In this document: positions 1 through 64,000 of the stretch, piece by piece
Layout of the letters: each line of letters opens with the position of its first letter
Numbering within the stretch: the first letter of the stretch is position 1
DNA from: a phage
Sequence record: NC_111505.1
Length of the DNA stretch: 64,000 bases
Reading direction: 5' to 3' (one strand)
Program-made: the position numbers and the translations under genes
Notes under the pieces: generated by a model
Seen by the model: only the letters and a program-made list of their open reading frames with translations
Told to the model about the DNA's origin: nothing
Database searches by the model: none

Positions 1-409
1 ACGACTCGGACCTGGTGCTTATAGCACGTTGTTGGGAGACGGTCAGACTGGGCGCATCGAGGTGCAAGAGGTTGCAACAATCCGAGGTCGAGATTTTTCT
101 GATCGTTGCATCATCTTAGTTGATGAGTTTCAGTTGACAACCTGTGCAGAGGCTTTGGCAATTGCCACACGGCTTGGTGAGCATGCACAAATGATTTGCA
201 TGGGAGACTTACGACAGAACGATCTTAAAGGCACCTCAGGACTTCAGTGGCTGATCGACTTCGTAACGAGGCACGAAATCAACGGTGTTGGTATCGTAGA
301 TTTTGACGAGCCAGAAGATGTGGTTCGCTCAGGTATTGGTAGACTGTTTGCACTAGGCCTTATGACTGACCGTAATAAAGGTGTGTGGACCCCTGAGGCA
401 GGTTTATAA
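1..409 (+). CDS. phoH: PhoH-like ATPase, C-terminal part (5' end lies upstream of the window)
   Basis: Frame open from window edge (codons from nt 2) to TAA 407-409; ...ILVDEFQ... and ...GTSGL... resemble the C-terminal half of PhoH-family proteins. Confidence 0.6.
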   Translation, partial: RLGPGAYSTLLGDGQTGRIEVQEVATIRGRDFSDRCIILVDEFQLTTCAEALAIATRLGEHAQMICMGDLRQNDLKGTSGLQWLIDFVTRHEINGVGIVDFDEPEDVVRSGIGRLFALGLMTDRNKGVWTPEAGL

Positions 410-421
410 TATATATAGGAG

Positions 422-445
422 AGAGGGTGATATTATTCACCCTCT
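422..445 (+). terminator. Stem-loop after phoH (AGAGGGTGA / TCACCCTCT, 6-nt loop)
   Basis: Perfect 9-bp inverted repeat followed by ATTTA; U-tract weak, so it may be an attenuator or stability element rather than a full terminator. Confidence 0.3.
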
Positions 446-452
446 ATTTAAA

Positions 453-1382
453 ATGCGTTTAGGAGAACAGTTATCACGAGAAGAAGTGTTTATCAAGAAA
501 GCTACTGATAAGCATGGTGACAAGTATGATTACTCCAAAGTTGTATACAAAAACAACACAACACCTGTGAATATAGTGTGCAACAAGTGTGGTACAGTTT
601 TTAGTAAAACTCCTAAGTCTCACCTTATAGGCGCAGGATGCCCAGATTGTAAGAACAGGGAGTTAAGTGAGAGATTCCGAATGTCCAAGGAGGAGTTTGT
701 AAAAAGGGCAACAGAACTGCACAAGGGAAAGTACGACTACTCTCTTGTAAAAAGTTTTTCTAACAGGAACGACATTGTTACTATTATTTGCCCCATCCAC
801 GGAGAGTTCAAGCAGACAGTTGCAAATCATTTATCTGGTGGGTGCTACAAGTGTGGAAAAAGAGCGGCAGCTAAAAAGATGAGGAAGTCTAAAGATAGAT
901 TCATAGAGGATGCTACTCAACTGCACGGAGACATATACGACTATTCAGAAGTGGAGTATGTGAATACCCACACTCCTGTAACCATTATCTGCAAGTCTTG
1001 CGGGTGTAAGTTTCTTCAACAGCCTGCAAACCACCTGTTCGGTAATGGTTGCCCAGAATGCTCTACTTCAGGATTCAGGCAGAGTACTAAAGAGAGCTGT
1101 CTGTACCTTCTTGTTGATGATCTTACCATTCCCACGGTTATAAAAGTTGGGGTGACTATCAATCTACAAAGCAGACTATACAACATAAGAAGGAACACAA
1201 ATTTTCCTGTTCACGTGCTTAAAGTATTTACTTTCGAACAGGGGTGTGCTACCATGCAGCTTGAAAAATTGGTGCATAAAGTCTTTGCAGATCGCAACTG
1301 CCACTTCGAAGGTTTCGACGGGGCAACGGAGTGGTTCTGGTACTCTCATGATATTGTAGGGTTTCTAGAAGACAATTGTTGA
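453..1382 (+). CDS. T5orf172 (GIY-YIG-like) domain protein with three N-terminal Cys-rich zinc-ribbon repeats
   Basis: ATG 453 is in frame with track ORF 381-1382 (track start is GTG); three repeats of KYDYS...C..CG...HL.G.GCP.C; C-terminus ...GFDGATEWF... resembles T5orf172/MUG113-type domain; no clear SD. Confidence 0.5.
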   Translation: MRLGEQLSREEVFIKKATDKHGDKYDYSKVVYKNNTTPVNIVCNKCGTVFSKTPKSHLIGAGCPDCKNRELSERFRMSKEEFVKRATELHKGKYDYSLVKSFSNRNDIVTIICPIHGEFKQTVANHLSGGCYKCGKRAAAKKMRKSKDRFIEDATQLHGDIYDYSEVEYVNTHTPVTIICKSCGCKFLQQPANHLFGNGCPECSTSGFRQSTKESCLYLLVDDLTIPTVIKVGVTINLQSRLYNIRRNTNFPVHVLKVFTFEQGCATMQLEKLVHKVFADRNCHFEGFDGATEWFWYSHDIVGFLEDNC

Positions 1383-1407
1383 CAAACAGATAAGCTTTAG
1401 ATATTAT
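1380..1407 (+). promoter_or_regulatory. Sigma70-like promoter TTGACA-N17-TATTAT
   Basis: TTGACA at about 1379-1384, 17-nt spacer, TATTAT at 1402-1407, just upstream of the SD and ATG at 1438. Confidence 0.55.
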
Positions 1408-1437
1408 TATTGGACAAAACAAGGAGAAGGGCACAGC

Positions 1438-1749
1438 ATGGCTACAATACAAGAGAGACTGAATAAAATATACTGCCTGTTTGTCTATAACGGTGAGACA
1501 ATTTTGGCAAATAAGGGATCCAAGAATGTGTGGACCAAGGACAGTGGTGGTAACATAATCAACTTAGCGTTGCTACGTGAGCGCAGACACAGATTCTTTA
1601 TCGAGTCTCGGATTATTGAAAGCAGTACCTGCTACAGAACAGGCGATAAAGTAATTGTTGACAATGATACGTGGTATGTGGTAGACTGGCAATCACTGAG
1701 CTGTGATGCTTCTGACAATCGTAAGTATTCTATAGTGATTGCTAAATAA
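1438..1749 (+). CDS. hypothetical protein (103 aa)
   Basis: ATG with SD AAGGAGAAGG 8 nt upstream. Confidence 0.6.
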   Translation: MATIQERLNKIYCLFVYNGETILANKGSKNVWTKDSGGNIINLALLRERRHRFFIESRIIESSTCYRTGDKVIVDNDTWYVVDWQSLSCDASDNRKYSIVIAK

Positions 1750-1809
1750 AGGTAAATGTGAATCAGGTTTAAATAAATAGCTTTCAACTTCCAATATTAA
1801 GGATTTCTC

Positions 1810-2859
1810 ATGAATTTAACACCTCGCAGCACCATGGTACACGGCATGAAAGAAAAACAGAACGGTTTCGAACCTATGAGTAATAAAATGTTTGGTATGC
1901 CGGGTGGTATTATGGAAACATACAGCTACCCAACACCTGTTGTTGACCACGTTCTTTATATCGACGATTTGGACGACCTGCAAGATCATATGTCTCGTCT
2001 ACAGACGATCCGTATGGCTCAGCCAGAAGAAAGTATCCGTGTAATCATTAACAGTCCTGGCGGTTGCGTTCACATTGCTATGGCGTATTTGCAGGCATTC
2101 CGTGAGTCTCAGGCAAGCGTTGTTGTACACGCTGAAGGGATGTGCTGCTCGGCAGGAACAATCTTATGGCTGGGTTGCAAAGAACGAACTGTGGCTCCGG
2201 ACACAGAATTTATGTTCCACTACTATCAAGGTGGCACCTATGGTAACGGTGTGAACATGAATACCCAGATCAACTACTGGAAGAAACGTTTTGAACGCCT
2301 GATTGAAAAATACTATGGTGGGGTGTTAACAGAAGATGAGATCGCATCCATCACAGCTGGCGGTGAAGTGTGGTTAGATGGAGAAGAGCTGGCATCTAGA
2401 ACTGGTGCTATCATTCTGGACGATGAAAACATTCAGCGCATTCAGAATGGACAGAAACCGAAAAAGCTTTTGGCAAAAAGTGATGAAGAAGGTGTGCTAG
2501 GCGAAGCAGGCCTGCCAGAGATTCACCAATGCACATCTTTGGACGAGCTGGTTCATGCTGTTGAGTCTGCAAAAGAAAATGGTATGAAAGGTGATGTTCA
2601 CACTGTGTTCCTGAATCTGCAGATGGAGAGTGGTGAGACCGTTAAGATTGCACTGGGTGAGATTACCTCGGAAGATCTGCAGCGATTCTCTGTGGTAGAG
2701 CTTCAGGACATTTTGTCCCAATTGAAAACCACCCTGAACGGAGGCGAAGAAGTTCAGGTGAAAGATAAGACCCGTAAGCGTCTGGTGGACAATATTATTA
2801 AAACAGCAAAAGAGCTCAATGAAAAAATCCTGGGCGCAGGAATTGTCGAAGAAGCTTAA
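1810..2859 (+). CDS. ClpP-like (S14 family) serine protease with C-terminal extension
   Basis: ...VIINSPGG... and ...CCSAGT... resemble ClpP signature regions; ATG with AAGGA 7 nt upstream. Confidence 0.6.
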   Translation: MNLTPRSTMVHGMKEKQNGFEPMSNKMFGMPGGIMETYSYPTPVVDHVLYIDDLDDLQDHMSRLQTIRMAQPEESIRVIINSPGGCVHIAMAYLQAFRESQASVVVHAEGMCCSAGTILWLGCKERTVAPDTEFMFHYYQGGTYGNGVNMNTQINYWKKRFERLIEKYYGGVLTEDEIASITAGGEVWLDGEELASRTGAIILDDENIQRIQNGQKPKKLLAKSDEEGVLGEAGLPEIHQCTSLDELVHAVESAKENGMKGDVHTVFLNLQMESGETVKIALGEITSEDLQRFSVVELQDILSQLKTTLNGGEEVQVKDKTRKRLVDNIIKTAKELNEKILGAGIVEEA

Positions 2860-2870
2860 ACATTAATTCT

Positions 2871-2896
2871 AAAGCCCTCTTCGGAGGGCTTTTATG
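2871..2896 (+). terminator. Rho-independent terminator
   Basis: AAAGCCCTC-TTCG-GAGGGCTTT hairpin followed by TTTAT, directly after the protease stop codon. Confidence 0.7.
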
Positions 2897-2910
2897 ATCT
2901 GGAGATTTGC

Positions 2911-3444
2911 ATGACTTGTGCTAGAAAACCTGATGAACAACGTAACGCTTACGATGAGTATGTGACACCGGAGTGGTGTGCAGAAGGGCTGTATGACCTT
3001 ATTCCGTTCCCAGAAGACTGGACTTACTTAGAGCCTTGCAGGAATAGTGCCTCAGGTGTGTTCTACTCCCGTATGCCGTTAGGATCCGCATGGGGAGAAA
3101 TTCAAGAAGGTGTTGACTATCTGAATACAGAATACAACCATGTTGACTGTATTATCACCAACCCGCCGTACAGCCTGGCTCGTGAGTTTGTGGACAAGGC
3201 GTTGAAAGATGCCGATGTAGTTATTATGCTTTTGCGTCTTAATTTTCTGGAAAGCAAAGCCAGATTTGAATGGTGGCTTGATAATGCACCTACCACTGTG
3301 ATCACAATATCTAAGCGTCCATCATTCCAATCGAATGGCAGAACTGACGGGCAAGCATATGCATATTTTGTGTGGGACAAGAAGAACCGTTTAGACCTGC
3401 CGCCATTTATGTGGTTGGCACCTCCAGAGGTAGACCTGAAATGA
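2911..3444 (+). CDS. DNA N6-adenine (or N4-cytosine) methyltransferase
   Basis: Catalytic ...DCIITNPPY... motif; ATG with GGAG 7 nt upstream. Confidence 0.6.
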   Translation: MTCARKPDEQRNAYDEYVTPEWCAEGLYDLIPFPEDWTYLEPCRNSASGVFYSRMPLGSAWGEIQEGVDYLNTEYNHVDCIITNPPYSLAREFVDKALKDADVVIMLLRLNFLESKARFEWWLDNAPTTVITISKRPSFQSNGRTDGQAYAYFVWDKKNRLDLPPFMWLAPPEVDLK

Positions 3445-3725
3445 AAATGAGTGCTAAGGACAAGTTGCACCAGTTAGCGCTAAAACGTCCTGTAACGCTT
3501 CCTGACGAGCTTAACTCCATTTATGATGCGATTGTAGGGGAGATACAAAATAAAGCGTTAGCAGGCTTTCTGGGATGTGGATTTTCGATAAATCTACCCT
3601 CGCACCTCTCAGACTACTTCCCACACATCGTTGGGGATTTGAGGGCAGGAGGTTTGCAGGTGGATGTTGTTGGCATCTCTCCGGAGAAAAATAACACGGT
3701 TGCCTACTTGACAGTGACCTGGTAG
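3441..3725 (+). CDS. hypothetical protein (94 aa)
   Basis: ATG 3441 overlaps the MTase stop (ATGA coupling); in frame with track ORF 3372-3725. Confidence 0.55.
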   Translation: MKMSAKDKLHQLALKRPVTLPDELNSIYDAIVGEIQNKALAGFLGCGFSINLPSHLSDYFPHIVGDLRAGGLQVDVVGISPEKNNTVAYLTVTW

Positions 3726-3761
3726 TAGTGTATTTTGTTTTCAACAAGAGGGGGGTCATCT

Positions 3762-4001
3762 ATGTATAAGTCATTTTCAATTTACTCAAGACAGGCAAAA
3801 CACTACACGGAGATTCTGATCACTCAGAAAAAGTCTGTAGAAGGTGAGTGGGAATATCATCATAAAATGTTGCGTCCAGACTGGGTTTTTGATAGACTTA
3901 TTGCTATGATCCCTCTTGGAGAAGTATACCCTCTGACAGGTCATAGGGATGCTTGGGATTTAATTGATTACATAGATTCATTTAAGGAGCCCGGTGTATG
4001 A
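3762..4001 (+). CDS. hypothetical protein (79 aa)
   Basis: Track ORF begins at TTG 3735; first ATG at 3762 has SD AGAGGGGGG. Confidence 0.55.
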   Translation: MYKSFSIYSRQAKHYTEILITQKKSVEGEWEYHHKMLRPDWVFDRLIAMIPLGEVYPLTGHRDAWDLIDYIDSFKEPGV

Positions 4002-4396
4002 AGATTGAGATCACTAAAGAAGGTAAGAAAGTGTCTGGCGATTATGCAACAGTAATTCGGGATGTAATGTTTGAAGTAACCCAGATTGGTACGTCTAAGG
4101 TTGGTCAAACGGTAAGTGTGCAAGGTAATATTGCCACAGGTGAAAAGATAATCATCGTGATCAAAGGACAAGACCCTGTGGAAGGAACAGTGGGCCGAGG
4201 AGGCTACCTGTGCATTTCTGAAGAACCGCGTATGCTGGTTGCTGATGACTCCACAGGTAAAAAGCGGGTATGTAACACGGACGAGGTGATGATTATCTAT
4301 CCAGTCAACCCAGATGATCCGGCAACATGGATTGTGGGAAATGAAATCTTCTCTTTAGAAGAGTTATCCTTCCCAGCCCCGCGCTCTGTTCAGTAA
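3998..4396 (+). CDS. hypothetical protein (132 aa)
   Basis: ATG with AAGGAG 8 nt upstream; overlaps previous stop by 4 nt. Confidence 0.6.
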   Translation: MKIEITKEGKKVSGDYATVIRDVMFEVTQIGTSKVGQTVSVQGNIATGEKIIIVIKGQDPVEGTVGRGGYLCISEEPRMLVADDSTGKKRVCNTDEVMIIYPVNPDDPATWIVGNEIFSLEELSFPAPRSVQ

Positions 4397-4435
4397 TAAT
4401 TTATCTTACCAGGGACGGTAGAAGTAGGAGGTAGC

Positions 4436-4669
4436 ATGAAAGTTAAATTTCTTACAGATTTAGGGTACCCTTCCTTGGTTGACTGCGTTGGTAAAATTGT
4501 GGAAGCAAAACGACTATCTGCAAACGATAATGTTGTCATGGTTAAGGGAAAAGATTTACTATCTGCAGGTGCAGAGTCTGGCAGGATCTCTCCTGACTAT
4601 ACGTATTACCTGTCTTTAAGTAATCTACCAGAACGAGGCGGCAAAGGTCTTGAAGTTGTGGAGGAGTGA
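4436..4669 (+). CDS. small acidic protein, MKVK...VEIVE paralog family
   Basis: ATG with AGGAGG SD; N-terminal MKVKFL and C-terminal ...LEVVEE shared with at least 9 other ORFs in the window. Confidence 0.6.
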   Translation: MKVKFLTDLGYPSLVDCVGKIVEAKRLSANDNVVMVKGKDLLSAGAESGRISPDYTYYLSLSNLPERGGKGLEVVEE

Positions 4670-4674
4670 CAGGT

Positions 4675-5193
4675 ATGCTGCTAGTTGATTGGAAAGATTT
4701 TTATGGCGACAAAGACCCGAAAGCATTTATATATAAGCCTTGGAGATACTCAGAAAGTCAAATTGCTGCAATAAACCTTACAGCAAAGCGCCGAAAAATT
4801 ATCGAAAGTAAATATAGATACGCTCAGCTGGTAGCTGGTGTTTCTCCACAGGTAGAGAGTTTTGTGCTTAAACTGTACGAAAAGTTTATGAGTTACGATC
4901 TGTCATTCGTGAAGGTTGGTGATGATTTATCTCCTGGTAACAACGTAACCCGTTGGAAAGTTTCGTGTGACAAAAAACTCCCGATCAGTATTGAGGTGTG
5001 TCGATACTGGGGGTATCATGAGTGTGGATTTTATGACTACCATGATGTGGAAATAAAGCCACGCAATCATCTAAGCGACCCAGAAAAAGATTACTTGAAG
5101 CATGTGATTCTTTCCATGTTTGGAGGGTACATCACAGAGAAAAATAGCGAAGACAGAATATCCTTTCTTAACAGTTTGAACCAAGAGATGTAG
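4675..5193 (+). CDS. hypothetical protein (172 aa)
   Basis: Track start is GTG 4666; ATG 4675 has GGAGGAG 8 nt upstream. Confidence 0.55.
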   Translation: MLLVDWKDFYGDKDPKAFIYKPWRYSESQIAAINLTAKRRKIIESKYRYAQLVAGVSPQVESFVLKLYEKFMSYDLSFVKVGDDLSPGNNVTRWKVSCDKKLPISIEVCRYWGYHECGFYDYHDVEIKPRNHLSDPEKDYLKHVILSMFGGYITEKNSEDRISFLNSLNQEM

Positions 5194-5194
5194 T

Positions 5195-5431
5195 ATGACT
5201 ATAGACACTGTGCTGGTTTGGTATTGCGCATTGACCTTTCTGACAATGGTTGTTTTAGCAACTCTTTGCATCATATCTTGTAGAAAAATTAAGTTTGACG
5301 ACTTTATAACTATAATCACTGCCGCACCTTTTTGGCCTGTCGTTCTCTTCATTGTTGTTATGTGCTTGGTAGATCACTGTAAAACCGTCAGAAAAATGAA
5401 GGAGGCAGATAGGAATGGTAACAGTGACTGA
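5195..5431 (+). CDS. small membrane protein (2 predicted TM helices)
   Basis: ATG 5195; hydrophobic stretches; weak SD. Confidence 0.5.
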   Translation: MTIDTVLVWYCALTFLTMVVLATLCIISCRKIKFDDFITIITAAPFWPVVLFIVVMCLVDHCKTVRKMKEADRNGNSD

Positions 5432-5545
5432 AACTGTTTATACTGTTCTTAGGGAGATTGCATTCTATACAGACCTTAGTTTAGCATCTTCATGGGAAAA
5501 GAGTATGTATTTAAAATGGTGCGTGAAATTAGAGGGGGCCTTCTA

Positions 5546-5665
5546 ATGTTTCAAGCCATGTTTATTGAAATGCTCTCCGGAGTATTATTGCTGGTAGCCA
5601 TTTTGGGTGGTGCGGCGCTAATGTATAATTATCTTGAAAAAGGGGACAGTAATGACAAAAAATAA
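5546..5665 (+). CDS. candidate 39-aa hydrophobic peptide (below track cutoff)
   Basis: ATG with AGAGGGGG SD; MFQAMFIEMLSGVLLLVAILGGAALMYNYLEKGDSNDKK. Confidence 0.3.
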   Translation: MFQAMFIEMLSGVLLLVAILGGAALMYNYLEKGDSNDKK

Positions 5666-5837
5666 ATCCTTAGAACAGGCTGAAAACCTTCTCCACGAGC
5701 TGGTAAAGGAGTGGAAAGTTGAATACTCAGATTTTAATGCAAGAGAGGGGGAAGATTATTGGCCTACGGAGCGTTCAGAAGGAGAGTGGTATCAAGATTT
5801 CATAGAATGGTTATATCAGACGTGCGATGAGGGGTGA
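5652..5837 (+). CDS. hypothetical protein (61 aa)
   Basis: Track start is TTG 5634; ATG 5652 preceded by AAAAAGGGGA. Confidence 0.5.
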   Translation: MTKNKSLEQAENLLHELVKEWKVEYSDFNAREGEDYWPTERSEGEWYQDFIEWLYQTCDEG

Positions 5838-5839
5838 AG

Positions 5840-6295
5840 ATGTTTGTTAAATATGTAAAAACGTGCCTCAACAACCTTGGTAGAGAGCATTGGTACACCT
5901 TGCTTGAAAAAGGAGAAATTTTAACAAAATCTGGAAAGATAACTCTGAGACCATTGGACGATAAAGACCCGTCACTACTTGTCATAGATGATTACGTCAC
6001 AGGTGTGTCGTACGAGGTTTCTGTGGAGAGGTTAATACGCAGATCTGGAGGTCCTTGTGATCGAAGAGAGTATGTTTTCGATTCTGTTACAGAGAAGGAA
6101 GATCCGTCTCTAATGTTTAGGATGGTAATCAGAGATATGAAATCATCTATGAATAGGATCGTGAAGGACATTAAGGAGCCTTTTTGGGTAAAAGTTAAGA
6201 AGTTTTTTGATTCTAAGATTAATATACTCGCCGTTGTGCTAGGCGTAATTCAACTTCTGTTAATTTTGCACTATCTTGAACTGTTGTTCAAGTAG
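5840..6295 (+). CDS. hypothetical protein with C-terminal TM helix
   Basis: Track start is GTG 5834; ATG 5840 preceded by GAGGGG. Confidence 0.55.
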   Translation: MFVKYVKTCLNNLGREHWYTLLEKGEILTKSGKITLRPLDDKDPSLLVIDDYVTGVSYEVSVERLIRRSGGPCDRREYVFDSVTEKEDPSLMFRMVIRDMKSSMNRIVKDIKEPFWVKVKKFFDSKINILAVVLGVIQLLLILHYLELLFK

Positions 6296-6355
6296 TGTGC
6301 AACTAGGCACAAAGGATGTGCCATGATTAAATAAACTAAGAAAGAGGTAGAGAGA

Positions 6356-6703
6356 ATGCCAAAGATTAAGTCGATATTAATGTGGGCAGTTGTTGTAGCT
6401 TTTGTAGGATACTGGACTTGGAAAACTGAATTAAAAGATATCGGATATACCAGTCTTGAGAGCAAGGCATGCATTGGCATAACCGATGCATTCAGGCAAA
6501 ATGCTATGGATCACGAATGTGTCGATGCAGATATAGATGAGAAACTGTCTAAGGACAAGGATTTTTACCATGGTCATGCCTTGCTTGATAGTGGTGACAC
6601 TGTAGAATTCTGGTCGTGGTTCCGTGAAGATGGAACAATAAAGACAGCAGTAAAGATTTCCAACAAAGAGTTAATGCTGTTGCAACAGAAGGAGGTGCAA
6701 TGA
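6356..6703 (+). CDS. hypothetical protein with N-terminal signal/TM segment
   Basis: ATG with AAAGAGG SD; MPKIKSILMWAVVVAFVGYW... Confidence 0.6.
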   Translation: MPKIKSILMWAVVVAFVGYWTWKTELKDIGYTSLESKACIGITDAFRQNAMDHECVDADIDEKLSKDKDFYHGHALLDSGDTVEFWSWFREDGTIKTAVKISNKELMLLQQKEVQ

Positions 6704-6987
6704 TTTGGATATCCTACGCTGATGGCACCATGCTGTATACTGCAGGTACTAGGTATGAAGTTCAGGAGGACGATAAAAAATTTATCGTAAAAACATTTGA
6801 CAAGGACGACAACCTTTTGTTAGAATTGACTTACAAGGTTGGGGAGGTATCTAGCATCCAATTGGATTGCGGTCATAAAGATAACCCGCTCAAGAAACCT
6901 GGGGTAGGTAAAGCTTCAGAAGAACGCCTGTCTCGTATTGCAGAAAGCGTTTCTGCACAAAAATCTAAGAAGGGGACTAGAAAATGA
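6700..6987 (+). CDS. hypothetical protein (95 aa)
   Basis: ATG with AAGGAGG SD; 4-nt overlap with upstream gene. Confidence 0.6.
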   Translation: MIWISYADGTMLYTAGTRYEVQEDDKKFIVKTFDKDDNLLLELTYKVGEVSSIQLDCGHKDNPLKKPGVGKASEERLSRIAESVSAQKSKKGTRK

Positions 6988-7178
6988 AAAACTTACGTTT
7001 TAACACTTATTACTACAACACTTTGAATGATTTGTATTATATTGTTCGAAGTAAAAGTCCTGAAACAGTACTATTCTGCCGCGAACCTTTCAAAGGTGAG
7101 GAAGTAGAGTCTGAAATGAATGTTAGCCATATTACCTCTTTGTTGCTCTCTGGCACAATGGAAGAAGCAATATTCTAA
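6984..7178 (+). CDS. hypothetical protein (64 aa)
   Basis: ATG with AAGGGGA SD; ATGA overlap. Confidence 0.55.
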   Translation: MKNLRFNTYYYNTLNDLYYIVRSKSPETVLFCREPFKGEEVESEMNVSHITSLLLSGTMEEAIF

Positions 7179-7196
7179 ACCGGACGGGAGGGTTTT

Positions 7197-7394
7197 ATGA
7201 AGCACTATTGCCTGTTTGGTAGGATGGGTGTAGATTGTGATTGGGTTTTCTTAAAACTTGTCAGCATCCGAGAGTCAATCCCAGAAGAAGAGCAAGAAAG
7301 TGAGCTGATGGCATGGATCAACTATTACGGCAACACTTTCAGGTATGTCAAAATGGAAGGGCTGCCAAGCGAGGCTGAAGATGAAACTGTTTGA
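7197..7394 (+). CDS. hypothetical protein (65 aa)
   Basis: ATG with GGGAGGG SD. Confidence 0.5.
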   Translation: MKHYCLFGRMGVDCDWVFLKLVSIRESIPEEEQESELMAWINYYGNTFRYVKMEGLPSEAEDETV

Positions 7395-7665
7395 GTGGTT
7401 TAAAAAGTTTAAATACCGAGCCGTTGCTGTATCGAAATGGACCGTCCGCTGGGTGGACGATGGTGGAACACAAATTCCAGGTGATCAGGATACCGGATAC
7501 TGGGTTATGATGGAGAACGGATTTGGGAAAAGGAAGTTTAAATGTGTTGGTGCTCCTACTCTTTTAAATGTTAGAAGTGTGCCAGGGTACAGCACTATGG
7601 TTGTTTGGGAGCTATCCGGTGTTCCTCCTGCCAATGTGCAATATCTGCCAAACCCAGAAAAATAA
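7381..7665 (+). CDS. hypothetical protein (94 aa)
   Basis: In-frame ATG 7381 with GAGG SD chosen over track ATG 7345 to limit overlap with the upstream gene. Confidence 0.5.
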   Translation: MKLFEWFKKFKYRAVAVSKWTVRWVDDGGTQIPGDQDTGYWVMMENGFGKRKFKCVGAPTLLNVRSVPGYSTMVVWELSGVPPANVQYLPNPEK

Positions 7666-7677
7666 AAGGAGAAGATA

Positions 7678-7962
7678 ATGAGCAATGGTGTCAGTAACAG
7701 TGCTGCAGAGTTTAAAGTGATCTGTAAAGGAACTTATTGGATAGTGAAACAGAAGGTGTACCTATTCGGCTTCATACCGTTTTGGCAGAGATTTTGCTGG
7801 GGAGCTAACGAGCTTAAGAGATACGCCACCAAGGCTATGGCACTTATTGGTATAGCTGAATACATTGCTGCCAGGGACAGAGAGGGGAAAACTTGTTACT
7901 ACACTGCTGACGAGATTCGCAACAGTGTTTACGTTCCACAACCGCCCGATGGAGACCGCTGA
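7678..7962 (+). CDS. hypothetical protein (94 aa)
   Basis: ATG with AAAAGGAGAAG SD. Confidence 0.55.
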   Translation: MSNGVSNSAAEFKVICKGTYWIVKQKVYLFGFIPFWQRFCWGANELKRYATKAMALIGIAEYIAARDREGKTCYYTADEIRNSVYVPQPPDGDR

Positions 7963-8195
7963 TGAAAGTGAAAGTTTTAGATTCAAACTTCTATATTGGT
8001 CAAGAGCCTTTAGTTGGAAAAGTGTTTACCGCTGTCCCTAACGAAGATTATCCTGACCTTTTAAAAATAAAGGGTGCAGATCTTATTGCCGCTGGAGCAT
8101 CTCAGGACTGCTTTGACAGTCAGTGGACCTACAACTTTGCCCTAGGGGAGGATGTGGAGATAGTGGAGGACGATCATGAAGGTCAAAATTCTTGA
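7962..8195 (+). CDS. small acidic protein, MKVK...VEIVE paralog family
   Basis: MKVKVLDSNFYIGQ...DVEIVED; paralogous to the adjacent 8176-8430 ORF. Confidence 0.6.
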   Translation: MKVKVLDSNFYIGQEPLVGKVFTAVPNEDYPDLLKIKGADLIAAGASQDCFDSQWTYNFALGEDVEIVEDDHEGQNS

Positions 8196-8430
8196 TTCTA
8201 ACGTCTACTTGGGGCAATCCTTTCTTAAAGGGAAGGTTGTACCTGCGGTGTACTTTGAATGGTTGCCTGACAACGATCCTGTGCGTCAGAAGCATTCCAC
8301 TGTATCACACGGTGTGGTATTTATTCGCGGGTTAGACCTGATCAAAGCTGGTGTCCCCAAGTATTACTTTGGGGAAGAACATTACTATGCCTTCGGTGTA
8401 GGAACAGACGTAGAGATTGTGGAGCGGTAG
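8176..8430 (+). CDS. small acidic protein, MKVK...VEIVE paralog family
   Basis: MKVKILDSNVYLGQ...DVEIVER; ATG with GGAGGA SD. Confidence 0.6.
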   Translation: MKVKILDSNVYLGQSFLKGKVVPAVYFEWLPDNDPVRQKHSTVSHGVVFIRGLDLIKAGVPKYYFGEEHYYAFGVGTDVEIVER

Positions 8431-8431
8431 T

Positions 8432-8830
8432 ATGAAGAACAAGCTTTTCAAAGTAACAATGAAAATTCGCGGAGCTTGGAGCGTAAAGCAAGGACGTATC
8501 CCAGAATTTGAGAAAGACTTCTACGTAGTCTCCACCTCGGAGGAGGCTGCATGCTGGCAGGCTGGCTATGCCTATGCAAGAACCTGGTACGAAGGGTACC
8601 AGACTGGGGGCTATGACGGAGAAATTGTCAGCAAGGGTGTGGAAGAAATTAATGTGTTGACAAGTGAAAAAGTTTTTGTTATAGTGCATCCAGATTCCAG
8701 AGTGAAGCATTACTGGAATGCCAGAACAAAAACTTGGACACCGTTTGCAGATTCTGCTACACCACTTTTAAACCAAAAAGCTCTTGACTCTGCCCCGAGC
8801 TACGGGGTTGTTGAAGAAAAGCTAGACTGA
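8432..8830 (+). CDS. hypothetical protein, paralog of 10646-11041
   Basis: Track start is TTG 8417; ATG 8432 has GGAG SD; shares ...HP.S...YW......WTP... block with the 10646 ORF. Confidence 0.6.
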   Translation: MKNKLFKVTMKIRGAWSVKQGRIPEFEKDFYVVSTSEEAACWQAGYAYARTWYEGYQTGGYDGEIVSKGVEEINVLTSEKVFVIVHPDSRVKHYWNARTKTWTPFADSATPLLNQKALDSAPSYGVVEEKLD

Positions 8831-8847
8831 AACAGTGAGGTGCCACT

Positions 8848-9138
8848 ATGATGGATTTAGTTCTGAATATTGATAACGCAGGAGAGTTTAAAGACGATGG
8901 TGTAACAAGCATTGACCAACCATGCTCTGCCAAGATTGACTCAAAATGGACCCACAAGTTTGACGGAGAGATCTTCGCAAATGATGAGAAGGTTGTAGAT
9001 GCTGCAGCCATTTTGAACGCCCTAGGGTACGACCCTGTGAATTCTTTGATCAAGGATCCTGTTGAGTTTGCAGAGTATGTTCGAAAAATGGCAGATCTTG
9101 CTGTAGATATTTTAGATACTATCGATAATAAGCTGTAA
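8848..9138 (+). CDS. hypothetical acidic protein (96 aa)
   Basis: ATG with GAGG SD. Confidence 0.6.
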   Translation: MMDLVLNIDNAGEFKDDGVTSIDQPCSAKIDSKWTHKFDGEIFANDEKVVDAAAILNALGYDPVNSLIKDPVEFAEYVRKMADLAVDILDTIDNKL

Positions 9139-9144
9139 AAACTG

Positions 9145-9173
9145 TTGACACAACGCTTCAGCTATAGTATTAT
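9145..9173 (+). promoter_or_regulatory. Sigma70-like promoter TTGACA-N17-TATTAT
   Basis: Consensus -35 and near-consensus -10; followed by hairpin AAGAGAGA..TCTCTCTT (9182-9207) and SD AAGGAG. Confidence 0.6.
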
Positions 9174-9267
9174 TGTTTTCAAAGAGAGATGGTTGTTATT
9201 CTCTCTTCCTTAAAAGGAGCACGTTATGCAAATTTAAATCACTGGCAACGTAGAAATCACTGAAGGT

Positions 9268-9543
9268 ATGGTGTCTTTCATTTCCCACAAAATGTCTAAG
9301 CTGGAGCGTTTGCACCCCTCTGCCAACTATGCACGTGTGAGTGTAAAAGTTGAAAATGATCACCAGGAAGTCATGGCTTTTATTTTTGACAATTCTGGGA
9401 AAGAAGTTATCGCCAAAGCTAAAGGTAGCGATGCTTACGAGGCAACTGACCGTATGGTGGATGTTGCAGCACGCCAGTTGGCTAAATGCGGTGGAAAGAA
9501 AGGTAAGGGAAAAGGTAAAGTAAAGATTGACTTTTGGGATTGA
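9268..9543 (+). CDS. hpf: Ribosome hibernation factor (HPF/RaiA, S30AE family)-like, N-terminally disrupted
   Basis: KLE..., V.VKVE, ...G.D.Y.A.D...D.AARQL.K match HPF/RaiA; the homologous frame starts at ATG 9226 after SD AAGGAG but has TAA at codon 4 (9235-9237); track ORF starts at internal Met 9268. Confidence 0.45.
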   Translation: MVSFISHKMSKLERLHPSANYARVSVKVENDHQEVMAFIFDNSGKEVIAKAKGSDAYEATDRMVDVAARQLAKCGGKKGKGKGKVKIDFWD

Positions 9544-9552
9544 GGTGCTACA

Positions 9553-9654
9553 ATGGGTATAATTAAGAAATTAGTCCCAAATGTAGAGATTGCATGCTTT
9601 GAAATTATGTTTGCAATCGCAGTTGTAGTTAATGTGTTAGGTTACGGCTATTAA
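9553..9654 (+). CDS. candidate 33-aa hydrophobic peptide
   Basis: ATG with GAGGTG SD; MGIIKKLVPNVEIACFEIMFAIAVVVNVLGYGY. Confidence 0.3.
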   Translation: MGIIKKLVPNVEIACFEIMFAIAVVVNVLGYGY

Positions 9655-9680
9655 TATCAAATAATTGAGGAGACCTCTAA

Positions 9681-9950
9681 ATGAAAATTAAATTATTCAA
9701 AACTGAGCTGGCAGACAAAAACTGCGGACTGGTTGAAGGCATGATCGTTGAAGCACAACCAGTGGACTACATGAAGGTGGTTCGTGATGCTCTGGGTGAA
9801 GGTTTTGATCTGATGGATCCAGCTCTGCGAGAAGATGTCATCGAGATGGCTAAAAAGCACACACCTGAAGGCTTGGTAGTGTTTGTTGCTCCAGGTAACG
9901 GAGAAGAGTTGATTGTAACTCCTGATGTGTATGAGATTGTAGAAGAGTAA
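9681..9950 (+). CDS. small acidic protein, MKIK...YEIVEE paralog family
   Basis: ATG with GAGGAGA SD; C-terminal ...VYEIVEE. Confidence 0.6.
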   Translation: MKIKLFKTELADKNCGLVEGMIVEAQPVDYMKVVRDALGEGFDLMDPALREDVIEMAKKHTPEGLVVFVAPGNGEELIVTPDVYEIVEE

Positions 9951-10045
9951 TCCTGCTTGGATTAGCATACTTCTCTCAATAAAAAGAAAAGTTTGTAATT
10001 ATTTGTGGGAAAGGAATCCCAATCTCTTACTAGAGGTGATACTAT

Positions 10046-10309
10046 ATGATTGTTTATTTTAAAACTTCAGGTGGATATCCTGATTCTCAAAGCTTGATCG
10101 GAAAAACGTGCACAGCATACTCACCTCTTGATGAGGAGGTAAGCGATATTCTACGAAATATGTATCGGATTGACCCCCAAGAAGCCTTTGATCAAAACCT
10201 TGTATTTGTCAAGGGCTCAGACATGAAGTCTTTGGGAGCATTCCCTGAAGCAGATGATGATGCCGTTTATTCGTTCATGACTCCTTTTGAAGCTATGGTT
10301 GTTGGGTGA
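10046..10309 (+). CDS. small acidic protein (87 aa), related to the paralog family
   Basis: ATG with AGAGGTGA SD. Confidence 0.55.
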   Translation: MIVYFKTSGGYPDSQSLIGKTCTAYSPLDEEVSDILRNMYRIDPQEAFDQNLVFVKGSDMKSLGAFPEADDDAVYSFMTPFEAMVVG

Positions 10310-10313
10310 GAAT

Positions 10314-10646
10314 ATGAAAGTACGCTTTATTGGTGAAACAATTCCTGTGCATCTCCGGTCGCCTGAGGATTCTGCAGATCTTGCATCTCAAAAGGCCAGA
10401 GGGTATGATAAGAAAGTAATCTCAACCGATGTAGAGCTTGAGGCTACCAGTCTGCCTGACCCTGCTGCATTCTTTAATCATTATGGATACTATTTCAGCA
10501 ATCTGATGAATATCGGTGAGCTTGTGTTTATTAGTGGTGGAGAAATAGTTAGCAAGCTTGGCGGCGATCCGGATGTCTTTCATGAAACCTGCCCTTTTGC
10601 ATTTGTGGTAGGTTCAGATGTGGAAGTTATTGAGGAGGTGCGGTAA
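10314..10646 (+). CDS. small acidic protein, ...VEVIEE paralog family
   Basis: Track start is TTG 10287; ATG 10314 with GGGTGAG SD; C-terminal ...DVEVIEEVR. Confidence 0.55.
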   Translation: MKVRFIGETIPVHLRSPEDSADLASQKARGYDKKVISTDVELEATSLPDPAAFFNHYGYYFSNLMNIGELVFISGGEIVSKLGGDPDVFHETCPFAFVVGSDVEVIEEVR

Positions 10647-11041
10647 TGGTAAGTCTATACCGTGTTGAGTATAGCTCAGATACTGTATACAACGTAAGAA
10701 GCAAAGATCGTAGCGGCAGAGTGCAAGAAATGTATGTTCTTGCCGACAGTCCGTTATCTGCAGCGTTTAAGGCAGGAGCTCTTGCATCTCGTTGGAAATT
10801 CGAGGGTGGATCTTTCTATGAAGAAACTCTTGAAGATTCTGTTGTTATTTCTTCTGTAGAGGTTTCAACTGACTACGAAGGGAAAAAGTTCGTAATGCGG
10901 CACCCACACAGCAACATTGCGTACTACTGGGATGTTCTGAACAACGAGTGGACTCCAGATCTTCAGAAGGCCACTGTTCTGACTCCGTTCTTGGCAGATA
11001 AGTTTCCACCAGAAGGTAATTTATCTGCACTGTTTCAGTAA
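10646..11041 (+). CDS. hypothetical protein, paralog of 8432-8830
   Basis: ATG with GAGGAGG SD; shared HP.S...YYW....WTP block. Confidence 0.6.
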   Translation: MVSLYRVEYSSDTVYNVRSKDRSGRVQEMYVLADSPLSAAFKAGALASRWKFEGGSFYEETLEDSVVISSVEVSTDYEGKKFVMRHPHSNIAYYWDVLNNEWTPDLQKATVLTPFLADKFPPEGNLSALFQ

Positions 11042-11059
11042 TTTTATGCCACACAGGTG

Positions 11060-11088
11060 TTGACAACACCAACCCTGTGTGCAATAAT
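11060..11088 (+). promoter_or_regulatory. Sigma70-like promoter (TTGACA-N17-AATAAT) embedded in an 8-bp inverted repeat
   Basis: CACACAGG..TTGACA..CCTGTGTG palindrome overlaps the -35, suggesting an operator. Confidence 0.55.
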
Positions 11089-11120
11089 ACCTTCATCTTA
11101 ACAAGACAGGAGACTGATTA

Positions 11121-11378
11121 ATGAAGATTAAATTGAAAAACCTTGAAACGGCAGAGATTCAGGACGGTGTTGATTTCCGCTCCAAAGATGGCGACATCTT
11201 AGAGGCGAATATCCCGACCTATAAGTTGATTAAAGGTTTTGGCAACGTTCCGGAAGAGGATATTACAGACATTCTTATGATGTTGATCCTTGACGGGACC
11301 GTGTTTGTAGGTGAAGGTGAGAACGCTATTGCAATCCCAAGCCATTTTTATGAAGTAGTTGACGAAGAGGTGCTGTAA
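11121..11378 (+). CDS. small acidic protein, MKIK...YEVVDEE paralog family
   Basis: ATG with AGGAGA SD. Confidence 0.6.
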   Translation: MKIKLKNLETAEIQDGVDFRSKDGDILEANIPTYKLIKGFGNVPEEDITDILMMLILDGTVFVGEGENAIAIPSHFYEVVDEEVL

Positions 11379-11729
11379 ATGAAAGTAGAGATCACAGGTT
11401 TTGATATGAATGTGGTTCCGGAAGATATTTTAGCTAAACTTCCGGAAGGTTTTGGTAACGGTGTTGTGGTGGATGCTGTACCTCCTACCAAAGACATTCT
11501 GCTGCAGTATGGTGTAGCAGAGGAAGATGTCGATAAAGTTCTTACAATGATGGCAATCGACCGTGTTGTCGTTGTTAAAGGTCTTGAAGGTTTTGATGAC
11601 GATCCTCTGATTATTCGTGGTGATGACTATCGCATCATCGACAACGAAGGCCAAGAGTTCTACGAACCTTCTGCTGAAGATGTTCTTAACTTACTACTGG
11701 AAGCAGGCACCGAAGAGGAGGAAGAATAA
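11379..11729 (+). CDS. small acidic protein, paralog family (poly-Glu tail)
   Basis: ATG with GAAGAGG SD; ends ...EAGTEEEEE. Confidence 0.6.
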   Translation: MKVEITGFDMNVVPEDILAKLPEGFGNGVVVDAVPPTKDILLQYGVAEEDVDKVLTMMAIDRVVVVKGLEGFDDDPLIIRGDDYRIIDNEGQEFYEPSAEDVLNLLLEAGTEEEEE

Positions 11730-12058
11730 TGAAAATTGATCCGTTACTGAAGTCTCGTGCAGAAAAAGCATACACTATCAAGCTGACCTCTCTGGTCCCT
11801 ACTTGTCATCCGGATGTAGGTTGGCCTGAAGGCCTGGTAGAGGGGACTGTAACAGCTGCATACCTTCCTAACATCAAATACCTCATGGAGATCTTGGAGA
11901 TGGATGAGGAAACGGCAGAACAGTTCCAGTTAGACATGAAGCAAAGTGGGACTCTGGTTATTCACGGGTGGTATAATACTAAAGATGCAGAAGACCCTTT
12001 GGTAACTTCTAATCTGGCATATGAAATCTTAGGACCTTTGAACCTGGAGGAAGACTAA
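11729..12058 (+). CDS. small acidic protein (109 aa)
   Basis: ATG with GAGGAGGAAG SD; overlapping stop/start. Confidence 0.6.
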   Translation: MKIDPLLKSRAEKAYTIKLTSLVPTCHPDVGWPEGLVEGTVTAAYLPNIKYLMEILEMDEETAEQFQLDMKQSGTLVIHGWYNTKDAEDPLVTSNLAYEILGPLNLEED

Positions 12059-12345
12059 TGAAAGATTTGGTTAAGATCAAGATTAAAGATACCAATGGAG
12101 AACTCAGTCATTTTGGAATTAACGATGGTGACGAGCTGATCGCCCACCTGCCTACCAAGGAAGTTGTAAGCAAGGCTGTTGCAGGAGAAGAAGATGCAAT
12201 GCAGGAGGCAGGTGTTGATGAAAACTATGTAGCCATGTGCATGTGCCGAGATCAGGTTGTTCTGTATAAAGCGTATCGACCAAATGGAGCACCTGAGTGG
12301 CTTGTTTTCCGACCCGAAGGGTATGAAATTTTAGAGACACTATGA
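12058..12345 (+). CDS. small acidic protein, paralog family (...YEILETL)
   Basis: ATG with GGAGGAAG SD. Confidence 0.6.
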   Translation: MKDLVKIKIKDTNGELSHFGINDGDELIAHLPTKEVVSKAVAGEEDAMQEAGVDENYVAMCMCRDQVVLYKAYRPNGAPEWLVFRPEGYEILETL

Positions 12346-12434
12346 TAAATCTTGCCAAGGTTGCAACGGCACTGTTAATTATTTGCTGGGTAGCAACCTT
12401 AACACTATGCCTTGTATTTCATTAAGGGGGCTGT

Positions 12435-12698
12435 ATGAACATCCTGATGTGGGTTGTGGCAGTGGCGTTTGTTGCGTGCCTCTCTTGTTGGGTTGCTGTG
12501 AGGATTTCTATAGCCACTCTTCGGAAATTGGGGTTCTCAGAGTGGGATATTAATATCCTTTCTTTTCGCAACGAGACGATCTCGGCTGCCTTACTGTGCA
12601 AGAAGTTCAAGTGGAAACCTTGGGAGGTCATGAGCTATCTAAGAACAGGAGATATTCCTGAGAGATTTAAAAAAGTTCTTGACGGCGAAGATAAATGA
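12435..12698 (+). CDS. membrane protein (N-terminal TM helix)
   Basis: ATG with AAGGGGG SD; MNILMWVVAVAFVACLSCWVAV... Confidence 0.55.
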   Translation: MNILMWVVAVAFVACLSCWVAVRISIATLRKLGFSEWDINILSFRNETISAALLCKKFKWKPWEVMSYLRTGDIPERFKKVLDGEDK

Positions 12699-12726
12699 TA
12701 GTATAGTTACTAACAAGAGGTGAGGA

Positions 12727-12867
12727 ATGACTGATTTTACTGAAGCTTTAATGATGGCCTTATCCGTTTTAGCGCTATCTGTGTGTTTTGGGGCGTTATT
12801 CACATCTCTGGTTAAAGTTTTACATACCATATTATCACCCAAGGAGCACAGTAATGACGAAGATTGA
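12727..12867 (+). CDS. candidate 46-aa membrane peptide
   Basis: ATG with strong SD AAGAGGTGAGGA; hydrophobic core; below track cutoff. Confidence 0.35.
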   Translation: MTDFTEALMMALSVLALSVCFGALFTSLVKVLHTILSPKEHSNDED

Positions 12868-13105
12868 CTTAAATGCTGGCGACCATGTTGTTGTCAAATG
12901 CATCGGAGATTATCTTGGATTCACAATCGGCAATACTTACGAGGCGGTAGTGGCGAAGGTTTACCATGATAAAGTCCTCAGTCTTGTATTTGACTGCGAT
13001 GATGATGGGGATGACCGATACGTCTGTGAGGTGCTGTCACGAGACGATAGTGAAGACCAGAAATTCCTGGTTATTGAACTGAACGGTATTTTTGTAGAAC
13101 GTTAA
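12854..13105 (+). CDS. hypothetical protein (83 aa)
   Basis: Track start is TTG 12788; ATG 12854 preceded by AAGGAG. Confidence 0.5.
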   Translation: MTKIDLNAGDHVVVKCIGDYLGFTIGNTYEAVVAKVYHDKVLSLVFDCDDDGDDRYVCEVLSRDDSEDQKFLVIELNGIFVER

Positions 13106-13133
13106 TTTAAAACAACATAAGGAGACTCTTACT

Positions 13134-13439
13134 ATGGCTAAATCTAAAGTTGAACTGTTCACCTCTCTTCCTTCTGACACTGCAGAACGTGATCGCCTTC
13201 GCAAAACAATTGAAGAGCTGGTAGAACTTCAGCTTCAGATCAAAGATCTGAAAGATGCTATCAAAGATATCATTCTTGTCGAGAAACAGGATCACCTGTA
13301 CTCTCCTAAGTTTATTAAATCTTTGGTGGCTACCGAATTCGATATCCGCTACGAAGCTGAAAAACGTCGAGCTAAAATCGAAGAAGAGGTTGAGCACATG
13401 TCTGAAGCAGACATTCTGTTCAAACGCTCTGTAGAATAA
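13134..13439 (+). CDS. hypothetical coiled-coil protein (101 aa)
   Basis: ATG with AAGGAGA SD. Confidence 0.6.
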   Translation: MAKSKVELFTSLPSDTAERDRLRKTIEELVELQLQIKDLKDAIKDIILVEKQDHLYSPKFIKSLVATEFDIRYEAEKRRAKIEEEVEHMSEADILFKRSVE

Positions 13440-13443
13440 CGAC

Positions 13444-13472
13444 AAAGAGGGGTTTTGGCCCCTCTTTTTACT
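13444..13472 (+). terminator. Rho-independent terminator
   Basis: AGAGGGG-TTTTGG-CCCCTCT hairpin followed by TTTTTA. Confidence 0.7.
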
Positions 13473-13492
13473 ATCTATGAAGGAGATCAGAG

Positions 13493-13819
13493 ATGCGAAT
13501 GCCGATTACTGTAAAAGAGCTAAATGAACGTGATGCAGGGGGCCTGTGGCCTGCGCGGAAAATACGCTGCGTTTATATGAGAGAGAATCTTGAGCACCTT
13601 GATCAACAGATTGCGGTGGGGGATATTTTCGAAGTTTTCTATTCTAATCGCCGCAACTGGGAAACCATTCAACCTTCAGGTTTTGTTCTTGCCAAACTTG
13701 ATACCGGAGAAGTGATTATCCCTGGGCTGGATATTGTCTTCGAAATTATCCAGGAGTGGGATCCTGATAAGATTAAATATGAAGAGTTATTCGGTGAAGG
13801 TATTATCAAGCCTGTGTGA
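13493..13819 (+). CDS. hypothetical protein (108 aa)
   Basis: ATG with AAGGAGA SD. Confidence 0.6.
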   Translation: MRMPITVKELNERDAGGLWPARKIRCVYMRENLEHLDQQIAVGDIFEVFYSNRRNWETIQPSGFVLAKLDTGEVIIPGLDIVFEIIQEWDPDKIKYEELFGEGIIKPV

Positions 13820-13827
13820 GGTGGATT

Positions 13828-14127
13828 ATGTCTACAGCGACAGCTAAATACTCCTATATGCCAGCAACATCAGCAGAAATAGACTTCAGTTTCGATGTGT
13901 TTCCATTGTTTGAGATAGTTCTGGCATACCCAACAATTCTATCTACTCCTGAATCACTTGTGCCTATTAAGTTGCAGAACGCTATGCATTCCATGCACTA
14001 CAACAATAAATGCAGGCACAGATGGTGTCAGGACGAGGAAAAAGACTTGGACAGTTTGAAAGATTTTGACAGTCACCTTTTGACCCCCTTCAGTTACTCC
14101 AACCTAGACAAGCCATCATGGGTATAG
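13828..14127 (+). CDS. hypothetical protein (99 aa)
   Basis: Track start is GTG 13816; ATG 13828 preceded by GAGGTGG. Confidence 0.55.
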   Translation: MSTATAKYSYMPATSAEIDFSFDVFPLFEIVLAYPTILSTPESLVPIKLQNAMHSMHYNNKCRHRWCQDEEKDLDSLKDFDSHLLTPFSYSNLDKPSWV

Positions 14128-14151
14128 CAAAATATCAAATTTAAGGCACCT

Positions 14152-14180
14152 AGGACGCTCTGTGGCGTCCTTTTCTTTAT
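14152..14180 (+). terminator. Rho-independent terminator
   Basis: AGGACGC-TCTGTG-GCGTCCT hairpin followed by TTTCTTT. Confidence 0.65.
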
Positions 14181-14339
14181 CTGGTGCACGATTGCATACC
14201 TTAGATGGATAATCTTATTACAGAGCGTTTAATGGCGGCCTGTAAACAACTTTCTATTTCGAGCGTAGCGAGAACGCACGTCCGTTTTGACCCAAATCAC
14301 CATACGCTCGGATTTTAACCAACCCTCGCGGCGTTTCTG

Positions 14340-14368
14340 TTGACACATTACCGCTCCTGTGATAGTAT
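14340..14368 (+). promoter_or_regulatory. Sigma70-like promoter TTGACA-N17-TAGTAT
   Basis: The track ORF 14340-14651 'start' is the TTG of this -35 box. Confidence 0.55.
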
Positions 14369-14388
14369 CCTCACATCGTTTGAAGAAT

Positions 14389-14490
14389 ATGGAATACGCA
14401 ATGAAAACATTGTCCGAGGTTTTGGTGGTGATCCTGATGATCATTACGTCCATAGCGGCTGTTGCCGGAATACTCACAGGTGGAACATGA
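14389..14490 (+). CDS. candidate 33-aa hydrophobic peptide
   Basis: MEYAMKTLSEVLVVILMIITSIAAVAGILTGGT downstream of the 14340 promoter; weak SD. Confidence 0.3.
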   Translation: MEYAMKTLSEVLVVILMIITSIAAVAGILTGGT

Positions 14491-14651
14491 CCAACACACA
14501 TGCACCTAAAGAGACATCTGAAGAAGCGACCGCAGAGAAAAACTTCAATTCTGAGGATTCTCTATCTCCGTCCCAGGTGGACCCTGAGGCTAATGACCTG
14601 ACGTGGGAGGACATCATAGCCATCTGGTTCTCTATCATGCCTGAGAACTAA
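14487..14651 (+). CDS. candidate small acidic protein (54 aa)
   Basis: ATG overlaps the previous stop (ATGA); in frame with track ORF 14340-14651; - strand ORF 14229-14501 is an alternative. Confidence 0.3.
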   Translation: MTNTHAPKETSEEATAEKNFNSEDSLSPSQVDPEANDLTWEDIIAIWFSIMPEN

Positions 14652-14795
14652 GAGTTCAGAGGTGGCAGACTATGAAGCACCGAGCCCACATAAGTTTATC
14701 ATGCTAAAGCATGGCCTGAAGAGGCAAACGTATATAAATTCCAGTGCATTGGAACGTATAACCCTGTTCACACTCTCATTTCCAGAGGAGATTTT

Positions 14796-15011
14796 ATGAA
14801 GATAGAAATATTTGGTGGAGCTGACAACACTCGTGGCCTGATTTACCTTGAATTCGATGAATCATACCTGCCAGAGGTGTTAAATATAGACTCTGTTGCT
14901 GAGGCTTTGGGAGTAAACCCTAAAGAACTCCACTCTTGTGCTGAGATCGATGGTTGGGAAGAGACCATGAACATTGATTTCAGTGAAGTAGAGGATGAAC
15001 CGCTGGACTGA
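14796..15011 (+). CDS. small acidic protein, MKIEIF paralog family
   Basis: ATG with AGAGGAGA SD. Confidence 0.55.
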   Translation: MKIEIFGGADNTRGLIYLEFDESYLPEVLNIDSVAEALGVNPKELHSCAEIDGWEETMNIDFSEVEDEPLD

Positions 15012-15359
15012 CACACAATTAGCTGCCAGGCTAAAGTGCTGGAAGCACCTATAACACATCTTTCAACTAAATTTCCTACCACCACAATCACTTACCTCCC
15101 ACACATGACTGTTTGCTTGTTTAGTGAGCAGTCATGCCTTGACATTCTTGCCTATCCTGATAAAATTAAGTTCTTCTCTTTTCTTTTACCGAGTAATTCG
15201 GGTTTTCTGTTCTCTTCGGTTTGAAGGGGTATGGAGATACACCTGAGTGAACAGGGTGAACAACCGAACAGTTGGCTATGGCATTAGCATGGCGAAGCGG
15301 ACGGGTGACGAAAGAGGGGCCGGAGGACACCAGTCACTGCCATATGGTATATGGGTGAT

Positions 15360-15925
15360 AACCTGAAGAGTCTGAATAAGTGTTTAAGTACCAGTCAGAG
15401 GAAAAGGTGAATGGTAGCCGAAGGGGGAGGGGGGTTTCTTGTATCTTTAATTTGTATATTTTATATACACTTGTAAACCAATTTCATCTGAATCTGTTTA
15501 CCACACAAAGTGGATAAAGTCAAATATTCCCTATTAAACTTGAATTATTTATAGAAAATACCACAACACCACTTAAGTCTTTGATTTTACACACAAATCT
15601 TACAAATATCTTACCTCCATATTTAACATACCTGTAACATATTCCATACTCTACCTGCCTGGTCAATTTACCCACCACATTCTCCACATTTTCCCTTCCT
15701 GTACTACCCCTGCCCCGCCGGGAGTCCCGTCATATCTGGCTTTCCAGCAAATATCACACCCACAAATATCATCACCTGAAGAGTGATTCATCCTATAATA
15801 CCTGCCTTACCTGAAGAGCGCTCCATACCCCACGTAAATTTTTTAATTGACCCCCTGCCCCGCCGGAGGGGTTGGCTTTTCCCACACAGGCCTGAAGAGT
15901 CAGCCAGAAATATCTGAAGGGGGTC
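15360..15925. repeat. Dispersed CCTGAAGAG motif (5 copies) plus two CCCTGCCCCGCCGG copies
   Basis: Copies near 15362, 15777, 15812, 15892, 15914; GC-rich direct repeats near 15708 and 15852; irregular spacing as for protein-binding sites. Confidence 0.5.
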
Positions 15926-16096
15926 CAGTTCTGCCACGATTTTGACCTGACCTACAGGAGCGCTGCCAGGCGGACGAAATGGGAATACTTCTCATTCTTA
16001 TAACAATTCTCAAATATCAAGGCAGTGAGGCAAATTAATAGGCGAGGCCGTTCACACAGTGGCGCAACATTTGCAAGCTATTTTGTGTGGATGAAT

Positions 16097-16130
16097 GAGA
16101 ATACTTATCATTGTGAGAATCGTTATCATT
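16097..16130. repeat. Tandem 16-mer GAGAATNNTTATCATT (2 copies, 2-nt spacer)
   Basis: 16097-16112 and 16115-16130; the same 16-mer recurs at 27733-27748 and 27869-27884. Confidence 0.55.
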
Positions 16131-16534
16131 ACGGGCAATTTAACATAATACCCATTATGCGCACCACTGGCGATACATACATGGATTGATAACATGGGTT
16201 ACTGTTTACGCATATAACAATTGTATTTCTTATTATTTGTGGGGGATATAGTTAGCGACCAATAGATTAGATATTAACCTGCAGACTTCTGACCGTCCAG
16301 ACGTCTAAACGCCCACACAACAAGGGTTATACATACACTCCTGAATGTAAACAGGGCAGCAAAAATGCTACCATACCAGATTGTAAATTTTCCATGCAGC
16401 ACTTGACAAAGAGGAGAAAAACTTGTCTGACACAATGTCACACAATATGCCATAATCTGACACCTTATACACTTTCGACACAATAACGACTGTTATTATT
16501 TCATGTTTCATTGTTCACGTGCAGATTGTTCCCA

Positions 16535-16890
16535 CATAGACTGTTTACGCCCGGATAGTTTACACCTTGACAGTTTACACAAAGATGATAAGCCATGACA
16601 TTCGTTTGCATGATAACACCCTTGAGACGAGGGCCATGCTCCCGAGTTTAACAATTAACAAGATAACAATTGACAGGCCGACAATTAACAAGTTAACAAT
16701 ATATGACATAATATAAAAGCAGGGCAACTATTAGCAGATCATAGTTGCCTTGCTTATTATGTCATGATTAACTGAATACAAGGCAACTATGATCTGATCA
16801 ATAGTTTGCAGGCAAACTATCACGGGGGTGATGGTTACTGCTTTTATATTATGTCGCGACTCCGTCGCGCCATGACATTCGTTTGCATAG
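16535..16890. repeat. Cluster of direct repeats and palindromes (operator/iteron-like)
   Basis: Three (C/T)(T/A)GTTTACRC repeats at 16541-16582; CATGACATTCGTTTGCAT twice (16594, 16871); ACAATTAACAAG twice; two palindromes GCAACTAT-N9/10-ATAGTT(T)GC with GATC cores (16724-16748, 16783-16809). Confidence 0.5.
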
Positions 16891-17499
16891 TTGCCTTATT
16901 GTTACAGGTAAAACAATTACATTGTTAACTATTTCTTATCTTTCTCTTAGTCATCTAATGATTCCAGTCAGTATAGTTATGTACAGTAAACATTAGACGA
17001 CTAAAGATTTCTCTGATTATAGTAACCTATCGTGACAATTTCAGACTGTTTACGAAAAATGTTGACACCTGGGCGGGTTTATGTTATGCAGTTTACACGA
17101 ATAATTATTTCATACAGGTATTGACTATTCCGTTATTCTGTGGTTGGAATAAATACTTTGCAGGCTATAGAATGGTGTGCGTACGTGAATTCTGAGATCT
17201 GGCGGCTATAGTTACACCCGATTTTTCGCGCAGAACACGCTTTTTGGTTTGTGTAAGTGTATGACTTATAAAGATTTTTAGTTGTTGACACGGTATTGAA
17301 GATGTGCATCAGGTTAAATTTTGTGCAATAACTGCATTACGTGCAATTTTGGGAGAGAAAACGGGTAAAAATAGCACCGCTACCACACAATGAAAGGTTA
17401 TGCAATAGCTATTTTACATGTATATTTGTACAGTGTGCGGGATTGATGGCTCGTCAATTATTCCACTTGTCAGGTAGGGCCGTTTATGGTATGGGGAAG

Positions 17500-17529
17500 A
17501 GCAGACAAAAAGAAAGGGGCCTAAGCCCC
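17500..17529 (-). terminator. Rho-independent terminator at the end of the - strand transcription unit
   Basis: GGGGC-TTAG-GCCCC hairpin followed on the - strand by TTTCTTTTTGTC. Confidence 0.6.
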
Positions 17530-17549
17530 TTGATAATTCAGTTAAAAAA

Positions 17550-17969
17550 TTATAATGATTCGTATATTTCAAAAATCCGATTTGCCAGGTCGTTACGGTA
17601 GCGGAATTTTTCCTCACGTTTGATCATCAGATCTTTAAAGCCGTATTCTTTAAGCACTTCATTAACTTTATGGCGGCACACCTTCATATTGTCCTGAGCG
17701 TCACCAATAAACCTGTTGCTATGGTGCATGGCTTTAATTTCTTCTTCCAGGACCAGGGCAACTATGCGGACCGGATCAAGCTGATAGGCGGTAACATCCA
17801 TGCGGCATTGTAAACGGCTTTTTACGTCTGCCACCGGATATACTGCAACCTCCTCCCCGTCAACATTGACAATAATTAGTTTACCATCGATTTCGAATCC
17901 TTTCGCCGCCGGACCGTGACAAAAAGCGTTATCAAAGCTATATGCCGGATTATTAGATTTAATGTTCAT
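17550..17969 (-). CDS. hypothetical protein (139 aa)
   Basis: ATG with AAGAGG SD. Confidence 0.6.
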   Translation of the reverse strand: MNIKSNNPAYSFDNAFCHGPAAKGFEIDGKLIIVNVDGEEVAVYPVADVKSRLQCRMDVTAYQLDPVRIVALVLEEEIKAMHHSNRFIGDAQDNMKVCRHKVNEVLKEYGFKDLMIKREEKFRYRNDLANRIFEIYESL

Positions 17970-18112
17970 GGTGTTTTTACCTCTTAGTTAATTTTATTAC
18001 AACTTCTCTTCAAAAAAGAATATAGCAAAACTGCCGATCCCTGTCAACCAGGGATAGCATAATTTTTATGTGATCAAGGGGCTTTATTACCCCCTGACCG
18101 TAACTTGTTGTA

Positions 18113-18376
18113 TTATTTGTTGCTCATCCAGTTTTCCCAAGCTGCATGATAATCTGCCTCACTGCGGCGGATCTCTTCTTGTTCTTCAAGCCGGATCTCT
18201 TCTTCCAGGTACCCAAGGATATCGGATTTTTTGGTCTGGCGTAACATCCAATCATCTTTTTTACGAGTAAAGATCTTGTACGCTTTCTCGCAAACCTCTT
18301 TTTTGCTACCTTTTTGGACTTCAAGAACTTTGTAGGCCATGTACTGAACTAGTTTGAGCTGATCAAGACGTTTCAT
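18113..18376 (-). CDS. hypothetical basic/acidic helical protein (87 aa)
   Basis: ATG with AAAGAGG SD; preferred over overlapping 18124-18324 and + strand 18070-18270 ORFs. Confidence 0.5.
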   Translation of the reverse strand: MKRLDQLKLVQYMAYKVLEVQKGSKKEVCEKAYKIFTRKKDDWMLRQTKKSDILGYLEEEIRLEEQEEIRRSEADYHAAWENWMSNK

Positions 18377-18438
18377 GATGTTTTTACCTCTTTATGCGGT
18401 CCTGGTTAGTGGGCCTTTTGGCCCGTGTCATTATCTTA

Positions 18439-18711
18439 TTACTTACGGCGGCAGAATTCAAGTGTTTTTAATTGATAATCTTCCTCAGCCTGGAGTACGA
18501 CCGCCTCGATCATTTCGTTGGCATTGTTAAAGCCATAACCTTTAGCGAACTCATCCGCGCCACCTTCGTGATCATGTTCTGCGTTCATCGCTTCCACAAA
18601 ATGGAATTCCAAATTGTTGAGGTAGGGGCTTGATGTTCCGTCCTCTTTTTCGATGAGATCCCAAATAGCATTAAAACGTGATTCGACTTCTTGATTAATC
18701 CAGCTTGACAT
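18439..18711 (-). CDS. hypothetical acidic protein (90 aa)
   Basis: ATG with GGAGAGAGGA SD. Confidence 0.6.
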   Translation of the reverse strand: MSSWINQEVESRFNAIWDLIEKEDGTSSPYLNNLEFHFVEAMNAEHDHEGGADEFAKGYGFNNANEMIEAVVLQAEEDYQLKTLEFCRRK

Positions 18712-18765
18712 AGTGTTTTCCTCTCTCCTGGTTGTTGTGTGGGCACTTTTGCCCCTTCAAGATAA

Positions 18766-18794
18766 ATGTTACCTCACCCCATGGCAGATGTCAA
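18766..18794 (-). promoter_or_regulatory. Sigma70-like promoter (TTGACA-N17-TAACAT), - strand
   Basis: Followed by 5' hairpin GGGCA-AAAG-TGCCC and the SD of gene 18439-18711. Confidence 0.5.
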
Positions 18795-18928
18795 CGGTTT
18801 TTATAGTTCTTATATGACAGGCAGGCCCGGTGATTGTCTCCCCCTGTTCCCAAGTGCCGCCCGTTTAATAAGAATAGCAAAAGGGGCCGAACAAGTCAAC
18901 CCCAAAATCAGTACCAAAACACTTTTAT

Positions 18929-19240
18929 TTATACGGTCCGATCATTGGCCTTTGTCCAGGACCTGGCGATCCGTTTCCCGGTCACCTGGAACGGAGGCTG
19001 CATTGTGTGTAATGAGTCCAGAGTAAGGGAGGACCGTTTACGGCGTATCTTCAGGATCGCTAACGTATTGTCCATCTCACGGCCAGGTCCTGGGCGGTAT
19101 GGTGTGCCTCCAGCGTTAAGGTTGATGATCTCATGTATTGAGATCCGGCGTTGTTTTGCTTCCGCATCTTTGAAGATAGCCAGCGGAGGCGCTATGCGTT
19201 GCCGATACCAATCTAAAACGGTTGGCGTAATAGCGATCAT
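18929..19240 (-). CDS. hypothetical protein (103 aa)
   Basis: ATG with GGGGGT SD; overlapping + strand ORFs 18766-19026 and 18834-19289 judged less likely; 12-bp inverted repeats CCAGGACCTGGC / GCCAGGTCCTGG lie inside. Confidence 0.4.
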   Translation of the reverse strand: MIAITPTVLDWYRQRIAPPLAIFKDAEAKQRRISIHEIINLNAGGTPYRPGPGREMDNTLAILKIRRKRSSLTLDSLHTMQPPFQVTGKRIARSWTKANDRTV

Positions 19241-19428
19241 ATTTTACCCCCTATGTAGTCCGGTCGGTTTTTCTCTGTCATACGCTTAAGCAATTCTTGC
19301 ATGTTGCTTATGGCTTGTAGTGTATCCTCTTCAAGGGATGAATCAAGATAATCAGGATCATTCTTCACCTTGCAATGATTATGATAACGCAGTACCGCCA
19401 GTACTTTTTTAACTTCTTCCGCTGTCAT
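19237..19428 (-). CDS. hypothetical protein (63 aa)
   Basis: ATG start; ATGA overlap with downstream gene; weak SD. Confidence 0.4.
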   Translation of the reverse strand: MTAEEVKKVLAVLRYHNHCKVKNDPDYLDSSLEEDTLQAISNMQELLKRMTEKNRPDYIGGKI

Positions 19429-19436
19429 TATCGCGC

Positions 19437-19571
19437 CTAAAACAATGAGTTAATATATAACACCAGATCGCTGACTACCAGGACAACATTAATCAGCACA
19501 TACCTAACCATAAAGGGAAAGATCGCCAACATTGCCGCCACGATCCCCATGGTAATAATTATCTTTCTCAT
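19437..19571 (-). CDS. candidate 44-aa membrane peptide
   Basis: MRKIIITMGIVAAMLAIFPFMV...; ATG 5 nt after the upstream stop; no clear SD. Confidence 0.3.
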   Translation of the reverse strand: MRKIIITMGIVAAMLAIFPFMVRYVLINVVLVVSDLVLYINSLF

Positions 19572-19573
19572 GG

Positions 19574-19858
19574 TTAACGGTTCACGTAAGTTTTCCCGTT
19601 CACGGTTATGGGCAGATCCTCCAGGTCTGGATCTTCTTTAAGGTCGCGAGCAAGCTCACCGCACCGGATACCTTCGAATCCGTAGTACTCTGTTGTGCCG
19701 TCCTTAAAAGTTTTTGCGGCAAGGCATAACCGATAAGTAACACCGATTTGATTGACGGCATGGATATCAGTTAGATCTACCTCTTTTGCCAGCTCTTTAG
19801 CCATTACAGGCGCATTAAGTCCAATAACCAGGGCAACTACTGCGATCATCTTTTTCAT
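19574..19858 (-). CDS. small secreted protein (signal peptide)
   Basis: MKKMIAVVALVIGLNAPVMA then KE...; ATG with AAAGAGGA SD. Confidence 0.6.
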   Translation of the reverse strand: MKKMIAVVALVIGLNAPVMAKELAKEVDLTDIHAVNQIGVTYRLCLAAKTFKDGTTEYYGFEGIRCGELARDLKEDPDLEDLPITVNGKTYVNR

Positions 19859-19947
19859 GTTGTCTATCCTCTTTCTGCTGCGTTTAAGGCGGTCACCGCC
19901 GCCTGTTTATGCTTTGTTAGTTAATGGGGCGTACGGTATAGATTAAA

Positions 19948-20163
19948 CTATGCTGTACGCTCAACTATAACAACGGCTTGAGGGATCTCACCTTCCACCA
20001 CTATCAAGGCTTTTTTCTGCGTGATAGATATCTTTACCCGCTTCAGCGTGGCGGTAAAATCTTTCATTTCGTCACGTGGTGTTTTAGTGCAATACCAGAT
20101 CTCAGGCTTACCTATTTGCAAGCCGCGTAAAAATTCCGTTTTGCCTGTTTTGTTCGTGATCAT
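19948..20163 (-). CDS. hypothetical protein (71 aa)
   Basis: Track start is GTG 20172; ATG 20163 has AAGGTGA SD. Confidence 0.5.
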   Translation of the reverse strand: MITNKTGKTEFLRGLQIGKPEIWYCTKTPRDEMKDFTATLKRVKISITQKKALIVVEGEIPQAVVIVERTA

Positions 20164-20350
20164 TTGTTTCACCTTACCCGATACCGTGGGAAGACAGGAT
20201 CATGTTAGCCATAGTTGCAACCACTCCAACCGATAATGCCATGCCAACTACTACAACCGTGAAAATTTTTTCTAACATGATTCCACCATCATTAATGGGC
20301 GTTGCCTTATTGCCCCGCCCTATGTCGTACACTTTTCTTCTGATCCTCTG

Positions 20351-20614
20351 TTAGCATACGATAGCGATCACGCCGCCACAAATAAAAGGTAAATCAAAAC
20401 GGTCTAACTTGCAAGCTATTTTTAAACGAAAGGTAACATAAAAGAAAAGTTGCAAACAATCGATCATTGTGTTAGCTGTTAAAACGCTGCCAGCATTAAA
20501 CACCACCACGCCCACGGCGTTAAACGTTGCGTTACTCACGAAAGCGAAAAGGCAAGCGATCACGGTGGCGATCATAATGTTGCGTTTTGTCAATCTGTAA
20601 ATGATGTTTTTCAT
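20351..20614 (-). CDS. membrane protein (87 aa, 2-3 TM)
   Basis: ATG start; hydrophobic; preceded by promoter and 5' hairpin GGCGGCA..TGCCGCC. Confidence 0.5.
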   Translation of the reverse strand: MKNIIYRLTKRNIMIATVIACLFAFVSNATFNAVGVVVFNAGSVLTANTMIDCLQLFFYVTFRLKIACKLDRFDLPFICGGVIAIVC

Positions 20615-20654
20615 TCTGTCATGTTGGCGGCATCATTGCCGCCCTACGAAATAC

Positions 20655-20682
20655 ATTCTACCCGATTTGTAATTGTTGTCAA
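20655..20682 (-). promoter_or_regulatory. Sigma70-like promoter (TTGACA-N16-TAGAAT), - strand
   Basis: - strand reads TTGACAacaattacaaatcgggTAGAAT, followed by a stable hairpin then the ATG of 20351-20614. Confidence 0.6.
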
Positions 20683-20683
20683 A

Positions 20684-20878
20684 CTAATTTTTACAAGGAA
20701 TCAGTAAACTTCTTGCTACTGCTTCGCGTAGTCCTTGACTTTTTATCAGATCTATTGTTGCAGGATGGCAAGTAAAAGCCTTTGACCATTTTTGATCCCC
20801 TGGTTTACGGGCAAAAATGTAAACTTCCCCGTCGATTTCATCCCAACGAGTATTGCTTGTTAGTTTTTTAAGCGCCAT
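20684..20878 (-). CDS. hypothetical protein (64 aa)
   Basis: Track start is GTG 20908; ATG 20878 with AAAGGGAA SD. Confidence 0.5.
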   Translation of the reverse strand: MALKKLTSNTRWDEIDGEVYIFARKPGDQKWSKAFTCHPATIDLIKSQGLREAVARSLLIPCKN

Positions 20879-20953
20879 GATGATTTCCCTTTTAGTTGTG
20901 AGCGGCACTATTACCGCCCTATGTGATACATCTTAAACTAATTTAAAACGTTG

Positions 20954-21187
20954 TCAACACTTTTCAAAAAATTTTTCTGCCGTGATATTCTTCCCGGTAG
21001 GGTTCGCTACTTTCAAAATTTTATCATGCACTGGACGCCCAAAAGAATAAGCGCCGTACACAGTGCACCAATAATCGCCGTCAGGCTGTACTATTACCGC
21101 CGCATAGGGTACGCCTTTTTCGTTTTTGCTGACAAAATAGATCACATTGCCATTAATAGCCTCAGCGCGTTTAATTTGTTCCATCAT
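20954..21187 (-). CDS. hypothetical protein (77 aa)
   Basis: ATG with GGTGA SD. Confidence 0.55.
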   Translation of the reverse strand: MMEQIKRAEAINGNVIYFVSKNEKGVPYAAVIVQPDGDYWCTVYGAYSFGRPVHDKILKVANPTGKNITAEKFFEKC

Positions 21188-21250
21188 GATGATTCACCTA
21201 TCTTTATTTTTTCATAGTTTCAGGAGGGGCCTTTTTCGGCCCCGCCAGGC

Positions 21251-21535
21251 TTATTTATTGATGGCGTGCAGCGGGAAAGGTACGCCAGGTTGATAGATAA
21301 CTTTTACAACCTCATCAGGGCAAAAGAAGTTACAAAATTCACCCTGATAAGCCTCATCCTCTTTTAATTCTTCATCAACATACTGGAAAAAGTAGTCGAT
21401 GCTTGGATAATCCTGACCGGGATTATAGTCAACCATTGTCAGGACCAGTTCAAGATCGTTGCGTAGTATATGCATACCCGCTTTTAAGTATTTTGCTTCC
21501 ATTTCTACTACATCGCCAACGGTAACAATAGCCAT
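21251..21535 (-). CDS. hypothetical acidic protein (94 aa)
   Basis: ATG with TAGGAG SD. Confidence 0.6.
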   Translation of the reverse strand: MAIVTVGDVVEMEAKYLKAGMHILRNDLELVLTMVDYNPGQDYPSIDYFFQYVDEELKEDEAYQGEFCNFFCPDEVVKVIYQPGVPFPLHAINK

Positions 21536-21736
21536 GATTTTAACTCCTATCTATCCGGTTAATGATTGGGGGCCGCCCCCCCTGACACGTCCTATTATCC
21601 ATATTGTAGGGCTTGATGCAAGTACTTTTTAAATTTTTTTAAGCGCCTTGTGGGCCGCTGTAACGCTAAAATAATAAAGGCCATGCAACCGCATAGCCTT
21701 TATGTGATTATATCGCTGCAGGCCCTGCCAGGGGCC

Positions 21737-22087
21737 TTATTTTGCATTCTTTCCTATATTTCCGCCACGGTACCAGCGTTTACGGTGAAAATGGTAATAA
21801 TCACCGTCGGCATTGAACATCAAATGATTTTCAATAACCAGCTTACGAAGGTGTGCCGGATCTTGTTCCATTCTTGCCAGATTCCGGCGGCTGTTACGTA
21901 GGCGGATAAATTCCATATTCAGGCCGTTGATTGCAGTATGGATGTCAAAGTAACCACCTTTGAGACGTTCACGCATAGCGTTAAGCTCGACACGGTATAC
22001 AGATTTCTCACAAATCAAGGTATTAGCCAGGGCGCGGACCTGGGCAAGGGGGTTAAGCTCGTTAAGGTAATATAGTTTGACTTTCAT
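21737..22087 (-). CDS. hypothetical basic protein (116 aa)
   Basis: ATG with AGGTGA SD; followed on the - strand by hairpins (21721-21736, 21677-21705). Confidence 0.6.
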   Translation of the reverse strand: MKVKLYYLNELNPLAQVRALANTLICEKSVYRVELNAMRERLKGGYFDIHTAINGLNMEFIRLRNSRRNLARMEQDPAHLRKLVIENHLMFNADGDYYHFHRKRWYRGGNIGKNAK

Positions 22088-22104
22088 AAAATCACCTGCT
22101 GAAA

Positions 22105-22410
22105 CTAGTTTGAGAAAACATCGTTCACAATAGCGATCACAATGCCGTTCACTTTGTCACGGTCAACAATGCACAAATCACCATAGATCATGTGGTAGTC
22201 TGGATGATCTTTCACAGAATAGTCAATAAGTGTTTTCTTGTCGTCCAGCTTCGTAACTTCCATTCTCATAACGATATGAGAATCATCAAAGGTATTATTC
22301 CGAAAAGTCATAGCCTGACCACCTAGGCATCCAGTGATCTCGACTTCCACACCGTCTACGATCTGACCATCAAAGAAATAAAGATTATTGGCGGGTATGA
22401 ACATGATCAT
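22105..22410 (-). CDS. hypothetical protein (101 aa)
   Basis: ATG with AAAAAGGAG SD. Confidence 0.6.
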   Translation of the reverse strand: MIMFIPANNLYFFDGQIVDGVEVEITGCLGGQAMTFRNNTFDDSHIVMRMEVTKLDDKKTLIDYSVKDHPDYHMIYGDLCIVDRDKVNGIVIAIVNDVFSN

Positions 22411-22448
22411 TGCTCCTTTTTGCGCTGATTATTTTAGCAGGGTTTAAA

Positions 22449-22498
22449 TTTACTTTATTGATGGCCCTGGAGTCAAGGCCATCTAAAAATAAATTTTA
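22449..22498. repeat. 45-bp intergenic cassette copy 1 (promoter-like TTGACT..TAAATT around a 7-bp-stem hairpin)
   Basis: TTTACTTTATTGATGGCCCTGGAGTCAAGGCCATCTAAAAATAAA; sits directly 3' of the - strand stop codon. Confidence 0.6.
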
Positions 22499-22696
22499 CA
22501 GGCCTACAATCTCTTTGATTCGTTTAACTGCTGCCTCAGCGCCTTGGGGGTAGAAATTATGGTAACCGATCACGCGAGTGATACTAATCGCCGTTTGATG
22601 ATCTTCATAATCGCCCTTGAAGATTTCTTGACCGTCAATCAGCACGGCAATTTTTTCTTCTTTTTTGAAGTTAATAACGCGGATATTGTTGCTCAT
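22496..22696 (-). CDS. hypothetical protein (66 aa)
   Basis: ATG with AAAGGAGAAA SD. Confidence 0.6.
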   Translation of the reverse strand: MSNNIRVINFKKEEKIAVLIDGQEIFKGDYEDHQTAISITRVIGYHNFYPQGAEAAVKRIKEIVGL

Positions 22697-22836
22697 TTTG
22701 TTTCTCCTTTCTGGTTTTTGTGTTGGTGGGGATTAGCTCCCCGTTGATTGTCATTATCCACATTCCGGACCGGATTGCAACACCCCGGAAGAAAATTTTT
22801 TTAAAAAGATAAGCCCCCATGATCGGGGGCCGTTCT

Positions 22837-22956
22837 TAGTTACTTACTGCGATAAAGTACATCCCTACGCCTAGCAATATTTCAAGGGCGATGATCTCAA
22901 GCCATACCATAACCCGGCGCACCTTATCGGTGCGGGGCTTATCCTTGGGTGTCATC
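22837..22956 (-). CDS. candidate 39-aa membrane peptide
   Basis: MTPKDKPRTDKVRRVMVWLEIIALEILLGVGMYFIAVSN; SD GGGGGAG; followed by terminator-like hairpin CCCCCG-ATCAT-GGGGG plus U-tract (about 22795-22830). Confidence 0.3.
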
Positions 22957-22975
22957 GTCTCCCCCTTTCCTCCTG

Positions 22976-23197
22976 TTAGTAGTGACGTGGTTTACAATGG
23001 TCCCCAGGAGTACTATCGCCACGCACATTACGAGAAAAATTATTTCTTCCGTTGTTCGGTCCATTATTATAAAAGTCCTCAAGATCAGGCCTAAAAGTAA
23101 ATCCTTCGTTATTGAATCCGTCACGCCAGGCGGCTGGCTTCAAATCTTCACTAAATGGATTAATTAACGTGGCATTATTTAAACGGCTGGCCCACAT
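22976..23197 (-). CDS. hypothetical Asn/Gly-rich protein (73 aa)
   Basis: Track start is TTG 23215; ATG 23197 with GAGAGGAA SD. Confidence 0.45.
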   Translation of the reverse strand: MWASRLNNATLINPFSEDLKPAAWRDGFNNEGFTFRPDLEDFYNNGPNNGRNNFSRNVRGDSTPGDHCKPRHY

Positions 23198-23546
23198 ATT
23201 TTCTATTCCTCTCAAATAAGCGATCCGCCTCAGTTAAACAAATCTCATGGGCGTGATCTCTGGTTTTAGCCTCATCGAAAACCTGTTGCGCAAGGCTGCA
23301 ACGTAGGGAGATCGGGAGATCACTATAATAGGCGTTGACAAACGTTTGAGCGTCGTACAGGTCTGAAAATACTTCACCCTTTCTATTATTCCCCTTGTCA
23401 ACAATTGCAAGGATAATTAATACAATAGTTGCAACCACCCCCAGGAAAATAGATATAATAAACCATAAAAAGGCGGATCTTCCCATCTTGCCAGCGATCC
23501 AGGCGTTAAATAAGGCGACCAACACAGCCAAAATAATAAATTCCAT
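23175..23546 (-). CDS. membrane protein (2 TM) with soluble C-terminal domain
   Basis: Track start is TTG 23579; ATG 23546 with AAAAGAGG SD. Confidence 0.55.
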   Translation of the reverse strand: MEFIILAVLVALFNAWIAGKMGRSAFLWFIISIFLGVVATIVLIILAIVDKGNNRKGEVFSDLYDAQTFVNAYYSDLPISLRCSLAQQVFDEAKTRDHAHEICLTEADRLFERNRKYVGQPFK

Positions 23547-23610
23547 TCTATGTACCTCTTTTGCAGTTCTTATCAACAATAAGGCGGCAAATATGCCGCC
23601 TGCTACCTGA

Positions 23611-23991
23611 TTAAAAATTATCGCCGTAAATCTTTCCGCTTTCTACCCATACCACCACGCGAGGCATACTATCCCACACGTCTTGTTTTAGATTGAGCGC
23701 GTGCAATTCTTCGGTGGTGCTCATACCGGGCACGGGCTGATTGTATACTGCAAAACGACCGCCTGCATAATCATAGGCCAGGGTTAAATCACACTGGATC
23801 ATCTTTTTGATCATGGCATTAAGCATGGCGTTAGCCGCATATTGATCACGTTTTAAAGGCAACTCTTTGATTAGTTTGCGATAGTTTTCGATATGGTCGC
23901 ACACTGTTTCACGCGGAAGATCTTTCATATCTTCACGGAATGTGACCAGGTTAAACATAACGGTGTCAATAGCCTTGGTGGTGTTTTTCAT
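23611..23991 (-). CDS. hypothetical protein (126 aa)
   Basis: ATG with AGAGGA SD. Confidence 0.6.
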   Translation of the reverse strand: MKNTTKAIDTVMFNLVTFREDMKDLPRETVCDHIENYRKLIKELPLKRDQYAANAMLNAMIKKMIQCDLTLAYDYAGGRFAVYNQPVPGMSTTEELHALNLKQDVWDSMPRVVVWVESGKIYGDNF

Positions 23992-24074
23992 GATGTTATC
24001 CTCTATGTTTTGTGTTGGGGCAAACGTCTTGCCCCTTGAGTTTTAATATAGCAGGTTTTTAGGTTATTGCAACA

Positions 24075-24326
24075 CTATTTTTTTTTTAAATTATTGTGGC
24101 GCAAAATGTTTAAAATCTCCTCAACGTCATCAACACGGCGGCAATTTTTAAACGCTACCAATTGCCCCATGATTTTAATCACTGGGCGGCCTTGCCAGTG
24201 CCCCTGAAGAAAGCGCGCTTTGACTTTATCGGTGGAACTATCACGCCACCAGATAGCTTTATTGTTGCAGTAGTAAAAATTATTCAGGATAACATCAACT
24301 TTATCAAAATTTTTTAATTTGCGCAT
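24075..24326 (-). CDS. hypothetical basic protein (83 aa)
   Basis: ATG with AAAGGAG SD. Confidence 0.6.
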   Translation of the reverse strand: MRKLKNFDKVDVILNNFYYCNNKAIWWRDSSTDKVKARFLQGHWQGRPVIKIMGQLVAFKNCRRVDDVEEILNILRHNNLKKK

Positions 24327-24546
24327 GGCGTTTACTCCTTTCTCTCTTTGATGTGGTTAGTATAGCTAATCTGTTGACGATGTCAATGATATTTTTAACG
24401 CTATAAAACGGCCCTGAGCGATGTTTTCAGGTTAAAGGGGGGCGATTGCATAGGTGGGGGCCTTTTTTGGCGCTTACGGGGCCAACCAGGGGCGCTATTA
24501 GTAGGATAGAAATAAAAAGCCCCGCACAATGGCGGGGCGTTGGTTG

Positions 24547-24744
24547 TTATTTGTCTTTATGGCGGTATCGTTCTGCCTGTCGTTCACGTTCCAAAAGTAG
24601 GCCGGGCAATTTACGATCATAATGATTCCGCCAGATCTTCCCAAACCTTTTTGGCTTATTCAGTTTATTGTTGCGCTGTCGGCGTTCTGGCAGCTCTTCG
24701 GAATCATGAGGGCGCTTTACAATTTTCTCGAAATTAATTTTCAT
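24547..24744 (-). CDS. small highly basic (Arg/Lys-rich) protein (65 aa)
   Basis: Track start is TTG 24768; ATG 24744 with AAGGGGGAA SD; + strand ORF 24540-24737 rejected. Confidence 0.5.
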   Translation of the reverse strand: MKINFEKIVKRPHDSEELPERRQRNNKLNKPKRFGKIWRNHYDRKLPGLLLERERQAERYRHKDK

Positions 24745-25087
24745 ATATTCCCCCCTTGTTAACCTCAATATTGGCCTGAATAGCCCGGATACGGCGCTTT
24801 ATAACTTCCTGATCTGTGTGGTCGTATCCCCAAAAGTCAACAATTTTTGCGCCCCCCGCCTCCAGGCGGTATAGTGTTTCCTGCATTTTGTAAGCCGGGA
24901 TCGGTCGCGGTGTTACTTGGTCACCTTCTTTATTTTTATACTTTATAATATAATCTTCGTTATCGTTGAATGTCCAAAATGGATATTCTGCAAGGGCGGT
25001 ACTTCCTCTTTCCTTTTTATCCTGGATCTTGTTTACAATTAAAGCCGTAGCAATAGCGCCAATAATAAAACTAGTCCCGCTGATCAT
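24734..25087 (-). CDS. membrane-anchored protein (N-terminal TM, 117 aa)
   Basis: Track start is GTG 25093; ATG 25087 with AAAGGAGAAAG SD. Confidence 0.55.
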   Translation of the reverse strand: MISGTSFIIGAIATALIVNKIQDKKERGSTALAEYPFWTFNDNEDYIIKYKNKEGDQVTPRPIPAYKMQETLYRLEAGGAKIVDFWGYDHTDQEVIKRRIRAIQANIEVNKGGIYEN

Positions 25088-25163
25088 GTGCACTTTCTCC
25101 TTTCATGGTGTTAATAAATTATCTTTATAGATGGCCCTGCAACCAGGACCACCGAAAAAATAA

Positions 25164-25409
25164 CTATTTCACAATGCCTACAAAACAGATCCCGCCTTCA
25201 CCTATGTAAGCAACATCGGTAACTTTATAATTTGTCAAGATCTGTTTATTTAGTTCATTAATAAAATCGGTCATTGCGTTGGTGTGGTTGTCTTCCATGT
25301 CTAGGGAATAGTCCCAGGTGTAGACCTTTTTACGTCCGAAGCCTTTTACCATGATACGGGCGCTTTTGGTGTTGGTGGGCGCATAATATTTTGTGATTAG
25401 TGCTGCCAT
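25164..25409 (-). CDS. hypothetical protein (81 aa)
   Basis: ATG with TGAGGAG SD. Confidence 0.6.
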   Translation of the reverse strand: MAALITKYYAPTNTKSARIMVKGFGRKKVYTWDYSLDMEDNHTNAMTDFINELNKQILTNYKVTDVAYIGEGGICFVGIVK

Positions 25410-25450
25410 GGGTTTTAACTCCTCATTAGTTCAGTGTTAACAGTGTAAAG

Positions 25451-25500
25451 TTTACTTTATTGATGGCCCTGGAGTCAAGGCCATCTAAAAATAAATTTTA
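25451..25500. repeat. 45-bp intergenic cassette copy 2
   Basis: Near-identical to 22449-22498 and 26073-26120; a degenerate partial copy lies at about 25121-25140. Confidence 0.6.
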
Positions 25501-25839
25501 CTCGTTTTCTTCCAGCTCTGAAAGCTCCTCTTTCACTTCTTCCAGCTCTGTCTGCAATTCCTGGTATTCTTCATCGTCCTCAATATCCAGGCTGTCGATG
25601 TAGTCGCTAAATCCGCAGCGGTAAGCGATAGGATCTAACTCCTTGAGGATACGCGACGGAAGAAAAGAAATGTTACCGATCATAATTTCGCCGTGAATCT
25701 CGTCTAACCATTCATCATAGTTTTCGTCGTACTTGTCCTCGTCGATTTCAAAGTTATCGATCTTGTTCTCAAGATCTGCGATCTGTTTTTTCAGCGCGGC
25801 GATCTGCATAGCTTTTTCTGCGGCGGTCATAGTAGTCAT
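25498..25839 (-). CDS. acidic coiled-coil protein (113 aa)
   Basis: ATG with AAAAAGGAGAAAA SD. Confidence 0.6.
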   Translation of the reverse strand: MTTMTAAEKAMQIAALKKQIADLENKIDNFEIDEDKYDENYDEWLDEIHGEIMIGNISFLPSRILKELDPIAYRCGFSDYIDSLDIEDDEEYQELQTELEEVKEELSELEENE

Positions 25840-25917
25840 GGTGTTTTCTCCTTTTTGTGTTTTGGGAAGTTTTCCCGTTTACGTGTTTAAGTATACCGAT
25901 TTAGGTTAACTTGTCAA

Positions 25918-26037
25918 TTAAAAATTTAAGAAAAATTTTGCAAAACTGTTGGCGCTACTCATTAACATTTGCGCCAGGATGTAACCGACAACGCAAACGA
26001 TAATAGTTACCTTTGTGTATTGGCGTGTAGTGCTCAT
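25918..26037 (-). CDS. candidate 39-aa membrane peptide
   Basis: MSTTRQYTKVTIIVCVVGYILAQMLMSSANSFAKFFLNF; SD AAAAAGGGGG; immediately downstream of cassette copy 3. Confidence 0.3.
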   Translation of the reverse strand: MSTTRQYTKVTIIVCVVGYILAQMLMSSANSFAKFFLNF

Positions 26038-26072
26038 CTTAAAGCCCCCTTTTTTCGCTTAGTTGAGACTAG

Positions 26073-26120
26073 TTTACTTTATTGATGGCCCTGGAGTCAA
26101 GGCCATCTAAAAATAAACTT
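26073..26120. repeat. 45-bp intergenic cassette copy 3
   Basis: AGTTTACTTTATTGATGGCCCTGGAGTCAAGGCCATCTAAAAATAAA directly 3' of the stop of 26119-26523. Confidence 0.6.
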
Positions 26121-26523
26121 AATAAGTTTTCAGTACTTTCCCGTCCAACCTGTCAAGCTGGATCTCAATAGCTGCAGAAAACCTATTGTACACCACGTCG
26201 CCCATAGAATCCAACCAATCTATGACGTTATATACCTGCTCTTTATTCTTACAGGTCCGGATCCGTTTCATGATGTAAGCCGGATCAATATTGGTACTCT
26301 CGTTGGTGTTCCCCTGTACCTGGTTTGCTGTATTAGTTACATCTTTAATGGCCTTTACCACCACCTGGAAGGGCTTTAAGGTGCCTTTTGCGTTCATCTC
26401 ACGCGCTTTTGCGGCGCGGTTGTTATATGTTACACAACGGCGGCAAATGTTGATCAAATGCATGTCAATAATTTTTTCATCGTTTGCCAACTCGTTCATG
26501 ATGCGGCGTACGTTCTTATTCAT
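26119..26523 (-). CDS. hypothetical protein (134 aa)
   Basis: ATG with AAAGGAAAAAG SD. Confidence 0.6.
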   Translation of the reverse strand: MNKNVRRIMNELANDEKIIDMHLINICRRCVTYNNRAAKAREMNAKGTLKPFQVVVKAIKDVTNTANQVQGNTNESTNIDPAYIMKRIRTCKNKEQVYNVIDWLDSMGDVVYNRFSAAIEIQLDRLDGKVLKTY

Positions 26524-26605
26524 GATCTTTTTCCTTTGTTCTGGCGGGAGACATTCCCGCCTTTTGTGCCTAGTTTACTTGAATTTTGCAGCGTGTCAAT
26601 GATTT

Positions 26606-27004
26606 TTATTCGTGGGCACATGTCACAATGTGCTTTTTATAGCCCAGGCGGTCAGCAAGTGCCGCCAAAAACTCTTCTTCGTAGATCCAGCCGTCGGCAG
26701 TGATCCCCATAGTATTTAATGCGCTCTCAAGTGCTGCGTTGGCTTTATCATAACCGTGACCGCTCGCCTTGCCGCCAGTATAGCCGTACTTATTGTTCTT
26801 GTTGTCGTGTATCCAAAAAACGCAGTAGTAAGTGTTCCCGCTGGCGGCGGCATAATACCGGATCTCAGCTACTTCGTGCAAATTATTGTCATCGTCCAGG
26901 CCCACCAGATTATAAGCCTTGTAAAATCCACGATCACGGCGGCAGTTCTTGACATCAGAAAAAGAAAAGTCCGCATTATCAAAATTAAAGGTAGTGGTTT
27001 TCAT
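26606..27004 (-). CDS. hypothetical protein (132 aa)
   Basis: ATG with AAGAGGA SD. Confidence 0.6.
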   Translation of the reverse strand: MKTTTFNFDNADFSFSDVKNCRRDRGFYKAYNLVGLDDDNNLHEVAEIRYYAAASGNTYYCVFWIHDNKNNKYGYTGGKASGHGYDKANAALESALNTMGITADGWIYEEEFLAALADRLGYKKHIVTCAHE

Positions 27005-27016
27005 GATTTTATCCTC

Positions 27017-27265
27017 TTAGTGTCTTTTGTGGTTTTTAGTGTAGTTGGTGTCAGGCCGTATGTCAATATTATTTTTATTAAACCAGTGGTTGATCTGGCC
27101 TTTTGTCAGGGCGCAACGATTAAGCTGTTGCCGGGTATAGCTCTGACCACGACGGAATTTATAAAGGCCTTGCCCGTTGTTGATGGTTACATCCACCCGG
27201 CAAACCATTTGATCGGTGACCGCCCGGTGAGTGTTGCGACGTACTTTAATTCCGTAGGCGTTCAT
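27017..27265 (-). CDS. hypothetical basic protein (82 aa)
   Basis: ATG with GAGAGAGGA SD. Confidence 0.6.
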   Translation of the reverse strand: MNAYGIKVRRNTHRAVTDQMVCRVDVTINNGQGLYKFRRGQSYTRQQLNRCALTKGQINHWFNKNNIDIRPDTNYTKNHKRH

Positions 27266-27352
27266 GATTTTTTATCCTCTCTCTGTTAATTGGTGTGGTG
27301 TTGTTCACCTTGCGAGGATAAGAATAACAAGAACTGTCCGAGCTGTCAACCA

Positions 27353-27529
27353 TTAGTTAAAATTATTTTTTGGGCAGAACTCTCCAGCCGCCGCCCCTGA
27401 CAGGTTAACCATCATTTTTTCGTACTCTTCTTTATGTTCCAACGCTCCCGCCATAGCCTTTTCAACCAGGGGGATAGCCTCAGCGTCATTAATAGCTACA
27501 TTTTCCAGGGGGATCCTATTACCTTTCAT
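27353..27529 (-). CDS. candidate 58-aa protein
   Basis: ATG with strong SD AAGAGGAGG; MKGNRIPLENVAINDAEAIPLVEKAMAGALEHKEEYEKMM...; below track cutoff. Confidence 0.35.
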   Translation of the reverse strand: MKGNRIPLENVAINDAEAIPLVEKAMAGALEHKEEYEKMMVNLSGAAAGEFCPKNNFN

Positions 27530-27594
27530 TTTTGTACCTCCTCTTCAATTGTTACTATCCTATAGCATAGGCCCACCAGGCTGGCCCCGCCAGG

Positions 27595-27623
27595 TTGCAG
27601 CGGTTAGCGCATCAGGTTAGAAT
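27595..27623 (+). promoter_or_regulatory. Sigma70-like promoter (TTGCAG-N17-TAGAAT), + strand, followed by T10 run
   Basis: First of two tandem rightward promoters facing an ORF-free region. Confidence 0.5.
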
Positions 27624-27642
27624 TTTTTTTTTTTGAAAAGTG

Positions 27643-27671
27643 TTGACAGCGGCCCCGCCAGGTGGCACAAT
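27643..27671 (+). promoter_or_regulatory. Sigma70-like promoter (TTGACA-N17-CACAAT), + strand
   Basis: Consensus -35; weaker -10; directly upstream of structured element copy 1. Confidence 0.4.
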
Positions 27672-27675
27672 ATAC

Positions 27676-27750
27676 ATATCGAAAGGACGGCAGGCACCGG
27701 TGACGGGGGAGACAACCACCGGGGATGGGCGCTGCATGAAATGAGAACGA
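27676..27750 (+). ncRNA. Candidate small structured RNA / repeated element, copy 1
   Basis: No ORF; internal CCGGTG..CACCGG stem; conserved blocks GGGAGACAAYCACCGGGGRTG and GAGAAYGATTATCATT shared with copy 2. Confidence 0.25.
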
Positions 27751-27819
27751 TTATCATTATCGTCTAAAAATTTATGCAAAAACTTCTTGCTTTCTTTGTC
27801 CTGTGTGATACTATAATAA

Positions 27820-27886
27820 CAAGCCGGGGCAGTAGGGGCCGGGAGACAATCACCGGGGGTGCCCGTTATTCTGCAAACGAGAATGA
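27820..27886 (+). ncRNA. Candidate small structured RNA / repeated element, copy 2
   Basis: Preceded by promoter-like TTGCTT..TATAAT (27787-27817); same conserved blocks as copy 1. Confidence 0.25.
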
Positions 27887-28009
27887 TTATCATTCAAAAT
27901 TCTAAATGATAACTTTTCGCATTTCATAAATTTAGTTAGCATGCTAATTACCTACCGTGACAATTCTATATAAAATAATACCTCCTAAAATATTCCCATA
28001 TAGAAATTT

Positions 28010-28185
28010 TAAAAATCCATTTCTGAAAACGAAAAATCGATTTCGTCCCCAAAAATTTCAGGTCGAGCGCCGGAACGATTCCCAGAAAATCTGATTCAGA
28101 AAACGAAAAACAGATCGAGTACCGAAAAATTTATCGAGAAAAATTTTCAGAAAATTCAATCTTTGAAACGAAAAACAGATCGAGT
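28010..28185. repeat. AT-rich iteron array (3 copies of GAAAACGAAAAACAGATCGAGTAC-like 23-mer with GATC cores)
   Basis: Copies at about 28019, 28094, 28160 (66-75 bp spacing); flanking ATCCATTT repeats at 28011, 28371, 28391, 28453. Confidence 0.45.
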
Positions 28186-28518
28186 ACTGAGAGAGAGATG
28201 TATCAAAACTTACTGATAATAATTAACTTATTGTCATAAAAGGCCGAAGGTAAGTTGGGAAAGTTCTGGTAGAAGGGTGAGAGTGTGTGCGGAAAATCTG
28301 GAACGGTGATTTGAAGTACGGTGCGAATGATAGAATGAGCAGCGCAGCTTATCGCGCCTGTATTGAAAAAATCCATTTTAGTTTTCGATCCATTTTCTGA
28401 TTTTCTAAGGATTTCCAAATATCTGCAAATATCTGATAAATAAGGGAAAATCCATTACATATTTTCCCTCATCGCCTAAAATTTTTATAATTTTAAAATA
28501 AATACTACCATAAATATC

Positions 28519-29163
28519 TTAAATAAATTTCACCAATGTTATAGTCTCCTTATTATTTTTCAAATCATTCTCAAGGATAGTTATTGCACGTTTAATGGCG
28601 AACAGCCAAATCTCATCTTTGTTTTTAATAGCCTGAAGTTTCATCTCCTCAAGTTTCATTTCTTGCCACACCTTGTGTGCTGTCTGTGGATCATCGAAAT
28701 GACCGCCATGAACAATTTTTCCATCTCGATGACAATGCACGAGATACTTGTTTACATCTTTTCTAAGTGTCACACCCAAAGGTAAATCCCCTCGTGCTGC
28801 CTGTCTTATGCCAAATAAGGTGTTTATTTGTGGTGGGACAAACATACATGTTTCTGGGGAGTATATTCTGTTTCCAGGGATTTTCAGATCTTTGTCAAGA
28901 GTGAACTTCTTAGAGTCTCTTTTCCACTCTTGTGTATCCATCCATTTCCAGAATTCTGAGAACAACCACCAATCTTCTACAACTTCACAACCTGTATGGT
29001 ACTTTGAGTTATCGCCGTAGCACCTCTGGAATAATGCTTTCCATGTAGCGTAGTGGGGTTCTGGTACTCTCTTACCATTAATAGATTGGTACATTGGGAC
29101 TTTGTCTTTTAAATCGTTTACTCCACGACCACATACTTTTCTGTCTTTAACAGGTATTCCCAT
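28519..29163 (-). CDS. AP2-type DNA-binding domain protein, putative free-standing (HNH-like) homing endonuclease
   Basis: ...GVTLRKDVNKYLVHCHRDGKIVHGGHFDDPQTAHKVWQE... resembles AP2 domains of phage HNH homing endonucleases; track start is TTG 29166, ATG 29163 with AAAGGAGGG SD. Confidence 0.45.
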   Translation of the reverse strand: MGIPVKDRKVCGRGVNDLKDKVPMYQSINGKRVPEPHYATWKALFQRCYGDNSKYHTGCEVVEDWWLFSEFWKWMDTQEWKRDSKKFTLDKDLKIPGNRIYSPETCMFVPPQINTLFGIRQAARGDLPLGVTLRKDVNKYLVHCHRDGKIVHGGHFDDPQTAHKVWQEMKLEEMKLQAIKNKDEIWLFAIKRAITILENDLKNNKETITLVKFI

Positions 29164-29488
29164 CAATCCCTCCTTTTCCTTTGTACATGCGTAGAGGTAT
29201 AGTTTTTATAACATTCCATCTCCCCAACCCTTCCCAGTTCCAGTTGTGGGCGTGATACCCAGTTATGCATGCACTGCTGGAGTGATCATAGGCATAGGAG
29301 AACGCTATGCGTAACAGATGAGGCCAGTCTTTCCACGGCTGTGGTCCGTAAGCCTTTCTCCAACACCGACACAAACTAAATGTCTCAAGAATAGGCAGGA
29401 TAACAAATCCATACACCACCACCAAGATGATCAGCGCAATGATTGTCAGGAATACATACCCTGCAGTTGAAATGATGATCTCTGTCAT
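29147..29488 (-). CDS. membrane protein (N-terminal TM helix)
   Basis: ATG with GGGGAGG SD. Confidence 0.55.
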   Translation of the reverse strand: MTEIIISTAGYVFLTIIALIILVVVYGFVILPILETFSLCRCWRKAYGPQPWKDWPHLLRIAFSYAYDHSSSACITGYHAHNWNWEGLGRWNVIKTIPLRMYKGKGGIDGNTC

Positions 29489-29679
29489 TTGTCCTCCCCT
29501 TTACGAATATAGATGTGTGAGCCTGCCTGTATATAAATTTCTCGACCATCTTCTGCAAAAATATGGAATACACGGTCACCTTCGTATTCAATACGGGATA
29601 TCTTCATAACGGTCTTCCCACCCGGAATGCGGATCTCATCGCCTACAGCAATGTTCCATGCAGATTTAAGCTTAAACAT
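29485..29679 (-). CDS. hypothetical protein (64 aa)
   Basis: Track start is GTG 29685; ATG 29679 with AAAGGAGGG SD. Confidence 0.55.
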   Translation of the reverse strand: MFKLKSAWNIAVGDEIRIPGGKTVMKISRIEYEGDRVFHIFAEDGREIYIQAGSHIYIRKGEDK

Positions 29680-29917
29680 CAGCACCCTCCTTTGGTAGCT
29701 TGAACTCTGGCATAGCCATATACGCTACAACAGGGTTGTGATCAAAGTAGAACTGACCATTAATTACCCCAGTTTTGTGCACATAGCCACCAGATCCTGC
29801 AAGAACAACCTCGCAAGCTCCGAAATCTACATTGCCATTCTTGTCAGCCATGGCTACGATATACTTTCCGAGAGGCATGTTTTCAACGCCGTCTACGAAT
29901 GTCCACCCTTTGTTCAT
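29672..29917 (-). CDS. hypothetical protein (81 aa)
   Basis: ATG with CAGGAGA SD. Confidence 0.55.
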   Translation of the reverse strand: MNKGWTFVDGVENMPLGKYIVAMADKNGNVDFGACEVVLAGSGGYVHKTGVINGQFYFDHNPVVAYMAMPEFKLPKEGADV

Positions 29918-29937
29918 ACTTTATCTCCTGCACTTTC

Positions 29938-30270
29938 TTAAGGTAACCAGTAAACAATCTCGCCTTTCAGCTTCATGTCGTTTCCAACATAAATTTCCCA
30001 GCCATCCATCTTAGCAACTGTAGGCCCAAAGTCATCCGCACCCCTTACCTCTTTCCAGGCTCCGTAGTCAGGTTGCCAGATATAGAATCCACCTTCTTTG
30101 TCCCATGCTCCGTACACTACGTTTAACAGGTTTCCCATTGCAACAATGGTGGGCCGTGGGAATAATACATCTACAGATGCGCCACAATTTCGGGTATCTT
30201 TTAAGTTGCAATCCCAAAAGATGTCTGCCAGTGTGGCGGCGATAGCTTTACGTCTTTCCAATGTTACCAT
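29938..30270 (-). CDS. hypothetical protein (110 aa)
   Basis: ATG start; weak SD. Confidence 0.5.
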   Translation of the reverse strand: MVTLERRKAIAATLADIFWDCNLKDTRNCGASVDVLFPRPTIVAMGNLLNVVYGAWDKEGGFYIWQPDYGAWKEVRGADDFGPTVAKMDGWEIYVGNDMKLKGEIVYWLP

Positions 30271-30280
30271 GGCACGATAC

Positions 30281-30472
30281 TCACTTGTTGTTAATAAGTT
30301 CTAAAACTTTCTGTCTTACTTTGTCAAGGTCTGTTGATTCAAAAACTGTGCGATATCCCCAACTTTGCCCATAGGAGTGACTGCAATCTCCGTAGCACCA
30401 TTGCTCAATTTGATAGTATTCAAGGAAGGGGTGCTGTCTAACTATGATGCCATCCCGGTTAAAAATTACCAT
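30281..30472 (-). CDS. hypothetical protein (63 aa)
   Basis: ATG start; weak SD. Confidence 0.45.
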   Translation of the reverse strand: MVIFNRDGIIVRQHPFLEYYQIEQWCYGDCSHSYGQSWGYRTVFESTDLDKVRQKVLELINNK

Positions 30473-30535
30473 AATACGTCGCTCTCTGTTAGTCTGTGCG
30501 TATATTATACACTGTAGTTTTCAGATGTCAATCTT

Positions 30536-30787
30536 TTACAGGTTACTCCAGTATACTCGGCATTTACATTTCGGGCAATGAGGCTCTTTTATGTAATAAC
30601 CATCAGTCTTTGGAACACTTTTTGGTGCAGTTTTAAGATTGTACCGAGTAAAACACCGGAAGCAGGTTACCTCTCCAACCTGTTGATCGTTTATCCACGC
30701 GCCAGAGTAAAGCTCTCTCTCTTGTTTCTCATAATTCTCTCCCAAATCCTCTGCAATCTTATACCAAAATCTCCAGCCAGAAAGCAC
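30536..30787 (-). CDS. zinc-ribbon protein (CxxC...CPKC)
   Basis: Track ORF starts at GTG with no SD; may be the frameshifted continuation of the 30756-30929 ORF. Confidence 0.35.
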   Translation of the reverse strand: MLSGWRFWYKIAEDLGENYEKQERELYSGAWINDQQVGEVTCFRCFTRYNLKTAPKSVPKTDGYYIKEPHCPKCKCRVYWSNL

Positions 30788-30929
30788 ACGGGAACACTTT
30801 GATGATTGAATCTTTACCTGGTTCAGCAGTTCTTTTTCCGTAGGGTAGGTAGAAATACCCTCCTGCAGATTCGAACACAGCCCCTTCGGTTGTATCTATC
30901 ACAGCCAGAATTAAGATTTTAGTCTCCAT
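30756..30929 (-). CDS. candidate 57-aa protein
   Basis: ATG with GAGAGAGGGAG SD; ends in a different frame inside the start of 30536-30787. Confidence 0.3.
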
Positions 30930-30982
30930 AGTGCTCCCTCTCTCAATCGTTGTGGTGACTATACCATCTCAAAAACCCGCTG

Positions 30983-31480
30983 TCAACACTTTTTGTACTC
31001 CACCACGATAATATTCATATCAAAAGTGGCAAGGTTAATAACGTCCTCTACGTGCTCCCACTTCAAACCGCCTATGCCGCACCCGATCTTAGGGATGTAG
31101 AATGGTAAAGTCGATCCACTGAATACCTCATTGACTAGCTCAAAGCCTTTCAGGATTGAGAAATATTCAGCATTAGGTCCTGGGTAGAACTGAGTATACA
31201 GATTGATTCCGTAGACAATACCTCTCGGAGATAAGTGCTCCCATCGGGAGAACGCACCCAGTTTACTTAGGCAACCGTGTCTGGTCTCTTTGTCAGCTGC
31301 CAATGCTTGAGGGAACTCACGGGCAATCTGTTTTGCTATCCCCTTACCCATTGTGTGGAAGCAGTTACAACCGTGGATCAGGTGACCAGCACCGCTCTTA
31401 AAAAGGGAGATTAAATCTCCCTCTACAGTATCAATAATCACGGTATGCCAGCTCCTCTTCCGCAATTTCAAAAAACTCAT
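30983..31480 (-). CDS. Macrodomain protein (TARG1/OARD1/DarG-like ADP-ribosyl hydrolase fold)
   Basis: ...VEGDLISLFKSGAGHLIHGCNCFHTMGKGIAKQIAREFP... matches the TARG1-type motif; start uncertain (track GTG 31540; ATG at 31522 or 31480). Confidence 0.5.
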   Translation of the reverse strand: MSFLKLRKRSWHTVIIDTVEGDLISLFKSGAGHLIHGCNCFHTMGKGIAKQIAREFPQALAADKETRHGCLSKLGAFSRWEHLSPRGIVYGINLYTQFYPGPNAEYFSILKGFELVNEVFSGSTLPFYIPKIGCGIGGLKWEHVEDVINLATFDMNIIVVEYKKC

Positions 31481-31856
31481 CCCAACCTTGTGGCATATTT
31501 GAGTTGCCGAAGTGGCTTTCATAGTAAAGGTTCTCACCACTCGGAAGATAGAAATCTGTTACCTCGTAGAATCCACAATCGTCGCACTCACCTTCTTCAA
31601 ACTTGGCCTCAACCTTGATACCGAGGAAGGTGAAAAGTTTATGGATATCTTCAGTTTCGAACTCCCAGTGAATGTTGTTTTCCGCATCGGTGTAGAACTG
31701 GATCAGCAGACCATTGTCCAGTTTACCAAAATACTCTGTGAAGTAACTTCCTTCCCAGAAATCTTTATGACAAATAATATCCATGCGTTTGCCCATAATA
31801 ATGGTGTGAGCGTTTTGGGCATCGTCACGAATCAGTTTTGGCATTTCATAGGTCAT
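31431..31856 (-). CDS. hypothetical acidic protein (141 aa)
   Basis: ATG with CCGGAGAA SD. Confidence 0.5.
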   Translation of the reverse strand: MTYEMPKLIRDDAQNAHTIIMGKRMDIICHKDFWEGSYFTEYFGKLDNGLLIQFYTDAENNIHWEFETEDIHKLFTFLGIKVEAKFEEGECDDCGFYEVTDFYLPSGENLYYESHFGNSNMPQGWDEFFEIAEEELAYRDY

Positions 31857-31924
31857 CTTAGTTCTCCGGGTTCAACAGGTGGTGGCGCTACAGGAAGATC
31901 ATAAAACATGGCTATCACATCCTC

Positions 31925-32122
31925 TTACACAGGAATTGCTTCAAATAGACCGTTATCTATACCGTCCTTCAGATAGAGATTATATTCTATGTCGGTATCT
32001 GTATAAAGGGCAGCATCCAGCATTCTATCTGTGAGTCCATCCATCGGGTGGAGAAACCACCACCCACGCCGGTCAAAGTAACAGCCTGGTGCATCTTCTC
32101 TTACACGGATTCGATAAATCAT
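31925..32122 (-). CDS. hypothetical protein (65 aa)
   Basis: ATG with CAGGAGG SD. Confidence 0.5.
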   Translation of the reverse strand: MIYRIRVREDAPGCYFDRRGWWFLHPMDGLTDRMLDAALYTDTDIEYNLYLKDGIDNGLFEAIPV

Positions 32123-32218
32123 GGGCAGTGGCCTCCTGTTAGTTATACATCCCAGTTTTCTTCGTTCATCACGTCCTCCCGTTCTATGAAGTTATAATTG
32201 CACACCTTTCAACCTGTG

Positions 32219-32635
32219 TCAACAGAAAACTTCAACAAATTCTTCCACAGTTTTAATGTCGTGGGAAAAAGGTTTACGGCTATAACGGGCAATAGCACTA
32301 TCAATCATCGCCCGGTACTCCAAATCTTCAGAATATTTCATGAAGCATTGTAGCGTCTCTGGACAGATAGCTAAATAGCTCCACCACCCCTCTTCAGATT
32401 GGTAGTCGAATCCCATACTCTCCAACCATGAAGCATATACACCTGCACCTTCCAGCCAGTGAGTATTTTCATCAAGAAACTTGTTAACAGTCATGTGAGC
32501 TTCTAAGCATTTATCCAGCTCTTTTCCGTTAACCAGCCACGCACTGACAGTGGCGCATCCAAAGTCCACAGATTGAGTTGATAGATTGTATTGGTCATAG
32601 TTCTCAGGTTTAACAATGATATCTTCTAATGTCAT
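32219..32635 (-). CDS. hypothetical protein (138 aa)
   Basis: ATG with AAAGAGG SD; first gene after the SSB terminator. Confidence 0.6.
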   Translation of the reverse strand: MTLEDIIVKPENYDQYNLSTQSVDFGCATVSAWLVNGKELDKCLEAHMTVNKFLDENTHWLEGAGVYASWLESMGFDYQSEEGWWSYLAICPETLQCFMKYSEDLEYRAMIDSAIARYSRKPFSHDIKTVEEFVEVFC

Positions 32636-32649
32636 TTTTCAGGCCTCTT

Positions 32650-32682
32650 TATACAAAAATGCCCCACCCTTTCGGGTAGGGC
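32650..32682 (-). terminator. Rho-independent terminator (- strand)
   Basis: GCCCTACCC-GAAA-GGGTGGGGC followed by ATTTTTGT; near-identical copy at 44054-44086. Confidence 0.65.
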
Positions 32683-32697
32683 TATGTTAACTAGATG

Positions 32698-33924
32698 TTA
32701 AAAAGGTATGTCATCACAGAACTCGTACTGTGCCGGATTCTGATCCATCGGGTCATCTCCGTCATCATCTACAGGAGGGGCGTCTACAGTGTTTTGCTGT
32801 GGAGTGACTTCCTGTTTGGCAGCTTGAGGTTCTTGATGCTCAGTAGTCCCAGCACCATTCTTGATCCAATCATACAACGGTTCAGCAAGATTAGTCAAGA
32901 CATCTTTTGCCTCTGCAGTAATTGCTGCTGCAAAATCATCAACTTTCGTTTTCTTGTCAATACGGCGACAAGCGTTCAATACCGCATTACCAACACTGGC
33001 ACCTACTTCATCTTCAGTTCGATTGGTGGCTTGAGCGTACTCTTTCTTAAGCTCGATGGTGACCACGTGCAATGTTTTAGCCACATCTAAAGGGCTGTCA
33101 ACCTTGAATCCGCGATCTAGGATGATCTGCAACGCATTAATGCTGTGCCCCGTCTCTACACCAATAGGGTCGTAAGAGGATTTACGCTTTCCACCAGAAC
33201 CTTGAGTACCGTTCTCTGCTTTAGGCGGGTAGGCCTTGAAGCCGCTGATAATATTCCCGGTGTCTTTGTCAACAATAGCTGCAACACGACCGCCAACCAC
33301 CAGGTCTTTAAGCTGCTCATCAGAGACAACCATAGCACCTTCGCCAATCTTGTGGTCATTGACAGTAACCACGTTACCAACAATCTGAGTCACATCCCCA
33401 TAGATGCGTAAAACGTCCTGATTGGCATTCTGCTGGGGTTTCTGCTTCTGGCCTTGTGATTGTGTGCCTTGTTGCTGTTTTTGTTGCTGTGGAGCTGCTG
33501 GAGCCTCTCCTGCCCCCAGCTTAACCATTTTAGCCAATGAGCCTTTGTAGTAGGTCTTACCGTTATGCTCATTTGCCTTTAAAGGAATATTTACGATCCA
33601 TCCTGGCGTTACTGTTTCCCACTTGTCATCAATTTTAACAGAGACGGAATCTTGATGACCAGGTTTGAGCAATTTATCACCCATGCTGATCCAAACTTCT
33701 TCACCACCTTGAAGTAGGTTATCAGAAGAATCCAGTTCAGAAATCAGTAAGGAGATGGTGTGACTGGACTCGATTTTCTTACCTTGCCACACAGTGGTTT
33801 TAATACCTGTTGTAGGATCAGCACCTTTGATAGGTTTGATGCTGACACGTTTAATCATACCGTGAGCCAGTAAAACAGTTTCACGCGGATTCATCGGGTT
33901 GGCAAATTGTTGAATAACGCTCAT
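32698..33924 (-). CDS. ssb: Single-stranded DNA-binding protein (SSB-like, acidic C-terminal tail ...DDIPF)
   Basis: C-terminus DQNPAQYEFCDDIPF resembles the bacterial SSB tail; Gln/Gly-rich linker; ATG 33924 with AAGGAG SD chosen over the upstream extension to 34071. Confidence 0.55.
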   Translation of the reverse strand: MSVIQQFANPMNPRETVLLAHGMIKRVSIKPIKGADPTTGIKTTVWQGKKIESSHTISLLISELDSSDNLLQGGEEVWISMGDKLLKPGHQDSVSVKIDDKWETVTPGWIVNIPLKANEHNGKTYYKGSLAKMVKLGAGEAPAAPQQQKQQQGTQSQGQKQKPQQNANQDVLRIYGDVTQIVGNVVTVNDHKIGEGAMVVSDEQLKDLVVGGRVAAIVDKDTGNIISGFKAYPPKAENGTQGSGGKRKSSYDPIGVETGHSINALQIILDRGFKVDSPLDVAKTLHVVTIELKKEYAQATNRTEDEVGASVGNAVLNACRRIDKKTKVDDFAAAITAEAKDVLTNLAEPLYDWIKNGAGTTEHQEPQAAKQEVTPQQNTVDAPPVDDDGDDPMDQNPAQYEFCDDIPF

Positions 33925-34289
33925 TATTTGTCTCCTTGTTCTTCGTTGGTGTTTGCTGTGTGTGCAAACCCTGCTTGAATTAATTTGTCTTGCACTTGAG
34001 CCAACAGGCCCATTGCAAAACTTGTCGTCCCAGAAAGGGCCATTAGCATATCTCGTTGCTGAGCTACCCAACCTAAGGCATAATCCAAACGACGATATTT
34101 TTCTTCTTCGCGCAGAGCCTGAAATAATTGTTCAGCCTCTGGTTGTTGTGTGAGCTCCTGAAGTCTCCCCATGAAAGAAGAAAGCACTAGCAGAAGAGAC
34201 ACTTGATCTTTACTTAACCCTAAGAAAAATTCTTGAGGTTGTTCTTGCTCGTTCATCGCAACCGACGTTTGATCGTTCATTTGTTCCAT
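33924..34289 (-). CDS. hypothetical Gln-rich helical protein (121 aa)
   Basis: ATG with CGGAGA SD; stop overlaps the ssb start (TAATG). Confidence 0.55.
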   Translation of the reverse strand: MEQMNDQTSVAMNEQEQPQEFFLGLSKDQVSLLLVLSSFMGRLQELTQQPEAEQLFQALREEEKYRRLDYALGWVAQQRDMLMALSGTTSFAMGLLAQVQDKLIQAGFAHTANTNEEQGDK

Positions 34290-34372
34290 TATGGAATCTC
34301 CGATTTTATTTGAACAACATAGAAGGAGACACTATTTTAGCATCTCCTTCTGCAAATTACAATAGGTATTTG

Positions 34373-34618
34373 TTAGCCAATCACTTCAAAAGTTCCCCAA
34401 TTCCCGTCCAGCAGGCAGGTGATCGGATCACCATCATCGTCAATTATTTCAAAGTTTTCAACATCCAGAGTATGGTCATCGAACACAATACTTTTGTCAC
34501 CACCGCCAGAAACAACAGTGTATTCCTTACCTTGAGTCAAGTTTTGACACCCTTTGCCACCAAAACCCACTTCAACACAACGTACTTTCTGTCCTGCGCG
34601 AGCAACTACTTCAGTCAT
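34373..34618 (-). CDS. hypothetical protein (81 aa)
   Basis: ATG with CAGGAGA SD. Confidence 0.6.
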   Translation of the reverse strand: MTEVVARAGQKVRCVEVGFGGKGCQNLTQGKEYTVVSGGGDKSIVFDDHTLDVENFEIIDDDGDPITCLLDGNWGTFEVIG

Positions 34619-34635
34619 CTTAAGGTCTCCTGATA

Positions 34636-34938
34636 TTAATCGTCAAGTTCAAAATAGATTTTAACAGCTTCGTCGAAGATTGGAATCCCGATGTTGTTGA
34701 TAAGCTGCCAAACTACCATATCTTTTCCTGGATCTGGGAGAATGTCAACCTTTCTCCATGCGCTGTAGATCCAGTTTGGACCACCTTCTGCGCTAACTGG
34801 AAGATTTTCACCAGCTTCCTGCAGATACTTATACAGCAAAAGATATTCTGGGTACTCTAGAACACTATCCTCTGTGGTATACAGTAGTTCACGGTATACT
34901 TTCAGGAACCCTTCTGGTGTAATGTTTTCAGTCTTCAT
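34636..34938 (-). CDS. hypothetical protein (100 aa)
   Basis: In-frame ATG 34938 with CAGGAGAAG SD preferred over track ATG 34956. Confidence 0.55.
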   Translation of the reverse strand: MKTENITPEGFLKVYRELLYTTEDSVLEYPEYLLLYKYLQEAGENLPVSAEGGPNWIYSAWRKVDILPDPGKDMVVWQLINNIGIPIFDEAVKIYFELDD

Positions 34939-35329
34939 TTGCTGCTTCTCCTGCATTCATCAGATCTGCCATAGCGTCACCCACGAATAGGACAACCACG
35001 TCGTTGACAGCGTCAGCATCATCTTTATTAATGTTGCTGAATTTGGGGCACACTGCAATGACCATATATACCCCGTTGCCCAACTGAACAGTGCGTGTAG
35101 TGCACATCAGTGTGGTGTTTGTGCCTTCTTTAAAGGCAAATCCTTGCAGACGTTCTTCCAGAGAGTCGCCTGTTGATTTCAACAAGGCAAGATCGCCCAA
35201 TGCGTAGGTAGTGTCCTCATAGGTCAGTCCAGAGGTCAGTGTTGCCTTTCCATCAGAAACTATAATAACCCCATCGGCACCGTCAAGCTCGGAGGCTTCA
35301 AAGATATTGATATCCCAAATGTTTTTCAT
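34928..35329 (-). CDS. hypothetical protein (133 aa)
   Basis: Track start is GTG 35332; ATG 35329; ATGA overlap with upstream gene. Confidence 0.55.
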   Translation of the reverse strand: MKNIWDINIFEASELDGADGVIIVSDGKATLTSGLTYEDTTYALGDLALLKSTGDSLEERLQGFAFKEGTNTTLMCTTRTVQLGNGVYMVIAVCPKFSNINKDDADAVNDVVVLFVGDAMADLMNAGEAANED

Positions 35330-35601
35330 CACTCTGCCTCATCATCTAAGTAATCATCAAGAGAGGTGAAGATTTCACCGAAGTATTCTAAGATTTCTAG
35401 CTCGCGTGTGGTGCAGCAAACATAATCTCCCTGGTCGTCCTTGATAGTAGCCTCTTTACCCAGCACATCCACTTCAAATTCGTCGTTCAACAGGACGGCC
35501 CCTGTGTAAACTTTGTCAGCTGTGCAGTCCCGAAAAGCAGAGTCCTTTTCCAGATAGTCTGGCTTAACCTTGGCTTTAATTCGTTGATATTGTTTGGTCA
35601 T
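35329..35601 (-). CDS. small Cys-containing protein, RDCT...KDDxGD paralog (with 35665-35919)
   Basis: Track start is TTG 35661; ATG 35601 with AAAGGGGA SD aligns with the start of the paralog. Confidence 0.5.
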   Translation of the reverse strand: MTKQYQRIKAKVKPDYLEKDSAFRDCTADKVYTGAVLLNDEFEVDVLGKEATIKDDQGDYVCCTTRELEILEYFGEIFTSLDDYLDDEAE

Positions 35602-35664
35602 TGCTGTGGTCCCCTTTCGTTTTGATAGGGCCATTATATTAGGCCCCATCACTGTTGTCAAGTA

Positions 35665-35919
35665 TTAATGTTCAGGTTTTACAAAAACTACTTCATTAAC
35701 AGTGCACCAGACAGAGTCTCCTTCATCATCTTTAAAGGTAAGGCACTGGGCTGAGTTTTCCAGCTCATCAATCTCTTCTTGTGATAAAGGGGCCCCTTCT
35801 TCCAGAAGGGCTTTTACCAGAGGGTTCTCACAAAACTCTGCTTCATAAATTGCACCGACTGTGCAATCCCTCAAAGCCCGGTCATTTGCAACACATTCTG
35901 GCTTCAAAGTAATTTTCAT
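35665..35919 (-). CDS. small Cys-containing protein, RDCT...KDDEGD paralog
   Basis: ATG with TAAGGAGA SD. Confidence 0.6.
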   Translation of the reverse strand: MKITLKPECVANDRALRDCTVGAIYEAEFCENPLVKALLEEGAPLSQEEIDELENSAQCLTFKDDEGDSVWCTVNEVVFVKPEH

Positions 35920-35995
35920 CTTGGCAGTCTCCTTAGTTATTTAAAAATCAACGCTCTGTTTGTGTGAAGCATCTTATACCTAATCTTACTTCTTG

Positions 35996-36367
35996 TCAAT
36001 GACTATTTTCAATCATCCACACAGGGTCTAGGTAAATTTGTTGGCGTTTTGCCCAATGACAAACTTCATTGTACATCTGAATCTCTTTGTCCGTCAGTTC
36101 ACGAATAGGCTCATCTATACCCTCATTTTTGTGGTAATCCCATTCGGCATCGATTTCCCACAACCATGACTTACGATCTTCACGTTTACGCACACAGAAG
36201 TCCCCAGGACGGCCTGCCAGTGCATTTAAGAACTCGTTCTCCGCTCGCTCCTGGAGAATACTAAGGAGCAAAACGTTGGAGCATGACCGCAAAATATGCT
36301 TCAGCTCACAATCATCGATCTCAACTTCAATACGTTGCTTGACTGTGTGGGTACCTTTTACTAACAT
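35996..36367 (-). CDS. hypothetical protein (123 aa)
   Basis: Track start is TTG 36394; ATG 36367 with AGAGGAGG SD. Confidence 0.5.
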   Translation of the reverse strand: MLVKGTHTVKQRIEVEIDDCELKHILRSCSNVLLLSILQERAENEFLNALAGRPGDFCVRKREDRKSWLWEIDAEWDYHKNEGIDEPIRELTDKEIQMYNEVCHWAKRQQIYLDPVWMIENSH

Positions 36368-36377
36368 TCTGCCTCCT

Positions 36378-36572
36378 CTAGACAAACTCTGCAAGGGTTG
36401 TGTTGTTCACTGCACCGCAGTAGATGGAATACCCCAACCCATTATGGTGCAGAAACCACGGCACACCTTGGTCATCCTTCACGTATACATCTCCATTTTC
36501 CGTAAAGGGCCAATACTCCTCTCCGAGGGTAAAATACCTACTCATACCTTCAGCCAGATACTTTACTTTCAT
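36378..36572 (-). CDS. small protein, KDDxGxxWF paralog family
   Basis: ATG with GAAGAGGA SD; ...VKDDQGVPWFLHHNGLGYSIYCG. Confidence 0.6.
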   Translation of the reverse strand: MKVKYLAEGMSRYFTLGEEYWPFTENGDVYVKDDQGVPWFLHHNGLGYSIYCGAVNNTTLAEFV

Positions 36573-36796
36573 AGATCCTCTTCAACAGCTACAAACTTGG
36601 CAAGTAGGGTGGTTCCATAGATATGATACTCACCATTTGCCAGATGGGAGATAAACCAGGCAACACCTTCCTCGTCTTCGATCATATTGTTCCTGCGATC
36701 CTTATCGTAGTAAACCTTGTAGACCTTACCTTCTTCAAAGAATGACAGGTCTGTCATCTTTTCTTCTACAAACGTCGCTTTAACCAAAGTTGTCAT
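36569..36796 (-). CDS. small protein, KDDxGxxWF paralog family
   Basis: ATG with AAGGAGG SD; ...EDEEGVAWFISHLANGEYHIYG. Confidence 0.6.
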   Translation of the reverse strand: MTTLVKATFVEEKMTDLSFFEEGKVYKVYYDKDRRNNMIEDEEGVAWFISHLANGEYHIYGTTLLAKFVAVEEDL

Positions 36797-37077
36797 TGAT
36801 CTGCCTCCTTCTTGTTGAGCCGGAACACTGCAATAATAGCATTTCCAAGATGCAGTGTCAAATCATTTCCCAGATACCATAACATTCCACGGTCATCTTT
36901 AATGAAAGGGTAACAATCCGGTGCCTTCCAGACATTATACACTTTGCCGACCTGAAAGAAATCAGGCCCTGTTGGAATTTTAGTACCTGGCCACACTTGA
37001 GACACCTGAACGCACTCTACCTGCATAATAACAGGAATAGTCATGGAGGTAAATGTTTTTGTCGGTTCTACTACCAT
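36793..37077 (-). CDS. small protein, KDDxGxxWY paralog family
   Basis: Track start is GTG 37167; ATG 37077 with GAGAGGAGA SD; ...IKDDRGMLWYLGNDLT. Confidence 0.5.
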   Translation of the reverse strand: MVVEPTKTFTSMTIPVIMQVECVQVSQVWPGTKIPTGPDFFQVGKVYNVWKAPDCYPFIKDDRGMLWYLGNDLTLHLGNAIIAVFRLNKKEADQ

Positions 37078-37126
37078 AAAAGTCTCCTCTCTATCTAACA
37101 ACACTTCCGTGTGTTGATAGTTTACA

Positions 37127-37480
37127 TTAGTGACAATCGCCCCAGTTACGACCACACAAGTATTCACCTGTGATCTGGAACGGAACGCCCATCATTTTAG
37201 AAGCTTGCCAGAAGCAATGCACCACCATTTCACCCACAGGGCTCCAGATAAGTTCAAGCTTTCCGTCATCGTTCAGAATAGGATCGTACACCGTGTTTCC
37301 GTCTCTGTCAACCACTTCGTTTCCGTTCTCATCCTTGCGTGCCTTTTTGTACTTATGACCGTCAAACACATGAAGTTTGGCCTCCTGTTCTGCCTTAAAT
37401 GCTTCCAGTTCTTCAATTGTGTCGAAGGTGTACACAGTCTTATACTTAGGCGTGTCAGGGACTTGAAGTTGGTACTCATC
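37127..37480 (-). CDS. DNA polymerase I-family (family A), 3' exon (motif C HDE to C-terminal ...NWGDCH)
   Basis: Frame begins DEYQLQ... directly after the intron's terminal G; ends with a family-A-like C-terminus (...NWGDCH); no independent SD or ATG (track 'M' is TTG). Confidence 0.6.
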   Translation of the reverse strand, partial: DEYQLQVPDTPKYKTVYTFDTIEELEAFKAEQEAKLHVFDGHKYKKARKDENGNEVVDRDGNTVYDPILNDDGKLELIWSPVGEMVVHCFWQASKMMGVPFQITGEYLCGRNWGDCH

Positions 37481-37756
37481 CAATAGTTCAGGTAGGTCGT
37501 TAAGCTACCCCGCACCATTACGTGCATAGCCATACGTTTTCACGTAGGATCGGACCATCTCATATTCCTATGATAAGCAACCACAGGAATCCTCCCATTT
37601 CGACCGCACTTGCTGGTCTACTTCCTTTCGGAATGGCCTCTGAGCGTTCGCTCTTTTGAGCGCTTCGTTGCGGATTACCTTGCCATAAGGTTTAGGCTTC
37701 CCGCAGTTAAAGAGGTTATTCGACATAGATTACTCTATGAAGCCACAATGTTATTT
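37481..37756 (-). mobile_element. ORF-less group I intron (IA2-like) interrupting the DNA polymerase gene at motif C
   Basis: 276 nt between pol ORF stop and 3' exon; 5' exon ends ...CAU (U), intron ends ...CUAUUG (G); GUGG near intron 5' end can pair with exon CCAU (P1, G-U at splice site); 3' part ...GGGGUAGCUUAACGACCUACCUGAACUAUUG resembles the T4 td intron 3' end as I recall it. Confidence 0.65.
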
Positions 37757-40700
37757 ATGGTAATAAATAATACGACGAACACCTTCATCGTACCACCCAC
37801 GCTTCACCATTTGGTGGTGCATGAGTATCCCAACTAAGTCACACAACGATGCACCACCATTTTGTTGGTATGCATTAAGTAAAGAGTGTTTAGATCGAGT
37901 CCAGATGGCATGACCATCAAAAGAGTAGATAAACTTCTTACCTGTTGCTTCCCAGAATTTCTCCAGATCCTCTTTGCGCCCCTTAAGACCAGGGTTGGCA
38001 TCCCAAAGCGCATCGATTACCTTTTGCCCTAACTCTGGGGAGATATCCAGCATGTCTGCAACTTTATCTTTTTGTGCCCCGTACATAACACCGTACGTGA
38101 CAGGCTTACCATCGTTACGGGAAATCTCCTTGCCTGCTACAGAAGAGTAAGCTTTGGCGTTATTACAGTTACCGCACACTGCCACTTTACCATTCCTTCT
38201 CACAATGATTGCTCCAGAAGGGACGGTAACGCAATAAACCAAAGAACCACTCACCTCGACAGACTCTTTAGATAGTGTCAGCAACCCTGCTCTCTGTTTG
38301 CTACCAATCGTGATTCTGTGCTGTACGGAACGACCTTTTTTGTGAATCGCCACCGTATTATTCCGTAAACCACACTGAGTAGCCAGCGCAGACACAACCT
38401 CTACAGATTTCTTCCTGCACTCGGCCTGAGAGTAGTAGGCAACTTTTCCACCTTCGGAAGATACCCACCCGTCCCAGTTAGATAAAGAAGCTATAAACAG
38501 GTTTTTAGATTCTTTATCAAGGTCCATCAGGTTGTAGGTGAAATCCTTATTGCTGTCCAAAAACTCAAATACCCAGGACGGAACGTGGAATTGGAACCTT
38601 CTCGCCAGTAAGCCCCCTTTTGTGGTTTTCCCGCCCTGCTCTACATAACTAAGGCTTAGAGCAGAAAAAGTATCTAAAAGCGTTGCAACTTTTCTGCCCT
38701 TCCCGACCTGAATCCTGCACACGATGCTGCCGTCCTTATTTGTATGCAAGTGTCCATCATCGTGAATAGCAATAAGCAAATTAATCTGGGCAGGAGATAA
38801 GGTTGTATTCCCATAAAACTCTGCCGCATGGATAAACCTTCTTCCTGAATTAGACCCTTTACCTGCTTTCAGGTCTTTTGCCAAATCTTCAAACAATTTA
38901 TTGCTTCTGTGATCCACGGTCAGCATCCTGTGTTGATCTGTAACCATAAAATCCACACCGCTGTTGTGGAAATGATACATATCCCCACAATAACCACGCT
39001 TAACGTAATTTAATGGTGTAACAAGGTTCATCGACGAGGTGTTGTGATCGTACTGGAACACTTGTGTTCCCGGATCAAGATCTTCAAACCTCACCCACCC
39101 TTTCTCCGTGAGAATTTGTGTATCTCCTGAATAACAGTGTGCATCGCCGTTACTTACAACATCATAATACAAGCCGTTGTCGAACTCAAAGGCACCCCAA
39201 GCCCCGATAAGCTGCTCTAAGTTGGACCCGTCAATACCGATCTCAAAGTATCCTGGAGGAACGCCCCACAGACTACGCATCTCTTTACCCATAACCACTT
39301 TAGGAGATGGTTTAGGCATGTTTGCACAAATACTGTGTTTCTGTCTGGAAGTGTTTGTCAATCCAGAACTTTTAGCAGGAAGCTTGTGGTCAATCTTCAG
39401 ACGTGGATGATTAAGAAGACCAGTATCAACCTTATCCTCCTTGATTGGATCAAGTACCGATCTACGGTTTCGCAAGGATAACCACAAGACGATATCTTTA
39501 GCCATCTCTCCGTTCAACTTTTCAAGATTCGGACATAGGTGTCCAAACGTATCTTTCAGTTGCGGAGAAGTAATAAGCGCTCTGGCTTTTCTACGTATCT
39601 TCCCAAACACTTCCTTTTTAATCCTTTCTGAGTTAGGGAAGCTTCGGAACTTGTGCACGGTTGTCTGAAACTTAGCATCAGTTTTGTTCCAGAAGTTGAT
39701 AATTAGGTCACAATACTCTGACTCTAAAAGCTCGTCCATATATGCATATACTCGTGCATCAACATCAGCATCAGGCAGAGCTTTCTTCTTGCTGTCCTTG
39801 GTTACATCTTTAGTTCTCCACATTGTTGGGAGCCAACCAGCGCTGATCAAATATCGCTTAATATCGTCCTGGTTGCTGATCTTCATAGGTATCTTGCAGT
39901 CAGGCATCCGCTTCTGCTGCAGATCACTTATTGCCTGATCCATTAGTTCTTTAGGTAAAGGATGTGGTGTCGAGGTACCTTTAATATACCCCCTTAAGAA
40001 ATCAGCCATCTTATCGGGGTCTTTGCAGCCCATCTCTTCACACCATTTTATCCCCATTTTGCTGACATCTCCTGTGGAGGTAAAGGCTCGCTTAGGTGGG
40101 GCTTTGAATTCTAAAGCACTCATGTCCACAGGATAGCCAAGCTTGTCTTTTAACCATTTCCAACCGTTATTAGAGATTGTCCCATCTTGGTTAAACGGCT
40201 TTTCAGGGAACTTAGGCCGCTGAGACATTGATAGCTCTTTTAGAGGAAGTTGTGGTTCAACACGATCAGCGATCTCTTTCATCCACGCATCGCAGCGGTC
40301 ACGTAAAGCAATAGCCCCATCTATGTCGAAATACACACCCTGTCGAGCCTGCAGCTCCATCAGGAAATGCTGCAGCATGCCTCGGCGTAATGCATTCTTC
40401 CAGGTGATCTTCTTGAAGCCTTTCGGCTTCTCTTTGGCAGGATCGTACATAAAGTTCTGCATGTCAGATTTGCCGTAGAATACACCTTTTGATTCTGCTA
40501 CCAACTCCTTCCAGAGCAACTCCTGGATGATAACGTCCTCGAACACACGATCCACATACTTCCACAGCGGAAGCTCACGCCAGTCATCGATTTGAACTTT
40601 CTGGTTACCAAGGGCATAGCCCCATGCCATAAGGCCATGAGGCCCAACAGGTTGCATTTTCTTGGTAACTGGATTGAATACTGCGTCCGGACAACCTTTT

Positions 40701-41149
40701 GGCAAAGGGCGGTCAGGCCACAAGATTCGACTCATCGCCAACGTATCAAATAGATTAACTTGGTGGTCGTTGATAGTCCCCATGCATTTAGGATCACGGA
40801 ACATATCAAAATGAACACCGGATAATCTTTCCATCAGCATAAAGTCATAGCTGTAGCAGTTATGACAGTTCAAAGCCGTAGGTGACCAGTCTGAATTGCC
40901 TGTAAGCCAGCCTTCCAACTCTGAAAAATCTGCTATGCGAGCCTCAAAATCTTTATAAAGAGTTTTCTTTGCCAGAATAAAGTTCTTAGCCTTTTCTACA
41001 TCCTCTTCAGAGTAGTGTGTGCGGTCATTTAGAGGAAGGAACAGCATAAAACGGTTCTTATTCAGCTCTTTAAACAAACCGCAGTGATAATAAAGATCTG
41101 GATCTTCCAAAAGCCCGGAGGCCTCCAAGTCGAACGACCACATGCTCAT
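37757..41149 (-). CDS. DNA polymerase I-family (family A), 5' exon including 3'-5' exonuclease domain and an in-frame intein
   Basis: FDLEASGL (Exo I), motif A ...IGIDGSNLEQLI..., motif B ...KPVTYGVMYGAQ...; ATG 41149 with AGGAGA SD; ORF stops (...IIYYHK*) exactly where motif C is expected. Confidence 0.8.
38168..39136 (-). mobile_element. Intein (323 aa) with LAGLIDADG-like homing endonuclease domain, between pol motifs A and B
   Basis: Insert begins CYSGDTQIL (Hint block A), contains TDQH (block B), LLIAIHDDG and FIASLSNWDG (dodecapeptide-like), ends ...VAVCGN followed by +1 Cys; motif A and B are about 370 aa apart instead of about 45. Confidence 0.7.
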
Positions 41150-41207
41150 ATACAGTTCTCCTTAAAGGGGAGGCGGTTGTACTACCCCTCCCACTCTTGG
41201 TTAAACA

Positions 41208-43286
41208 TTAAAAAGGTGTTTCATCATCCTCAAAACCAGGGACCTGGTCAGAGGATGGATCATCGTACTGGAGGTCTTCCTGCGTGTCAACAGGCTTAAC
41301 AGTAGGAGTTACAACCTTATCAGCCACAACCTTGCCCATAGGTGTTTCTACAACTGCATGCTCCTGATCCTCAAACATAGCCTGAGGTCTCCAAACAACC
41401 TCCCCACCTTCTCCGTCTGTAAACATTTGCATTTCTTTGTCCCAGTACCAATTACTGGCATCATGGAACTTACCTGTGTGCGGGTCCATAACCAAAGTGT
41501 CAGCAATACCTAGAGTTTTTGCTGGACGGTTTTTAAGACCTACCAGACGGACACGTCCACGAGAACGATCCACCATTTCTTCGGCCTCGACACCTATGAC
41601 TACCCAACTCAACTGTTCAAGCCCCGCCGATCCTCGCAAATTCTCTTTTCGCACAGGATACCAGAAAGGTAACGGGTTACCATCCTTGTCCTTAGGAGGC
41701 ACAATCTCTGTACGTTTGAGGTGAGCGATCACCAAGATAAACACGTTAAACTGCTTACAAAACGCAGCCAGCTGAGTCATAGCCATGTCCAGTTCTTTTC
41801 GCTCATCCTTAACATTAAGCCCTGAAATTACCATGGACAGGTGATCCAGCACAATATAACGGCAATGGTACAGGCAAACCATTTGCTTAAGCTTGGTAAT
41901 CAACTCATCCACCGGAATAGACCCGAAATGTTTGAACACTTTGATTTTTCCAGCTTTTGCCCATGATTGGTGAATCTCTGCGTGTTCTTGATCAGTTAAA
42001 AACTGGCTAGGATCTTCAACAAACTCTTTAACATCAAACCCTAACTGGTTTGCATACAAGGAGTTAATTGCTTCCTCTGGGTCCTCCTCAAGATGGATCA
42101 TACATAGACGATCATCCTCTTCATAGTCATCAGCCTTCGGGCATGTCGGGTCCATTAGGTATCTTGCAATACAGTGTTCCAGTTTTTTAGCTACGGTTGT
42201 TTTACCACCACCTGATGGACCTGTAAGCATTACTAGTGTCCCTTTGTGCAAGCCTTTTAGCATTTTTTGCAGTTTTGGGAACTCTGCGCTGATATCTACC
42301 CCGTTGGAAGTCTTTTTCCGCAAAGACTCGATAGAGAAGTCTTCTAAATCCGACACCGCATCAGGCACATATTTAACAGGATGCCGGAACATGTTGACAA
42401 TATCTTCCAGCTTTTTAGCCTTCAGCATGTCTCGGATATCTTTTACACCGTCAGGGTCATTTACTTCACCAGGGTATTCTACGTGGTAAACGTTATCAGC
42501 CATCAAAAATGCTGCGATATTGTGCGTGGCCTCAACACCTTTAATGACGTGTTTTTGCTTCTCTACCTCGTTAGCTGCATCGTTATCCATTGCCAGCACA
42601 ACTGTTCCATAGCTACGGATAAACTTCTCATTGTTTGCAAAAGTATCTACTGCGTTTGCACATCCACAGTTAATTCCAACAAAAGGTAGGCAGGGTTTTC
42701 CTGCCAGATCACCACCGTTTATAACTGCGTCGATCCCGTCCTGGACCTCTTTAGCCCACTGCTTCACCTTTGCCGGGGCTTTAGCGTTGGTGAGAATCCC
42801 TTTTACCTGTATCTGATATGCAGCCTGCCATGCTGCAATAACATCGCCTTCCCCCTCACAAACGTTAATTTGCTTACGGTTGTTGGAAGATGCACACAGC
42901 TTTTGCCCAAACATCTGGGAGTTGGCCTTTACTATGCCAACAACGGAGAAATGGCCCCTTTGCTCTTTAGGAATCGTCCAGTCACGCTTTTTGAAACCGG
43001 ACAGATTTCCGTAGCGGTCGTAATATGGGAAATATGTTGCAGTGACTGTCACACCGTCTTCTTGGGATAATGCTGATCGCACACCAAAATATTGTGCAGC
43101 CATCAGACCGATATTTTGTTGTGGGACAGGGACAATTTTAGTATTTTCTAAAACAGTCTCTACAGTTTCAACTTCTTTTTCATCACGATAGTCTCGTTTC
43201 ACACTTCCCCCACTTTTATACTTAGTTGCTTTCGGGTTTGGCTCACCGAAACGGTTGTATGCAGATGCCATGAATTTACTTCCCAT
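41208..43286 (-). CDS. Primase-helicase (T7 gp4-like: Toprim primase + DnaB-family helicase)
   Basis: Toprim ...VCEGEGD... and ...MDNDAAN...; Walker A GPSGGGKTT; Walker B ...YIVLDHLS...; ATG with AAGGAG SD. Confidence 0.8.
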   Translation of the reverse strand: MGSKFMASAYNRFGEPNPKATKYKSGGSVKRDYRDEKEVETVETVLENTKIVPVPQQNIGLMAAQYFGVRSALSQEDGVTVTATYFPYYDRYGNLSGFKKRDWTIPKEQRGHFSVVGIVKANSQMFGQKLCASSNNRKQINVCEGEGDVIAAWQAAYQIQVKGILTNAKAPAKVKQWAKEVQDGIDAVINGGDLAGKPCLPFVGINCGCANAVDTFANNEKFIRSYGTVVLAMDNDAANEVEKQKHVIKGVEATHNIAAFLMADNVYHVEYPGEVNDPDGVKDIRDMLKAKKLEDIVNMFRHPVKYVPDAVSDLEDFSIESLRKKTSNGVDISAEFPKLQKMLKGLHKGTLVMLTGPSGGGKTTVAKKLEHCIARYLMDPTCPKADDYEEDDRLCMIHLEEDPEEAINSLYANQLGFDVKEFVEDPSQFLTDQEHAEIHQSWAKAGKIKVFKHFGSIPVDELITKLKQMVCLYHCRYIVLDHLSMVISGLNVKDERKELDMAMTQLAAFCKQFNVFILVIAHLKRTEIVPPKDKDGNPLPFWYPVRKENLRGSAGLEQLSWVVIGVEAEEMVDRSRGRVRLVGLKNRPAKTLGIADTLVMDPHTGKFHDASNWYWDKEMQMFTDGEGGEVVWRPQAMFEDQEHAVVETPMGKVVADKVVTPTVKPVDTQEDLQYDDPSSDQVPGFEDDETPF

Positions 43287-44040
43287 TAATTCTGCTCCTT
43301 ACTACAGGCTCGTTTGCTAAGAATACAGCTTTTGCCCAGCCACGTGGTGTGAGGCTTCGAATCATCTTCGTTCTTGCACTCTTTCCACCCAGCTTGGTGT
43401 GTTGCATGGAATACCCGCTAACCACGTCAACTATTTGCGGGACAGGTTTTGTGGCGGGAATTATAAATCCATTACCTATCCAGCCGCAAGTTATTTTTGG
43501 ATAGGCATCACGTGGGGCTATAAATTCAGGAAACCATGGGTTTACATCATCTTCTGGTAAATAACCGCCATAATCCGAAGGATGAAAACGATAATCAGGT
43601 TTACGCCACAGTGTGGACATAACCCCTACAGGGTTCTCTACATGCCACGGGCAATCATAAATCTCTCCCAACTCTTCTGCAACCCGAGCATCTTTTACAG
43701 CATTAATTTGGATCAGAGGATCCTTAGCCAGCTTTTTCTTAAAATGTGCAGCGCCTGATACCGCTAAATGCGTGCACGGAGGAAATGCAAGAATAAAGTC
43801 TGGAGCGGGGTACATGCAAAAAGTTTCCTGAGGGAACCATGGATCAATCCAATAATCCACATAGTGAATATTGGGATGATCGGTTATCACCTCTGCATAG
43901 CTACCGTGGTCAGCACCTTCTGCATTAAAGCACAGGCACAGATATCCAGCTTTTGCCCAGTCAATGACTGCACCACCAGACCCGTCAAATAGACTCCACA
44001 CAACACCTTTGTGGTGGTGTTCTTTGTAGATAAATTTCAA
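43276..44040 (-). CDS. DNA (cytosine-5)-methyltransferase-like protein
   Basis: Motif I ...LFDGSGG..., motif IV-like ...FPPC..., motif VI-like ...HVENPVG...; start placed at TTG 44040 (SD AGGAGA 7 nt upstream) because the track GTG 44070 lies inside the terminator hairpin. Confidence 0.5.
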   Translation of the reverse strand: MKFIYKEHHHKGVVWSLFDGSGGAVIDWAKAGYLCLCFNAEGADHGSYAEVITDHPNIHYVDYWIDPWFPQETFCMYPAPDFILAFPPCTHLAVSGAAHFKKKLAKDPLIQINAVKDARVAEELGEIYDCPWHVENPVGVMSTLWRKPDYRFHPSDYGGYLPEDDVNPWFPEFIAPRDAYPKITCGWIGNGFIIPATKPVPQIVDVVSGYSMQHTKLGGKSARTKMIRSLTPRGWAKAVFLANEPVVRSRINGK

Positions 44041-44053
44041 TTTGCTGTCTCCT

Positions 44054-44086
44054 GATGCAAAAAGCCCCACCCTTTCGGGCAGGGCC
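44054..44086 (-). terminator. Rho-independent terminator (- strand)
   Basis: GCCCTGCCC-GAAA-GGGTGGGGC followed by TTTTTGC; twin of 32650-32682. Confidence 0.65.
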
Positions 44087-44091
44087 TAGTG

Positions 44092-44574
44092 TTAAACCCG
44101 GATACCTATTGTATACTCGGTAGATACCAATGTCAAATCTAAATTTAAAATTTCTTGCATCTCATAATATGCGTCCAGGGTGAGATACATTTCTCCATCC
44201 TTTTCTACATACTTGTCAAGGTGTTTGAGGCACTTTGGATAGCTATCAAGAGCAGCCTTTAGGCACTCAAACTCTGTGCTGTTGATAAATCCTTCCATCT
44301 TGGCTACCCGTTCTGGAGTAACGATAGCGCTGTAGTGAGATTTAGCTTCCTGAATGCAATGGGTCCAAGCATCGACTTTCTCTTCGAAAAGTCCGAAGAA
44401 CTTCTTCTTGGTGAGCTTCAGATTCTTTAAGTGCTTAAGCACTCGGTTGCCGATCACAGACACATCACGAAACTTAAGGATCACTTTGTCAATATCCTCG
44501 CGGCCTATTTTCACAAAGCAAGCCTCACACATTTCAGGAGAGGCATAGCCTACCTTCCACATAAAATCTGACAT
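44092..44574 (-). CDS. hypothetical protein (160 aa)
   Basis: ATG with AAGGGGAG SD. Confidence 0.6.
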   Translation of the reverse strand: MSDFMWKVGYASPEMCEACFVKIGREDIDKVILKFRDVSVIGNRVLKHLKNLKLTKKKFFGLFEEKVDAWTHCIQEAKSHYSAIVTPERVAKMEGFINSTEFECLKAALDSYPKCLKHLDKYVEKDGEMYLTLDAYYEMQEILNLDLTLVSTEYTIGIRV

Positions 44575-44586
44575 AACACTCTCCCC

Positions 44587-44982
44587 TTATTCCTGAAAAG
44601 CAACGATATCATATGCACTTGCAGACGATCCTGGTGAAGCGTGACTCCAGTCTAGGTCATCAGAGTAGTCAGCATACTGTGCACCGCTACGTAGCTTGTA
44701 TTTTACCCACTTACCTGGTACAGGGTTTTCACCACCTTCCCATGCTTCCCAACACTCTGGCAGGCCATCCTGAGAGTAGTCGTCCACCTCACTAATAATC
44801 TTAGGGTTTGGCACCAAGATTCCTGCTGGTTCTTCCTTCTTAGCAAGTGTCCACACAATGTATGTGTCTGAACAGGAGCATGTCAATAAAGTATACCCGC
44901 TATTCAGAACTTCTGCAAGCTCTTTTTCAGCATCTTCCAATTTGGTTAAGTGGTATTGGATAATCTTCACATCCGTAATCAT
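44587..44982 (-). CDS. hypothetical protein (131 aa)
   Basis: ATG with GTAGGAGG SD. Confidence 0.6.
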   Translation of the reverse strand: MITDVKIIQYHLTKLEDAEKELAEVLNSGYTLLTCSCSDTYIVWTLAKKEEPAGILVPNPKIISEVDDYSQDGLPECWEAWEGGENPVPGKWVKYKLRSGAQYADYSDDLDWSHASPGSSASAYDIVAFQE

Positions 44983-45284
44983 TAGAATCCTCCTACTTCT
45001 TCAGCAAATGCTGCTGCTGTTGTCGCTGCATCCAGATATGATTCTAGTTCACGGGCTGCACGTTTGTAAATAGAGTGTCGCAGATCGTTCGGGAGTTGGT
45101 GAAAGTCCACCTCTTCTCCGTTGTGATAAACATGTAAATCGGTAATCTGTCTAAATCCATAATAATCAACATCAGAATCGCGGCACTCCGGATCTGGCAA
45201 CTGGACAACTGCCTGAGCTTCTACAGTGAGCATATCGTCAAGTTCGAAATCGATTTCAAAAGTGTATGGTTTGTAACGCTTCAT
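44982..45284 (-). CDS. hypothetical acidic protein (100 aa)
   Basis: ATG with GAGGAG SD; TAATG overlap downstream. Confidence 0.6.
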   Translation of the reverse strand: MKRYKPYTFEIDFELDDMLTVEAQAVVQLPDPECRDSDVDYYGFRQITDLHVYHNGEEVDFHQLPNDLRHSIYKRAARELESYLDAATTAAAFAEEVGGF

Positions 45285-45344
45285 CGTTTGGTGCTCTCCT
45301 CAGTTTTGTGGGGAGGAGTTCCTCCCCTTTATGCTCACATCTTA

Positions 45345-45683
45345 CTACTGAAGGTCTTCAGAGTCAAGCTCAAAAAGAATCAAACTGTGCATGTTTGCAG
45401 AGAGCTCAACACACTCCGCAACGACAAGGGTCTGATAGTAAGGTTCAGCACCCTCGATGTCTTCGTTAAAATCCACAACAAGGTAGTCACCTTTGTTAAA
45501 GGTGTATTTGTCAGATGTAAACGCAAACCCTGCCCAGTCCCCTACAGGGTCTTTATCGATCACCTTTGTTAGCAGGAGGTCTTTTTCACGAGATCTTTTA
45601 GTAAAATCGTGAATCACAACAGCCTTCTCTTCAGGATTTGGATTTCCACACACGTAGTTAACTATATTTCTCCACAAACTCAT
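45345..45683 (-). CDS. hypothetical protein (112 aa)
   Basis: ATG with AAAGGGGGA SD; ATGA overlap with the helicase gene. Confidence 0.6.
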   Translation of the reverse strand: MSLWRNIVNYVCGNPNPEEKAVVIHDFTKRSREKDLLLTKVIDKDPVGDWAGFAFTSDKYTFNKGDYLVVDFNEDIEGAEPYYQTLVVAECVELSANMHSLILFELDSEDLQ

Positions 45684-47050
45684 ACGTCCCCCTTTTCTGC
45701 TCTAGTTTCAAAATCTTTCCTGACTTTCTCGTCTAAGCCAGGGAAAGTTGTATTATAAAACTCTACGACTCGCGGGTCAACAATAATATCCACCTCTCTT
45801 AATGGACGCAACAAGTTTATTCCCTGTATCGTCTTAACCCGACTCAAGGCAACATACGTCATTCCTGGAGAGAAAGCTCCGTTCTTTCCAAGGTCCAGGT
45901 TGTAACAATCTAGCGTAAGTCCTTGACTTTTATGCGATGTTACTGCGTACCCCGATTTCAAAGGGAGTTGCTCATAAGACCCGATCACAACCCTCTCTAT
46001 GAACTTCTCCATCTTCCTTTCGGCAATATTGTACCTCTGGGAAGGTTTGTACTCGTTATTCTCCCACAATCTCGGCTCAATTTCAACCTGTGTCCCGTCT
46101 TCTAGCTCAACTACCACGGATTTAGTCTTGAATTTTACCACTGTGGCACGTGTCCCGTTGACATAATACGGAACTTTGTGAGTAGGGTCAACATCGTTTG
46201 AGGTTATCATAACCTTCATCCCTATCTTCAGCCTCATTTCCTGCTCCACAGGCAGTGTGGAAGGGAACTTACCCTTCATTTTACCAATGTAGGTCTTCTC
46301 TGGGGCCTGGATGGCATCATAGAAACGTCTGTTCACCTCCTCTGCTTGCTTATTGGTGGCGCAGATAGTCAAGGCATCTGTTGGGACACCGCCATGATAG
46401 CAACGAGTGTTAAGCTCTGCTACAACCTCTTTTATGCGACGACCTTCACGAACACAGTTCAACATTGTGGCGAAGCGAACAGATTCCTGACGGAACTGGT
46501 CTACTAAGGCTATATTGTGAAGATTAAGATCCTCCCAAGATTCTGTATAGCAACACAAATCTGTGTGGTAGAAGTTGAAGTAGGCTTCTTTCTCCATGGA
46601 AGAGACAACTGGAGGTGCTTGGTAGAAATCTCCAAACAATAACACCTGAATGCCTCCGAAAGGTTTGTCATTTTTCCGAAGAAAGCGGAGTTTTCTGTCC
46701 ATCTCTATGAACTTGTCAGCACGGATCATAGAGATTTCATCGATAATTAGGATGGTAAATGCCTTGCTTTTCAGAGGCTTTGCTGTTTTTGCCCTTATTG
46801 CTGTCCAGTCTGACTCCATGCTCACACCTGCGGCAAGATCGAAAGTTCGGTGTGCTGTTGCTCCATTAACGTTTAAAGCGGCTACCCCTGTCGGGGCAAC
46901 CGTTATGCAAGAGTCTCCATACATGGACTGGATCATGTTGATAAGATATGTCTTCCCGGTTCCACCAGGTCCACTTACGAAGACATTCTCACCACTCATG
47001 ATTGCAACAAGGGCAGCATCTGTGCCTACATCGTACTGCCCTTTCTCCAT
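45680..47050 (-). CDS. SF1B DNA helicase (Dda/RecD/Pif1-like)
   Basis: Walker A ...VSGPGGTGKTY...; ...IIDEISMI... (Walker B); ATG with GAGGAGG SD. Confidence 0.75.
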   Translation of the reverse strand: MEKGQYDVGTDAALVAIMSGENVFVSGPGGTGKTYLINMIQSMYGDSCITVAPTGVAALNVNGATAHRTFDLAAGVSMESDWTAIRAKTAKPLKSKAFTILIIDEISMIRADKFIEMDRKLRFLRKNDKPFGGIQVLLFGDFYQAPPVVSSMEKEAYFNFYHTDLCCYTESWEDLNLHNIALVDQFRQESVRFATMLNCVREGRRIKEVVAELNTRCYHGGVPTDALTICATNKQAEEVNRRFYDAIQAPEKTYIGKMKGKFPSTLPVEQEMRLKIGMKVMITSNDVDPTHKVPYYVNGTRATVVKFKTKSVVVELEDGTQVEIEPRLWENNEYKPSQRYNIAERKMEKFIERVVIGSYEQLPLKSGYAVTSHKSQGLTLDCYNLDLGKNGAFSPGMTYVALSRVKTIQGINLLRPLREVDIIVDPRVVEFYNTTFPGLDEKVRKDFETRAEKGDV

Positions 47051-48255
47051 TACGCCTCCTCGTAGATAATGTCGATAGTGTTGCCGTCGCGGTCAACCAC
47101 GTACTCGATTGGGTCCCCATCTTTGCGCGATTCTGGAGCTACTACGATTTCGTAGCGGCATGCACGGCACTTAGCGCTGTTGTGTTGGTAAGGTACACTG
47201 ACTACATCAGCAGGGTCAACCATAACCGTCATCACAGTGCCGTAGCTCTTTGCATACTCTTTGCTGGCACAGTGCAGGCCATAAGAGCATGCAGCTTCCG
47301 GATCATCCTCTACAAAGTTACGAGGCATGGATACAAAAGCGCCCTGGTATTGTGGGACTTTACCACTGTGCCAATCCACCCACTTGTCGCCGTTAAACTG
47401 AACCCCTTTGTAGCAAATGATTCGACCATCTTCTGCAATCTGAATGTCATTTGCCTGCATAAAGTCGTAGAGCATGTTTACAGATTTTGCAGACGGATTG
47501 CGTAACAGGCGAACTAGGAATTTCACATAGCGGTCATCCAGTGTTCCATCTGCATAATCTTTCTCAATTTTCTTTGCAATAGTAGATCGCATCTCCACAC
47601 CGTAGTAGTAGAGCTTACCATCTTTCATGATCAGGTTGTCTGCCAGTGTAGTGAACTCATTCTTGCGTTCCAGCCAGACAAGGATTTCACCAATTGCCTC
47701 GTCATATTCCTGAACAGAGATATGGTCGAAGACTTTCTGGTAAACTTCCTCACTTTCGCTGCGGCGAATTTCAAAAATACCTTCGTTGCAAGTGATCTGC
47801 AAGAGTTCCCCACAAATAACTACCAGAGGCTCGATGCTTCGAGTCTGTTGCTGAGACACACTGCTCACCACCTCCAGAACCGGATCTTTGACTTCTACCG
47901 AAGGCTCTTCTGACTTGATTGCTACTCCAGTGAACCCCACACCGTGAACAACGCACAGCGGGTATACCACTCCCCAGCGTTTAAAGGACTCCTCCCCTAA
48001 ATCCAAGATCATGGCGTACTTGCCGTTGTCTTCCAGCCCATATCGGAATAAACGGGCCTCTTCGCGGGTTTCAAAATCCTCACGGGTGTAACAAACGCTG
48101 TCACGGTCAGGGTCGAACACCTCTGGGGCACCTACTGCCAGTGTCCAGGTTGTGTTACCTTTCTCAATGGCGCATGTGAAACCCTTCTTCTCAAGTTCTG
48201 CACGGCGGTCTCGTGCTTCTTTACGGGTTTTGAAATGTTCGTAGATGAAAATCAT
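47050..48255 (-). CDS. rIIB: rIIB-like protein
   Basis: C-terminal blocks ...NPSAKSVNMLYDFMQANDIQIAEDG..., ...MPRNFVEDDPEAACSYGLHCASKEY..., ...DPADVVSVPY... resemble T4 RIIB as I recall it; adjacent to rIIA-like gene; ATG with TAAGGAGA SD. Confidence 0.45.
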   Translation of the reverse strand: MIFIYEHFKTRKEARDRRAELEKKGFTCAIEKGNTTWTLAVGAPEVFDPDRDSVCYTREDFETREEARLFRYGLEDNGKYAMILDLGEESFKRWGVVYPLCVVHGVGFTGVAIKSEEPSVEVKDPVLEVVSSVSQQQTRSIEPLVVICGELLQITCNEGIFEIRRSESEEVYQKVFDHISVQEYDEAIGEILVWLERKNEFTTLADNLIMKDGKLYYYGVEMRSTIAKKIEKDYADGTLDDRYVKFLVRLLRNPSAKSVNMLYDFMQANDIQIAEDGRIICYKGVQFNGDKWVDWHSGKVPQYQGAFVSMPRNFVEDDPEAACSYGLHCASKEYAKSYGTVMTVMVDPADVVSVPYQHNSAKCRACRYEIVVAPESRKDGDPIEYVVDRDGNTIDIIYEEA

Positions 48256-48265
48256 CTTGGTCTCC

Positions 48266-50248
48266 TTATTTGATGTTATTCTTTGTATCGATCAGTTCAC
48301 GGTATTCAATCATAGCAGGGGTGTCCCAATATTTCAAGCCTACATGCTTTAAAAGTGGATATTTCTTTTCCAATCTCGCAATATAGGCCTTCCCGCACTT
48401 AACTCGGTTGGCGATTAAGACTTTGGCACGATGATTCAGCTCACCGTACTTCCACGTGGTGCTACCTTCCCACTTGTGGAAATGTGGCCGATAATTTCCA
48501 AAATCCTGCATGGGTATAATTTTACCTAACTGTCTGTACAGGCTGTCATATGAAGTTTCATTTGCTGCGCGAGTCAGTAAGAATTTCCAAGCATCCTCTT
48601 TCAACAAATGTTCCACATTCTTCTCTGTAACATATTGGCAATCAGGATCAGTCCAAAGCAGACGAGATTCCGACACCAGGTACAGATCTTCCCCTTCAGG
48701 AATCTGGAGTGCCGCACGCACACGGTCATAATCTTGCTGGTAGATGTTACTCATCTGCCCTAGCCAACAACTTCCGCGTTGGATATCCCCCTCATACGGT
48801 ATGCAGTGCTTAATCTTCCTGAACTCTGCCTTAGTAATACGCTCACGCCGGAAGTAACCATCCTTCTCAAGTTTTTTAACCCAATAACCGGGCTCATAAC
48901 GAGTTTTTGTTTCACCTTTCTTCACAGGTCGGCGAGGAAGCTCTGATAACAATTTGACCGTATCTGCAAAGAACGGATGGTGTGCCACTTCTTTAAACTC
49001 TTTTACCAGATCCGTGTTCCGGCAATAGAAAACGTTGCGTCCGGTGATCTCGCTTAAGTAGTTACACTTATTTCGGTTATATTTACCGTCTCCGTCGTTA
49101 AATACTAGATAGACTCCTCGTAAGAATTCTACCTTTCCGTAACAAGCGTATCCTATGCGGCTTTTATTTAAGCCGCCTGCGAAGATCTCACAGTCCCCTA
49201 AATTCCCTAGTCCTGTTTCTTCCCACCGGTCATACATAAAATTCTTACCGAAGATGTGCCCGAACACTCCACTGTTCTTCATCATCTCGCGTGCTTCTGA
49301 GGATGTTTTTGCTGTCTCCAGTTCCGCAACAACTTCTGCTCCACGAAGACGGATACCTTCTTTGACAAAAGCTTCCAAACGCTCTTGGAATCCACCATCA
49401 TCGTGACCTTCTATGGTCCATTCACGTCCTGGGTTAATATTGCAGTCTCCGATAGGGATCTCTACACAAATTGCAGGATAATCTGTTAGTGTTTCCAGGA
49501 ACTTAGAACGGTAAGGTTGGTGACCCATTACCACACGACTCTCGTCAGAGCTGGTATAGCCCTTCAGGATGGTCATCTTCCAACCATCTTTTTCATAATA
49601 ATACTGCGCCTCTACTTTGTCTCCCTCCAGCATCTTGCTCGTCATCGGATCGGTGACAGTGAACGGAAATTTTGCATAGCGTAGACATGATGCAATAGCG
49701 GTGCGATATTTCAGAACATGCTCTTTCTTAACATGAAACTGAACTTTTACTCCATTGTGCTCTTCAGTCTTCCGCTCACGGATCTTGGTGACATTTGGGA
49801 TACCCTGGTCCAAGAACAATAGGTATGTGCTTTCCACACCATTGTGCACACTGATTACATCGAAAGTGTCCACCATGCTGAACGGGGCCTTTGAACCAAC
49901 ACCTTTATTGCCTACCAGATCGTTGCTGTTGCGCTTGGTTGACTCGCCGAGGTTCATGAAAGTGTTGCGGACCATCTCTTCTGACATACCGAGGCCAACG
50001 TCCTGCACAAAGAAGTATGGTTCAAGATCTGTAGGGGAGTGAATGATGATCGGAACATCACCACGTCCAGACTCAACATGAGAGTCCACAGCATTGAAGA
50101 TTGGTTCACGGCAGCTTGCCAGCACCTTATCTTCATAAATCCCTTTAATGATTAACCCAAAAGTTTCTTTGTTCAGAGAAATTGATCCCCTTGTTACCTC
50201 CAAATTCCCAGTTAGCACTGCTTTAGTTTCATTACTGTTTACAATCAT
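48266..50248 (-). CDS. rIIA: rIIA-like protein with N-terminal GHKL (histidine kinase-like) ATPase domain
   Basis: N-box-like ...REPIFNAVDS..., G1 ...VQDVGLGMS..., G2 ...GNKGVGSKA...; 660 aa; ATG with AAGGAG SD. Confidence 0.5.
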   Translation of the reverse strand: MIVNSNETKAVLTGNLEVTRGSISLNKETFGLIIKGIYEDKVLASCREPIFNAVDSHVESGRGDVPIIIHSPTDLEPYFFVQDVGLGMSEEMVRNTFMNLGESTKRNSNDLVGNKGVGSKAPFSMVDTFDVISVHNGVESTYLLFLDQGIPNVTKIRERKTEEHNGVKVQFHVKKEHVLKYRTAIASCLRYAKFPFTVTDPMTSKMLEGDKVEAQYYYEKDGWKMTILKGYTSSDESRVVMGHQPYRSKFLETLTDYPAICVEIPIGDCNINPGREWTIEGHDDGGFQERLEAFVKEGIRLRGAEVVAELETAKTSSEAREMMKNSGVFGHIFGKNFMYDRWEETGLGNLGDCEIFAGGLNKSRIGYACYGKVEFLRGVYLVFNDGDGKYNRNKCNYLSEITGRNVFYCRNTDLVKEFKEVAHHPFFADTVKLLSELPRRPVKKGETKTRYEPGYWVKKLEKDGYFRRERITKAEFRKIKHCIPYEGDIQRGSCWLGQMSNIYQQDYDRVRAALQIPEGEDLYLVSESRLLWTDPDCQYVTEKNVEHLLKEDAWKFLLTRAANETSYDSLYRQLGKIIPMQDFGNYRPHFHKWEGSTTWKYGELNHRAKVLIANRVKCGKAYIARLEKKYPLLKHVGLKYWDTPAMIEYRELIDTKNNIK

Positions 50249-50745
50249 TTATTGCGCTCCTTGTAGTAGATATGACTCCCGAATTGAGCTGTCCTCTGCA
50301 TCTTTTTTGCCCATTTCGGTCGTACTTTTGTTGTATGATAGTGTGTTGCTCCACCTGTTATATCCATAGCCATGTATGCAACATGGTTGTTATTATAGAC
50401 CTTTAGAAGCATCTTTGCAAGACTTTTAGCGTGATCCCATGAATCTTTTTCTGTCACCTTAAAAGTTTTGCCGTGGTTTGTCCACGAAAACTGGTTAGGT
50501 TGGTAGACAATCTTTCTTATAGTGTCTGGGTACTTAGGGTGAGATTTCCTGTTTAGTGTGGCAAACCCAGATGCCAACATACCCATCGTGCCATCTCCTC
50601 TGGCTTCCCTGTAGATATTGCATGCCAGAATGTTCTCCTTAGTATCCGATGGCTTGCAGGTGTGATATACTTTTTGTTTTGGTGCTGCAACAACAGGCAG
50701 CGATAAAAATGCGCTCAAAATAATAGCAAAGATTTTAATTTTCAC
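50245..50745 (-). CDS. Secreted SleB-type cell-wall hydrolase-like protein
   Basis: Signal peptide KIKIFAIILSAFLSLPVVAAP; ...ACNIYREARGDG... resembles the SleB/CwlJ hydrolase family; apparent GTG start with TTGGAG SD. Confidence 0.55.
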   Translation of the reverse strand: MKIKIFAIILSAFLSLPVVAAPKQKVYHTCKPSDTKENILACNIYREARGDGTMGMLASGFATLNRKSHPKYPDTIRKIVYQPNQFSWTNHGKTFKVTEKDSWDHAKSLAKMLLKVYNNNHVAYMAMDITGGATHYHTTKVRPKWAKKMQRTAQFGSHIYYKERNK

Positions 50746-50751
50746 AATAAC

Positions 50752-50781
50752 TCCAAATAGAAAATCCCCGCCGAAGCGGGG
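50752..50781 (-). terminator. Rho-independent terminator (- strand)
   Basis: CCCCGC-TTCG-GCGGGG followed by ATTTTCTATTT. Confidence 0.6.
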
Positions 50782-50794
50782 GTGGTCTTAGAAA

Positions 50795-51175
50795 TTAGTC
50801 GTAGTGTGCCAAAATCTCTCCATCGTTGCAAGTTCCCTCTACGAAGTTGTGAAGATTCATGCACTCGTCTTGGTAGAAGAATTTACCGCTTTTCAGCCGT
50901 AGACCAAACAACTCCGCATCTCCACGATGGCAAGCCTCTACAAGTTCATAGATTTCATACGGTAACTCTCCATCGTCATGGAAGAACCCCGCTTTATCGT
51001 TGACATAGATGAAGAAATAGTCACTGCTGTCGCAAGCGTCTAATATTTTAAACCAGATTTCATCTACATCTTTTTCTCTGATATCGATCACGCAAGTGGA
51101 GCTGCATTCGTACTCCTTCTCCGGCTCCTCGGTCAATACCACCAGGTAGTTTCCCCGCTTACCTACTTTAGCCAT
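50795..51175 (-). CDS. hypothetical acidic protein (126 aa)
   Basis: ATG with TGAGGAGG SD. Confidence 0.6.
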   Translation of the reverse strand: MAKVGKRGNYLVVLTEEPEKEYECSSTCVIDIREKDVDEIWFKILDACDSSDYFFIYVNDKAGFFHDDGELPYEIYELVEACHRGDAELFGLRLKSGKFFYQDECMNLHNFVEGTCNDGEILAHYD

Positions 51176-51184
51176 ACAACCTCC

Positions 51185-52369
51185 TCAAGCTTTAGCTAAA
51201 ATGGCGCTAAACTCTTCACCAAACTCTTTTACAATCTTCATCAGGTTTGGGTATGCTTTGATCAGCTGAGCAACGATCTTGTCCCGGCCTTTACCAATAA
51301 GTAAGGCATTTCCTAGGGCGTTGGGTTTCATCATCGCCATAAAGACTGAGAATACAAAGTCTCGGTTCTCATCCTTGAAATTTTCCCAAAGGAAATCAAG
51401 GAAGTTTGCCACGCAGCTAACAAGATCTTCGTCTGAGACACTTGCATTTTCCATCATATTCCGAATAGCAATACAACCTTCAGACCCAAGAATCCACAAA
51501 ATATCTGGCTGCTTAGGACCTACATACTCTTTGCAACCCCCTGCCATAATCCGACCGATTTCTGGCAAGTTTCGTTTCTTGGTGTGGTAGGTCCAGATTT
51601 CTACCGCTGCAGTGTGACCAATAGCACCTTGCAGAAGAACACGAGCCATAGCGTCAGAAATAATACCGCTGTCAAAATCGTGCAGGATGTCAGATGCAGC
51701 AACCCAAGATCGCGGTGTAGCAAAAGATGGACAATTAATCTCAGCCATAGCCTCATAATTATCGATAGCTGATGGAACTCTTTTCAGATATCCAATTACA
51801 GAGGAATGCACACCATTAAGGAATGCGTAGTCCTCAATAAATACCTCTGCACTGCTTGTAACTTCTACAATGATAAAGCGGTTAGCCAGAGGGGCTTCGA
51901 GCGCTGAAAGAACAGCACCATCCGTAGCACGGTTACCTGCAGCTACAAAAACAGAGCCCTTAGGAAATGCATAGGTGCCGCACTTGTGGTCGAGCATAAT
52001 TTGCATTGCAACCTTCTGCAGGTAGTTATCTGCATGAGTAAGCTCATCCAGAAAGATAATTCCGCTCCAGTCCGAGTCTGCAGGCCAAAATTCTGGAATT
52101 GCAAACACTGTGCGTGTAGTTCCATCTGCCTCTACAGGGATAGGTAGTCCAGACAAGTCAGCAGGATCTTTATCTGACAGCCGCACGTCAACCAGGTTGT
52201 CATCTCGCTCACCGAACATATTATCAGCAATCTGCTTCATCACCTGGCTCTTCCCCACACCCATCGGTCCTAAAATCAGGACAGATCGGTTATGACGCTG
52301 GGCAAATTGAATAATAGCTGGCAACTCGCGGACAGTGATTTGACCACTTTCGAATACGTTTCTTGACAT
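51185..52369 (-). CDS. AAA+ ATPase (MoxR/CobS/NorQ-like, AAA_5 type)
   Basis: Walker A ...ILGPMGVGKSQV..., Walker B ...GIIFLDELTHA...; ATG with AGAGGA SD. Confidence 0.7.
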   Translation of the reverse strand: MSRNVFESGQITVRELPAIIQFAQRHNRSVLILGPMGVGKSQVMKQIADNMFGERDDNLVDVRLSDKDPADLSGLPIPVEADGTTRTVFAIPEFWPADSDWSGIIFLDELTHADNYLQKVAMQIMLDHKCGTYAFPKGSVFVAAGNRATDGAVLSALEAPLANRFIIVEVTSSAEVFIEDYAFLNGVHSSVIGYLKRVPSAIDNYEAMAEINCPSFATPRSWVAASDILHDFDSGIISDAMARVLLQGAIGHTAAVEIWTYHTKKRNLPEIGRIMAGGCKEYVGPKQPDILWILGSEGCIAIRNMMENASVSDEDLVSCVANFLDFLWENFKDENRDFVFSVFMAMMKPNALGNALLIGKGRDKIVAQLIKAYPNLMKIVKEFGEEFSAILAKA

Positions 52370-52638
52370 TAGTAAAAGTCCTCTACTTGTGTGTAAGTGT
52401 TTTCAAAGTTTTCCAAAACAGACATCACATCGGATCTGTCAATATCATACGCAACTCTCCAGCCATATGCAACCCTTTCTGCTGTTGCCTCTTCTGGATC
52501 TAGTCGTCTGCTGGCATGAAAGAGTGTTGGAGTACACTTTCTTGCTTGCCCTCTAACTTTCCCATAATAATATCTGTGAATATCTTTGTCAAAATTTAAT
52601 TCTTTTTCTGCACGAAGTTCGTACTGCTGGTATAACAT
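52369..52638 (-). CDS. hypothetical protein (89 aa)
   Basis: ATG with TAAGGAG SD; TAATG overlap with the AAA+ gene. Confidence 0.6.
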   Translation of the reverse strand: MLYQQYELRAEKELNFDKDIHRYYYGKVRGQARKCTPTLFHASRRLDPEEATAERVAYGWRVAYDIDRSDVMSVLENFENTYTQVEDFY

Positions 52639-52682
52639 CTCTACTGCTCCTTAAGCAGCATCCTTGCCGCCATCCCTACCCA

Positions 52683-53063
52683 CTAAAATGCAGTCCGAAT
52701 CCAGACAAGGTTCTTATCTGCCCAATCATAAAGGCAAGTCATTGCACTATTGAATTGCTCACACGGAGGGTAATCTTCTTCCATCCGGCGCATAGCGGAT
52801 CCTTGTGGGTATAACTCCAGTGCTGCAAACCACGCATCGTAGTCATCCACGGTGTCGAAGTAGTATACAACATCCTCCAACTCAGGATCGAACTTTGAAC
52901 TATCAGGATCCAGTTGTTCAGGGAACTTGGAGCGTAACTTGCCAGCCACAATACTTGCCAACTCGCTAACATGCTTGTTGTCCCACTCTACCAGTTTCCC
53001 GTCTTCAGTTATGCGTCCTAACCACTGATCATGAAGGTCAACTGTTGTCTTCCACTGGGCCAT
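52683..53063 (-). CDS. hypothetical acidic protein (126 aa)
   Basis: ATG with AAGAGGTAG SD. Confidence 0.6.
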   Translation of the reverse strand: MAQWKTTVDLHDQWLGRITEDGKLVEWDNKHVSELASIVAGKLRSKFPEQLDPDSSKFDPELEDVVYYFDTVDDYDAWFAALELYPQGSAMRRMEEDYPPCEQFNSAMTCLYDWADKNLVWIRTAF

Positions 53064-53065
53064 TA

Positions 53066-53323
53066 TCAGTCTACCTCTTCTTCTCGTTGCAGTTCAAGAT
53101 ACCCATAGGTCTGGATATCTTCAAGGGTGTGGAACTCCCCATCTGCAGCTAAGGCACGGACAACCTGGCATAGAGTTTTATAAGGTACTTTCTCCAAACC
53201 CAGATTCAGCGCAGGAAAAACCTTATCTAAGTCAACAAAATATACAAACTGTAGCTCACCAGTTTCAAAAGGCGTATCTTCGATAAACATCTTCTCGGCA
53301 TTAGTCAAGATCTGCACTTTCAT
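53066..53323 (-). CDS. hypothetical protein (85 aa)
   Basis: ATG with AGAGGGGG SD. Confidence 0.6.
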   Translation of the reverse strand: MKVQILTNAEKMFIEDTPFETGELQFVYFVDLDKVFPALNLGLEKVPYKTLCQVVRALAADGEFHTLEDIQTYGYLELQREEEVD

Positions 53324-53553
53324 TCTTCTACCCCCTCTTCTTTTTCTTCAGCATTAGTTTCAGTGCTACCCCACTCTGGAGTTTCCACCTCGACAGTAAA
53401 CTCACGCACTACACGGTAATTGCCCATGAAGCGCTCCACTTCTTCAAGGCTTATGGAGAGGCCATTGGCAACCAAGTCTGCAGCACCCTTCTCTACCAGG
53501 TAGTCCAGATTGGCTTCCAAGGCTTCAGGCTCAAACCCTGTCAATGCAATCAT
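53320..53553 (-). CDS. hypothetical acidic protein (77 aa)
   Basis: Track start is TTG 53592; ATG 53553 with AAGGGGAGGG SD. Confidence 0.5.
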   Translation of the reverse strand: MIALTGFEPEALEANLDYLVEKGAADLVANGLSISLEEVERFMGNYRVVREFTVEVETPEWGSTETNAEEKEEGVEE

Positions 53554-53678
53554 ATAACCCTCCCCTTCATCAAGGAGGGCAATACAGCCCAACTGATTTT
53601 CTTTAAAAAGCAGTGACCATCACTATTGATTGGTTGCTCATTGCAGTAAATAGCTGCACGATAAGTAACTTTAGACAT
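53550..53678 (-). CDS. candidate 42-aa protein
   Basis: ATG with strong SD TAAGGAGG; ATGA overlap with downstream gene. Confidence 0.3.
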   Translation of the reverse strand: MSKVTYRAAIYCNEQPINSDGHCFLKKISWAVLPSLMKGRVI

Positions 53679-53690
53679 TGGTAGGCCTCC

Positions 53691-53963
53691 TTAGGCAACT
53701 GTCATTTTACATTCTTGAAATTTTAACACAAGACGGTGATTGTGTCTAGTGTCTAAAAAGATTTTTTCAACCATCAGGCACACGGTATAACCGTCCGTCT
53801 TGTTGACAACAAAATCCCCAGGGTGAGGGAGAATGTCTCTGGGGTTGGGGAAACATAACCCGCTCAAGAAGGCATCATCGGTGGTGGACTTGATGGATTT
53901 CCACACACTATCTGCCTGAACATTCTCACCAACATAATATACACTACCACATACCTTCATCAT
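53691..53963 (-). CDS. hypothetical protein (90 aa)
   Basis: Track start is TTG 53969; ATG 53963 with CGGAGA SD. Confidence 0.5.
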   Translation of the reverse strand: MMKVCGSVYYVGENVQADSVWKSIKSTTDDAFLSGLCFPNPRDILPHPGDFVVNKTDGYTVCLMVEKIFLDTRHNHRLVLKFQECKMTVA

Positions 53964-53965
53964 AG

Positions 53966-54864
53966 TCAAATCTCCGCGTAAATTAAACTGGAATCAGTAT
54001 ACTTCTTTAACGGGTAAATATCCTGTCCATAGATGCCGTCATTAAACACCTCATCTACCCAAAGGCTACACTTATATCCCATCATCTCTAAAACACCCAT
54101 CTCTTCTTCGGTAAACTTATCACCGCTCTTGCAAGATGTCAACACCTCATTCTGTACTCTTGCTACCTCGAAGCGGTTATTGGCAATATCACTATTGGCA
54201 ATCAAATACTCACCTAAAGGGTGTGCAGCATTAAAGATGCACAGTGGACGGTTGACGTAATAGTCCCCCGGTGTATAAAAATTGTTGAGATCCTTCACCA
54301 GAACATTCTTATCAGTCACTTCATTTATAACATCATGCATATCACACATCTTTATATGTTTGAGGATTCCATCCCCCATCACAAAATAAAAACTTGCTGA
54401 GACACTCTCGGCATAGATCTTACTAGATCCATTGTAGTTGTATTTTACGCGAATGCTTACAGGGGTTTTGCCTGTCGCGTTAGCCATCATCCAAAGGAAC
54501 GGAAGTTCAAACTTCTCCTCTGAGGAAACAAAAGGTGAAGTTGCCAGAGATCGGAAACCACCAGAGAAGTTGAAAGTTACAGAGCCGCTCCGGCGATATG
54601 ATACCGCATATTCTACTTTTATATCGACATAGCCGTTGGAGTAAGTGTGGCCTCCATTATCCAGATATGTCCACTTATCAGATCCGGATACCAACCTACG
54701 CTCAATCACCTTCATTACTACAGGAATTAGCGGGTTGGTACAAACCGATTTTGAAGTAGCTTTATCATCCAAAGCCTCGTAAATTGCAGAAAGGATATCG
54801 CCTGCTGAGAGATTGGTTGTGATATCTTGTTTCCACCGAGTGCTAAAGCTGTTAAGATTTGCCA
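53966..54864 (-). CDS. hypothetical protein (299 aa)
   Basis: Track start is GTG 54907; ATG 54864 with CAGGAG SD; first gene downstream of the - strand promoter. Confidence 0.55.
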
Positions 54865-54905
54865 TGATTAAGTGCTCCTGTGTTCGTTTTCTTTCGAATG
54901 GGTGC

Positions 54906-54934
54906 ACTATATCGTGGATTTAGAGTAAAGTCAA
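54906..54934 (-). promoter_or_regulatory. Sigma70-like promoter (TTGACT-N17-TATAGT), - strand
   Basis: Back-to-back with the + strand promoter in a divergent control region. Confidence 0.5.
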
Positions 54935-54947
54935 CACGTTTTTGAGG

Positions 54948-54976
54948 TTGACATCTGTTGAGGCACTTGATAAGAT
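54948..54976 (+). promoter_or_regulatory. Sigma70-like promoter (TTGACA-N17-TAAGAT), + strand
   Basis: The track ORF 54942 'start' is a TTG overlapping this -35; the real gene starts at ATG 55008. Confidence 0.55.
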
Positions 54977-55007
54977 TTCTTCACCTACAGAGCACAAGAG
55001 ACAACTC

Positions 55008-55997
55008 ATGAATCTTGAAAAATATTATACACCAGAAGAGTTAGAGCGCCTGCTCAAAAAATACAGACGCAAACAAAATAATGCACGGAAACGAGATATA
55101 GAGTTCAACCTGTCATGGGAAGAATACCTCCTATTTGGTAAAAAACTTTTAGGAGAGGGGGTGTGCGACTATACCCTTATACCTTTCGACATGCACACAG
55201 ATGAAAACGGACTGGGAAATCCTTTCTACCCCTCCCTAGAGCGGATAGATGATGAAGGTCCTTATGCTGTTGATAATTGTTGTGTGGTGGGATTGAGATG
55301 CAACTCTCTAAAGGACTGTCTGGTAGATAAAAAGACCGCAGTCTTGATTAAAGACAAAACTGATCGAAAAATTGTCCAGCAGATGATGCTCCACCTGAGC
55401 GAAGAGCGTATGGAGAAATTGAAAGGTGATTACACTTTTGAAGATTTCATCTTGCAATATGGAACGGAAGAGGATAAACTGGCACTCTTTGACGAAGAAT
55501 GGGAGGAAGATATGTCACCAATGCAGGATTTTAAAAACTTCATGGCTAATCGTGGAGCCAACAAGCACATTTCTGACATCGTAAATGAGCCTGTAACAGA
55601 AGAGATTGAAGAAATGATGCAACAGGATCACGAAGAGGAAAAAGAGCCTCAAAAGGTCGAAGAAGAGCTTACAGAAGAGGTTCCTGCACTGCCTGACGAT
55701 GTTGAGATTGCTAAAGCCTATACTTTCTATTGCCAGACGTTCTACGATGCAGGCATGAAAGTCGATCTGTCATTCAGCCAATTTAAGAGCACGTACATTC
55801 GAAAATGCTGTGCTTTAACTGGCGAGCGTTTCGGGGCCGGACTTAAACCGTTATTAGTGACCGACTGGAATAAAGGTTTCACCAAAGGTAACTTTATGGT
55901 AGTATCTCCGATCATGGAGAAGGCTATGACAGACCTTATGAAGACCACTCGCATGACAATGACCGAGTTGGCTGGTATTTTCAAGCACGTTAAATAA
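55008..55997 (+). CDS. Protein with two degenerate HNH-endonuclease-like repeats
   Basis: ...ARKRDIEFNLSWEEY...PSLERIDDEGPYAVDNCCVVGLRCNSLK... resembles phage HNH_3-type domains but lacks the full Cys/His set; acidic central linker. Confidence 0.5.
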   Translation: MNLEKYYTPEELERLLKKYRRKQNNARKRDIEFNLSWEEYLLFGKKLLGEGVCDYTLIPFDMHTDENGLGNPFYPSLERIDDEGPYAVDNCCVVGLRCNSLKDCLVDKKTAVLIKDKTDRKIVQQMMLHLSEERMEKLKGDYTFEDFILQYGTEEDKLALFDEEWEEDMSPMQDFKNFMANRGANKHISDIVNEPVTEEIEEMMQQDHEEEKEPQKVEEELTEEVPALPDDVEIAKAYTFYCQTFYDAGMKVDLSFSQFKSTYIRKCCALTGERFGAGLKPLLVTDWNKGFTKGNFMVVSPIMEKAMTDLMKTTRMTMTELAGIFKHVK

Positions 55998-56030
55998 TGA
56001 CAGGGGCCAATGGCCCCTTCTGGAGTTTTA

Positions 56031-57491
56031 ATGGATAGCAGAAGTTCAGAAATCATTGCCGCACAAAAAGATGACGCCTTGCGAATGCTGCAGGCAGCAC
56101 GTATGTATCTTCTTGAAAAACTGCCGTTTTATGGCACACTGTTGTCAGGGTTGCAGTTCGTAGAAAACCACACATGGTGCTCCACCATGGCAACAGATCA
56201 TAAACGCATTTATTACAGTCCTGAGTTCGTTATGGGATTGGCTGATGAGCGCAAAACCATTCTTGAGGCATCTTTAACTGACAAGCAGTTTGAGATGGCT
56301 GAGGTTTTCTATTCCCCCAAATCTGTGAAAGAGGTGGCATTTCTTCTATCACATGAGGTGGGGCATATTATCTGTGATCATCTGGTCCGTGGCAAAAGCT
56401 TTGAGCCGGAACTGTTCAATATTGCCTGTGATCATGTTATCAACACAGGTCTTGTGGTTGACTTTAGCAAGCCCCCTTGTGTTTTCTTCCCGAAGGGGAA
56501 AAGCACTACGTTTGTAAAAGGTAAGCCTTTTGGCTTTTTAGCTAGTTGCTACTGTGACATGAGGTTCCATGGATGGATTGCTGAGAACGTCTATGCTGTT
56601 CTTGATAAGCAAAGAGATCAGAATAGCGGTAAAAGTAAGAACGGTAAAGGCGAGAACTCTCAAGGAGATAAACGACAAACCGATGATCACATGAGTGGTA
56701 ACGGTGGCACTAGTGATGATCTTGGAAAGGCTATGGGGTATGATCAGCCACAGCCAGTGATCAGTCAATCTGATAAAGATCAAGCCATGCAGGACTCTGG
56801 TGACATGTTGGAAGCAGCAATGCAGGCTTCCGGAGGTAGTTGCCCTGAGGCTGTGCGCGAGTTTGTCAAAAACAGAGGTAAGCCTGTAATCAATTATATA
56901 GACATCATTAAGCAACGTATGTTGTCCAAACGAAAGGCTGAACTAACCTACAGAAAACCAGGTCGCCGATCTGGGTCTTTGACCAGCACAATGCGAAAAG
57001 TTGGAGCTATAAACAAGAATCAGCACGTTGTTGTTCCTGGCCGTAATCCGGAAAACACTATAGATATTGTGGTGGCTTTAGACGTTTCTGGGTCGATCTC
57101 GCAAAGAACTTTAAAGAAAATGTTCAATGAGATCACTGGGTTGTGCAATCTGTATAAAGAGTTCAAGGTTACGATGTTCTGTTGGTCAACTGAGGTTGGA
57201 GAGGTTAAAGTATACACTCGCGGGAACATCGACGAGATGATCAACTATGAGGTCCACTCAACATGGGGAACAACAGCCGCTTGCGTGTTCGAGTATCTGG
57301 ACGCTAACATACCAAATGCAAAAGATGTCATCGTCCTGACCGACCTATACTTTGAGCATAACTTTGAACAAAAGGCTGTTGACAACAAGTGGAAAAAGTA
57401 CGATACTTTATGGGTTCTCACCGAAGGGTATAATAAAAATTATATCCCTAGCTTTGGGAAAACTGTAGAATTGATCGAGTACGCTAAATAA
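56031..57491 (+). CDS. von Willebrand factor A (vWA) domain protein with N-terminal HExxH metallopeptidase-like motif
   Basis: ...SHEVGHIICDH... (HExxH); MIDAS ...VVALDVSGSIS...; ATG 56031 with GGAG SD preferred over track ATG 56010, which follows hairpin GGGGCC-AAT-GGCCCC. Confidence 0.65.
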   Translation: MDSRSSEIIAAQKDDALRMLQAARMYLLEKLPFYGTLLSGLQFVENHTWCSTMATDHKRIYYSPEFVMGLADERKTILEASLTDKQFEMAEVFYSPKSVKEVAFLLSHEVGHIICDHLVRGKSFEPELFNIACDHVINTGLVVDFSKPPCVFFPKGKSTTFVKGKPFGFLASCYCDMRFHGWIAENVYAVLDKQRDQNSGKSKNGKGENSQGDKRQTDDHMSGNGGTSDDLGKAMGYDQPQPVISQSDKDQAMQDSGDMLEAAMQASGGSCPEAVREFVKNRGKPVINYIDIIKQRMLSKRKAELTYRKPGRRSGSLTSTMRKVGAINKNQHVVVPGRNPENTIDIVVALDVSGSISQRTLKKMFNEITGLCNLYKEFKVTMFCWSTEVGEVKVYTRGNIDEMINYEVHSTWGTTAACVFEYLDANIPNAKDVIVLTDLYFEHNFEQKAVDNKWKKYDTLWVLTEGYNKNYIPSFGKTVELIEYAK

Positions 57492-57506
57492 GAGAGGATG
57501 TTATTT

Positions 57507-57767
57507 ATGGCAACAGAAGTAGTAATTAAAGCTGAACGCCCAGTTAAAAAAGCTATCAACACGTTTCCTGTAGGAACTATTGTGAGCATGATTACAGAGT
57601 CAGGTCGTGTATCTACACTGCTAATCGTGAAATCTGCATGCTCATCTTGTGTGTGGGCATATGATCTTGACGAGAAAGAACTGAAAGATTTTGTTGGAGA
57701 GCTGAAAGCAACAGAACTTGACGCTCGTATCGAAGTATTTGGTGAAACTATGGAGGAAGAGCAATGA
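57507..57767 (+). CDS. hypothetical protein (86 aa)
   Basis: ATG 57507 with AAGAGAGG SD 9 nt upstream, preferred over track ATG 57498. Confidence 0.5.
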   Translation: MATEVVIKAERPVKKAINTFPVGTIVSMITESGRVSTLLIVKSACSSCVWAYDLDEKELKDFVGELKATELDARIEVFGETMEEEQ

Positions 57768-58027
57768 CCACAAAAATCACCATTGCAGAACCGAAAGCTA
57801 ACACGCAGCCTATCGAAAAGTTTAAATGCGGTGAGGTGGTAACATTCACACCTGACAATGAAGATGCCAAGATTTTCGCCATGGTTACAGCCGAGTGGAT
57901 GTGTGACAACACCACACAGGTTCTGCGTTTTGACACCTATCTTACAGATGAAATCAGGAACGACAAGATCGTGACTGGTGTAGATACTGAGATTGTTTTC
58001 TACAAGAGCTTCGTGGAGGGTTTCTAA
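57764..58027 (+). CDS. hypothetical protein (87 aa)
   Basis: ATG with GGAGGAAGAG SD; ATGA overlap. Confidence 0.6.
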   Translation: MTTKITIAEPKANTQPIEKFKCGEVVTFTPDNEDAKIFAMVTAEWMCDNTTQVLRFDTYLTDEIRNDKIVTGVDTEIVFYKSFVEGF

Positions 58028-58028
58028 T

Positions 58029-58265
58029 ATGGCAAGAATTCGTAAATTGTTCAACAATCAAACTGTGAAAGATTTTGAACCCGGAGAGATTCTGTATGTT
58101 CATGATGCAGATGACGAAGGAGAAGATCTTGTTATGCTACTAGGGCATGCTGCTGAGGACGGATGCATCCAGGCTGTTTTTCTTGAAACAGCTATGGTGC
58201 ACTGGATAGAGCTGGACCTGAAAGCACGAAAACCTAAAGCAGAGATCCTGATTTACGAAGATTAA
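58029..58265 (+). CDS. hypothetical acidic protein (78 aa)
   Basis: Track start 57993 is upstream; ATG 58029 with GGAGGG SD. Confidence 0.55.
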   Translation: MARIRKLFNNQTVKDFEPGEILYVHDADDEGEDLVMLLGHAAEDGCIQAVFLETAMVHWIELDLKARKPKAEILIYED

Positions 58266-58281
58266 CAAAAAGGAGAGAGCA

Positions 58282-58731
58282 GTGTTGAGCAAACGTGAAT
58301 GCGACAGCATTAGCCTAAATTCTTATAAGAAACAATGGTTTGGGGTAGAAGTTTGCCGACTACGGCTCGGCTCCTACCTGAACTTCGTTTATTACGAGAG
58401 TGACAGTCGTATCGTTTCTTATGAAGTGTTTTACACTAAGAACACCTTCGAGCTGCGACGTAAGGTGGATGGCGGGAGAGCTACCACTCAGAATAACTGG
58501 GAAACTATTCTGCCTCCAGATGTTATAGGAAGCCCCCTGAATGTATCTGAAGATGAAAATCTTATGGTTCATGCTATGATGGGACTTGACAGCTTAGAGC
58601 TGGCGATCTATGATATGTCCATCGAAGCGGTTAAGCTGGACTACATCGAAAACACCTTAGAGGAAGGTATCAAGAAGTTTCTCGGTGAGAAATTGAAAGC
58701 CCACTTTCATAAGGAGCTATACCTGTTATGA
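58282..58731 (+). CDS. hypothetical protein (149 aa)
   Basis: GTG start with AAAAGGAGAGAG SD 8 nt upstream. Confidence 0.5.
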   Translation: MLSKRECDSISLNSYKKQWFGVEVCRLRLGSYLNFVYYESDSRIVSYEVFYTKNTFELRRKVDGGRATTQNNWETILPPDVIGSPLNVSEDENLMVHAMMGLDSLELAIYDMSIEAVKLDYIENTLEEGIKKFLGEKLKAHFHKELYLL

Positions 58732-58973
58732 AGACCCGTAAAGAACGTAACAAGATTTTACCTTGTGCTCTCGAACACATGATGAAGTGCAGATCTATCT
58801 GGCACTCTGCCAAGGAGGGGCAGCATGTGGTTGTAGTTAGTGATAATGCCAACCCATTCGGTGATTATGTCACCATGATGACTCCATATATCCGCGACGG
58901 TGTTGTGGAAGTGGTTCCTTATAGCGGTCTGCATGAGAGGCATTTTGAAAGCACTTTGTTAGTGGAGCTATAA
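58728..58973 (+). CDS. hypothetical protein (81 aa)
   Basis: ATG overlapping upstream stop (ATGA). Confidence 0.55.
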   Translation: MKTRKERNKILPCALEHMMKCRSIWHSAKEGQHVVVVSDNANPFGDYVTMMTPYIRDGVVEVVPYSGLHERHFESTLLVEL

Positions 58974-58975
58974 TC

Positions 58976-59542
58976 ATGGCGGTCAATGTGGCTTACAACA
59001 CAGGAAAGCTTGACAGAGATATTGGGTGTCTTGTCCTTTCAGATACAGAAGAGTATTGGGGTTATGGGCTGCTGTCAGACCCACACCCTAGCAACCTTGT
59101 ATCAACAGTGCTATATCGCTACGACCCTGTACCAACGGTGCACGACAAAGATATTCACGACCTTAGGGTAAAGTGTCTGGAAGATCTTCTGAACAATGGC
59201 TGCAACGATCTGCAGGTAGCCAAGGAGAAGCTTACAAACATCCACAAGGAGGAAGTGATGAGCACCCTCAGTAAGAGGTCAGTGCACAAAAAGATGATGC
59301 TGAACTTTGCAATGGGTATCTACATGGACGGATATAAAGGTGGGGATCCGATCCTCAAACTTCGCTGCCCAACACTGTGGGAAAGAGTGGTTGACAGTAA
59401 GGACGGTACTGCTCTTCTTGAGCTCCACACTTCGGGTTGGATATGGAGGTATGTGGACGGATACCCTCTGTGGGCATGTGGGGCTGGGGAGTTTGTTGAC
59501 AGACCTAGCGCGGTGGTGGACTTGCTATTGCAATTTGAATAA
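58976..59542 (+). CDS. hypothetical protein (188 aa)
   Basis: ATG with GTGGAG SD. Confidence 0.6.
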   Translation: MAVNVAYNTGKLDRDIGCLVLSDTEEYWGYGLLSDPHPSNLVSTVLYRYDPVPTVHDKDIHDLRVKCLEDLLNNGCNDLQVAKEKLTNIHKEEVMSTLSKRSVHKKMMLNFAMGIYMDGYKGGDPILKLRCPTLWERVVDSKDGTALLELHTSGWIWRYVDGYPLWACGAGEFVDRPSAVVDLLLQFE

Positions 59543-59597
59543 AGAGTTAGTTATAAGGTATTCATGCACCTATCAACAATAAACAGGAGAGACTGAG

Positions 59598-59873
59598 ATG
59601 ACGAAAGAAGAGGCCGACGTATTAGACTTTGCATCAGAAGCCACACAGGAGGCTTTGGTGTTAGCGTGGAAAATGAACCAGCGTGCTGCAGAATGCAACC
59701 GCCGCATCAATGAGATTCTTGGCATGCCTATGTATGATTTCACCATGCATGCCGGAGAGATTCCTGAGCTTACTGCTGAAATGGCGGATCTTGACAACAA
59801 GATCGATATTATCCTGAAGACAGCGGAAACAACTCACCAAACCGCCCGTAAATTTATCAACGAGAAGGTGTGA
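59598..59873 (+). CDS. hypothetical helical protein (91 aa)
   Basis: ATG with ACAGGAGAGA SD. Confidence 0.6.
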   Translation: MTKEEADVLDFASEATQEALVLAWKMNQRAAECNRRINEILGMPMYDFTMHAGEIPELTAEMADLDNKIDIILKTAETTHQTARKFINEKV

Positions 59874-59875
59874 AT

Positions 59876-60349
59876 ATGGACTACAGCTACTGCGGGGAAG
59901 AAGTACCTTTTAACTACAGCAATCTTACCACGAGCAATCCATATGAGACTCGCCACGGCACACACATCATTGCTATTGACTTTGATGGAACGTTTAATGC
60001 AAGCCCTTTCATCTTCTCCCGCCTTATCAAGGACCTGAAGAAGGAGGGGTGGACAGTCTATCTTGTGACTTTTCGGTTCATCACTCAAGACAACGTGGAC
60101 ATCGAATACTGGCGCAAGGAGTTAGATGTTGGAGTGTTTTATACTGGAGGTGTTCAGAAGGCCGCTTATCTGGCGCAGTTTGATATCTACCCAGACATCT
60201 GGGTTGATGATTCTCCAGCTTGCATTCCAGCCAAGAATCAGTTAGAGTTTGCAATGAAGGAAATTGAGTATAAGTCTGACGCTAAGCGTAACGGATGGCC
60301 CTTTATTATTGAAGATTACCCAGATCCTGAACCGGAGAAAGAGCCATGA
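59876..60349 (+). CDS. HAD-superfamily phosphatase-like protein
   Basis: Motif I ...IIAIDFDGTF... (DxDGT) and motif IV-like ...DIWVDDSP...; track start is GTG 59870, ATG 59876 with AAGGTG SD. Confidence 0.45.
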   Translation: MDYSYCGEEVPFNYSNLTTSNPYETRHGTHIIAIDFDGTFNASPFIFSRLIKDLKKEGWTVYLVTFRFITQDNVDIEYWRKELDVGVFYTGGVQKAAYLAQFDIYPDIWVDDSPACIPAKNQLEFAMKEIEYKSDAKRNGWPFIIEDYPDPEPEKEP

Positions 60350-60516
60350 AACGAAGATACCATTACTTGATGTGGAAGTTATACCATGGTGCTGCTAAAG
60401 CTTATCGCGCCGTGTTTGGTAATGACAATCACTACATTATGTTACACCTTACCGCCATTAAGCATCACAATGAGTGGATTCGTGCAATCGTAATAGGTGA
60501 CAAAGACTTTAAGTAA
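60346..60516 (+). CDS. candidate 56-aa basic protein
   Basis: ATG with CCGGAGAAAGAG SD; ATGA overlap with upstream gene; below track cutoff. Confidence 0.35.
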   Translation: MKRRYHYLMWKLYHGAAKAYRAVFGNDNHYIMLHLTAIKHHNEWIRAIVIGDKDFK

Positions 60517-60567
60517 GGTATGCCTCAAAAACGTAATAGTGTGGATTTCTAAATGGAGACTGATTAA

Positions 60568-60948
60568 ATGTGCAAGTGTAAATCCTATAATTGGAAAGTT
60601 AAAGGTGCCAAGCATCCAAATGTTATCGTTGATGTGCCTAAAAAGCTCCGTGACTGCAAAAAACGTGTGTGCCTTGATAAGTGCATGGCTAAGCCTATCA
60701 TGAGTCTATGGGCGGCAGGATTGAAAACTATAAACTGCTGCTGTGGTCATAACAAAGATGCTCCAAGCATCATTATCCCAGAGGATGCAGACCCTAAAGC
60801 TTATGCCAAAATACTGACCCGCTACCCCAGCACCTTTCTGATCGGAAAATGGTGTCACGATGAACTTCAATGGTGGATAGCATACGGCAGCATAGGTACT
60901 GCTGTTGGCTTTCCAGCTTTGTCAGAGCGCTACGTCAAAGTGTCATAA
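60568..60948 (+). CDS. Cys-rich protein (126 aa), putative metal-binding
   Basis: ATG with TGGAGA SD; multiple CxxC-like pairs. Confidence 0.55.
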   Translation: MCKCKSYNWKVKGAKHPNVIVDVPKKLRDCKKRVCLDKCMAKPIMSLWAAGLKTINCCCGHNKDAPSIIIPEDADPKAYAKILTRYPSTFLIGKWCHDELQWWIAYGSIGTAVGFPALSERYVKVS

Positions 60949-61052
60949 TCGATTTTAAGGCCTCAAACGAGGCCTGTGCCTTCATAAACTTCCTACCTAT
61001 GTGCGATTACCCTTCTGAATAAAATACCCTCTCAAATTGCTTAAAATTAAGC

Positions 61053-61081
61053 TTGACACTAACACCAGATTTATATATGAT
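61053..61081 (+). promoter_or_regulatory. Sigma70-like promoter (TTGACA-N17-TATGAT), + strand
   Basis: The track ORF 61037 'start' (TTG) lies just upstream; the real gene starts at ATG 61112. Confidence 0.5.
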
Positions 61082-61111
61082 TATCTCACCAACCCAACAG
61101 AGGAGATTGTC

Positions 61112-61519
61112 ATGGATAATCTTGCAAGTGTAAACGTAGAAATTGTTAAACTAAAGTTCTTGGGCTTTCGAGACCCTAATTCTCTAACAGCTATACTGAT
61201 GGATACCCACTTCACACCGGGGAAAGAGTACACTGCCTTCCGTTATACTCACGGAGATCACGAATCGGCCTATAGTGTGAATACAAACCTCGGTGAGGGA
61301 TATTTCATCAGAGATATCACAGATCACTTGTGGGGTATGTGGGAATTGGTGGGAGAAGAGAATAAATCCCTTCCCAAAGAGATTTGGGTGCACACCTTCC
61401 ACACAGGGAAGTTTGGTGGAACGGAGCATAAATCTATCCACTATGATGAAGGAAGTGCCATCAAGCAACAAGCTGTGCTTGGCGGATCTGTAGAAAAATT
61501 TGTTAAATGCGAGGACTGA
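61112..61519 (+). CDS. hypothetical protein (135 aa)
   Basis: ATG with ACAGAGGAGA SD. Confidence 0.5.
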   Translation: MDNLASVNVEIVKLKFLGFRDPNSLTAILMDTHFTPGKEYTAFRYTHGDHESAYSVNTNLGEGYFIRDITDHLWGMWELVGEENKSLPKEIWVHTFHTGKFGGTEHKSIHYDEGSAIKQQAVLGGSVEKFVKCED

Positions 61520-61522
61520 GAA

Positions 61523-61723
61523 ATGGCTGATTTTTGTAAAGATTGCTCTGAAGAGTTGTTTGGCTTTGACTGCAAAGATTTGGAAGGTCTGATCACTGAG
61601 GATCAGTGGAAGGAAGGCTATGCAGCACCTGTTATTTGTGAAGGTTGTGGCTATACCTATGTTGACCATAAAGGTAAGCGCGTCAAGCCGTCTGAAGATG
61701 GGGCATGTTGGGAGTATTACTAA
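61523..61723 (+). CDS. small zinc-ribbon protein (CxxC...CxxC)
   Basis: ATG with GAGGA SD; MADFCKDCSEE...CEGCGY. Confidence 0.55.
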   Translation: MADFCKDCSEELFGFDCKDLEGLITEDQWKEGYAAPVICEGCGYTYVDHKGKRVKPSEDGACWEYY

Positions 61724-61730
61724 CTATAAA

Positions 61731-61760
61731 AAGAAAGGGGCCGTTTGGCCCCTTTTTTAT
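61731..61760. terminator. Bidirectional Rho-independent terminator between convergent genes
   Basis: AAAGAAA-GGGGCC-GTTT-GGCCCC-TTTTTTA: GC hairpin flanked by A-run and T-run. Confidence 0.75.
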
Positions 61761-61771
61761 TTACCCCCTTG

Positions 61772-63967
61772 TTAACGAGAAAAGGTTGCGTAGGCTTCTA
61801 GACGATACTGCTGGTCACCAGGGAACATAACACCTATAGAGGCTGTCCCTAGAATCCTGCCTTCCTTTCCAGACTCCATTCTGAACCCTACCCATCCTGA
61901 ACTCCTTGCAGCATCGATGTTGTCTCTATACCCGAAAGTGGCAAGATCGTCAACACCAGCCCCAAACAGCAACTGAAGCTGACTTCTCGGAAGCCCTATA
62001 ATTTCAGGAATATACGCACCAAAGTACACCATCTGCCCTACCTTAGGACCGCTGCCGTACTCCATCGGCTTGCTTGTAGAGAAAGTCTTCATACCAGAAG
62101 TCCCTGCCGGATTAGGATATGCCCCGTTTGTTGCTGTACCTATCCACATTCTCCACTGTGGTGCCATCTGTTTGACAGTAAAAGATGTTGAAGACGTTTT
62201 GCGCCCTGCATCATCTGTAACTACAAACTTTATAGTGACATTCCCAGTAGCTTTAAATGTTACCAGCCCTGTGGTAGCATCCACTGTTGCAATGTTGGTA
62301 TTACTACTTTCCCAAGTCTTTCTGATTCCTGGCACATTGGAAGGGGTAATAGAAGGTTCCTGCATCTGCAGTTTACCACCTACAATCCCTATCCCGTTTC
62401 CTGGATTATACAACGCACCAACCTCGTCTACAATGTTACCTGCCTTGAGGCTGTACTTTTTAGAGAAGTTGTAAGTGCCGTTATATGTGTGTGTCCCTGA
62501 GAAGGTTACATCTGCTTTTCCGTAAGAGATGCAAACCAAAGCATACTTCCTGTCAGGCAACGGTGCCCCAGTTTCTGGGTGAGTTTTACCCACCTGAAAC
62601 ACACTCGGGTCAGTGGAGTCTTGGCTATCACTAACTGAGTTTGGGCCACCCATCAGTTGTGACAAGCAATTCCTTACCCATGTCCAGTTATTATCGCTGG
62701 AGAAGTCCACAGTTAAATCAAACACAACCCACTCATTTGGCTTCCACACAGGTGTTGCAATGGACTTGCCTACACCGCCTCCTTGGAGTGTTGCCGACTG
62801 TTCAGTGATCAGGGCCGCGTAGGCCAGAGTTCCTAAACTCAGAGTTTGGCTTGCTGTCCTCACTACCTTAGAATCAGCATCTGTGAAGTTGTTGATGATC
62901 TGGAATGTGCCATAAGTGTTTTTACAGGTAATTCTGGCGTTCAGCGTGTCAATCTTCCTCACATCTGCCATAGCAGTGTTAGACACAGAGAAGTCAGAAG
63001 CTTTAGCTGAGTTTGCCGCAACAGCAGGATCAACGTTAAGAGTTGCGTTGAACTGACAAGCTGGGGTAACCAGCAGCTTGTTATCACCTATTTGCTTCCA
63101 TGAAACACTTTGAACAGGGAGATTCCATTTAATACCTGAGAAAACTTTAGCAACCCTTGGCCCCAGAGCTCCAGTCCTGGTGTCTTTACAGCACATGGAC
63201 ATGGTGATCGTTGACGGAGTGGCCTGACCAAACAATTGCTGTGCTTTTGCAGAGGACATGGTGTAGAAATTGTCCTTAACAAACTCATCAGCCGCCAATG
63301 ATCCGTCAGATCTCCACCATTGCACCTGGTACCCTGTCTTATCCCAGCCACCGACCTGCTTCAGGTCCTCCCAGGAGATTTCCAGATCCCCAGTGGTAGG
63401 GTTGATTGCAGCAGTTCCTGGTGTTCCAGAGGACCATAATGGGATATCGAACCATGCTGGTTTAACAGATTGTACTGCGTTCGGTCCTATTGCAGCAGCA
63501 AGTTGCTGACCCATCAACACACGAGAATCTTTTACCAAGCCCCATTCAATCATGGACCCAGAGTAGCCTTCTTTCTTATAGGCCGAAGATCCGTTCAAAT
63601 GGATAAGCCTGCTGCAGTCGAAACCATACGCCCCGCCACCGTTAGGATCTGCAAAGTTAGTTATGATTCTATCCCTTATATTTTTCCATGCCCTGCCTCC
63701 AATCTCGTAGTCATGGTCATAACATCTCTGCAGCGTTGTCCAGCAAATGATTGCCATTCTTCTGCCACCAGTAAACCCGAAAGCGCCGTCATTCAACTCT
63801 TTCCACAGATAGCAGTTAGTTGCCCACATAGCTCTGTGGATATTGAACCAGTTTATAGACTTAGCAGAATTGTCCCACTGAGTTCCCGGTAATTCAGGCC
63901 ACACTGCATTAACCAACATGTCTTCTGTTCCTGCATCAACTAAGAACCCTCTCACCTTTTTACCCAT
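61772..63967 (-). CDS. Large structural-type protein with Ig-like (Big_2-type) domain; possible tail fibre or decoration protein
   Basis: 731 aa; ...IATVDATTGLVTFKATGNVTIKFVVTDDAGRKTSSTSFTV... resembles bacterial Ig-like domain; ATG start; functional class is a guess. Confidence 0.5.
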   Translation of the reverse strand: MGKKVRGFLVDAGTEDMLVNAVWPELPGTQWDNSAKSINWFNIHRAMWATNCYLWKELNDGAFGFTGGRRMAIICWTTLQRCYDHDYEIGGRAWKNIRDRIITNFADPNGGGAYGFDCSRLIHLNGSSAYKKEGYSGSMIEWGLVKDSRVLMGQQLAAAIGPNAVQSVKPAWFDIPLWSSGTPGTAAINPTTGDLEISWEDLKQVGGWDKTGYQVQWWRSDGSLAADEFVKDNFYTMSSAKAQQLFGQATPSTITMSMCCKDTRTGALGPRVAKVFSGIKWNLPVQSVSWKQIGDNKLLVTPACQFNATLNVDPAVAANSAKASDFSVSNTAMADVRKIDTLNARITCKNTYGTFQIINNFTDADSKVVRTASQTLSLGTLAYAALITEQSATLQGGGVGKSIATPVWKPNEWVVFDLTVDFSSDNNWTWVRNCLSQLMGGPNSVSDSQDSTDPSVFQVGKTHPETGAPLPDRKYALVCISYGKADVTFSGTHTYNGTYNFSKKYSLKAGNIVDEVGALYNPGNGIGIVGGKLQMQEPSITPSNVPGIRKTWESSNTNIATVDATTGLVTFKATGNVTIKFVVTDDAGRKTSSTSFTVKQMAPQWRMWIGTATNGAYPNPAGTSGMKTFSTSKPMEYGSGPKVGQMVYFGAYIPEIIGLPRSQLQLLFGAGVDDLATFGYRDNIDAARSSGWVGFRMESGKEGRILGTASIGVMFPGDQQYRLEAYATFSR

Positions 63968-64000
63968 ACCTGCCCTGTCTTTAGCAATCCAATTGCCAAA

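Follow-up and report, generated by a model that had tools for sequence, protein, structure and literature searches.

A repeated intercistronic hairpin cassette with an embedded promoter-like sequence in an rV5-like coliphage

Four cassettes between small genes

The window, by which we mean the whole 64-kb stretch of DNA analysed here, belongs to an rV5-like coliphage (Vequintavirus) with FV3 as the nearest phage. On its minus (coding) strand, small genes that are probably early, as judged from their sigma-70-type promoters and their ORFan character, are separated by a 54-nt cassette present in four copies per genome, all within 3.7 kb (Table 1). A covariance-model search of the window and of FV3 1-93000 retrieved no fifth cassette, and the four positions are fixed across 17 genomes. 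Each cassette takes up the whole of its intergenic space (81-88 nt): at one end is the stop codon of the upstream gene, which lies in A/T-rich sequence, and at the other are a GGAG-type Shine-Dalgarno sequence, 20-30 nt past the hairpin, and the ATG of the next small gene.

The repeat search recovered a 61-nt family with members at 22447-22507, 25449-25509 and 26071-26131 (identity 90-100%) and a fourth, diverged member at 25117-25177 (62% identity), bearing out the original prediction of three near-identical copies and a diverged one; the minus-strand sequence given there for copy 2 was also found to be exact. The 24-nt core GATGGCCCTGGAGTCAAGGCCATC occurs three times, against none expected (100 shuffles). 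All four copies start at, or one base off, the stop codon of the upstream ORF: copy 1 starts with that of a 66-aa ORF, copy 2 lies directly 3' of that of the 113-aa ORF, copy 3 overlaps that of a 134-aa ORF and begins TAA-GTTTATT, and copy 4 overlaps the TAG of an 81-aa ORF.

Table 1. Cassettes, exchanged module and predicted transcription signals, in window positions
Feature	Positions	Strand	Details
Cassette copy 1, A-type	22444..22497	-	TTGACT 22476-22471, 18-nt spacer, TAAATT 22452-22447
Cassette copy 2, A-type	25446..25499	-	TTGACT 25478-25473, 18-nt spacer, TAAACT 25454-25449
Cassette copy 3, A-type	26068..26121	-	TTGACT 26100-26095, 18-nt spacer, TAAACT 26076-26071
Cassette copy 4, B-type	25114..25167	-	Same fold, other stem letters, -35 absent
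622-nt module between copies 3 and 2	25499..26120	-	39-aa ORF, strong promoter, 113-aa ORF
39-aa ORF of the module	25918-26037	-	
113-aa ORF of the module	25498-25839	-	
Canonical sigma-70-type promoter	26572..26599	-	TTGACA-16-TAAACT; heads unit with copies 3, 2 and 4
Canonical promoter	25890..25917	-	TTGACA-16-TATACT; promoter of 113-aa gene
Canonical intrinsic terminator	24519..24538	-	GC stem and U-tract; end of unit with copies 3, 2 and 4
Promoter-like site	22753..22780	-	TTGCAA-16-GATAAT; heads 66-aa gene, copy 1, 101-aa gene, 116-aa gene
Terminator-like site	21703-21674	-	Closes unit of 66-aa gene, copy 1, 101-aa gene, 116-aa gene

Hairpin architecture and selection at the RNA level

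Two 10-bp helices make up the fold of the cassette: the upper stem is GC-rich and capped by the tetraloop AC(T)C, the lower stem consists of A/U pairs, and a 2x3 internal loop separates them. The stop codon lies at or within the first 2 bp of the lower stem. This is a much larger hairpin than the 7-bp stem with the -35 box in its loop of the original prediction; the upper stem takes in the TTG of TTGACT, and the lower stem takes in the -10 hexamer. The four copies adopt this fold with much the same stability (-24.6 to -25.1 kcal/mol, z = -4.6 to -6.6; for copy 1, -24.8 kcal/mol and z -5.4), and RNAalifold independently recovers the same 20 pairs. Copy 4, described earlier as a degenerate copy near 25121, proved to be a well-conserved and not a decayed structural paralogue, at -24.6 kcal/mol. 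Rfam returned no family reaching its gathering threshold, the best overlap being rhtB (23.1 bits vs 55, E = 2.6).

The proposed search of related genomes found the cassette in 58 instances across 17 genomes. Among these, 98.6% of the pair cells are paired, vs 35-56% with slid partners, and double compensatory changes occur at four pairs (GC/AU, UA/CG, UA/AU, AU/UA), most of the covariation deriving from few events (A-type vs B-type, B1 vs B2) and a shuffle control on pairs changed on both sides being not significant (218-336/500). One-sided stem changes are all G.U wobbles, on the sense strand only; read on the opposite strand, the 87 G.U cells become A.C mismatches and pairing amounts to 86.7%. 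The same asymmetry is seen in the energy of the B-type copy (-24.6 kcal/mol sense vs about -10, i.e. -9.8 to -10.7, antisense) and in the covariance-model scores, which range over 68-82 bits sense and 31-44 bits antisense (copy 1, 81.7 bits on the minus and 43.6 on the plus strand; copy 4, 67.7 bits). In the diverged B-type copy the -35 is lost, yet compensatory and wobble changes have preserved the 20 pairs in full. Across orthologues the conservation of the cassette is barely above that of its flanks, and in Gotham copy 3 is destroyed by a 5-nt deletion, which is tolerated.

The covariation, the sense-only G.U changes and the fold kept in the copy devoid of a -35 identify an RNA hairpin as the selected object, and comparison of the sequences thus shows the 54-nt unit to be a conserved hairpin predicted to form on the sense strand in read-through transcripts. 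Three functions had been offered for the cassette (reiterated promoter, processing site or regulator-binding site); this evidence favours an element acting in RNA, whereas the strand asymmetry speaks against a DNA operator. An operator would consist of the perfect 7-bp inverted repeat GATGGCC-N10-GGCCATC, centred on the -35 and kept in about 120 genomes, on which a dimeric phage or host protein would co-regulate three promoters. The half-sites are 17 bp apart centre to centre and therefore on different helix faces, the B-type copy stands at no promoter, and covariation is seen as far as 20 bp away from the centre, in the A/U lower stem, so that this explanation appears improbable.

A hairpin limiting read-through between early genes, as an attenuator or terminator acting without nuclease processing, is a better but still unlikely candidate. 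Stable hairpins do follow directly upon stop codons, the Murica record labels copies 1 and 4 as terminators, and one stem-loop of the PeSL elements of T4-like phages (see below), for which such a role has been proposed, cut lacZ read-through like a strong terminator. Nevertheless, no U-tract follows the cassette, and on both strands the U-rich arm is 5' and the A-rich arm 3', the reverse of an intrinsic terminator. The terminator scan, which lists canonical terminators nearby at 24538, 23601, 22831 and 21703, calls none of the four cassettes. Moreover, copy 4 is followed by genes that lack their own promoter, and these would fall silent if it terminated transcription strongly.

The embedded promoter-like sequence and the exchange of modules

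A-type cassettes contain the promoter-like match TTGACT-18-TAAACT (9/12 consensus positions), as in the original prediction, except that the -10 hexamer of copy 1 reads TAAATT. Promoter scores at that level are frequent by chance (35 found vs 22 expected). An A/T-rich upstream arm precedes TTGACT, and among A-type hexamers (25 distinct sequences) only position 6 of the -35 and position 5 of the -10 vary. In favour of a promoter, the extended -10 of the cassette, AAGTAAACT, is shared with canonical promoters of the window phage and of a phi92-like phage, and copy 3 and the canonical promoter 26599-26572 have the same -10 region, AAGTAAACTAG; the phi92-like phage UAB_1 carries a hairpin-less TTGCAA-16-TAAACT promoter with the same extended -10. 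A-type cassettes are plausible candidate sigma-70 promoters, with a match weaker than that of the phage's canonical promoters. Current annotations conflict, copies 1 and 4 being a 'terminator' in Murica, copy 2 a promoter in Gotham (PhagePromoter), and the element having no label in rV5, whose authors did not include the cassette promoter in their list. A literature search found no transcriptome or cleavage data for a Vequintavirus.

Could the cassette be a reiterated sigma-70 early promoter only, with an inverted repeat that is incidental or tunes promoter strength as DNA? The hexamers behind their A/T-rich arm, the invariance of their critical positions, the -10 region common to canonical promoters and the Gotham annotation would all agree with it. 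However, the B-type copy retains its 20 pairs with no usable -35, the repeat unit stops exactly at the hairpin ends and not at the transcription start, the canonical promoters of the window are unstructured (z about 0), and double-stranded promoter DNA leaves the G.U asymmetry unexplained. We regard a promoter alone as having a low probability, somewhat below that of an attenuator.

The cassettes also coincide with boundaries of gene loss and replacement. The 622-nt module is missing in ECP32 and in one IMG/VR contig, where a single hybrid cassette is left: one cassette (L011 6488-6537) is covered by both alignments, with hybrid flanks in L011 and L004. In KKE7M, a phage of another subfamily, the promoter, the 113-aa gene and the cassette are found at 96% identity, the junctions falling in the spacer of the promoter 25890-25917 (upstream) and in the -10 region of the cassette, with homology ending at 25451, inside copy 2. 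Rare loop variants common to paralogues of one genome point to gene conversion. Not every indel uses the cassette, the rV5_ev146 and window deletions being exceptions. Being near-identical direct repeats with promoter motifs common to other phages, the cassettes are shown by comparison of these sequences to serve as recombination homology at which modules are deleted, converted and exchanged. The first description of the cassette was thus of something real but incomplete, having missed the lower stem, the exact limit to four copies and this role at recombination junctions.

Short, palindromic and repeated sequences at module boundaries, subject to gene conversion and spread into another phage subfamily, might be small selfish or mobile palindromic elements (MITE/REP-like) or bare recombination scars with no regulatory role. 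Yet no site was found at which a cassette alone had been gained or lost, nor were target-site duplications; the cassette has always moved along with a gene, its four positions are fixed in the 17 genomes, and the compensatory changes imply selection on the fold. Of all the alternatives weighed, this seems to us the least probable, slightly below the operator.

A proposed composite cassette and its counterparts elsewhere

The reading that we favour, with a probability of roughly 0.5, is that of a PeSL-like composite cassette, in which a hairpin between cistrons, serving to process or stabilise the mRNA, also contains a weak promoter and provides homology for recombination. Read-through from the strong upstream promoters across the upstream stop codon would allow the hairpin to fold in the sense RNA and to act as a processing or stabilising element in polycistronic early transcripts. 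Its likeliest form would be a T7-style RNase III site, with a single cut in the internal loop, after which the upstream message would gain a protective 3' hairpin and be uncoupled from the downstream message. The DNA of A-type copies may double as a weak-to-moderate sigma-70 promoter (A/T-rich arm, TTGACT, 18 nt, TAAACT) that could restart transcription of the downstream gene, which would turn every gene into an insulated module.

A more specific version, which we hold only tentatively and consider doubtful as it stands, is that of a dual-code element, a promoter as DNA and an RNase III-type hairpin as read-through RNA, making each small early gene a portable self-insulated module; by recombination at common promoter motifs, such modules would be swapped between the rV5-like and phi92-like phages, two unrelated myovirus subfamilies. 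In this dual code the hairpin arms would be formed by the upstream region and the -10 region of the promoter itself.

If true, the composite reading would extend the idea behind PeSLs, that of regulatory cassettes doubling as gene-shuffling linkers, beyond T4-like phages. The promoter-less paralogue with its fold kept is a natural test case for the RNA-level role of the stem-loop. The analysis also corrects the inconsistent database labels of Murica, Gotham and rV5, and provides phage engineering with four defined, apparently dispensable junctions for adding or removing genes in rV5-like therapeutic phages.

PeSLs are the promoter-early stem-loops of the T4-like phages RB49, phi1, PST and nt-1 (Arbiol et al. 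2010, PMC2839356; Comeau et al. 2014, PMC4122927). Like the cassettes, they are intergenic and extend from an A/T-rich region with the stop codon of the preceding gene, through sigma-70 -35 and -10 boxes, up to the next Shine-Dalgarno sequence; they form a stable stem-loop with G-T pairs that is able to overlap the -35, stand among small ORFan early genes, and contain the junctions of indels and replacements, as is the case here in ECP32, the IMG/VR contig and KKE7M. The cassette phage, in contrast, is a member of the Vequintavirinae, unrelated in lineage and sequences, with four copies per genome instead of the dozens spread through the hyperplastic regions of T4-like genomes. Its long bipartite hairpin encloses the whole candidate promoter, whereas the PeSL has a short GGGG/CCCC stem, and its promoter match falls short of the phage's own canonical promoters. 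Finally, one cassette copy is promoter-less with its fold kept by compensatory changes, and the U-tract is absent; such a copy suggests an RNA function other than the termination proposed for PeSLs.

A second likeness is to the early RNase III sites of T7, mutually similar hairpins between the cistrons of sigma-70-driven polycistronic early transcripts. R0.3, R0.5, R1, R1.1 and R1.3, when folded, show the layout and energy of the cassette. A tetraloop closes a GC-rich upper stem of 9-10 bp, which an asymmetric internal loop separates from a lower stem; the whole makes about two helical turns, with an energy of some -20 to -25 kcal/mol, and the upstream stop lies at the stem base (as in R0.5 and R1, where it is the stop codon of the upstream gene). 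E. coli RNase III recognises about two turns of quasi-continuous helix, in which an internal loop often limits cleavage to one strand (PMC1540722), a rule that the 10 bp, 2x3 loop and 10 bp of the cassette fit. Within an 11-bp helix, the preferred distal box is U-A, U.G and the proximal box G-C; A-U/U-A; A-U; A-U/U-A or unpaired (PMC1540722). Counting from the loop, base pairs 2-3 of A-type copies, the distal box, are U-A and U.G, which matches R1.1, while the B-type copy has C-G at distal-box position 2 and lacks the U.G. In the proximal box, position 2 (A-U) and the unpaired position 4 are compatible with the preferred pairs, whereas position 1 is U-A in place of G-C and position 3 is G-C in place of A-U. 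Promoters adjoin the sites in both systems, although in the T7 annotation host and T7 promoters lie beside the hairpins, whereas the candidate promoter of the cassette is embedded in its hairpin, with a smaller internal loop (2x3). There is no sequence homology, as the cassette covariance model finds nothing in T7.

A third parallel is found in REP elements (e.g. malE-malF), intercistronic stabiliser hairpins of a sort that can stop 3'-to-5' exonucleases and increase the expression of the gene upstream. They too are stable, stand between cistrons and lack a U-tract. REPs, however, belong to the host, follow a consensus of their own and number in the hundreds; the cassette is phage-specific, with promoter hexamers and only four copies. 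Overall, the cassette is akin to known elements of T4 and T7, and not a new kind of system.

The repeat and its genomic setting

The cassettes, copies of a 54-nt repeat on the minus (coding) strand, lie in a 4-kb region that was matched by 122 phage records in a sequence search and belongs to the rV5-like coliphages (genus Vequintavirus), with FV3 as the closest match (96.8% identity). Between 20 and 29 kb of the window every gene is on the minus strand, and all are small ORFans in Pfam and PHROGs with the sole exception of a homologue of T7 gp1.1, whose Pfam match places a T7 early gene inside the rV5-like early region. A promoter scan detected strong sigma-70-type promoters (10-11 positions matching out of 12, with spacers of 16-17 nt) and a terminator scan canonical intrinsic terminators; together with the small ORFan genes, these make the region look like an early region transcribed by the host polymerase, as had been proposed by the authors of the rV5 genome. 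The order of promoters, genes, copies and terminators in both transcription units (see table) would make the hairpins intercistronic elements of polycistronic early RNAs. No candidate RNA-binding protein, nuclease or regulator was found among the nearby genes flanking the cassettes using Pfam and PHROGs. Among the database records, 17 that bear the name 'Campylobacter phage' (MG0656xx) and give C. jejuni as host share 90-97% identity with E. coli rV5-like phages and further ones match phi92-like phages, so that their host labels look doubtful.

The original prediction of a repeat with three near-identical copies placed immediately after stop codons was borne out by the repeat search. Copies 1-3, which contain TTGACT (A-type), are 90-100% identical, the diverged copy 4, which lacks the -35 box (B-type), is 62% identical, and a 24-nt core occurs three times where no occurrence is expected. 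Each copy starts where the upstream ORF stops, and 81-88 nt separate that stop codon from the next start codon. Conservation in related genomes was likewise confirmed, a 61-nt query matching 120 records, all but one from Vequintavirus, nearly always at three places per record. With filters off, a covariance model recovered the four sites and no others in the 64-kb window, and no cassette in FV3 positions 1-93000, corresponding to the rest of the genome; an exact 24-mer scan of IMG/VR returned one contig only, and an Rfam scan of 20-29 kb gave nothing above chance, the cassette matching no Rfam family. Homologues of the flanking 81-aa protein were either at least 90% identical (same genus) or less than 60% (unrelated siphoviruses, Pseudomonas phages), with nothing between, and thus offer no intermediate lineage for tracing the cassette. 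Since orthologous cassettes exceed their flanks in identity by only 1-6 points, conservation alone is no argument. The cassette is real, conserved and structured, and the rV5 literature, as far as this is searchable, contains no description of it.

Coordinates of the cassettes and other features in the window
Feature	Position	Strand	Remarks
Cassette copy 1	22444-22497	minus	A-type
Cassette copy 2	25446-25499	minus	A-type
Cassette copy 3	26068-26121	minus	A-type
Cassette copy 4	25114-25167	minus	B-type
622-nt module	25499-26120	minus	39-aa ORF, promoter 25917-25890, 113-aa ORF
Unit 1	26599 to 24538	minus	promoter 26599, 134-aa gene, copy 3, 39-aa gene, promoter 25917, 113-aa gene, copy 2, 81-aa gene, copy 4, 117-aa gene, gp1.1-like gene, terminator 24538
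Unit 2	22780 to 21703	minus	promoter 22780, 66-aa gene, copy 1, 101-aa gene, 116-aa gene, terminator 21703
T7 gp1.1 homologue	24550-24744	minus	65-aa ORF; Pfam PF08200, E = 2.6e-11, above cut-off
Site of ~705-nt deletion	24070-24082		13-nt overlap
33-nt unit, three copies	20627-21117		putative promoters at 20957 and 20682
23-nt inverted repeat	20949-20971, 27629-27651		6.6 kb apart
Suggested divergent promoter	~27643	plus	
Mostly non-coding stretch	27600-28500		many direct repeats
47-nt repeat pair	28012-28058, 28086-28132		
20-nt repeat family	27739-27923		
21-nt repeat pair	27707-27727, 27841-27861		
Long A/T hairpin	28056-28019		

Other repeats were observed nearby. The 'non-coding' box on the rV5 map may be the counterpart of the repeat-rich stretch. 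The 33-nt units (GCGGCATCATTGCCGCC...) resemble terminator hairpins, with promoters following them, and have relatives in the phi92-like KKE7M (locus L007, ~1440-1540 and ~8670-8770). The two copies of the 23-nt inverted repeat (TTTTTTGAAAAGTGTTGACAGCG, 96% complementary) hold the same upstream-plus-TTGACA promoter sequence on opposite strands, which suggests the divergent promoter.

The hairpin in the sense-strand RNA

Where a 7-bp stem had been foreseen, the sense (minus) strand was found to form a much larger fold, comprising a 10-bp upper stem (GAUGGCCUUG/CAGGGCCAUC, one U.G) capped by the tetraloop ACUC and, beneath a 2x3 internal loop, a 10-bp A/U lower stem, in which the A/T-rich stretch after the stop codon pairs with a AAAGUAAAC/U stretch containing the -10 hexamer. 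Folding energies of copies 1-3 are -24.8 to -25.1 kcal/mol (z = -5.4 to -6.6). Copy 4, originally considered degenerate, folds as the other copies do at -24.6 kcal/mol in sense and at only -10.7 kcal/mol on the other strand.

The fold was compared across the four sites in 17 of the ~120 existing Vequintavirus genomes (58 instances, 33 distinct sequences). Unguided RNAalifold returned 20 pairs identical to those of the single-sequence fold, and standard pairs occupy 98.6% of pair cells, versus 35-56% after displacement of the 3' partners by 1-3 columns. In the lower stem, four pairs have two-sided changes (G-C/A-U/G.U, U-A/C-G, U-A/A-U/G.U and A-U/U-A), tracing to few events, chiefly the A-type versus B-type split and two B sub-forms, and the number of covarying pairs was not significant in a shuffle control. 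In the upper stem all cells are paired (100%), and the four variable pairs each change on one side, always to or from G.U. Variation is concentrated in the first base of the 3' internal loop and in the tetraloop (ACUC, ACUU, ACGC and ACAC in A-type; GUUG, GCUG, GUAG, GUGG and GUAA in B-type).

The strands are markedly asymmetric. Each of the 87 G.U cells is an A.C mismatch on the opposite strand, reducing pairing there to 86.7%; mean folding energies are -23.5 in sense versus -16.2 in antisense for A-type and -24.6 versus -9.8 for B-type, and covariance model scores are 68-82 versus 31-44 bits. A palindrome selected as double-stranded DNA was rejected on this sense-strand bias in G.U pairing, energies and scores. 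Pairing, two-sided changes and strand asymmetry together argue, with a probability that we put at roughly 0.85, that selection acts on a hairpin in the sense-strand RNA.

One deviant instance was observed in Gotham (L003, MT682716; 5123-5171), where a 5-nt deletion (GGGCC) in copy 3 abolishes the upper stem (-9.5 kcal/mol) and cuts the promoter spacer to 13 nt; either the sequencing is at fault or the phage tolerates a dead copy.

Transcription signals and recombination

The arrangement TTGACT-18 nt-TAAACT proposed from the outset holds for copies 2 and 3, while copy 1 has TAAATT. At 9/12, its match is one that chance often produces in so A/T-rich a region (35 found versus 22 expected). The extended -10 AAGTAAACTAG of copy 3 is identical to that of the canonical promoter 26599-26572, and the phi92-like UAB_1 carries, at the site of the cassette of its relative KKE7M, a promoter without a hairpin (TTGCAA-16-TAAACT) that shares this ATAAAGTAAACT. 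Across 25 distinct A-type sequences the hexamers vary only at -35 position six and -10 position five. The Gotham cassette is annotated by PhagePromoter; the cassette is among neither the 33 promoters nor the 20 terminators listed in the rV5 genome paper. On these sequence features we predict, at somewhat better than even odds, that copies 1-3 carry a promoter. The promoter cannot be why the fold is kept, since B-type retains it while offering only CTGGTT at a spacing of 17 nt or TTGCAG at 13 nt, neither of them usable as a -35. Nor is the hairpin a general trait of the promoters of this phage, as the canonical ones do not fold. A literature search found no Vequintavirus transcriptome. N4-type DNA-hairpin promoters, lambda boxB and HK022 put need dedicated factors and differ from the cassette in stem and loop sizes; they were set aside as models.

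Upstream of the UAB_1 promoter (L013, OL656106; 985-1065, minus), UUUUACUUU can pair with AAAGUAAA of the -10 region. The segment as a whole is unstructured (z = +1.1), and this pairing may be fortuitous, the sequence being A/T-rich, or it may be a forerunner or remnant of the lower stem.

An intrinsic terminator, as which copies 1 and 4 are labelled (45 nt) in the Murica record, was rejected: there is no U-tract, the arms on both strands are U-rich 5' and A-rich 3', the reverse of an intrinsic terminator, and none of the four cassettes was called by the scan that finds canonical terminators neighbouring them.

The cassettes also mark recombination junctions. The 622-nt segment that separates copies 2 and 3 is missing from ECP32 and from one IMG/VR contig, both of which retain one hybrid cassette, with its 5' flank from copy 3 and its 3' flank from copy 2, the two alignments overlapping on exactly one cassette. 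KKE7M (Justusliebigvirus, subfamily Stephanstirmvirinae) harbours a module of promoter, 113-aa gene and cassette, 96% identical to window 25451-25918, which its relatives lack; against UAB_1, the junctions fall in the common promoter spacer (TTGACAAGATAACTAAAATC) and the common -10 region (AATAAAGTAAA.TATATTC). Furthermore, paralogous copies within a genome can share a rare loop variant (ACAC for copies 2 and 3 in EdH4 and slur12, ACUU for copies 1 and 2 in isim); together with a V18 copy 3 whose 5' arm is of the type usual for copy 2, this points to gene conversion between copies.

Other deletions lie elsewhere. In rV5_ev146 (L005, LR699804), a 510-nt deletion relative to rV5_ev168 takes out copy 3 and the 134-aa gene; mediation by the cassette was rejected, the 10-nt junction lying outside it. 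Sequence left of locus position 4900 is unrelated, indicating a recombinant and no simple derivative. The window and FV3 lack a ~705-nt segment (promoter and 624-nt ORF, homologue of isim_19) found in most relatives; alignments to these overlap in AAAAATAGTGTTG just upstream of a TTGCAA promoter, a short repeat beside a promoter and away from the hairpin cassette.

Comparison with T7 processing sites and T4-like stem-loops

We folded T7 early intergenic regions, taking the positions of the five RNase III sites to be those of Dunn and Studier 1983. All five share the cassette's architecture, with a 9-10-bp GC-rich upper stem, an asymmetric internal loop, a lower stem and usually a tetraloop, at -20 to -25 kcal/mol; the gene 0.4 stop codon lies inside the lower stem of R0.5, and that of gene 0.7 at the stem base of R1. 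E. coli RNase III substrates typically span two helical turns, and internal loops limit cleavage to one bond, leaving a protective 3' hairpin (Pertzev and Nicholson, PMC1540722). Their model places the determinants of a site in a helix of 11 bp, with U-A followed by U.G as the distal box and G-C; A-U/U-A; A-U; A-U/U-A as the proximal box. From the loop, the A-type cassette reads G-C, U-A, U.G, the R1.1 register of the distal box; in the proximal box, position 2 is A-U and position 4 an A.A mismatch (U.C in R1.1), whereas positions 1 and 3 (U-A, G-C) are not preferred pairs. The resemblance thus lies in shape and partly in determinants, and the cassette is a tentative candidate site for RNase III, a reasoned guess that we put below even odds.

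The best-supported account is that of a composite element resembling the promoter-early stem-loop (PeSL) of T4-like phages. In this account the stem-loop is under selection as RNA when transcripts read through it, its most likely role being that of a processing or stabilising site of the T7 kind; the DNA also carries a probable weak promoter and supplies homology for loss, conversion and exchange of gene modules. In PeSLs the stop codon lies in an A/T-rich stretch, sigma-70 boxes and G-T pairs are present, the stem-loop may overlap the -35, and recombination junctions fall within the cassette (Arbiol et al. 2010, PMC2839356; Comeau et al. 2014, PMC4122927); in anatomy and in recombination behaviour the rV5-like cassette matches them.

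Follow-up and report, generated by a model that had tools for sequence, protein, structure and literature searches.

Gene-Free Island in a Vequintavirus Genome

The window analyzed here, the whole stretch of 64,000 nucleotides, belongs to an rV5/FV3-like coliphage of the Vequintavirus type. Positions 27560-28500 form a gene-free island of about 1 kb without a conserved ORF, in which promoters, a leader motif, Fur-type boxes, three long repeats, a G-skewed spacer, and arrays of ATCCATTT and CAAATATC succeed each other from left to right (Table 1). The promoters of the island point rightward, against the direction of all flanking genes.

The earlier note had described the island as free of credible ORFs, and we indeed recovered only short ones within 27530-28518. 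The 93-aa ORF on the - strand (27612..27893, ORF182 in the FV3 annotation) is interrupted by stops in MiataMamis, L009, and L005, and its variable sites are distributed over the three codon positions as 10/12/11, without third-position bias; we thus concluded that it is not coding. On the + strand, a 43-aa ORF with its start at 27774 lacks a Shine-Dalgarno sequence, and the equivalent place in GAP31 contains no open frame.

Rfam covariance models gave no match in the island at the gathering threshold and only noise up to an E-value of 10, and nothing was obtained either for the GAP31, phiTE, or Shewanella loci. No tRNA was found in the island. Mimicry of a host gene was rejected, there being no match in E. 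coli. As to plasmid origins, we recovered no plasmid relative, the lone "plasmid" match being a full-length phage genome.

Table 1. Features of the island and of the related module at 18.8 kb.
Feature	Position	Strand	Remarks
GC-rich 17-mer GGCCCCGCCAGGTTGCA	27583..27599	+	Recurs at 27651-27667 as copy-1 promoter spacer, 94% identical
Weak promoter-like site TTGCAG-17-TAGAAT	27595..27623	+	Read from sequence; kept in close relatives
T12 tract	27623..27634	+	A/T-rich upstream element of the next promoter; length differs among relatives
Copy-1 promoter, early-type sigma70, TTGACA-17-CACAAT with TG extension	27643..27671	+	Promoter scan, 10/12 matches
Leader copy 1, core GAGACAACCACCGGGG at 27709-27724	27685..27736	+	94-96% identical among Vequintavirus relatives
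Copy-1 Fur-box-like palindrome GAGAACGATTATCATTATC	27739..27761		17/19 to consensus on - strand
Copy-2 promoter TTGCTT-16-TGaTACTAT, or TATAAT at 27812-27817	27787..27817	+	Read from sequence
Leader copy 2, core GAGACAATCACCGGGGG at 27843-27859, then conserved block TGCCCGTTATTCTG	27822..27870	+	
Copy-2 double Fur-box cassette	27875..27923		Two boxes, 29 bp start to start
Long direct repeat 1 (AAAAATCCATTTCTGAAAACGAAAAATCGATTTCGTCCCCAAAAATTT)	28010..28062	+	
Long direct repeat 2 (…GAAAACGAAAAACAGATCGAGTACCGAAAAATTT)	28084..28136	+	
Long direct repeat 3 (…GAAACGAAAAACAGATCGAGTACTGAG)	28149..28200	+	
Variable spacer, G- and purine-rich on + strand	28201..28360	+	G skew +0.57 to +0.72
Right-hand arrays: ATCCATTTT x2 (28371, 28388), CAAATATCTG x2 (28416, 28426)	28364..28440	+	
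Third promoter and leader module, TTGACT-17-TATTCT, core GAGACAATCACC at 18829-18840	18813..18899	-	

Promoters and a Promoter-Proximal Leader Motif

Two tandem promoters had been proposed in the left part of the island. The one at 27643-27671 was confirmed by the promoter scan, whereas the one at 27595-27623 is weaker, with three of six matches in the -35 by reading, and remained below the scan threshold. The run of ten T reported between them is in fact the T12 tract, of variable length in relatives. We also noticed a third promoter at 27787-27817, before leader copy 2 and preceded by an A5T3 tract (27766-27773), that the earlier note had missed.

The copy-1 promoter is of the same type as the early promoters of the phage and has its upstream sequence in common with the - strand early promoters at 20957 and 30986. 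We observed no variation of the -35 in 11 relatives, in which the -10 is only CACAAT, CAAAAT, CATAAT, or TATTAT. The TATAAT of the copy-2 promoter is invariant in relatives, and counterparts of this promoter precede the element in GAP31, CR3, phiTE, Hena1, Shewanella phages 1/4, and L063. Spacers with GGCCCC/GGGGCC are found in the promoters before nearly all leader copies of the Vequintavirinae type, and also in L063.

The leader motif GAGACAAWCACCGG, conserved and G-rich, begins within about 10 nt of its promoter. The duplication previously noticed was recovered by self-BLAST (75% identity over 57 nt, E ~1e-4), and a third copy is present at 18.8 kb on the - strand (leader element at 18813-18863). 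This third module lacks a Fur box; another promoter and then a 90-aa gene come after it. The unrelated contig L007/L008 contains four leader copies, and one copy in L008 is self-contained, with a promoter, the element, a U5 run, and a bidirectional terminator, without downstream gene. A promoter is located just upstream of all the leader copies (more than 20 distinct ones, from several phage groups). The leader is not specific to the candidate origin discussed below, as shown by the copies at 18.8 kb and in L007/L008, which either lie before ordinary genes or form units of their own with a terminator. The GGGAGACAAYCACCGGGG half of what had been described as a structured element is the core of a promoter-proximal leader, which also occurs elsewhere in the genome and in other phages and which characterizes a particular subclass of early promoters whose spacers are GC-rich. 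It could correspond to a new cis-acting transcription or RNA element.

RNA Structure of the Leader

Transcription of the + strand at the island is likely, and the structured character attributed to the element was not established at the RNA level. RNAalifold predicted 0 pairs on the MAFFT alignment of 21 leader copies. The MFE z-scores were on average -1.06 on the + strand vs. -0.36 on the - strand, the + strand being favored in 18 of 23 copies. The helix closing the 5' and 3' ends was not better than in shuffled sequences, except in CR3 and in copy 3, and its register differs from clade to clade. The scan found no terminator in the window, and none follows copy 1 or copy 2. The only antisense targets of the leader core within the window were the three copies themselves.

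One explanation of these data would be that copies 1 and 2 and the 18.8 kb copy produce abundant early stand-alone sRNAs of about 50-70 nt, able to bind or titrate a factor of the host or the phage through their conserved GAGACAAUCACCGGGG segment, for instance as a decoy or anti-defence RNA, the downstream repeats being an unrelated protein-binding array. In its favor, a strong promoter precedes every copy, there are several paralogous copies per genome (three in the window, four in L007/L008), one copy of L008 is self-contained, and the + strand folds slightly better. However, copies 1 and 2 are devoid of terminator, neither a significant fold nor covariation was obtained, there is no Rfam match, complementary target in the window, or E. 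coli homolog, and the constant order of Fur boxes, repeats, and arrays would be left unexplained. We consider an sRNA locus unlikely.

The leader resembles the nut boxB of P22 and lambda, the put RNA of HK022, and the ops element for RfaH in being short, conserved, and orientation-dependent, and, as antitermination elements do, it is located within about 50 nt of the start of several transcription units. It contains GACAA, the loop of P22 boxB. In contrast to this boxB, the leader has no conserved stem closing GACAA, and the next position is U, A, or C; we found in it no antiterminator hairpin of the nut/put type with covariation support. It also differs from nut systems by the lack of boxA, and we identified no partner resembling N, Q, or RfaH. 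The boxA-like CGCUAUUC has at most 5/8 matches and is not conserved. Similarly, a match to ops (RfaH) in GGCGGTAG, present in L005 and L009, is not conserved in close relatives.

Fur-Box-Like Palindromes

The Fur consensus is GATAATGATAATCATTATC, or TGATAATnATTATCA in its 7-1-7 form, and Fur sites cluster at offsets of 3 or 6 bp (hexamer periodicity). With 15-17 of 19 positions matching this consensus, the GAGAAYGATTATCATT half of the presumed structured element proved to be a palindrome of the Fur-box type. The copy-1 site combines two strand matches at a single site, vs. 0.07 expected, and is the best in the 64 kb. In the copy-2 cassette, the first box (GAGAATGATTATCATTCAA at 27879-27897) has 15/19 matches and the second (AAATGATAACTTTTCGCATT at 27904-27923) is degenerate. 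The 7-1-7 pattern gave nine strand matches vs. 0.21 expected, all of them within the two ORF-free regions of the window (the second one is described at the end of the text). Pairs of Fur-box matches 6 nt apart are located at 27737/27743, 27873/27879, 16091/16097, and 16109/16115. The copy-1 box is one mismatch from TGAGAACGATTCTCA, the Fur box of feoA in E. faecalis, and the identical 15-mers TGAGAATGATTCTCA and TGATAACGATTCTCA are listed as the Fur boxes of operons whose derepression in a fur mutant of E. faecalis was 9-18-fold (PMC6056675). The 15-mers of the island are thus identical to, or one base off, the Fur boxes listed there.

One to four Fur-matching palindromes follow the leaders. 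We recovered the same double cassette in GAP31, CR3, Shewanella and Aeromonas phages, L047, and L073, and the first box of the cassette of phage 4MG is TGATAATGATTATCA, a perfect consensus. In the unrelated viral contigs L047 and L073, the cassette is located among DnaA boxes, 1.8 kb from a gene encoding a gp4-like primase-helicase in the case of L047, and in L020 it lies next to iterons. The island palindromes resemble the Fur boxes of iron-regulated promoters, both by their match to the consensus and by their pairing 6 nt apart, but they differ from classical ones in belonging to a lytic phage and in lying in gene-free DNA, between or upstream of promoters and not over an iron-uptake promoter. 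If they bind Fur, a family of strictly lytic phages, together with some phages unrelated to it, would be reading or manipulating the iron status of the host at a replication-control region.

The palindromes could also indicate that the island is a Fur-controlled regulatory or insulator region of the leftward operon. They overlap the putative - strand promoters TTGCAT-18-GATAAT (27779-27750) and TTGAAT-18-CAGAAT (27896-27867), from which the left - strand genes (27529..27353 and beyond) would be switched on when iron is scarce, with the rightward promoters providing transcriptional interference or antisense control. The overlap of the copy-1 box with the putative -10 corresponds to the classical geometry of a Fur repressor, and the 58-aa gene at 27529..27353, unlike its neighbors, has no promoter of its own. 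The TTGAAT adjacent to the box is invariant across genera, but the -10 varies (CGGAAT, CAAATT, or CTGAAT), and these hexamers are weak and were not reported by the scan, the + strand promoters being far better and conserved. A role in the leftward operon would, moreover, not account for the three long repeats and the right-hand arrays, and we regard it as rather improbable.

Long Repeats, Spacer, and Right-Hand Arrays

The earlier note had reported three 23-mer iterons containing GATC. Three direct repeats are indeed present, but their units are about 50 nt long, with spacings of 74 and 65 bp, and GATC is found in only two of them. Within each unit, an A/T tract and a GAAAA-rich part are combined with a clade-specific end having a (GA)TCGAG core; ATCCATT has four occurrences. 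GATC is not enriched (three in 940 bp of island vs. 5.3 per kb in the window), so that the suggested targeting of GATC by the putative adenine methyltransferase of the phage was not supported, and methyltransferase, Dam, or SeqA control was rejected.

The spacer that follows the repeats shows only 0.79-0.81 identity among close relatives, vs. 0.90-0.96 for the module among close Vequintavirus relatives. As a candidate ncRNA it was discarded, with a structure conservation index below 0.6 and no conserved fold. Among close relatives, the right-hand arrays show a high degree of conservation. Leaders and spacer are rich in G on the + strand, and a negative skew is obtained for the flanking - strand genes; the G-rich sign is that of the transcribed sense strand in this genome. 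The island holds four of the eight lowest-GC 100-bp windows of the 64 kb, as well as the lowest 200- and 400-bp windows.

Short repeated motifs with A-tracts on both sides of a central segment, in a circularly permuted genome, are also what one would expect of a pac site, in which the repeats would be recognized by the small terminase as in SPP1 or P1. The island is, however, far from the terminase genes and inside the early region, its GATC sites are not clustered, unlike those of P1 pac, and its early promoters and Fur boxes would have no packaging role. In addition, the GenBank records of many relatives start about 11-13 kb to the left, in the other ORF-free region. A packaging function of the island thus appears very improbable.

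Conservation of the Module Across Genera

We found the same layout in rV5-like, GAP31-like, Hena1-like, and CR3/phiTE-like phages, which infect many hosts. The repeats, whose absence from relatives the earlier note had named as evidence against its proposal, are conserved across genera, with three equivalent long-repeat units in every genus examined. Their ends are clade-dependent: CAGATCGAGTACC, TCGATCGAGAACC, CGATCGAGACCC, or CCTCTCAAGTCCC. Counterparts of the right-hand arrays, AAACCATTT and CAAATATC (x3), are present in GAP31, L018, L019, L024, L027, Hena1, CR3, and phiTE. In Aeromonas phage 2L372D, the promoter, the Fur boxes, and repeats of the TCGAGA type are present and the GAGACAA core was not seen. 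In other genera, positions 27848-27923 are recovered with 79-88% identity between flanks that cannot be aligned, and in most relatives from other genera this stretch of about 76 nt is the only one alignable by BLAST.

Since the layout is kept in relatives, chance can be ruled out as its cause. The island is real and functional, though unlike its first description: it is a non-coding module with a control function, conserved in rV5-like phages (Vequintavirinae and their relatives), and most likely a replication origin or control hub.

A Candidate Replication Origin

The replisome of these phages is T7-like, with a family A polymerase (PolA) and a gp4-like primase-helicase (FV3 annotation; PMC3606486). 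The authors of the rV5 genome paper searched for an origin by skew analysis and found none (PMC3606486), which we attribute to the skew tracking only transcription; our literature search retrieved nothing relevant on origins or transcriptomes of the rV5 type. The origin suggested by the earlier note is partly supported by the cross-genus layout, the lowest-GC DNA, and the T7-like replisome, from which we infer that early DNA replication of the theta type most likely starts in the island, with transcription as its activator or primer. We hold this proposal, a transcription-activated, iteron-type origin possibly gated by host Fur, tentatively, at somewhat less than an even chance.

Such an origin could work as follows. 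A phage-encoded protein would bind the long repeats and thereby bend or open the A/T tracts next to them. From the leader promoters, host RNA polymerase would transcribe into the repeat region, opening the DNA or supplying a primer to the replisome, and Fur bound between promoters and repeats would adjust this transcription to the iron status. The leader motif might act co-transcriptionally, as RNA or as non-template-strand DNA, by stabilizing or licensing the transcripts.

The clade-specific repeat ends are as expected for co-evolution with a cognate binder, and suggest that the latter is phage-encoded, by a gene located elsewhere than in the flanks of the island. We found no initiator gene beside the island, the flanking ORFs having no informative Pfam or PHROG match; the + strand DUF7170 ORF of GAP31 is not homologous to the 58-aa ORF of the window. 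DnaA boxes (TTWTNCACA) are absent from the island, and the window contains four of them vs. 7.9 expected. Unlike in GAP31-type phages, there is here no clear + strand promoter directly before the long repeats, which counts against an origin.

The primary origin of T7 consists of the tandem promoters phi1.1A/B followed by an AT-rich segment. The island is similar in that tandem promoters point into the most AT-rich DNA of the region, in a phage with a T7-type replisome. It differs in that its promoters are of the host sigma70 type and not promoters of a phage RNA polymerase, and in having iterons, Fur boxes, and a conserved leader motif, which the T7 origin does not have.

Iteron origins, such as those of lambda, pSC101, P1, and R6K, contain intrinsically bent A/T tracts and sites for host accessory proteins, with transcription nearby. 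The island shares with them at least three regularly spaced direct repeats with A/T tracts, adjoining easily melted DNA, with putative host-protein sites and promoters in the vicinity. In contrast to these origins, it has neither an identified adjoining initiator gene nor DnaA boxes, and its units of ~50 nt, spaced by 65-74 bp and much longer than the classical iterons of 17-22 bp, again count against an origin.

R-loop-primed origins are exemplified by RNA II of ColE1, oriF and oriG of T4, and mitochondrial CSB II. As in these, a promoter is followed in the island by a predicted transcript rich in G-runs and then by a putative unwinding region; the G-rich leader, unlike these elements, also precedes ordinary genes.

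A wider proposal, which we consider unlikely, is that host Fur has been built into the replication-control regions of phages, through a double Fur-box cassette placed between early promoters and origin repeats in the rV5-like ones, and that GAGACAAWCACCGG represents a new class of promoter-proximal leaders licensing transcripts. Replication of the phage DNA, or else its triggering transcription, would then be gated by host iron status, unless Fur is titrated by the phage. In the searchable literature we found no description of Fur boxes in rV5-like phages or of Fur at phage replication-control regions. The rV5-like phages are therapy candidates with a broad host range, and the island provides for them a precise origin candidate with defined parts, where the skew search of the rV5 paper had found none.

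The window contains another, larger ORF-free region at 15.3-17.1 kb, with Fur-like boxes and palindromes, which is an alternative origin candidate. In the Vibrio phage ICP1, a myovirus with a family A polymerase that ranks among the nearest homologs of the one of rV5, sequencing coverage has mapped an early bidirectional origin and a second, late one near pac (PMC7145576). The two ORF-free regions of the window may parallel these two origins, which were located by experiment in ICP1 and are proposed here from architecture.

Genomic setting of the island

The ORF-free island (27560-28500) matched 121 phage records in the database comparison. As its top matches were the Escherichia phages SYGMH1 (96.8%) and FV3, the window can be assigned to an rV5-like Vequintavirus. 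In FV3, the island corresponds to ~115.9-116.8 kb, within a long series of small early genes that are read leftward and that lie downstream of those for the DNA polymerase, the primase-helicase and the methyltransferase. The rV5 genome is circularly permuted and encodes a family A polymerase and a gp4-like primase-helicase; its origin was not found by skew analysis, because skew tracks transcription (PMC3606486).

Of the phage records, 16 carry the label "Campylobacter phage" with C. jejuni as host; these were ~91-95% identical to the window's E. coli phage across the island, and their host labels look doubtful. A plasmid collection record, CP057073.1 (137,565 bp), matched the island at 89% over 98% of its length. 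Its entry describes a non-mobilizable E. coli "plasmid" obtained from pooled cattle faeces; at the size of a Vequintavirus genome, it appears to be an entire rV5-like phage genome that was assembled out of a bacterial culture. Elsewhere in the window, comparison with FV3 places a group I intron in the interval that separates an HNH endonuclease gene from the main ORF of the DNA polymerase; from this position, the polymerase gene appears to be split by an intron with a homing endonuclease.

Features of the window and of related phages and viral contigs
Feature	Position	Strand	Remarks
Leader motif, copy 1	27685-27736	+	
Leader motif, copy 2	27822-27870	+	
Third leader core	18829-18840	-	directly after sigma70-type promoter TTGACT-17-TATTCT
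Promoter TTGACA-17-CACAAT, TG-extended	27643-27671	+	promoter scan
Third promoter, in front of copy 2	27787-27817	+	by reading; TATAAT invariant in relatives
T12 run	27623-27634		upstream of copy-1 promoter
HNH endonuclease ORF, 215 aa	28519-29166	-	phrog_953, E 4e-65
Group I intron	37531-37766	-	Rfam RF00028, 64.7 bits, E 4e-14
GC-rich hairpin leaders	~20650, 20925, 26565, 18760	-	
Four more Fur-like boxes	15978-16015 and 16092-16135		in the 15300-17100 region
Inverted GGCAACTAT...ATAGTTGCC palindromes	16720-16900		
Upstream non-coding unit, GAP31	L013 2330-2410		
Upstream non-coding unit, phiTE	L015 2335-2415		
Palindrome array with DnaA boxes	L047 1230-1450		
Palindrome array with DnaA boxes	L073 3430-3720		
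Palindrome array with ACCGGCAAAAATTGCCGC iterons	L020, ~10050-10400		reverse complement
Palindromes as 4-6 tandem boxes	L037 7000-7130		
Palindromes as 4-6 tandem boxes	L045, ~1400-1720		reverse complement

ORFs and promoters

Only short ORFs were present between 27530 and 28518, in agreement with the earlier note. A 93-aa ORF on the - strand (ORF182 of the FV3 annotators) was rejected as a gene: it contains stop codons in MiataMamis and in two more distant relatives (L005, L009), and its variable sites (10/12/11 over the three codon positions) indicate that it is not coding. The adjoining HNH ORF covers just the C-terminal half of its family profile and had no match in Pfam. It was found in few relatives only (SYGMH1, 241Ecol014PP, L005 and L009), so that the alignment of most relatives ends at 28423. 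Endonuclease-like genes also adjoin the islands of Hena1, contig L018 and Aeromonas phage 2L372D.

Two + strand promoters had been proposed in the island; the scan recovered the one preceding copy 1, whereas the other (27595-27623) was weaker and fell under the threshold. The T10 run described between them is actually a T12, whose length differs in nearly every relative and in which A's partly replace T's in some. The upstream element of the copy-1 promoter is also found at the - strand early promoters at 20957 and 30986. In nearly all promoters preceding the leader copies of Vequintavirinae type and of the 168-kb contig L063, the spacer is unusually GC-rich (GGCCCC or GGGGCC); the other early promoters of the window lack this feature.

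The leader motif

The two element copies noted in the island are real. Their core, GAGACAAYCACC, has three instances in the window, and a second promoter and then a 90-aa gene lie downstream of the third. Pattern scans of viral contigs recovered the motif in Vequintavirinae of several genera, in L063 and, in four copies, in an unrelated 47-kb contig (L007/L008). Every copy found by the scans starts ~6-20 nt past a -10 hexamer, and one L008 copy forms a self-contained unit including its own terminator. Rightward transcription of the motif is well supported by comparison, since a promoter directly precedes every copy, nearly all such promoters of Vequintavirinae type share the spacer type, and the copy-1 promoter has its upstream element in common with early promoters. 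Trans-acting small RNAs transcribed from this locus were judged unlikely; the leader had no match in Rfam, no homolog of the element was found in E. coli, and no complementary target was found within the window.

The description of the element as structured could not be upheld as a defined RNA fold. RNAalifold gave 0 consensus pairs, in most copies the potential closing helix did not outperform shuffled sequences of matched composition, and the pairing register varied from clade to clade. Mean MFE z-scores were -1.06 on the + strand versus -0.36 on the - strand.

Many early - strand transcripts would start with a short GC-rich hairpin ~10 nt past the -10, such as GGGCGGCAatgaTGCCGCC or GGCGGGAatgtcTCCCGCC. 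They resemble hairpins that stabilise 5' ends, and the leader motif appears to be the same feature in enlarged form. Just upstream of the leader, GAP31 and phiTE carry a separate conserved non-coding unit with its own promoter (ACGCCACCCCACGGCGAAAAGGCGGGGCTAACGTACCGGGC...GGTCGGAAGGTG.ATCGCCGG), which had no Rfam match and is not present in the window.

Fur-box-like palindromes

The GAGAAYGATTATCATT previously noted is, by its sequence, a palindrome of the type bound by Fur, the host iron regulator. The copy-1 palindrome matches the 19-bp Fur consensus at 17/19 positions; it is the top site of the 64 kb and the only one in the window with ≤3 mismatches (0.07 expected). The 7-1-7 Fur pattern gave 9 strand hits in the window versus 0.21 expected, all located either in the island or in the other ORF-free region (hits at 15998-16128). 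The hits are paired at a 6-nt offset, as is known for clusters of Fur sites. Box 1 of phage 4MG is a perfect TGATAATGATTATCA. The exact 15-mers TGAGAATGATTCTCA, found in relatives, and TGATAACGATTCTCA, present at 16114-16128, are given in a list of E. faecalis Fur boxes that belong to iron-uptake operons derepressed by mutation of fur (PMC6056675).

The boxes form a cassette, in which the first is followed by 5 nt, TAAATG and the second, with their starts 29 bp apart; it was recovered in phages of Escherichia, Cronobacter, Pectobacterium, Erwinia, Klebsiella, Shewanella and Aeromonas. It also occurs among DnaA boxes in the unrelated contigs L047, which encodes a gp4-like primase-helicase 1.8 kb away, and L073, and adjoins iterons in L020. 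Because the site is conserved across hosts and unrelated phages, the palindromes would be better explained by the conserved host protein Fur than by a phage-specific protein. If Fur binding were confirmed, the presence of such a cassette in the control DNA of a lytic phage would come as a surprise. We consider it improbable that the island is a Fur-controlled leftward promoter or insulator region; this reading and that of small RNAs are not mutually exclusive with an origin and could coexist with it. The same palindrome is arrayed in ORF-free DNA of unrelated viral contigs.

Repeats and a candidate origin

A common plan emerged when the 1 kb after the leader was read in ten phages. Fur boxes, to which GAP31-type phages add a promoter, are followed by three long direct repeats, a variable spacer, AAACCATTT-type repeats, three CAAATATC motifs spaced about one helical turn and the 3' end of the next leftward gene. 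The long repeats combine an A5-6T3-6 tract, an AGAAAAT.. part, a GAAAA-rich part and a clade-dependent end. In Aeromonas phage 2L372D, the promoter is present together with Fur boxes and repeats of the TCGAGA type, but the GAGACAA core is missing. Among close relatives, identity was 0.94-0.96 in the leaders and 0.90-0.94 in the repeats but just 0.79-0.81 in the spacer, which showed no conserved fold.

The three iterons of the earlier note were confirmed as repeats (units of ~50 nt at 28010, 28084 and 28149), although only 2/3 units contain GATC. GATC, suggested as a methyltransferase target, was not enriched, with 3 GATC in the 940 bp of the island versus 5.3 per kb overall. The lowest-GC windows of 100, 200 and 400 bp in the 64 kb fall in the island, where no DnaA boxes were found. 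The + strand is G-rich at the spacer and leaders, and the flanking genes have the opposite skew.

We tentatively propose, at slightly less than even confidence, that the island is a replication origin opened or primed by transcription. This reading is suggested because the promoters would fire opposite to the genes around them, into repeats and DNA that melts very readily, because the repeat ends vary by clade, as if tracking a cognate protein, because the phage has a T7-like replisome and no known origin, and because the same Fur cassette recurs in DnaA-box/iteron regions of other phages. In its logic the island is similar to the primary origin of T7, and in its repeats to lambda or plasmid origins. 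The origin first proposed gains support from the conserved layout, the AT-richness and the replisome; an RNA fold and the GATC idea were not supported. The failure to identify an initiator, the atypically long repeat units and a leader motif that is not origin-specific weigh against an origin, as does a competitor at 15.3-17.1 kb. No single part of the island is a new category; the combination is absent from the searchable literature.

The second ORF-free region

The 15300-17100 region is larger than the island, and rightward and leftward gene blocks converge there. Repeats of CCTGAAGAG and ACAATTAACAAG are found there too, and CATGACATTCGTTTGCAT is present in duplicate. In GenBank, many records of relatives begin within the equivalent of this region, as judged from the position of the island at ~11-13 kb in those records. 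The region may be a late origin or packaging region; that the island itself is a pac site of this circularly permuted type of genome seems highly improbable. In L005 and L009, which are more distant relatives, the counterpart of the island itself contains motifs of the GTAACTAT type.

Follow-up and report, generated by a model that had tools for sequence, protein, structure and literature searches.

PhiKZ gp104, the AdfM of chimalliviruses, removes DarT2-installed ADP-ribose from DNA, as shown biochemically, and counters DarTG2 (PMC13309987). In T4, a transposon library on a DarTG2 host returned tk.4 as the single significant match, and a clean tk.4 knockout sensitized the phage to DarTG2; the gene was named adfM (bioRxiv 10.1101/2025.11.20.689424). 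The support for an anti-DarT role of T4 Tk.4 is genetic and comes from that preprint, with no enzymology (bioRxiv 10.1101/2025.11.20.689424). T5 is reportedly restricted strongly by DarTG2 (PMC11825919; bioRxiv 10.1101/2025.11.20.689424, Fig. 2f). The Streptomyces coelicolor protein SCO6735, which has a Gln in place of the Lys, efficiently removes DarT-installed ADP-ribose from DNA thymidine and rescues cells from DarT (PMC9411070). Its activity is nearly lost in the N27S variant, and the Q85A variant is inactive; N27 and Q85 are both required for cleaving thymidine-ADP-ribose DNA and for the rescue from DarT (PMC9411070).

The window analyzed here, a 64,000-nucleotide stretch of phage DNA (NC_111505.1), comes from a Vequintavirus, an rV5-like E. 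coli myovirus. Over bases 30000-33000 it is 90-98% identical to 119 Vequintavirus-like phage records, with the best matches in EPFV3-03/2025 and JES2013. Separately, 16-25 unannotated GenBank records of the MG0656xx series, labeled "Campylobacter phage" with C. jejuni as host, are 91-97% identical to the window over tens of kilobases, and these host labels look doubtful. An earlier note, made from the sequence alone, had placed at 30983-31480 a TARG1/DarG-type macrodomain gene and a candidate eraser of ADP-ribosylation; a minus-strand macrodomain gene is present there, with a corrected start. That this gene encodes a macro domain protein has long been recorded in annotations; near-identical GenBank genes carry that name or are labeled "phosphatase" or "O-acetyl-ADP-ribose deacetylase." The anti-defense family to which it belongs was described in 2025-2026. 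Our literature search found no published experiment on the window protein or on any Vequintavirus macrodomain. We put at roughly 65% the probability that the protein is a thymidine-ADP-ribosyl DNA glycohydrolase that would counter DarTG2. This reading draws on the knockout phenotype of its T4 homologue Tk.4, orthology with the Tk.4 of phage GEC-3S, the residues N26 and Q84, the position of the protein in a tree of its class, the sensitivity of T5, the conservation of the family, and the PhiKZ precedent, each of which is taken up below.

The macrodomain gene encodes a single-domain protein of 152 aa (Table 1; the CDS coordinates include the stop codon). The open reading frame that holds it runs on the minus strand from 31540 to 30983, and the earlier note had ended the gene at 31480. 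We place the start at the GTG because three sets of comparisons agree on it. This GTG is the annotated start of the orthologues in EPFV3, JES2013, and Bas53; all 45 aligned homologues (45/45), T4 Tk.4 included, begin within a few residues of the GTG-start product; and the 69% identical gene of Krischvirus GEC-3S begins at an ATG (MIIDTVKGDL) that directly follows a stop codon and a Shine-Dalgarno sequence, in an upstream context unrelated to that of the window gene. An ATG at 31480 and a GTG at 31540 are ruled out as starts, since in all homologues and in the GEC-3S gene the protein starts at MII. The gene is thus 39 nt (13 codons) shorter than first described, the extra codons belonging to the upstream gene only. 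The overlap with an upstream reading frame that had been remarked on was borne out: the last 11 nt of the upstream gene, its stop included, also belong to the macrodomain CDS, and the two genes are probably translationally coupled. The Shine-Dalgarno-like GAGGAG probably has a role in translation of the macrodomain gene.

Table 1. Features of the macrodomain gene and its surroundings (positions in the window).
Feature	Coordinates	Strand	Basis and remarks
Macrodomain CDS, Tk.4/AdfM-family orthologue	30983..31441	-	ORF, Pfam Macro, phrog_335, annotated orthologues, AF2, identity to T4 Tk.4 and GEC-3S
GTG start codon	31439..31441	-	MIIDTV N-terminus common with GEC-3S; starts annotated in relatives
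Shine-Dalgarno-like GAGGAG (putative)	31452..31457	-	Read from sequence; 10 nt upstream of GTG, within 3' end of upstream gene
Asn26 codon AAC	31364..31366	-	Equals Taq DarG N22, PhiKZ AdfM N23, SCO6735 N27; invariant in 45 homologues
Phosphate-binding loop 1, G32-K-G-I-A36 (family consensus MGAGIA)	31334..31348	-	Conservation in 45 homologues, alignment
Gln84 codon CAG, NLYTQ motif	31190..31192	-	Invariant in 45 homologues; column mapping
Loop 2, G120-C-G-I-G-G125, diphosphate and distal-ribose loop	31067..31084	-	Conservation in 45 homologues, column mapping
Upstream gene, 141 aa	31431..31856	-	phrog_8157; no Pfam, NCBIfam or PADLOC match
HNH endonuclease ORF, 215 aa	28519..29166	-	phrog_953 4e-65; no Pfam match
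Small protein, two genes downstream of macrodomain	30536..30787	-	Phage_zn_bind_2 (PF23903, 1.4e-22)
Large conserved orphan	32698..34071	-	phrog_4477 1.6e-171; no Pfam/PADLOC match; Gln/Pro-rich low-complexity middle

Profile searches and structure prediction, the two computational checks proposed in the earlier note, both upheld the macrodomain call. The protein scores 27.9 bits against Pfam Macro (PF01661; gathering cut-off 22), the reported match covering its N-terminal stretch only, and T4 Tk.4 (27.7 bits) and PhiKZ gp104 (30.1 bits) score similarly. It also matches phrog_335 at 9e-59. AlphaFold2, given an alignment of 45 sequences, produced a model with a mean pLDDT of 96.9. The fold is the three-layer alpha/beta/alpha macro fold, and it includes two Gly-rich ADP-ribose-binding loops. 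In a Foldseek search of the PDB with this model, the best matches were the TARG1, Poa1p, and DarG macrodomains (E about 1e-10 to 1e-9), with TARG1 at 1.8e-10 and a TM score of 0.76-0.82, and a search of the PDB with the family profile returned the TARG1/Poa1p/DarG set again, at 1e-17 to 6e-14. The nearest relatives in both structure and sequence therefore demonstrate membership of the ALC1-like class (TARG1, DarG, SCO6735/BT1257, Poa1p) rather than kinship with MacroD, PARG or viral X-domains, and the window protein stands roughly equally far from all characterized ALC1-like members. The assignment to a TARG1/DarG class consequently stands at the level of ALC1-like fold and profile; the likeness is limited to the ADP-ribose-binding loops, however, and the catalytic residues differ. 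The protein is a stand-alone Gln-type macrodomain of the Tk.4/AdfM family, not a Lys-type DarG/TARG1 enzyme.

DarG membership in particular is ruled out by the single-domain architecture, by the lack of a darT neighbor, and by a score far under the NCBIfam cut-off. Against NCBIfam DarG the protein reaches 46.4 bits (cut-off 250 bits) and matches only profile positions 3-139 of 338, and the PADLOC DarG profile is likewise matched over positions 4-141 of 329 only. DarG has a full length of about 330-340 aa, and its C-terminal DarT-binding domain is absent from the 152-aa window protein. No darT was found near the gene by PADLOC on 12 ORFs or by Pfam on 14 ORFs within about 3 kb.

We compared the active site in one alignment of the window protein, T4 Tk.4, PhiKZ gp104, PDB-verified TARG1, Poa1p, DarG from two species, SCO6735, and BT1257, in which published catalytic residues fall in single columns and the published numbering is reproduced. 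Both glycine loops and an Asn/Gln pair are evident in it. In loop 1, which aligns with the GxG[IV]A loop of TARG1, DarG, and SCO6735, G34 and A36 are invariant among the 45 homologues and G32 nearly so; in loop 2 this holds for G120 and G125, with G122 nearly invariant. The column of Gln84 holds K84 of TARG1, K80 of Taq DarG, K78 of PhiKZ AdfM, and Q85 of SCO6735. The catalytic Lys of TARG1 and DarG is thus absent from the window protein, where this Gln takes its place. Asp125 of TARG1, the partner in its Lys/Asp dyad, is absent as well, Gly124 standing at that position, and DarG likewise has no Asp there. The earlier note had held that absent catalytic residues would speak against an eraser, and for the residues of TARG1 and DarG this is formally the case. 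The loss of the Lys does not refute the function, however, because SCO6735, with the same Gln/Asn pair (Q85/N27 aligning with Q84/N26), hydrolyzes thymidine-ADP-ribose in DNA, and T4 Tk.4 shares this Gln. Two further features of SCO6735, Val/Ile25 and an extended, Lys-bearing mobile loop (K89, K94), were not found. Compared with SCO6735, about 5 residues are missing from the loop that follows Gln84, with a gap at K89, and Lys33 corresponds to SCO6735 K34 at a position that is not conserved in the family. Val25 is replaced by Gly24, a side-chain change that may not matter, since the role of Val25 in SCO6735 is backbone-mediated (PMC9411070).

From these relatives we infer the substrate, the targeted defense, and the catalytic route of the window protein. 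DarT2 of a DarTG2-type host would ADP-ribosylate thymidines in single-stranded phage DNA and thereby block replication. The phage macrodomain would hold the ADP-ribose by its two Gly-rich loops and hydrolyze the thymine-ribose bond, so that unmodified DNA would be restored and free ADP-ribose released. Catalysis would probably be of the SCO6735 type and not Lys-dependent as in DarG and TARG1: Asn26 would lock Gln84, Gln84 would position the distal ribose, and a water would serve as proton donor, replacing the lysine nucleophile. A non-catalytic action, in which the protein binds and inhibits DarT directly or sequesters ADP-ribose-containing molecules, has a precedent in catalytically dead SCO6735 Q85A, which still inhibits DarT in vitro through interaction (PMC9411070). 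We nevertheless consider such an action highly improbable for the window protein, given that N26, Q84, and both Gly loops are strictly conserved as a set across 45 distant homologues, as in an enzyme active site, and that the DarG-like C-terminal DarT-binding domain is missing.

Other substrates of ALC1-like macrodomains are proteins, O-acetyl-ADP-ribose, and ADP-ribose-1''-phosphate. Two of the labels carried by GenBank relatives would make the protein a metabolite enzyme, either a Poa1p-like ADP-ribose-1''-phosphate phosphatase or an O-acetyl-ADP-ribose deacetylase, but those legacy names come from the old "A1pp" domain label and not from assays. Of the residues studied by mutation in the Poa1p structures (H23, S30, F152), H23 is conserved in the window protein, S30 is replaced by T30, and F152 stands where the Tk.4 family has the invariant Gly124. 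Poa1p also has Ser84 in the column of the invariant Gln84. To our knowledge there is no obvious source of ADP-ribose-1''-phosphate in this infection, and a metabolite enzyme would leave the phenotype of T4 tk.4 on DarTG2 unexplained; we regard this explanation as improbable.

Homology to the genetically validated T4 Tk.4 (NP_049723.1) is demonstrated by a full-length alignment at 39% identity (E 4e-40), which covers query residues 1-150, and by the motifs HGCNCFHTMG, NLYTQFxPGPN, and IGxGIG, Gln84 included, which both proteins have. At this identity the substrate specificity of the window protein could differ from that of T4 Tk.4. The Tk.4 of Krischvirus GEC-3S (L086 1501..1956), whose gene occupies the vs-[tk.4]-tk slot and is syntenic with T4 tk.4, shares 69% identity with the window protein but only about 40% with T4 Tk.4. 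Because this syntenic Tk.4 is nearer to the window protein than to that of T4, the window gene lies within the range spanned by bona fide tk.4 orthologues, and the macrodomain gene has probably moved between phage families, Straboviridae and Vequintavirinae. A neighbor-joining tree of the ALC1-like class, which with 15 taxa is indicative only, groups the window protein with T4 Tk.4 and bacterial orphans at 100% bootstrap. This clade joins SCO6735/BT1257 at 76%; PhiKZ gp104 and DarG form a group of their own at 100%, to which TARG1 attaches at 84%. Homologues were found with the protein by tblastn in 2782 of 50,697 phage records, including Tevenvirinae genes labeled tk.4.

Neither tblastn (E <= 1) nor the family HMM (E <= 10) found a Tk.4-family member in positions 1-112000 of T5; these cover the whole genome, its right terminal repeat being, by annotation, a copy of the left one. 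The same pipeline recovers the window gene at 1.5e-64. The sensitivity of T5 to DarTG2 and its missing homologue agree with the anti-DarT reading, as one data point that carries no statistical association. An unrelated observation concerns the T5 RefSeq record, in which T5.105 (L089 7588..8094) is labeled "Sir2 (NAD-dependent deacetylase)" beside the real Sir2-like T5.102. T5.105 gave no match to the macrodomain family profile, and its N-terminus, FLDIDGVLN, resembles a HAD-type phosphatase motif.

The family extends beyond phages. Scanning one genome per species gave 80 loci with homologues 33-43% identical to the window protein, in Rhodobacteraceae, Hyphomicrobiaceae, Planctomycetota, Kingella, Nitrospirales, and others, nearly all of them single-domain proteins of about 150 aa. 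A link to darT was sought in a Pfam survey of 112 neighboring ORFs at 30 loci and rejected: no recurrent DarT/DUF4433 appeared among the best 25 of 118 neighbor families, a coverage that a single DarT neighbor could escape. The neighbors were instead ileS (in four loci), rpoC, icmF, and assorted hydrolases. Homologues lie directly downstream of ileS, and co-directional with it, in three Hyphomicrobiaceae-type genomes and in Jannaschia (L012, L013, L027, L074, about 4000..4460), and a Ruegeria homologue lies downstream of rpoC (L005). The ileS/rpoC setting is a conserved housekeeping context without darT, and the bacterial members look like SCO6735-style chromosomal orphans rather than the antitoxins of toxin-antitoxin systems. 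The ancestral role of the family is therefore not demonstrably anti-DarT, since its bacterial homologues adjoin ileS, rpoC, and icmF and not darT. We also considered whether the T4 adjacency of tk.4 to vs, a ValRS modifier gene, might be tied to these aminoacyl-tRNA synthetase neighbors; this was ruled out, as the bacterial synthetase is IleRS and the gene upstream in the window is unrelated to Vs.

These housekeeping contexts speak for a further explanation, namely that the window protein is a broader or different ADP-ribosyl hydrolase, acting mainly on proteins or RNA modified by other host toxins and defenses or by phage enzymes, with its anti-DarT2 activity absent or incidental. SCO6735 and TARG1, of the same structural class, de-ADP-ribosylate proteins too (PMC9411070), and the rough equidistance of the window protein from all class members points the same way. 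Conversely, the sole known phenotype of the family is DarTG2-specific, with tk.4 the only significant match in the T4 screen (bioRxiv 10.1101/2025.11.20.689424), and the protein-directed Lys/Asp dyad of TARG1 is missing. Furthermore, neither an ADP-ribosyltransferase nor a companion NADAR (AdfN-like) protein was found among the 43 window ORFs of 110-270 aa, and no ADP-ribosyltransferase was found among the neighbors of the gene. We judge a broader hydrolase unlikely, and retain the thymidine-ADP-ribosyl DNA glycohydrolase as the preferred reading.

The macrodomain gene lies downstream of the replication module within a long run of small leftward genes, at roughly 21.7-37.5 kb, and this block consists of early or accessory genes. 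The earlier note had set the macrodomain next to a gene resembling a homing endonuclease. The HNH gene is real, but it is not adjacent, lying 1.8 kb away with seven small ORFs between. A functional tie between the two was rejected on this distance and on their distributions, the HNH gene being present at high identity in only 3 phage records against 119 for the macrodomain region, and the HNH gene looks like a sporadic homing-endonuclease insertion. EPFV3, the closest relative over the HNH stretch, has no CDS of HNH size annotated there. JES2013 (L085 5197..5820), VB-EcoM-WM, ECML-10, and others carry an extra "endonuclease VII" gene of about 640 bp that is absent from the window; its site is between the homologues of window genes 32219..32635 and 32698..34071. 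The 32635/32698 junction is a second variable endonuclease insertion site of the same accessory block. For the Phage_zn_bind_2 gene, relatives annotate a shorter, 64-aa form. The longest ORF of the large orphan gives 457 aa against about 408-423 aa annotated in relatives, so the true start probably lies downstream of its TTG codon.

Confirmation of the function would add rV5-like phages to the T4-like and PhiKZ-like phages that carry an enzymatic eraser of DNA ADP-ribosylation by DarT2. rV5-like phages are employed for typing E. coli O157 and as components of therapy cocktails, and a confirmed function would help to predict their host range among E. coli that carry DarTG2. The Gln-for-Lys site that the window protein has in common with T4 Tk.4 and SCO6735 suggests that the commonest phage anti-DarT macrodomains may use a chemistry other than that of the DarG antitoxin. 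It is a possibility that they are distinct from DarG both mechanistically and evolutionarily. A different chemistry would matter for inhibitor design and for annotation rules, under which such genes are now labeled "phosphatase."

PhiKZ AdfM appears to be an independent acquisition under the same name as the Tk.4 type. More speculatively, "AdfM" may cover two independent inventions, one in which PhiKZ captured a DarG macrodomain with its Lys, and another in which the Tk.4 type arose from bacterial housekeeping orphans and works by a Lys-independent, SCO6735-like Gln/water mechanism; we hold this scenario as tentative, and somewhat doubtful. Were two such origins true, the Tk.4 type may take ADP-ribose from DNA and also from protein or RNA, and it may be a general eraser acting against several ADP-ribosylating defenses beyond DarTG2.

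Among the characterized proteins of the class, DarG2 (T. aquaticus, 5M31/5M3E; M. tuberculosis, 5M3I) has the catalytic K80 where the window protein has Gln84. Human TARG1/OARD1 and yeast Poa1p, at 26-27% identity, have His23 and the Gly loops in common with it, whereas K84/D125 of TARG1 and S84/F152 of Poa1p are replaced by Q84/G124. SCO6735 and Bacteroides BT1257 are ALC1-like proteins in which, as in the window protein, Gln replaces the catalytic Lys, although they are only 25-27% identical to it. PhiKZ gp104 is, like the window protein, a phage-encoded single-domain macrodomain, but the two are about 20-23% identical, and gp104 has the Lys of the DarG-like type (FPTK78) and undergoes import into the phage nucleus. 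T4 Tk.4 stands in a vs-tk.4-tk.3 neighborhood, whereas both genes flanking the window gene are orphans, the upstream one being unrelated to Vs, which holds the equivalent position in T4. Although T4 Tk.4 comes from Straboviridae and the window protein from Vequintavirinae, both are phage-encoded, single-domain proteins of similar size (155 and 152 aa) encoded among small early genes.
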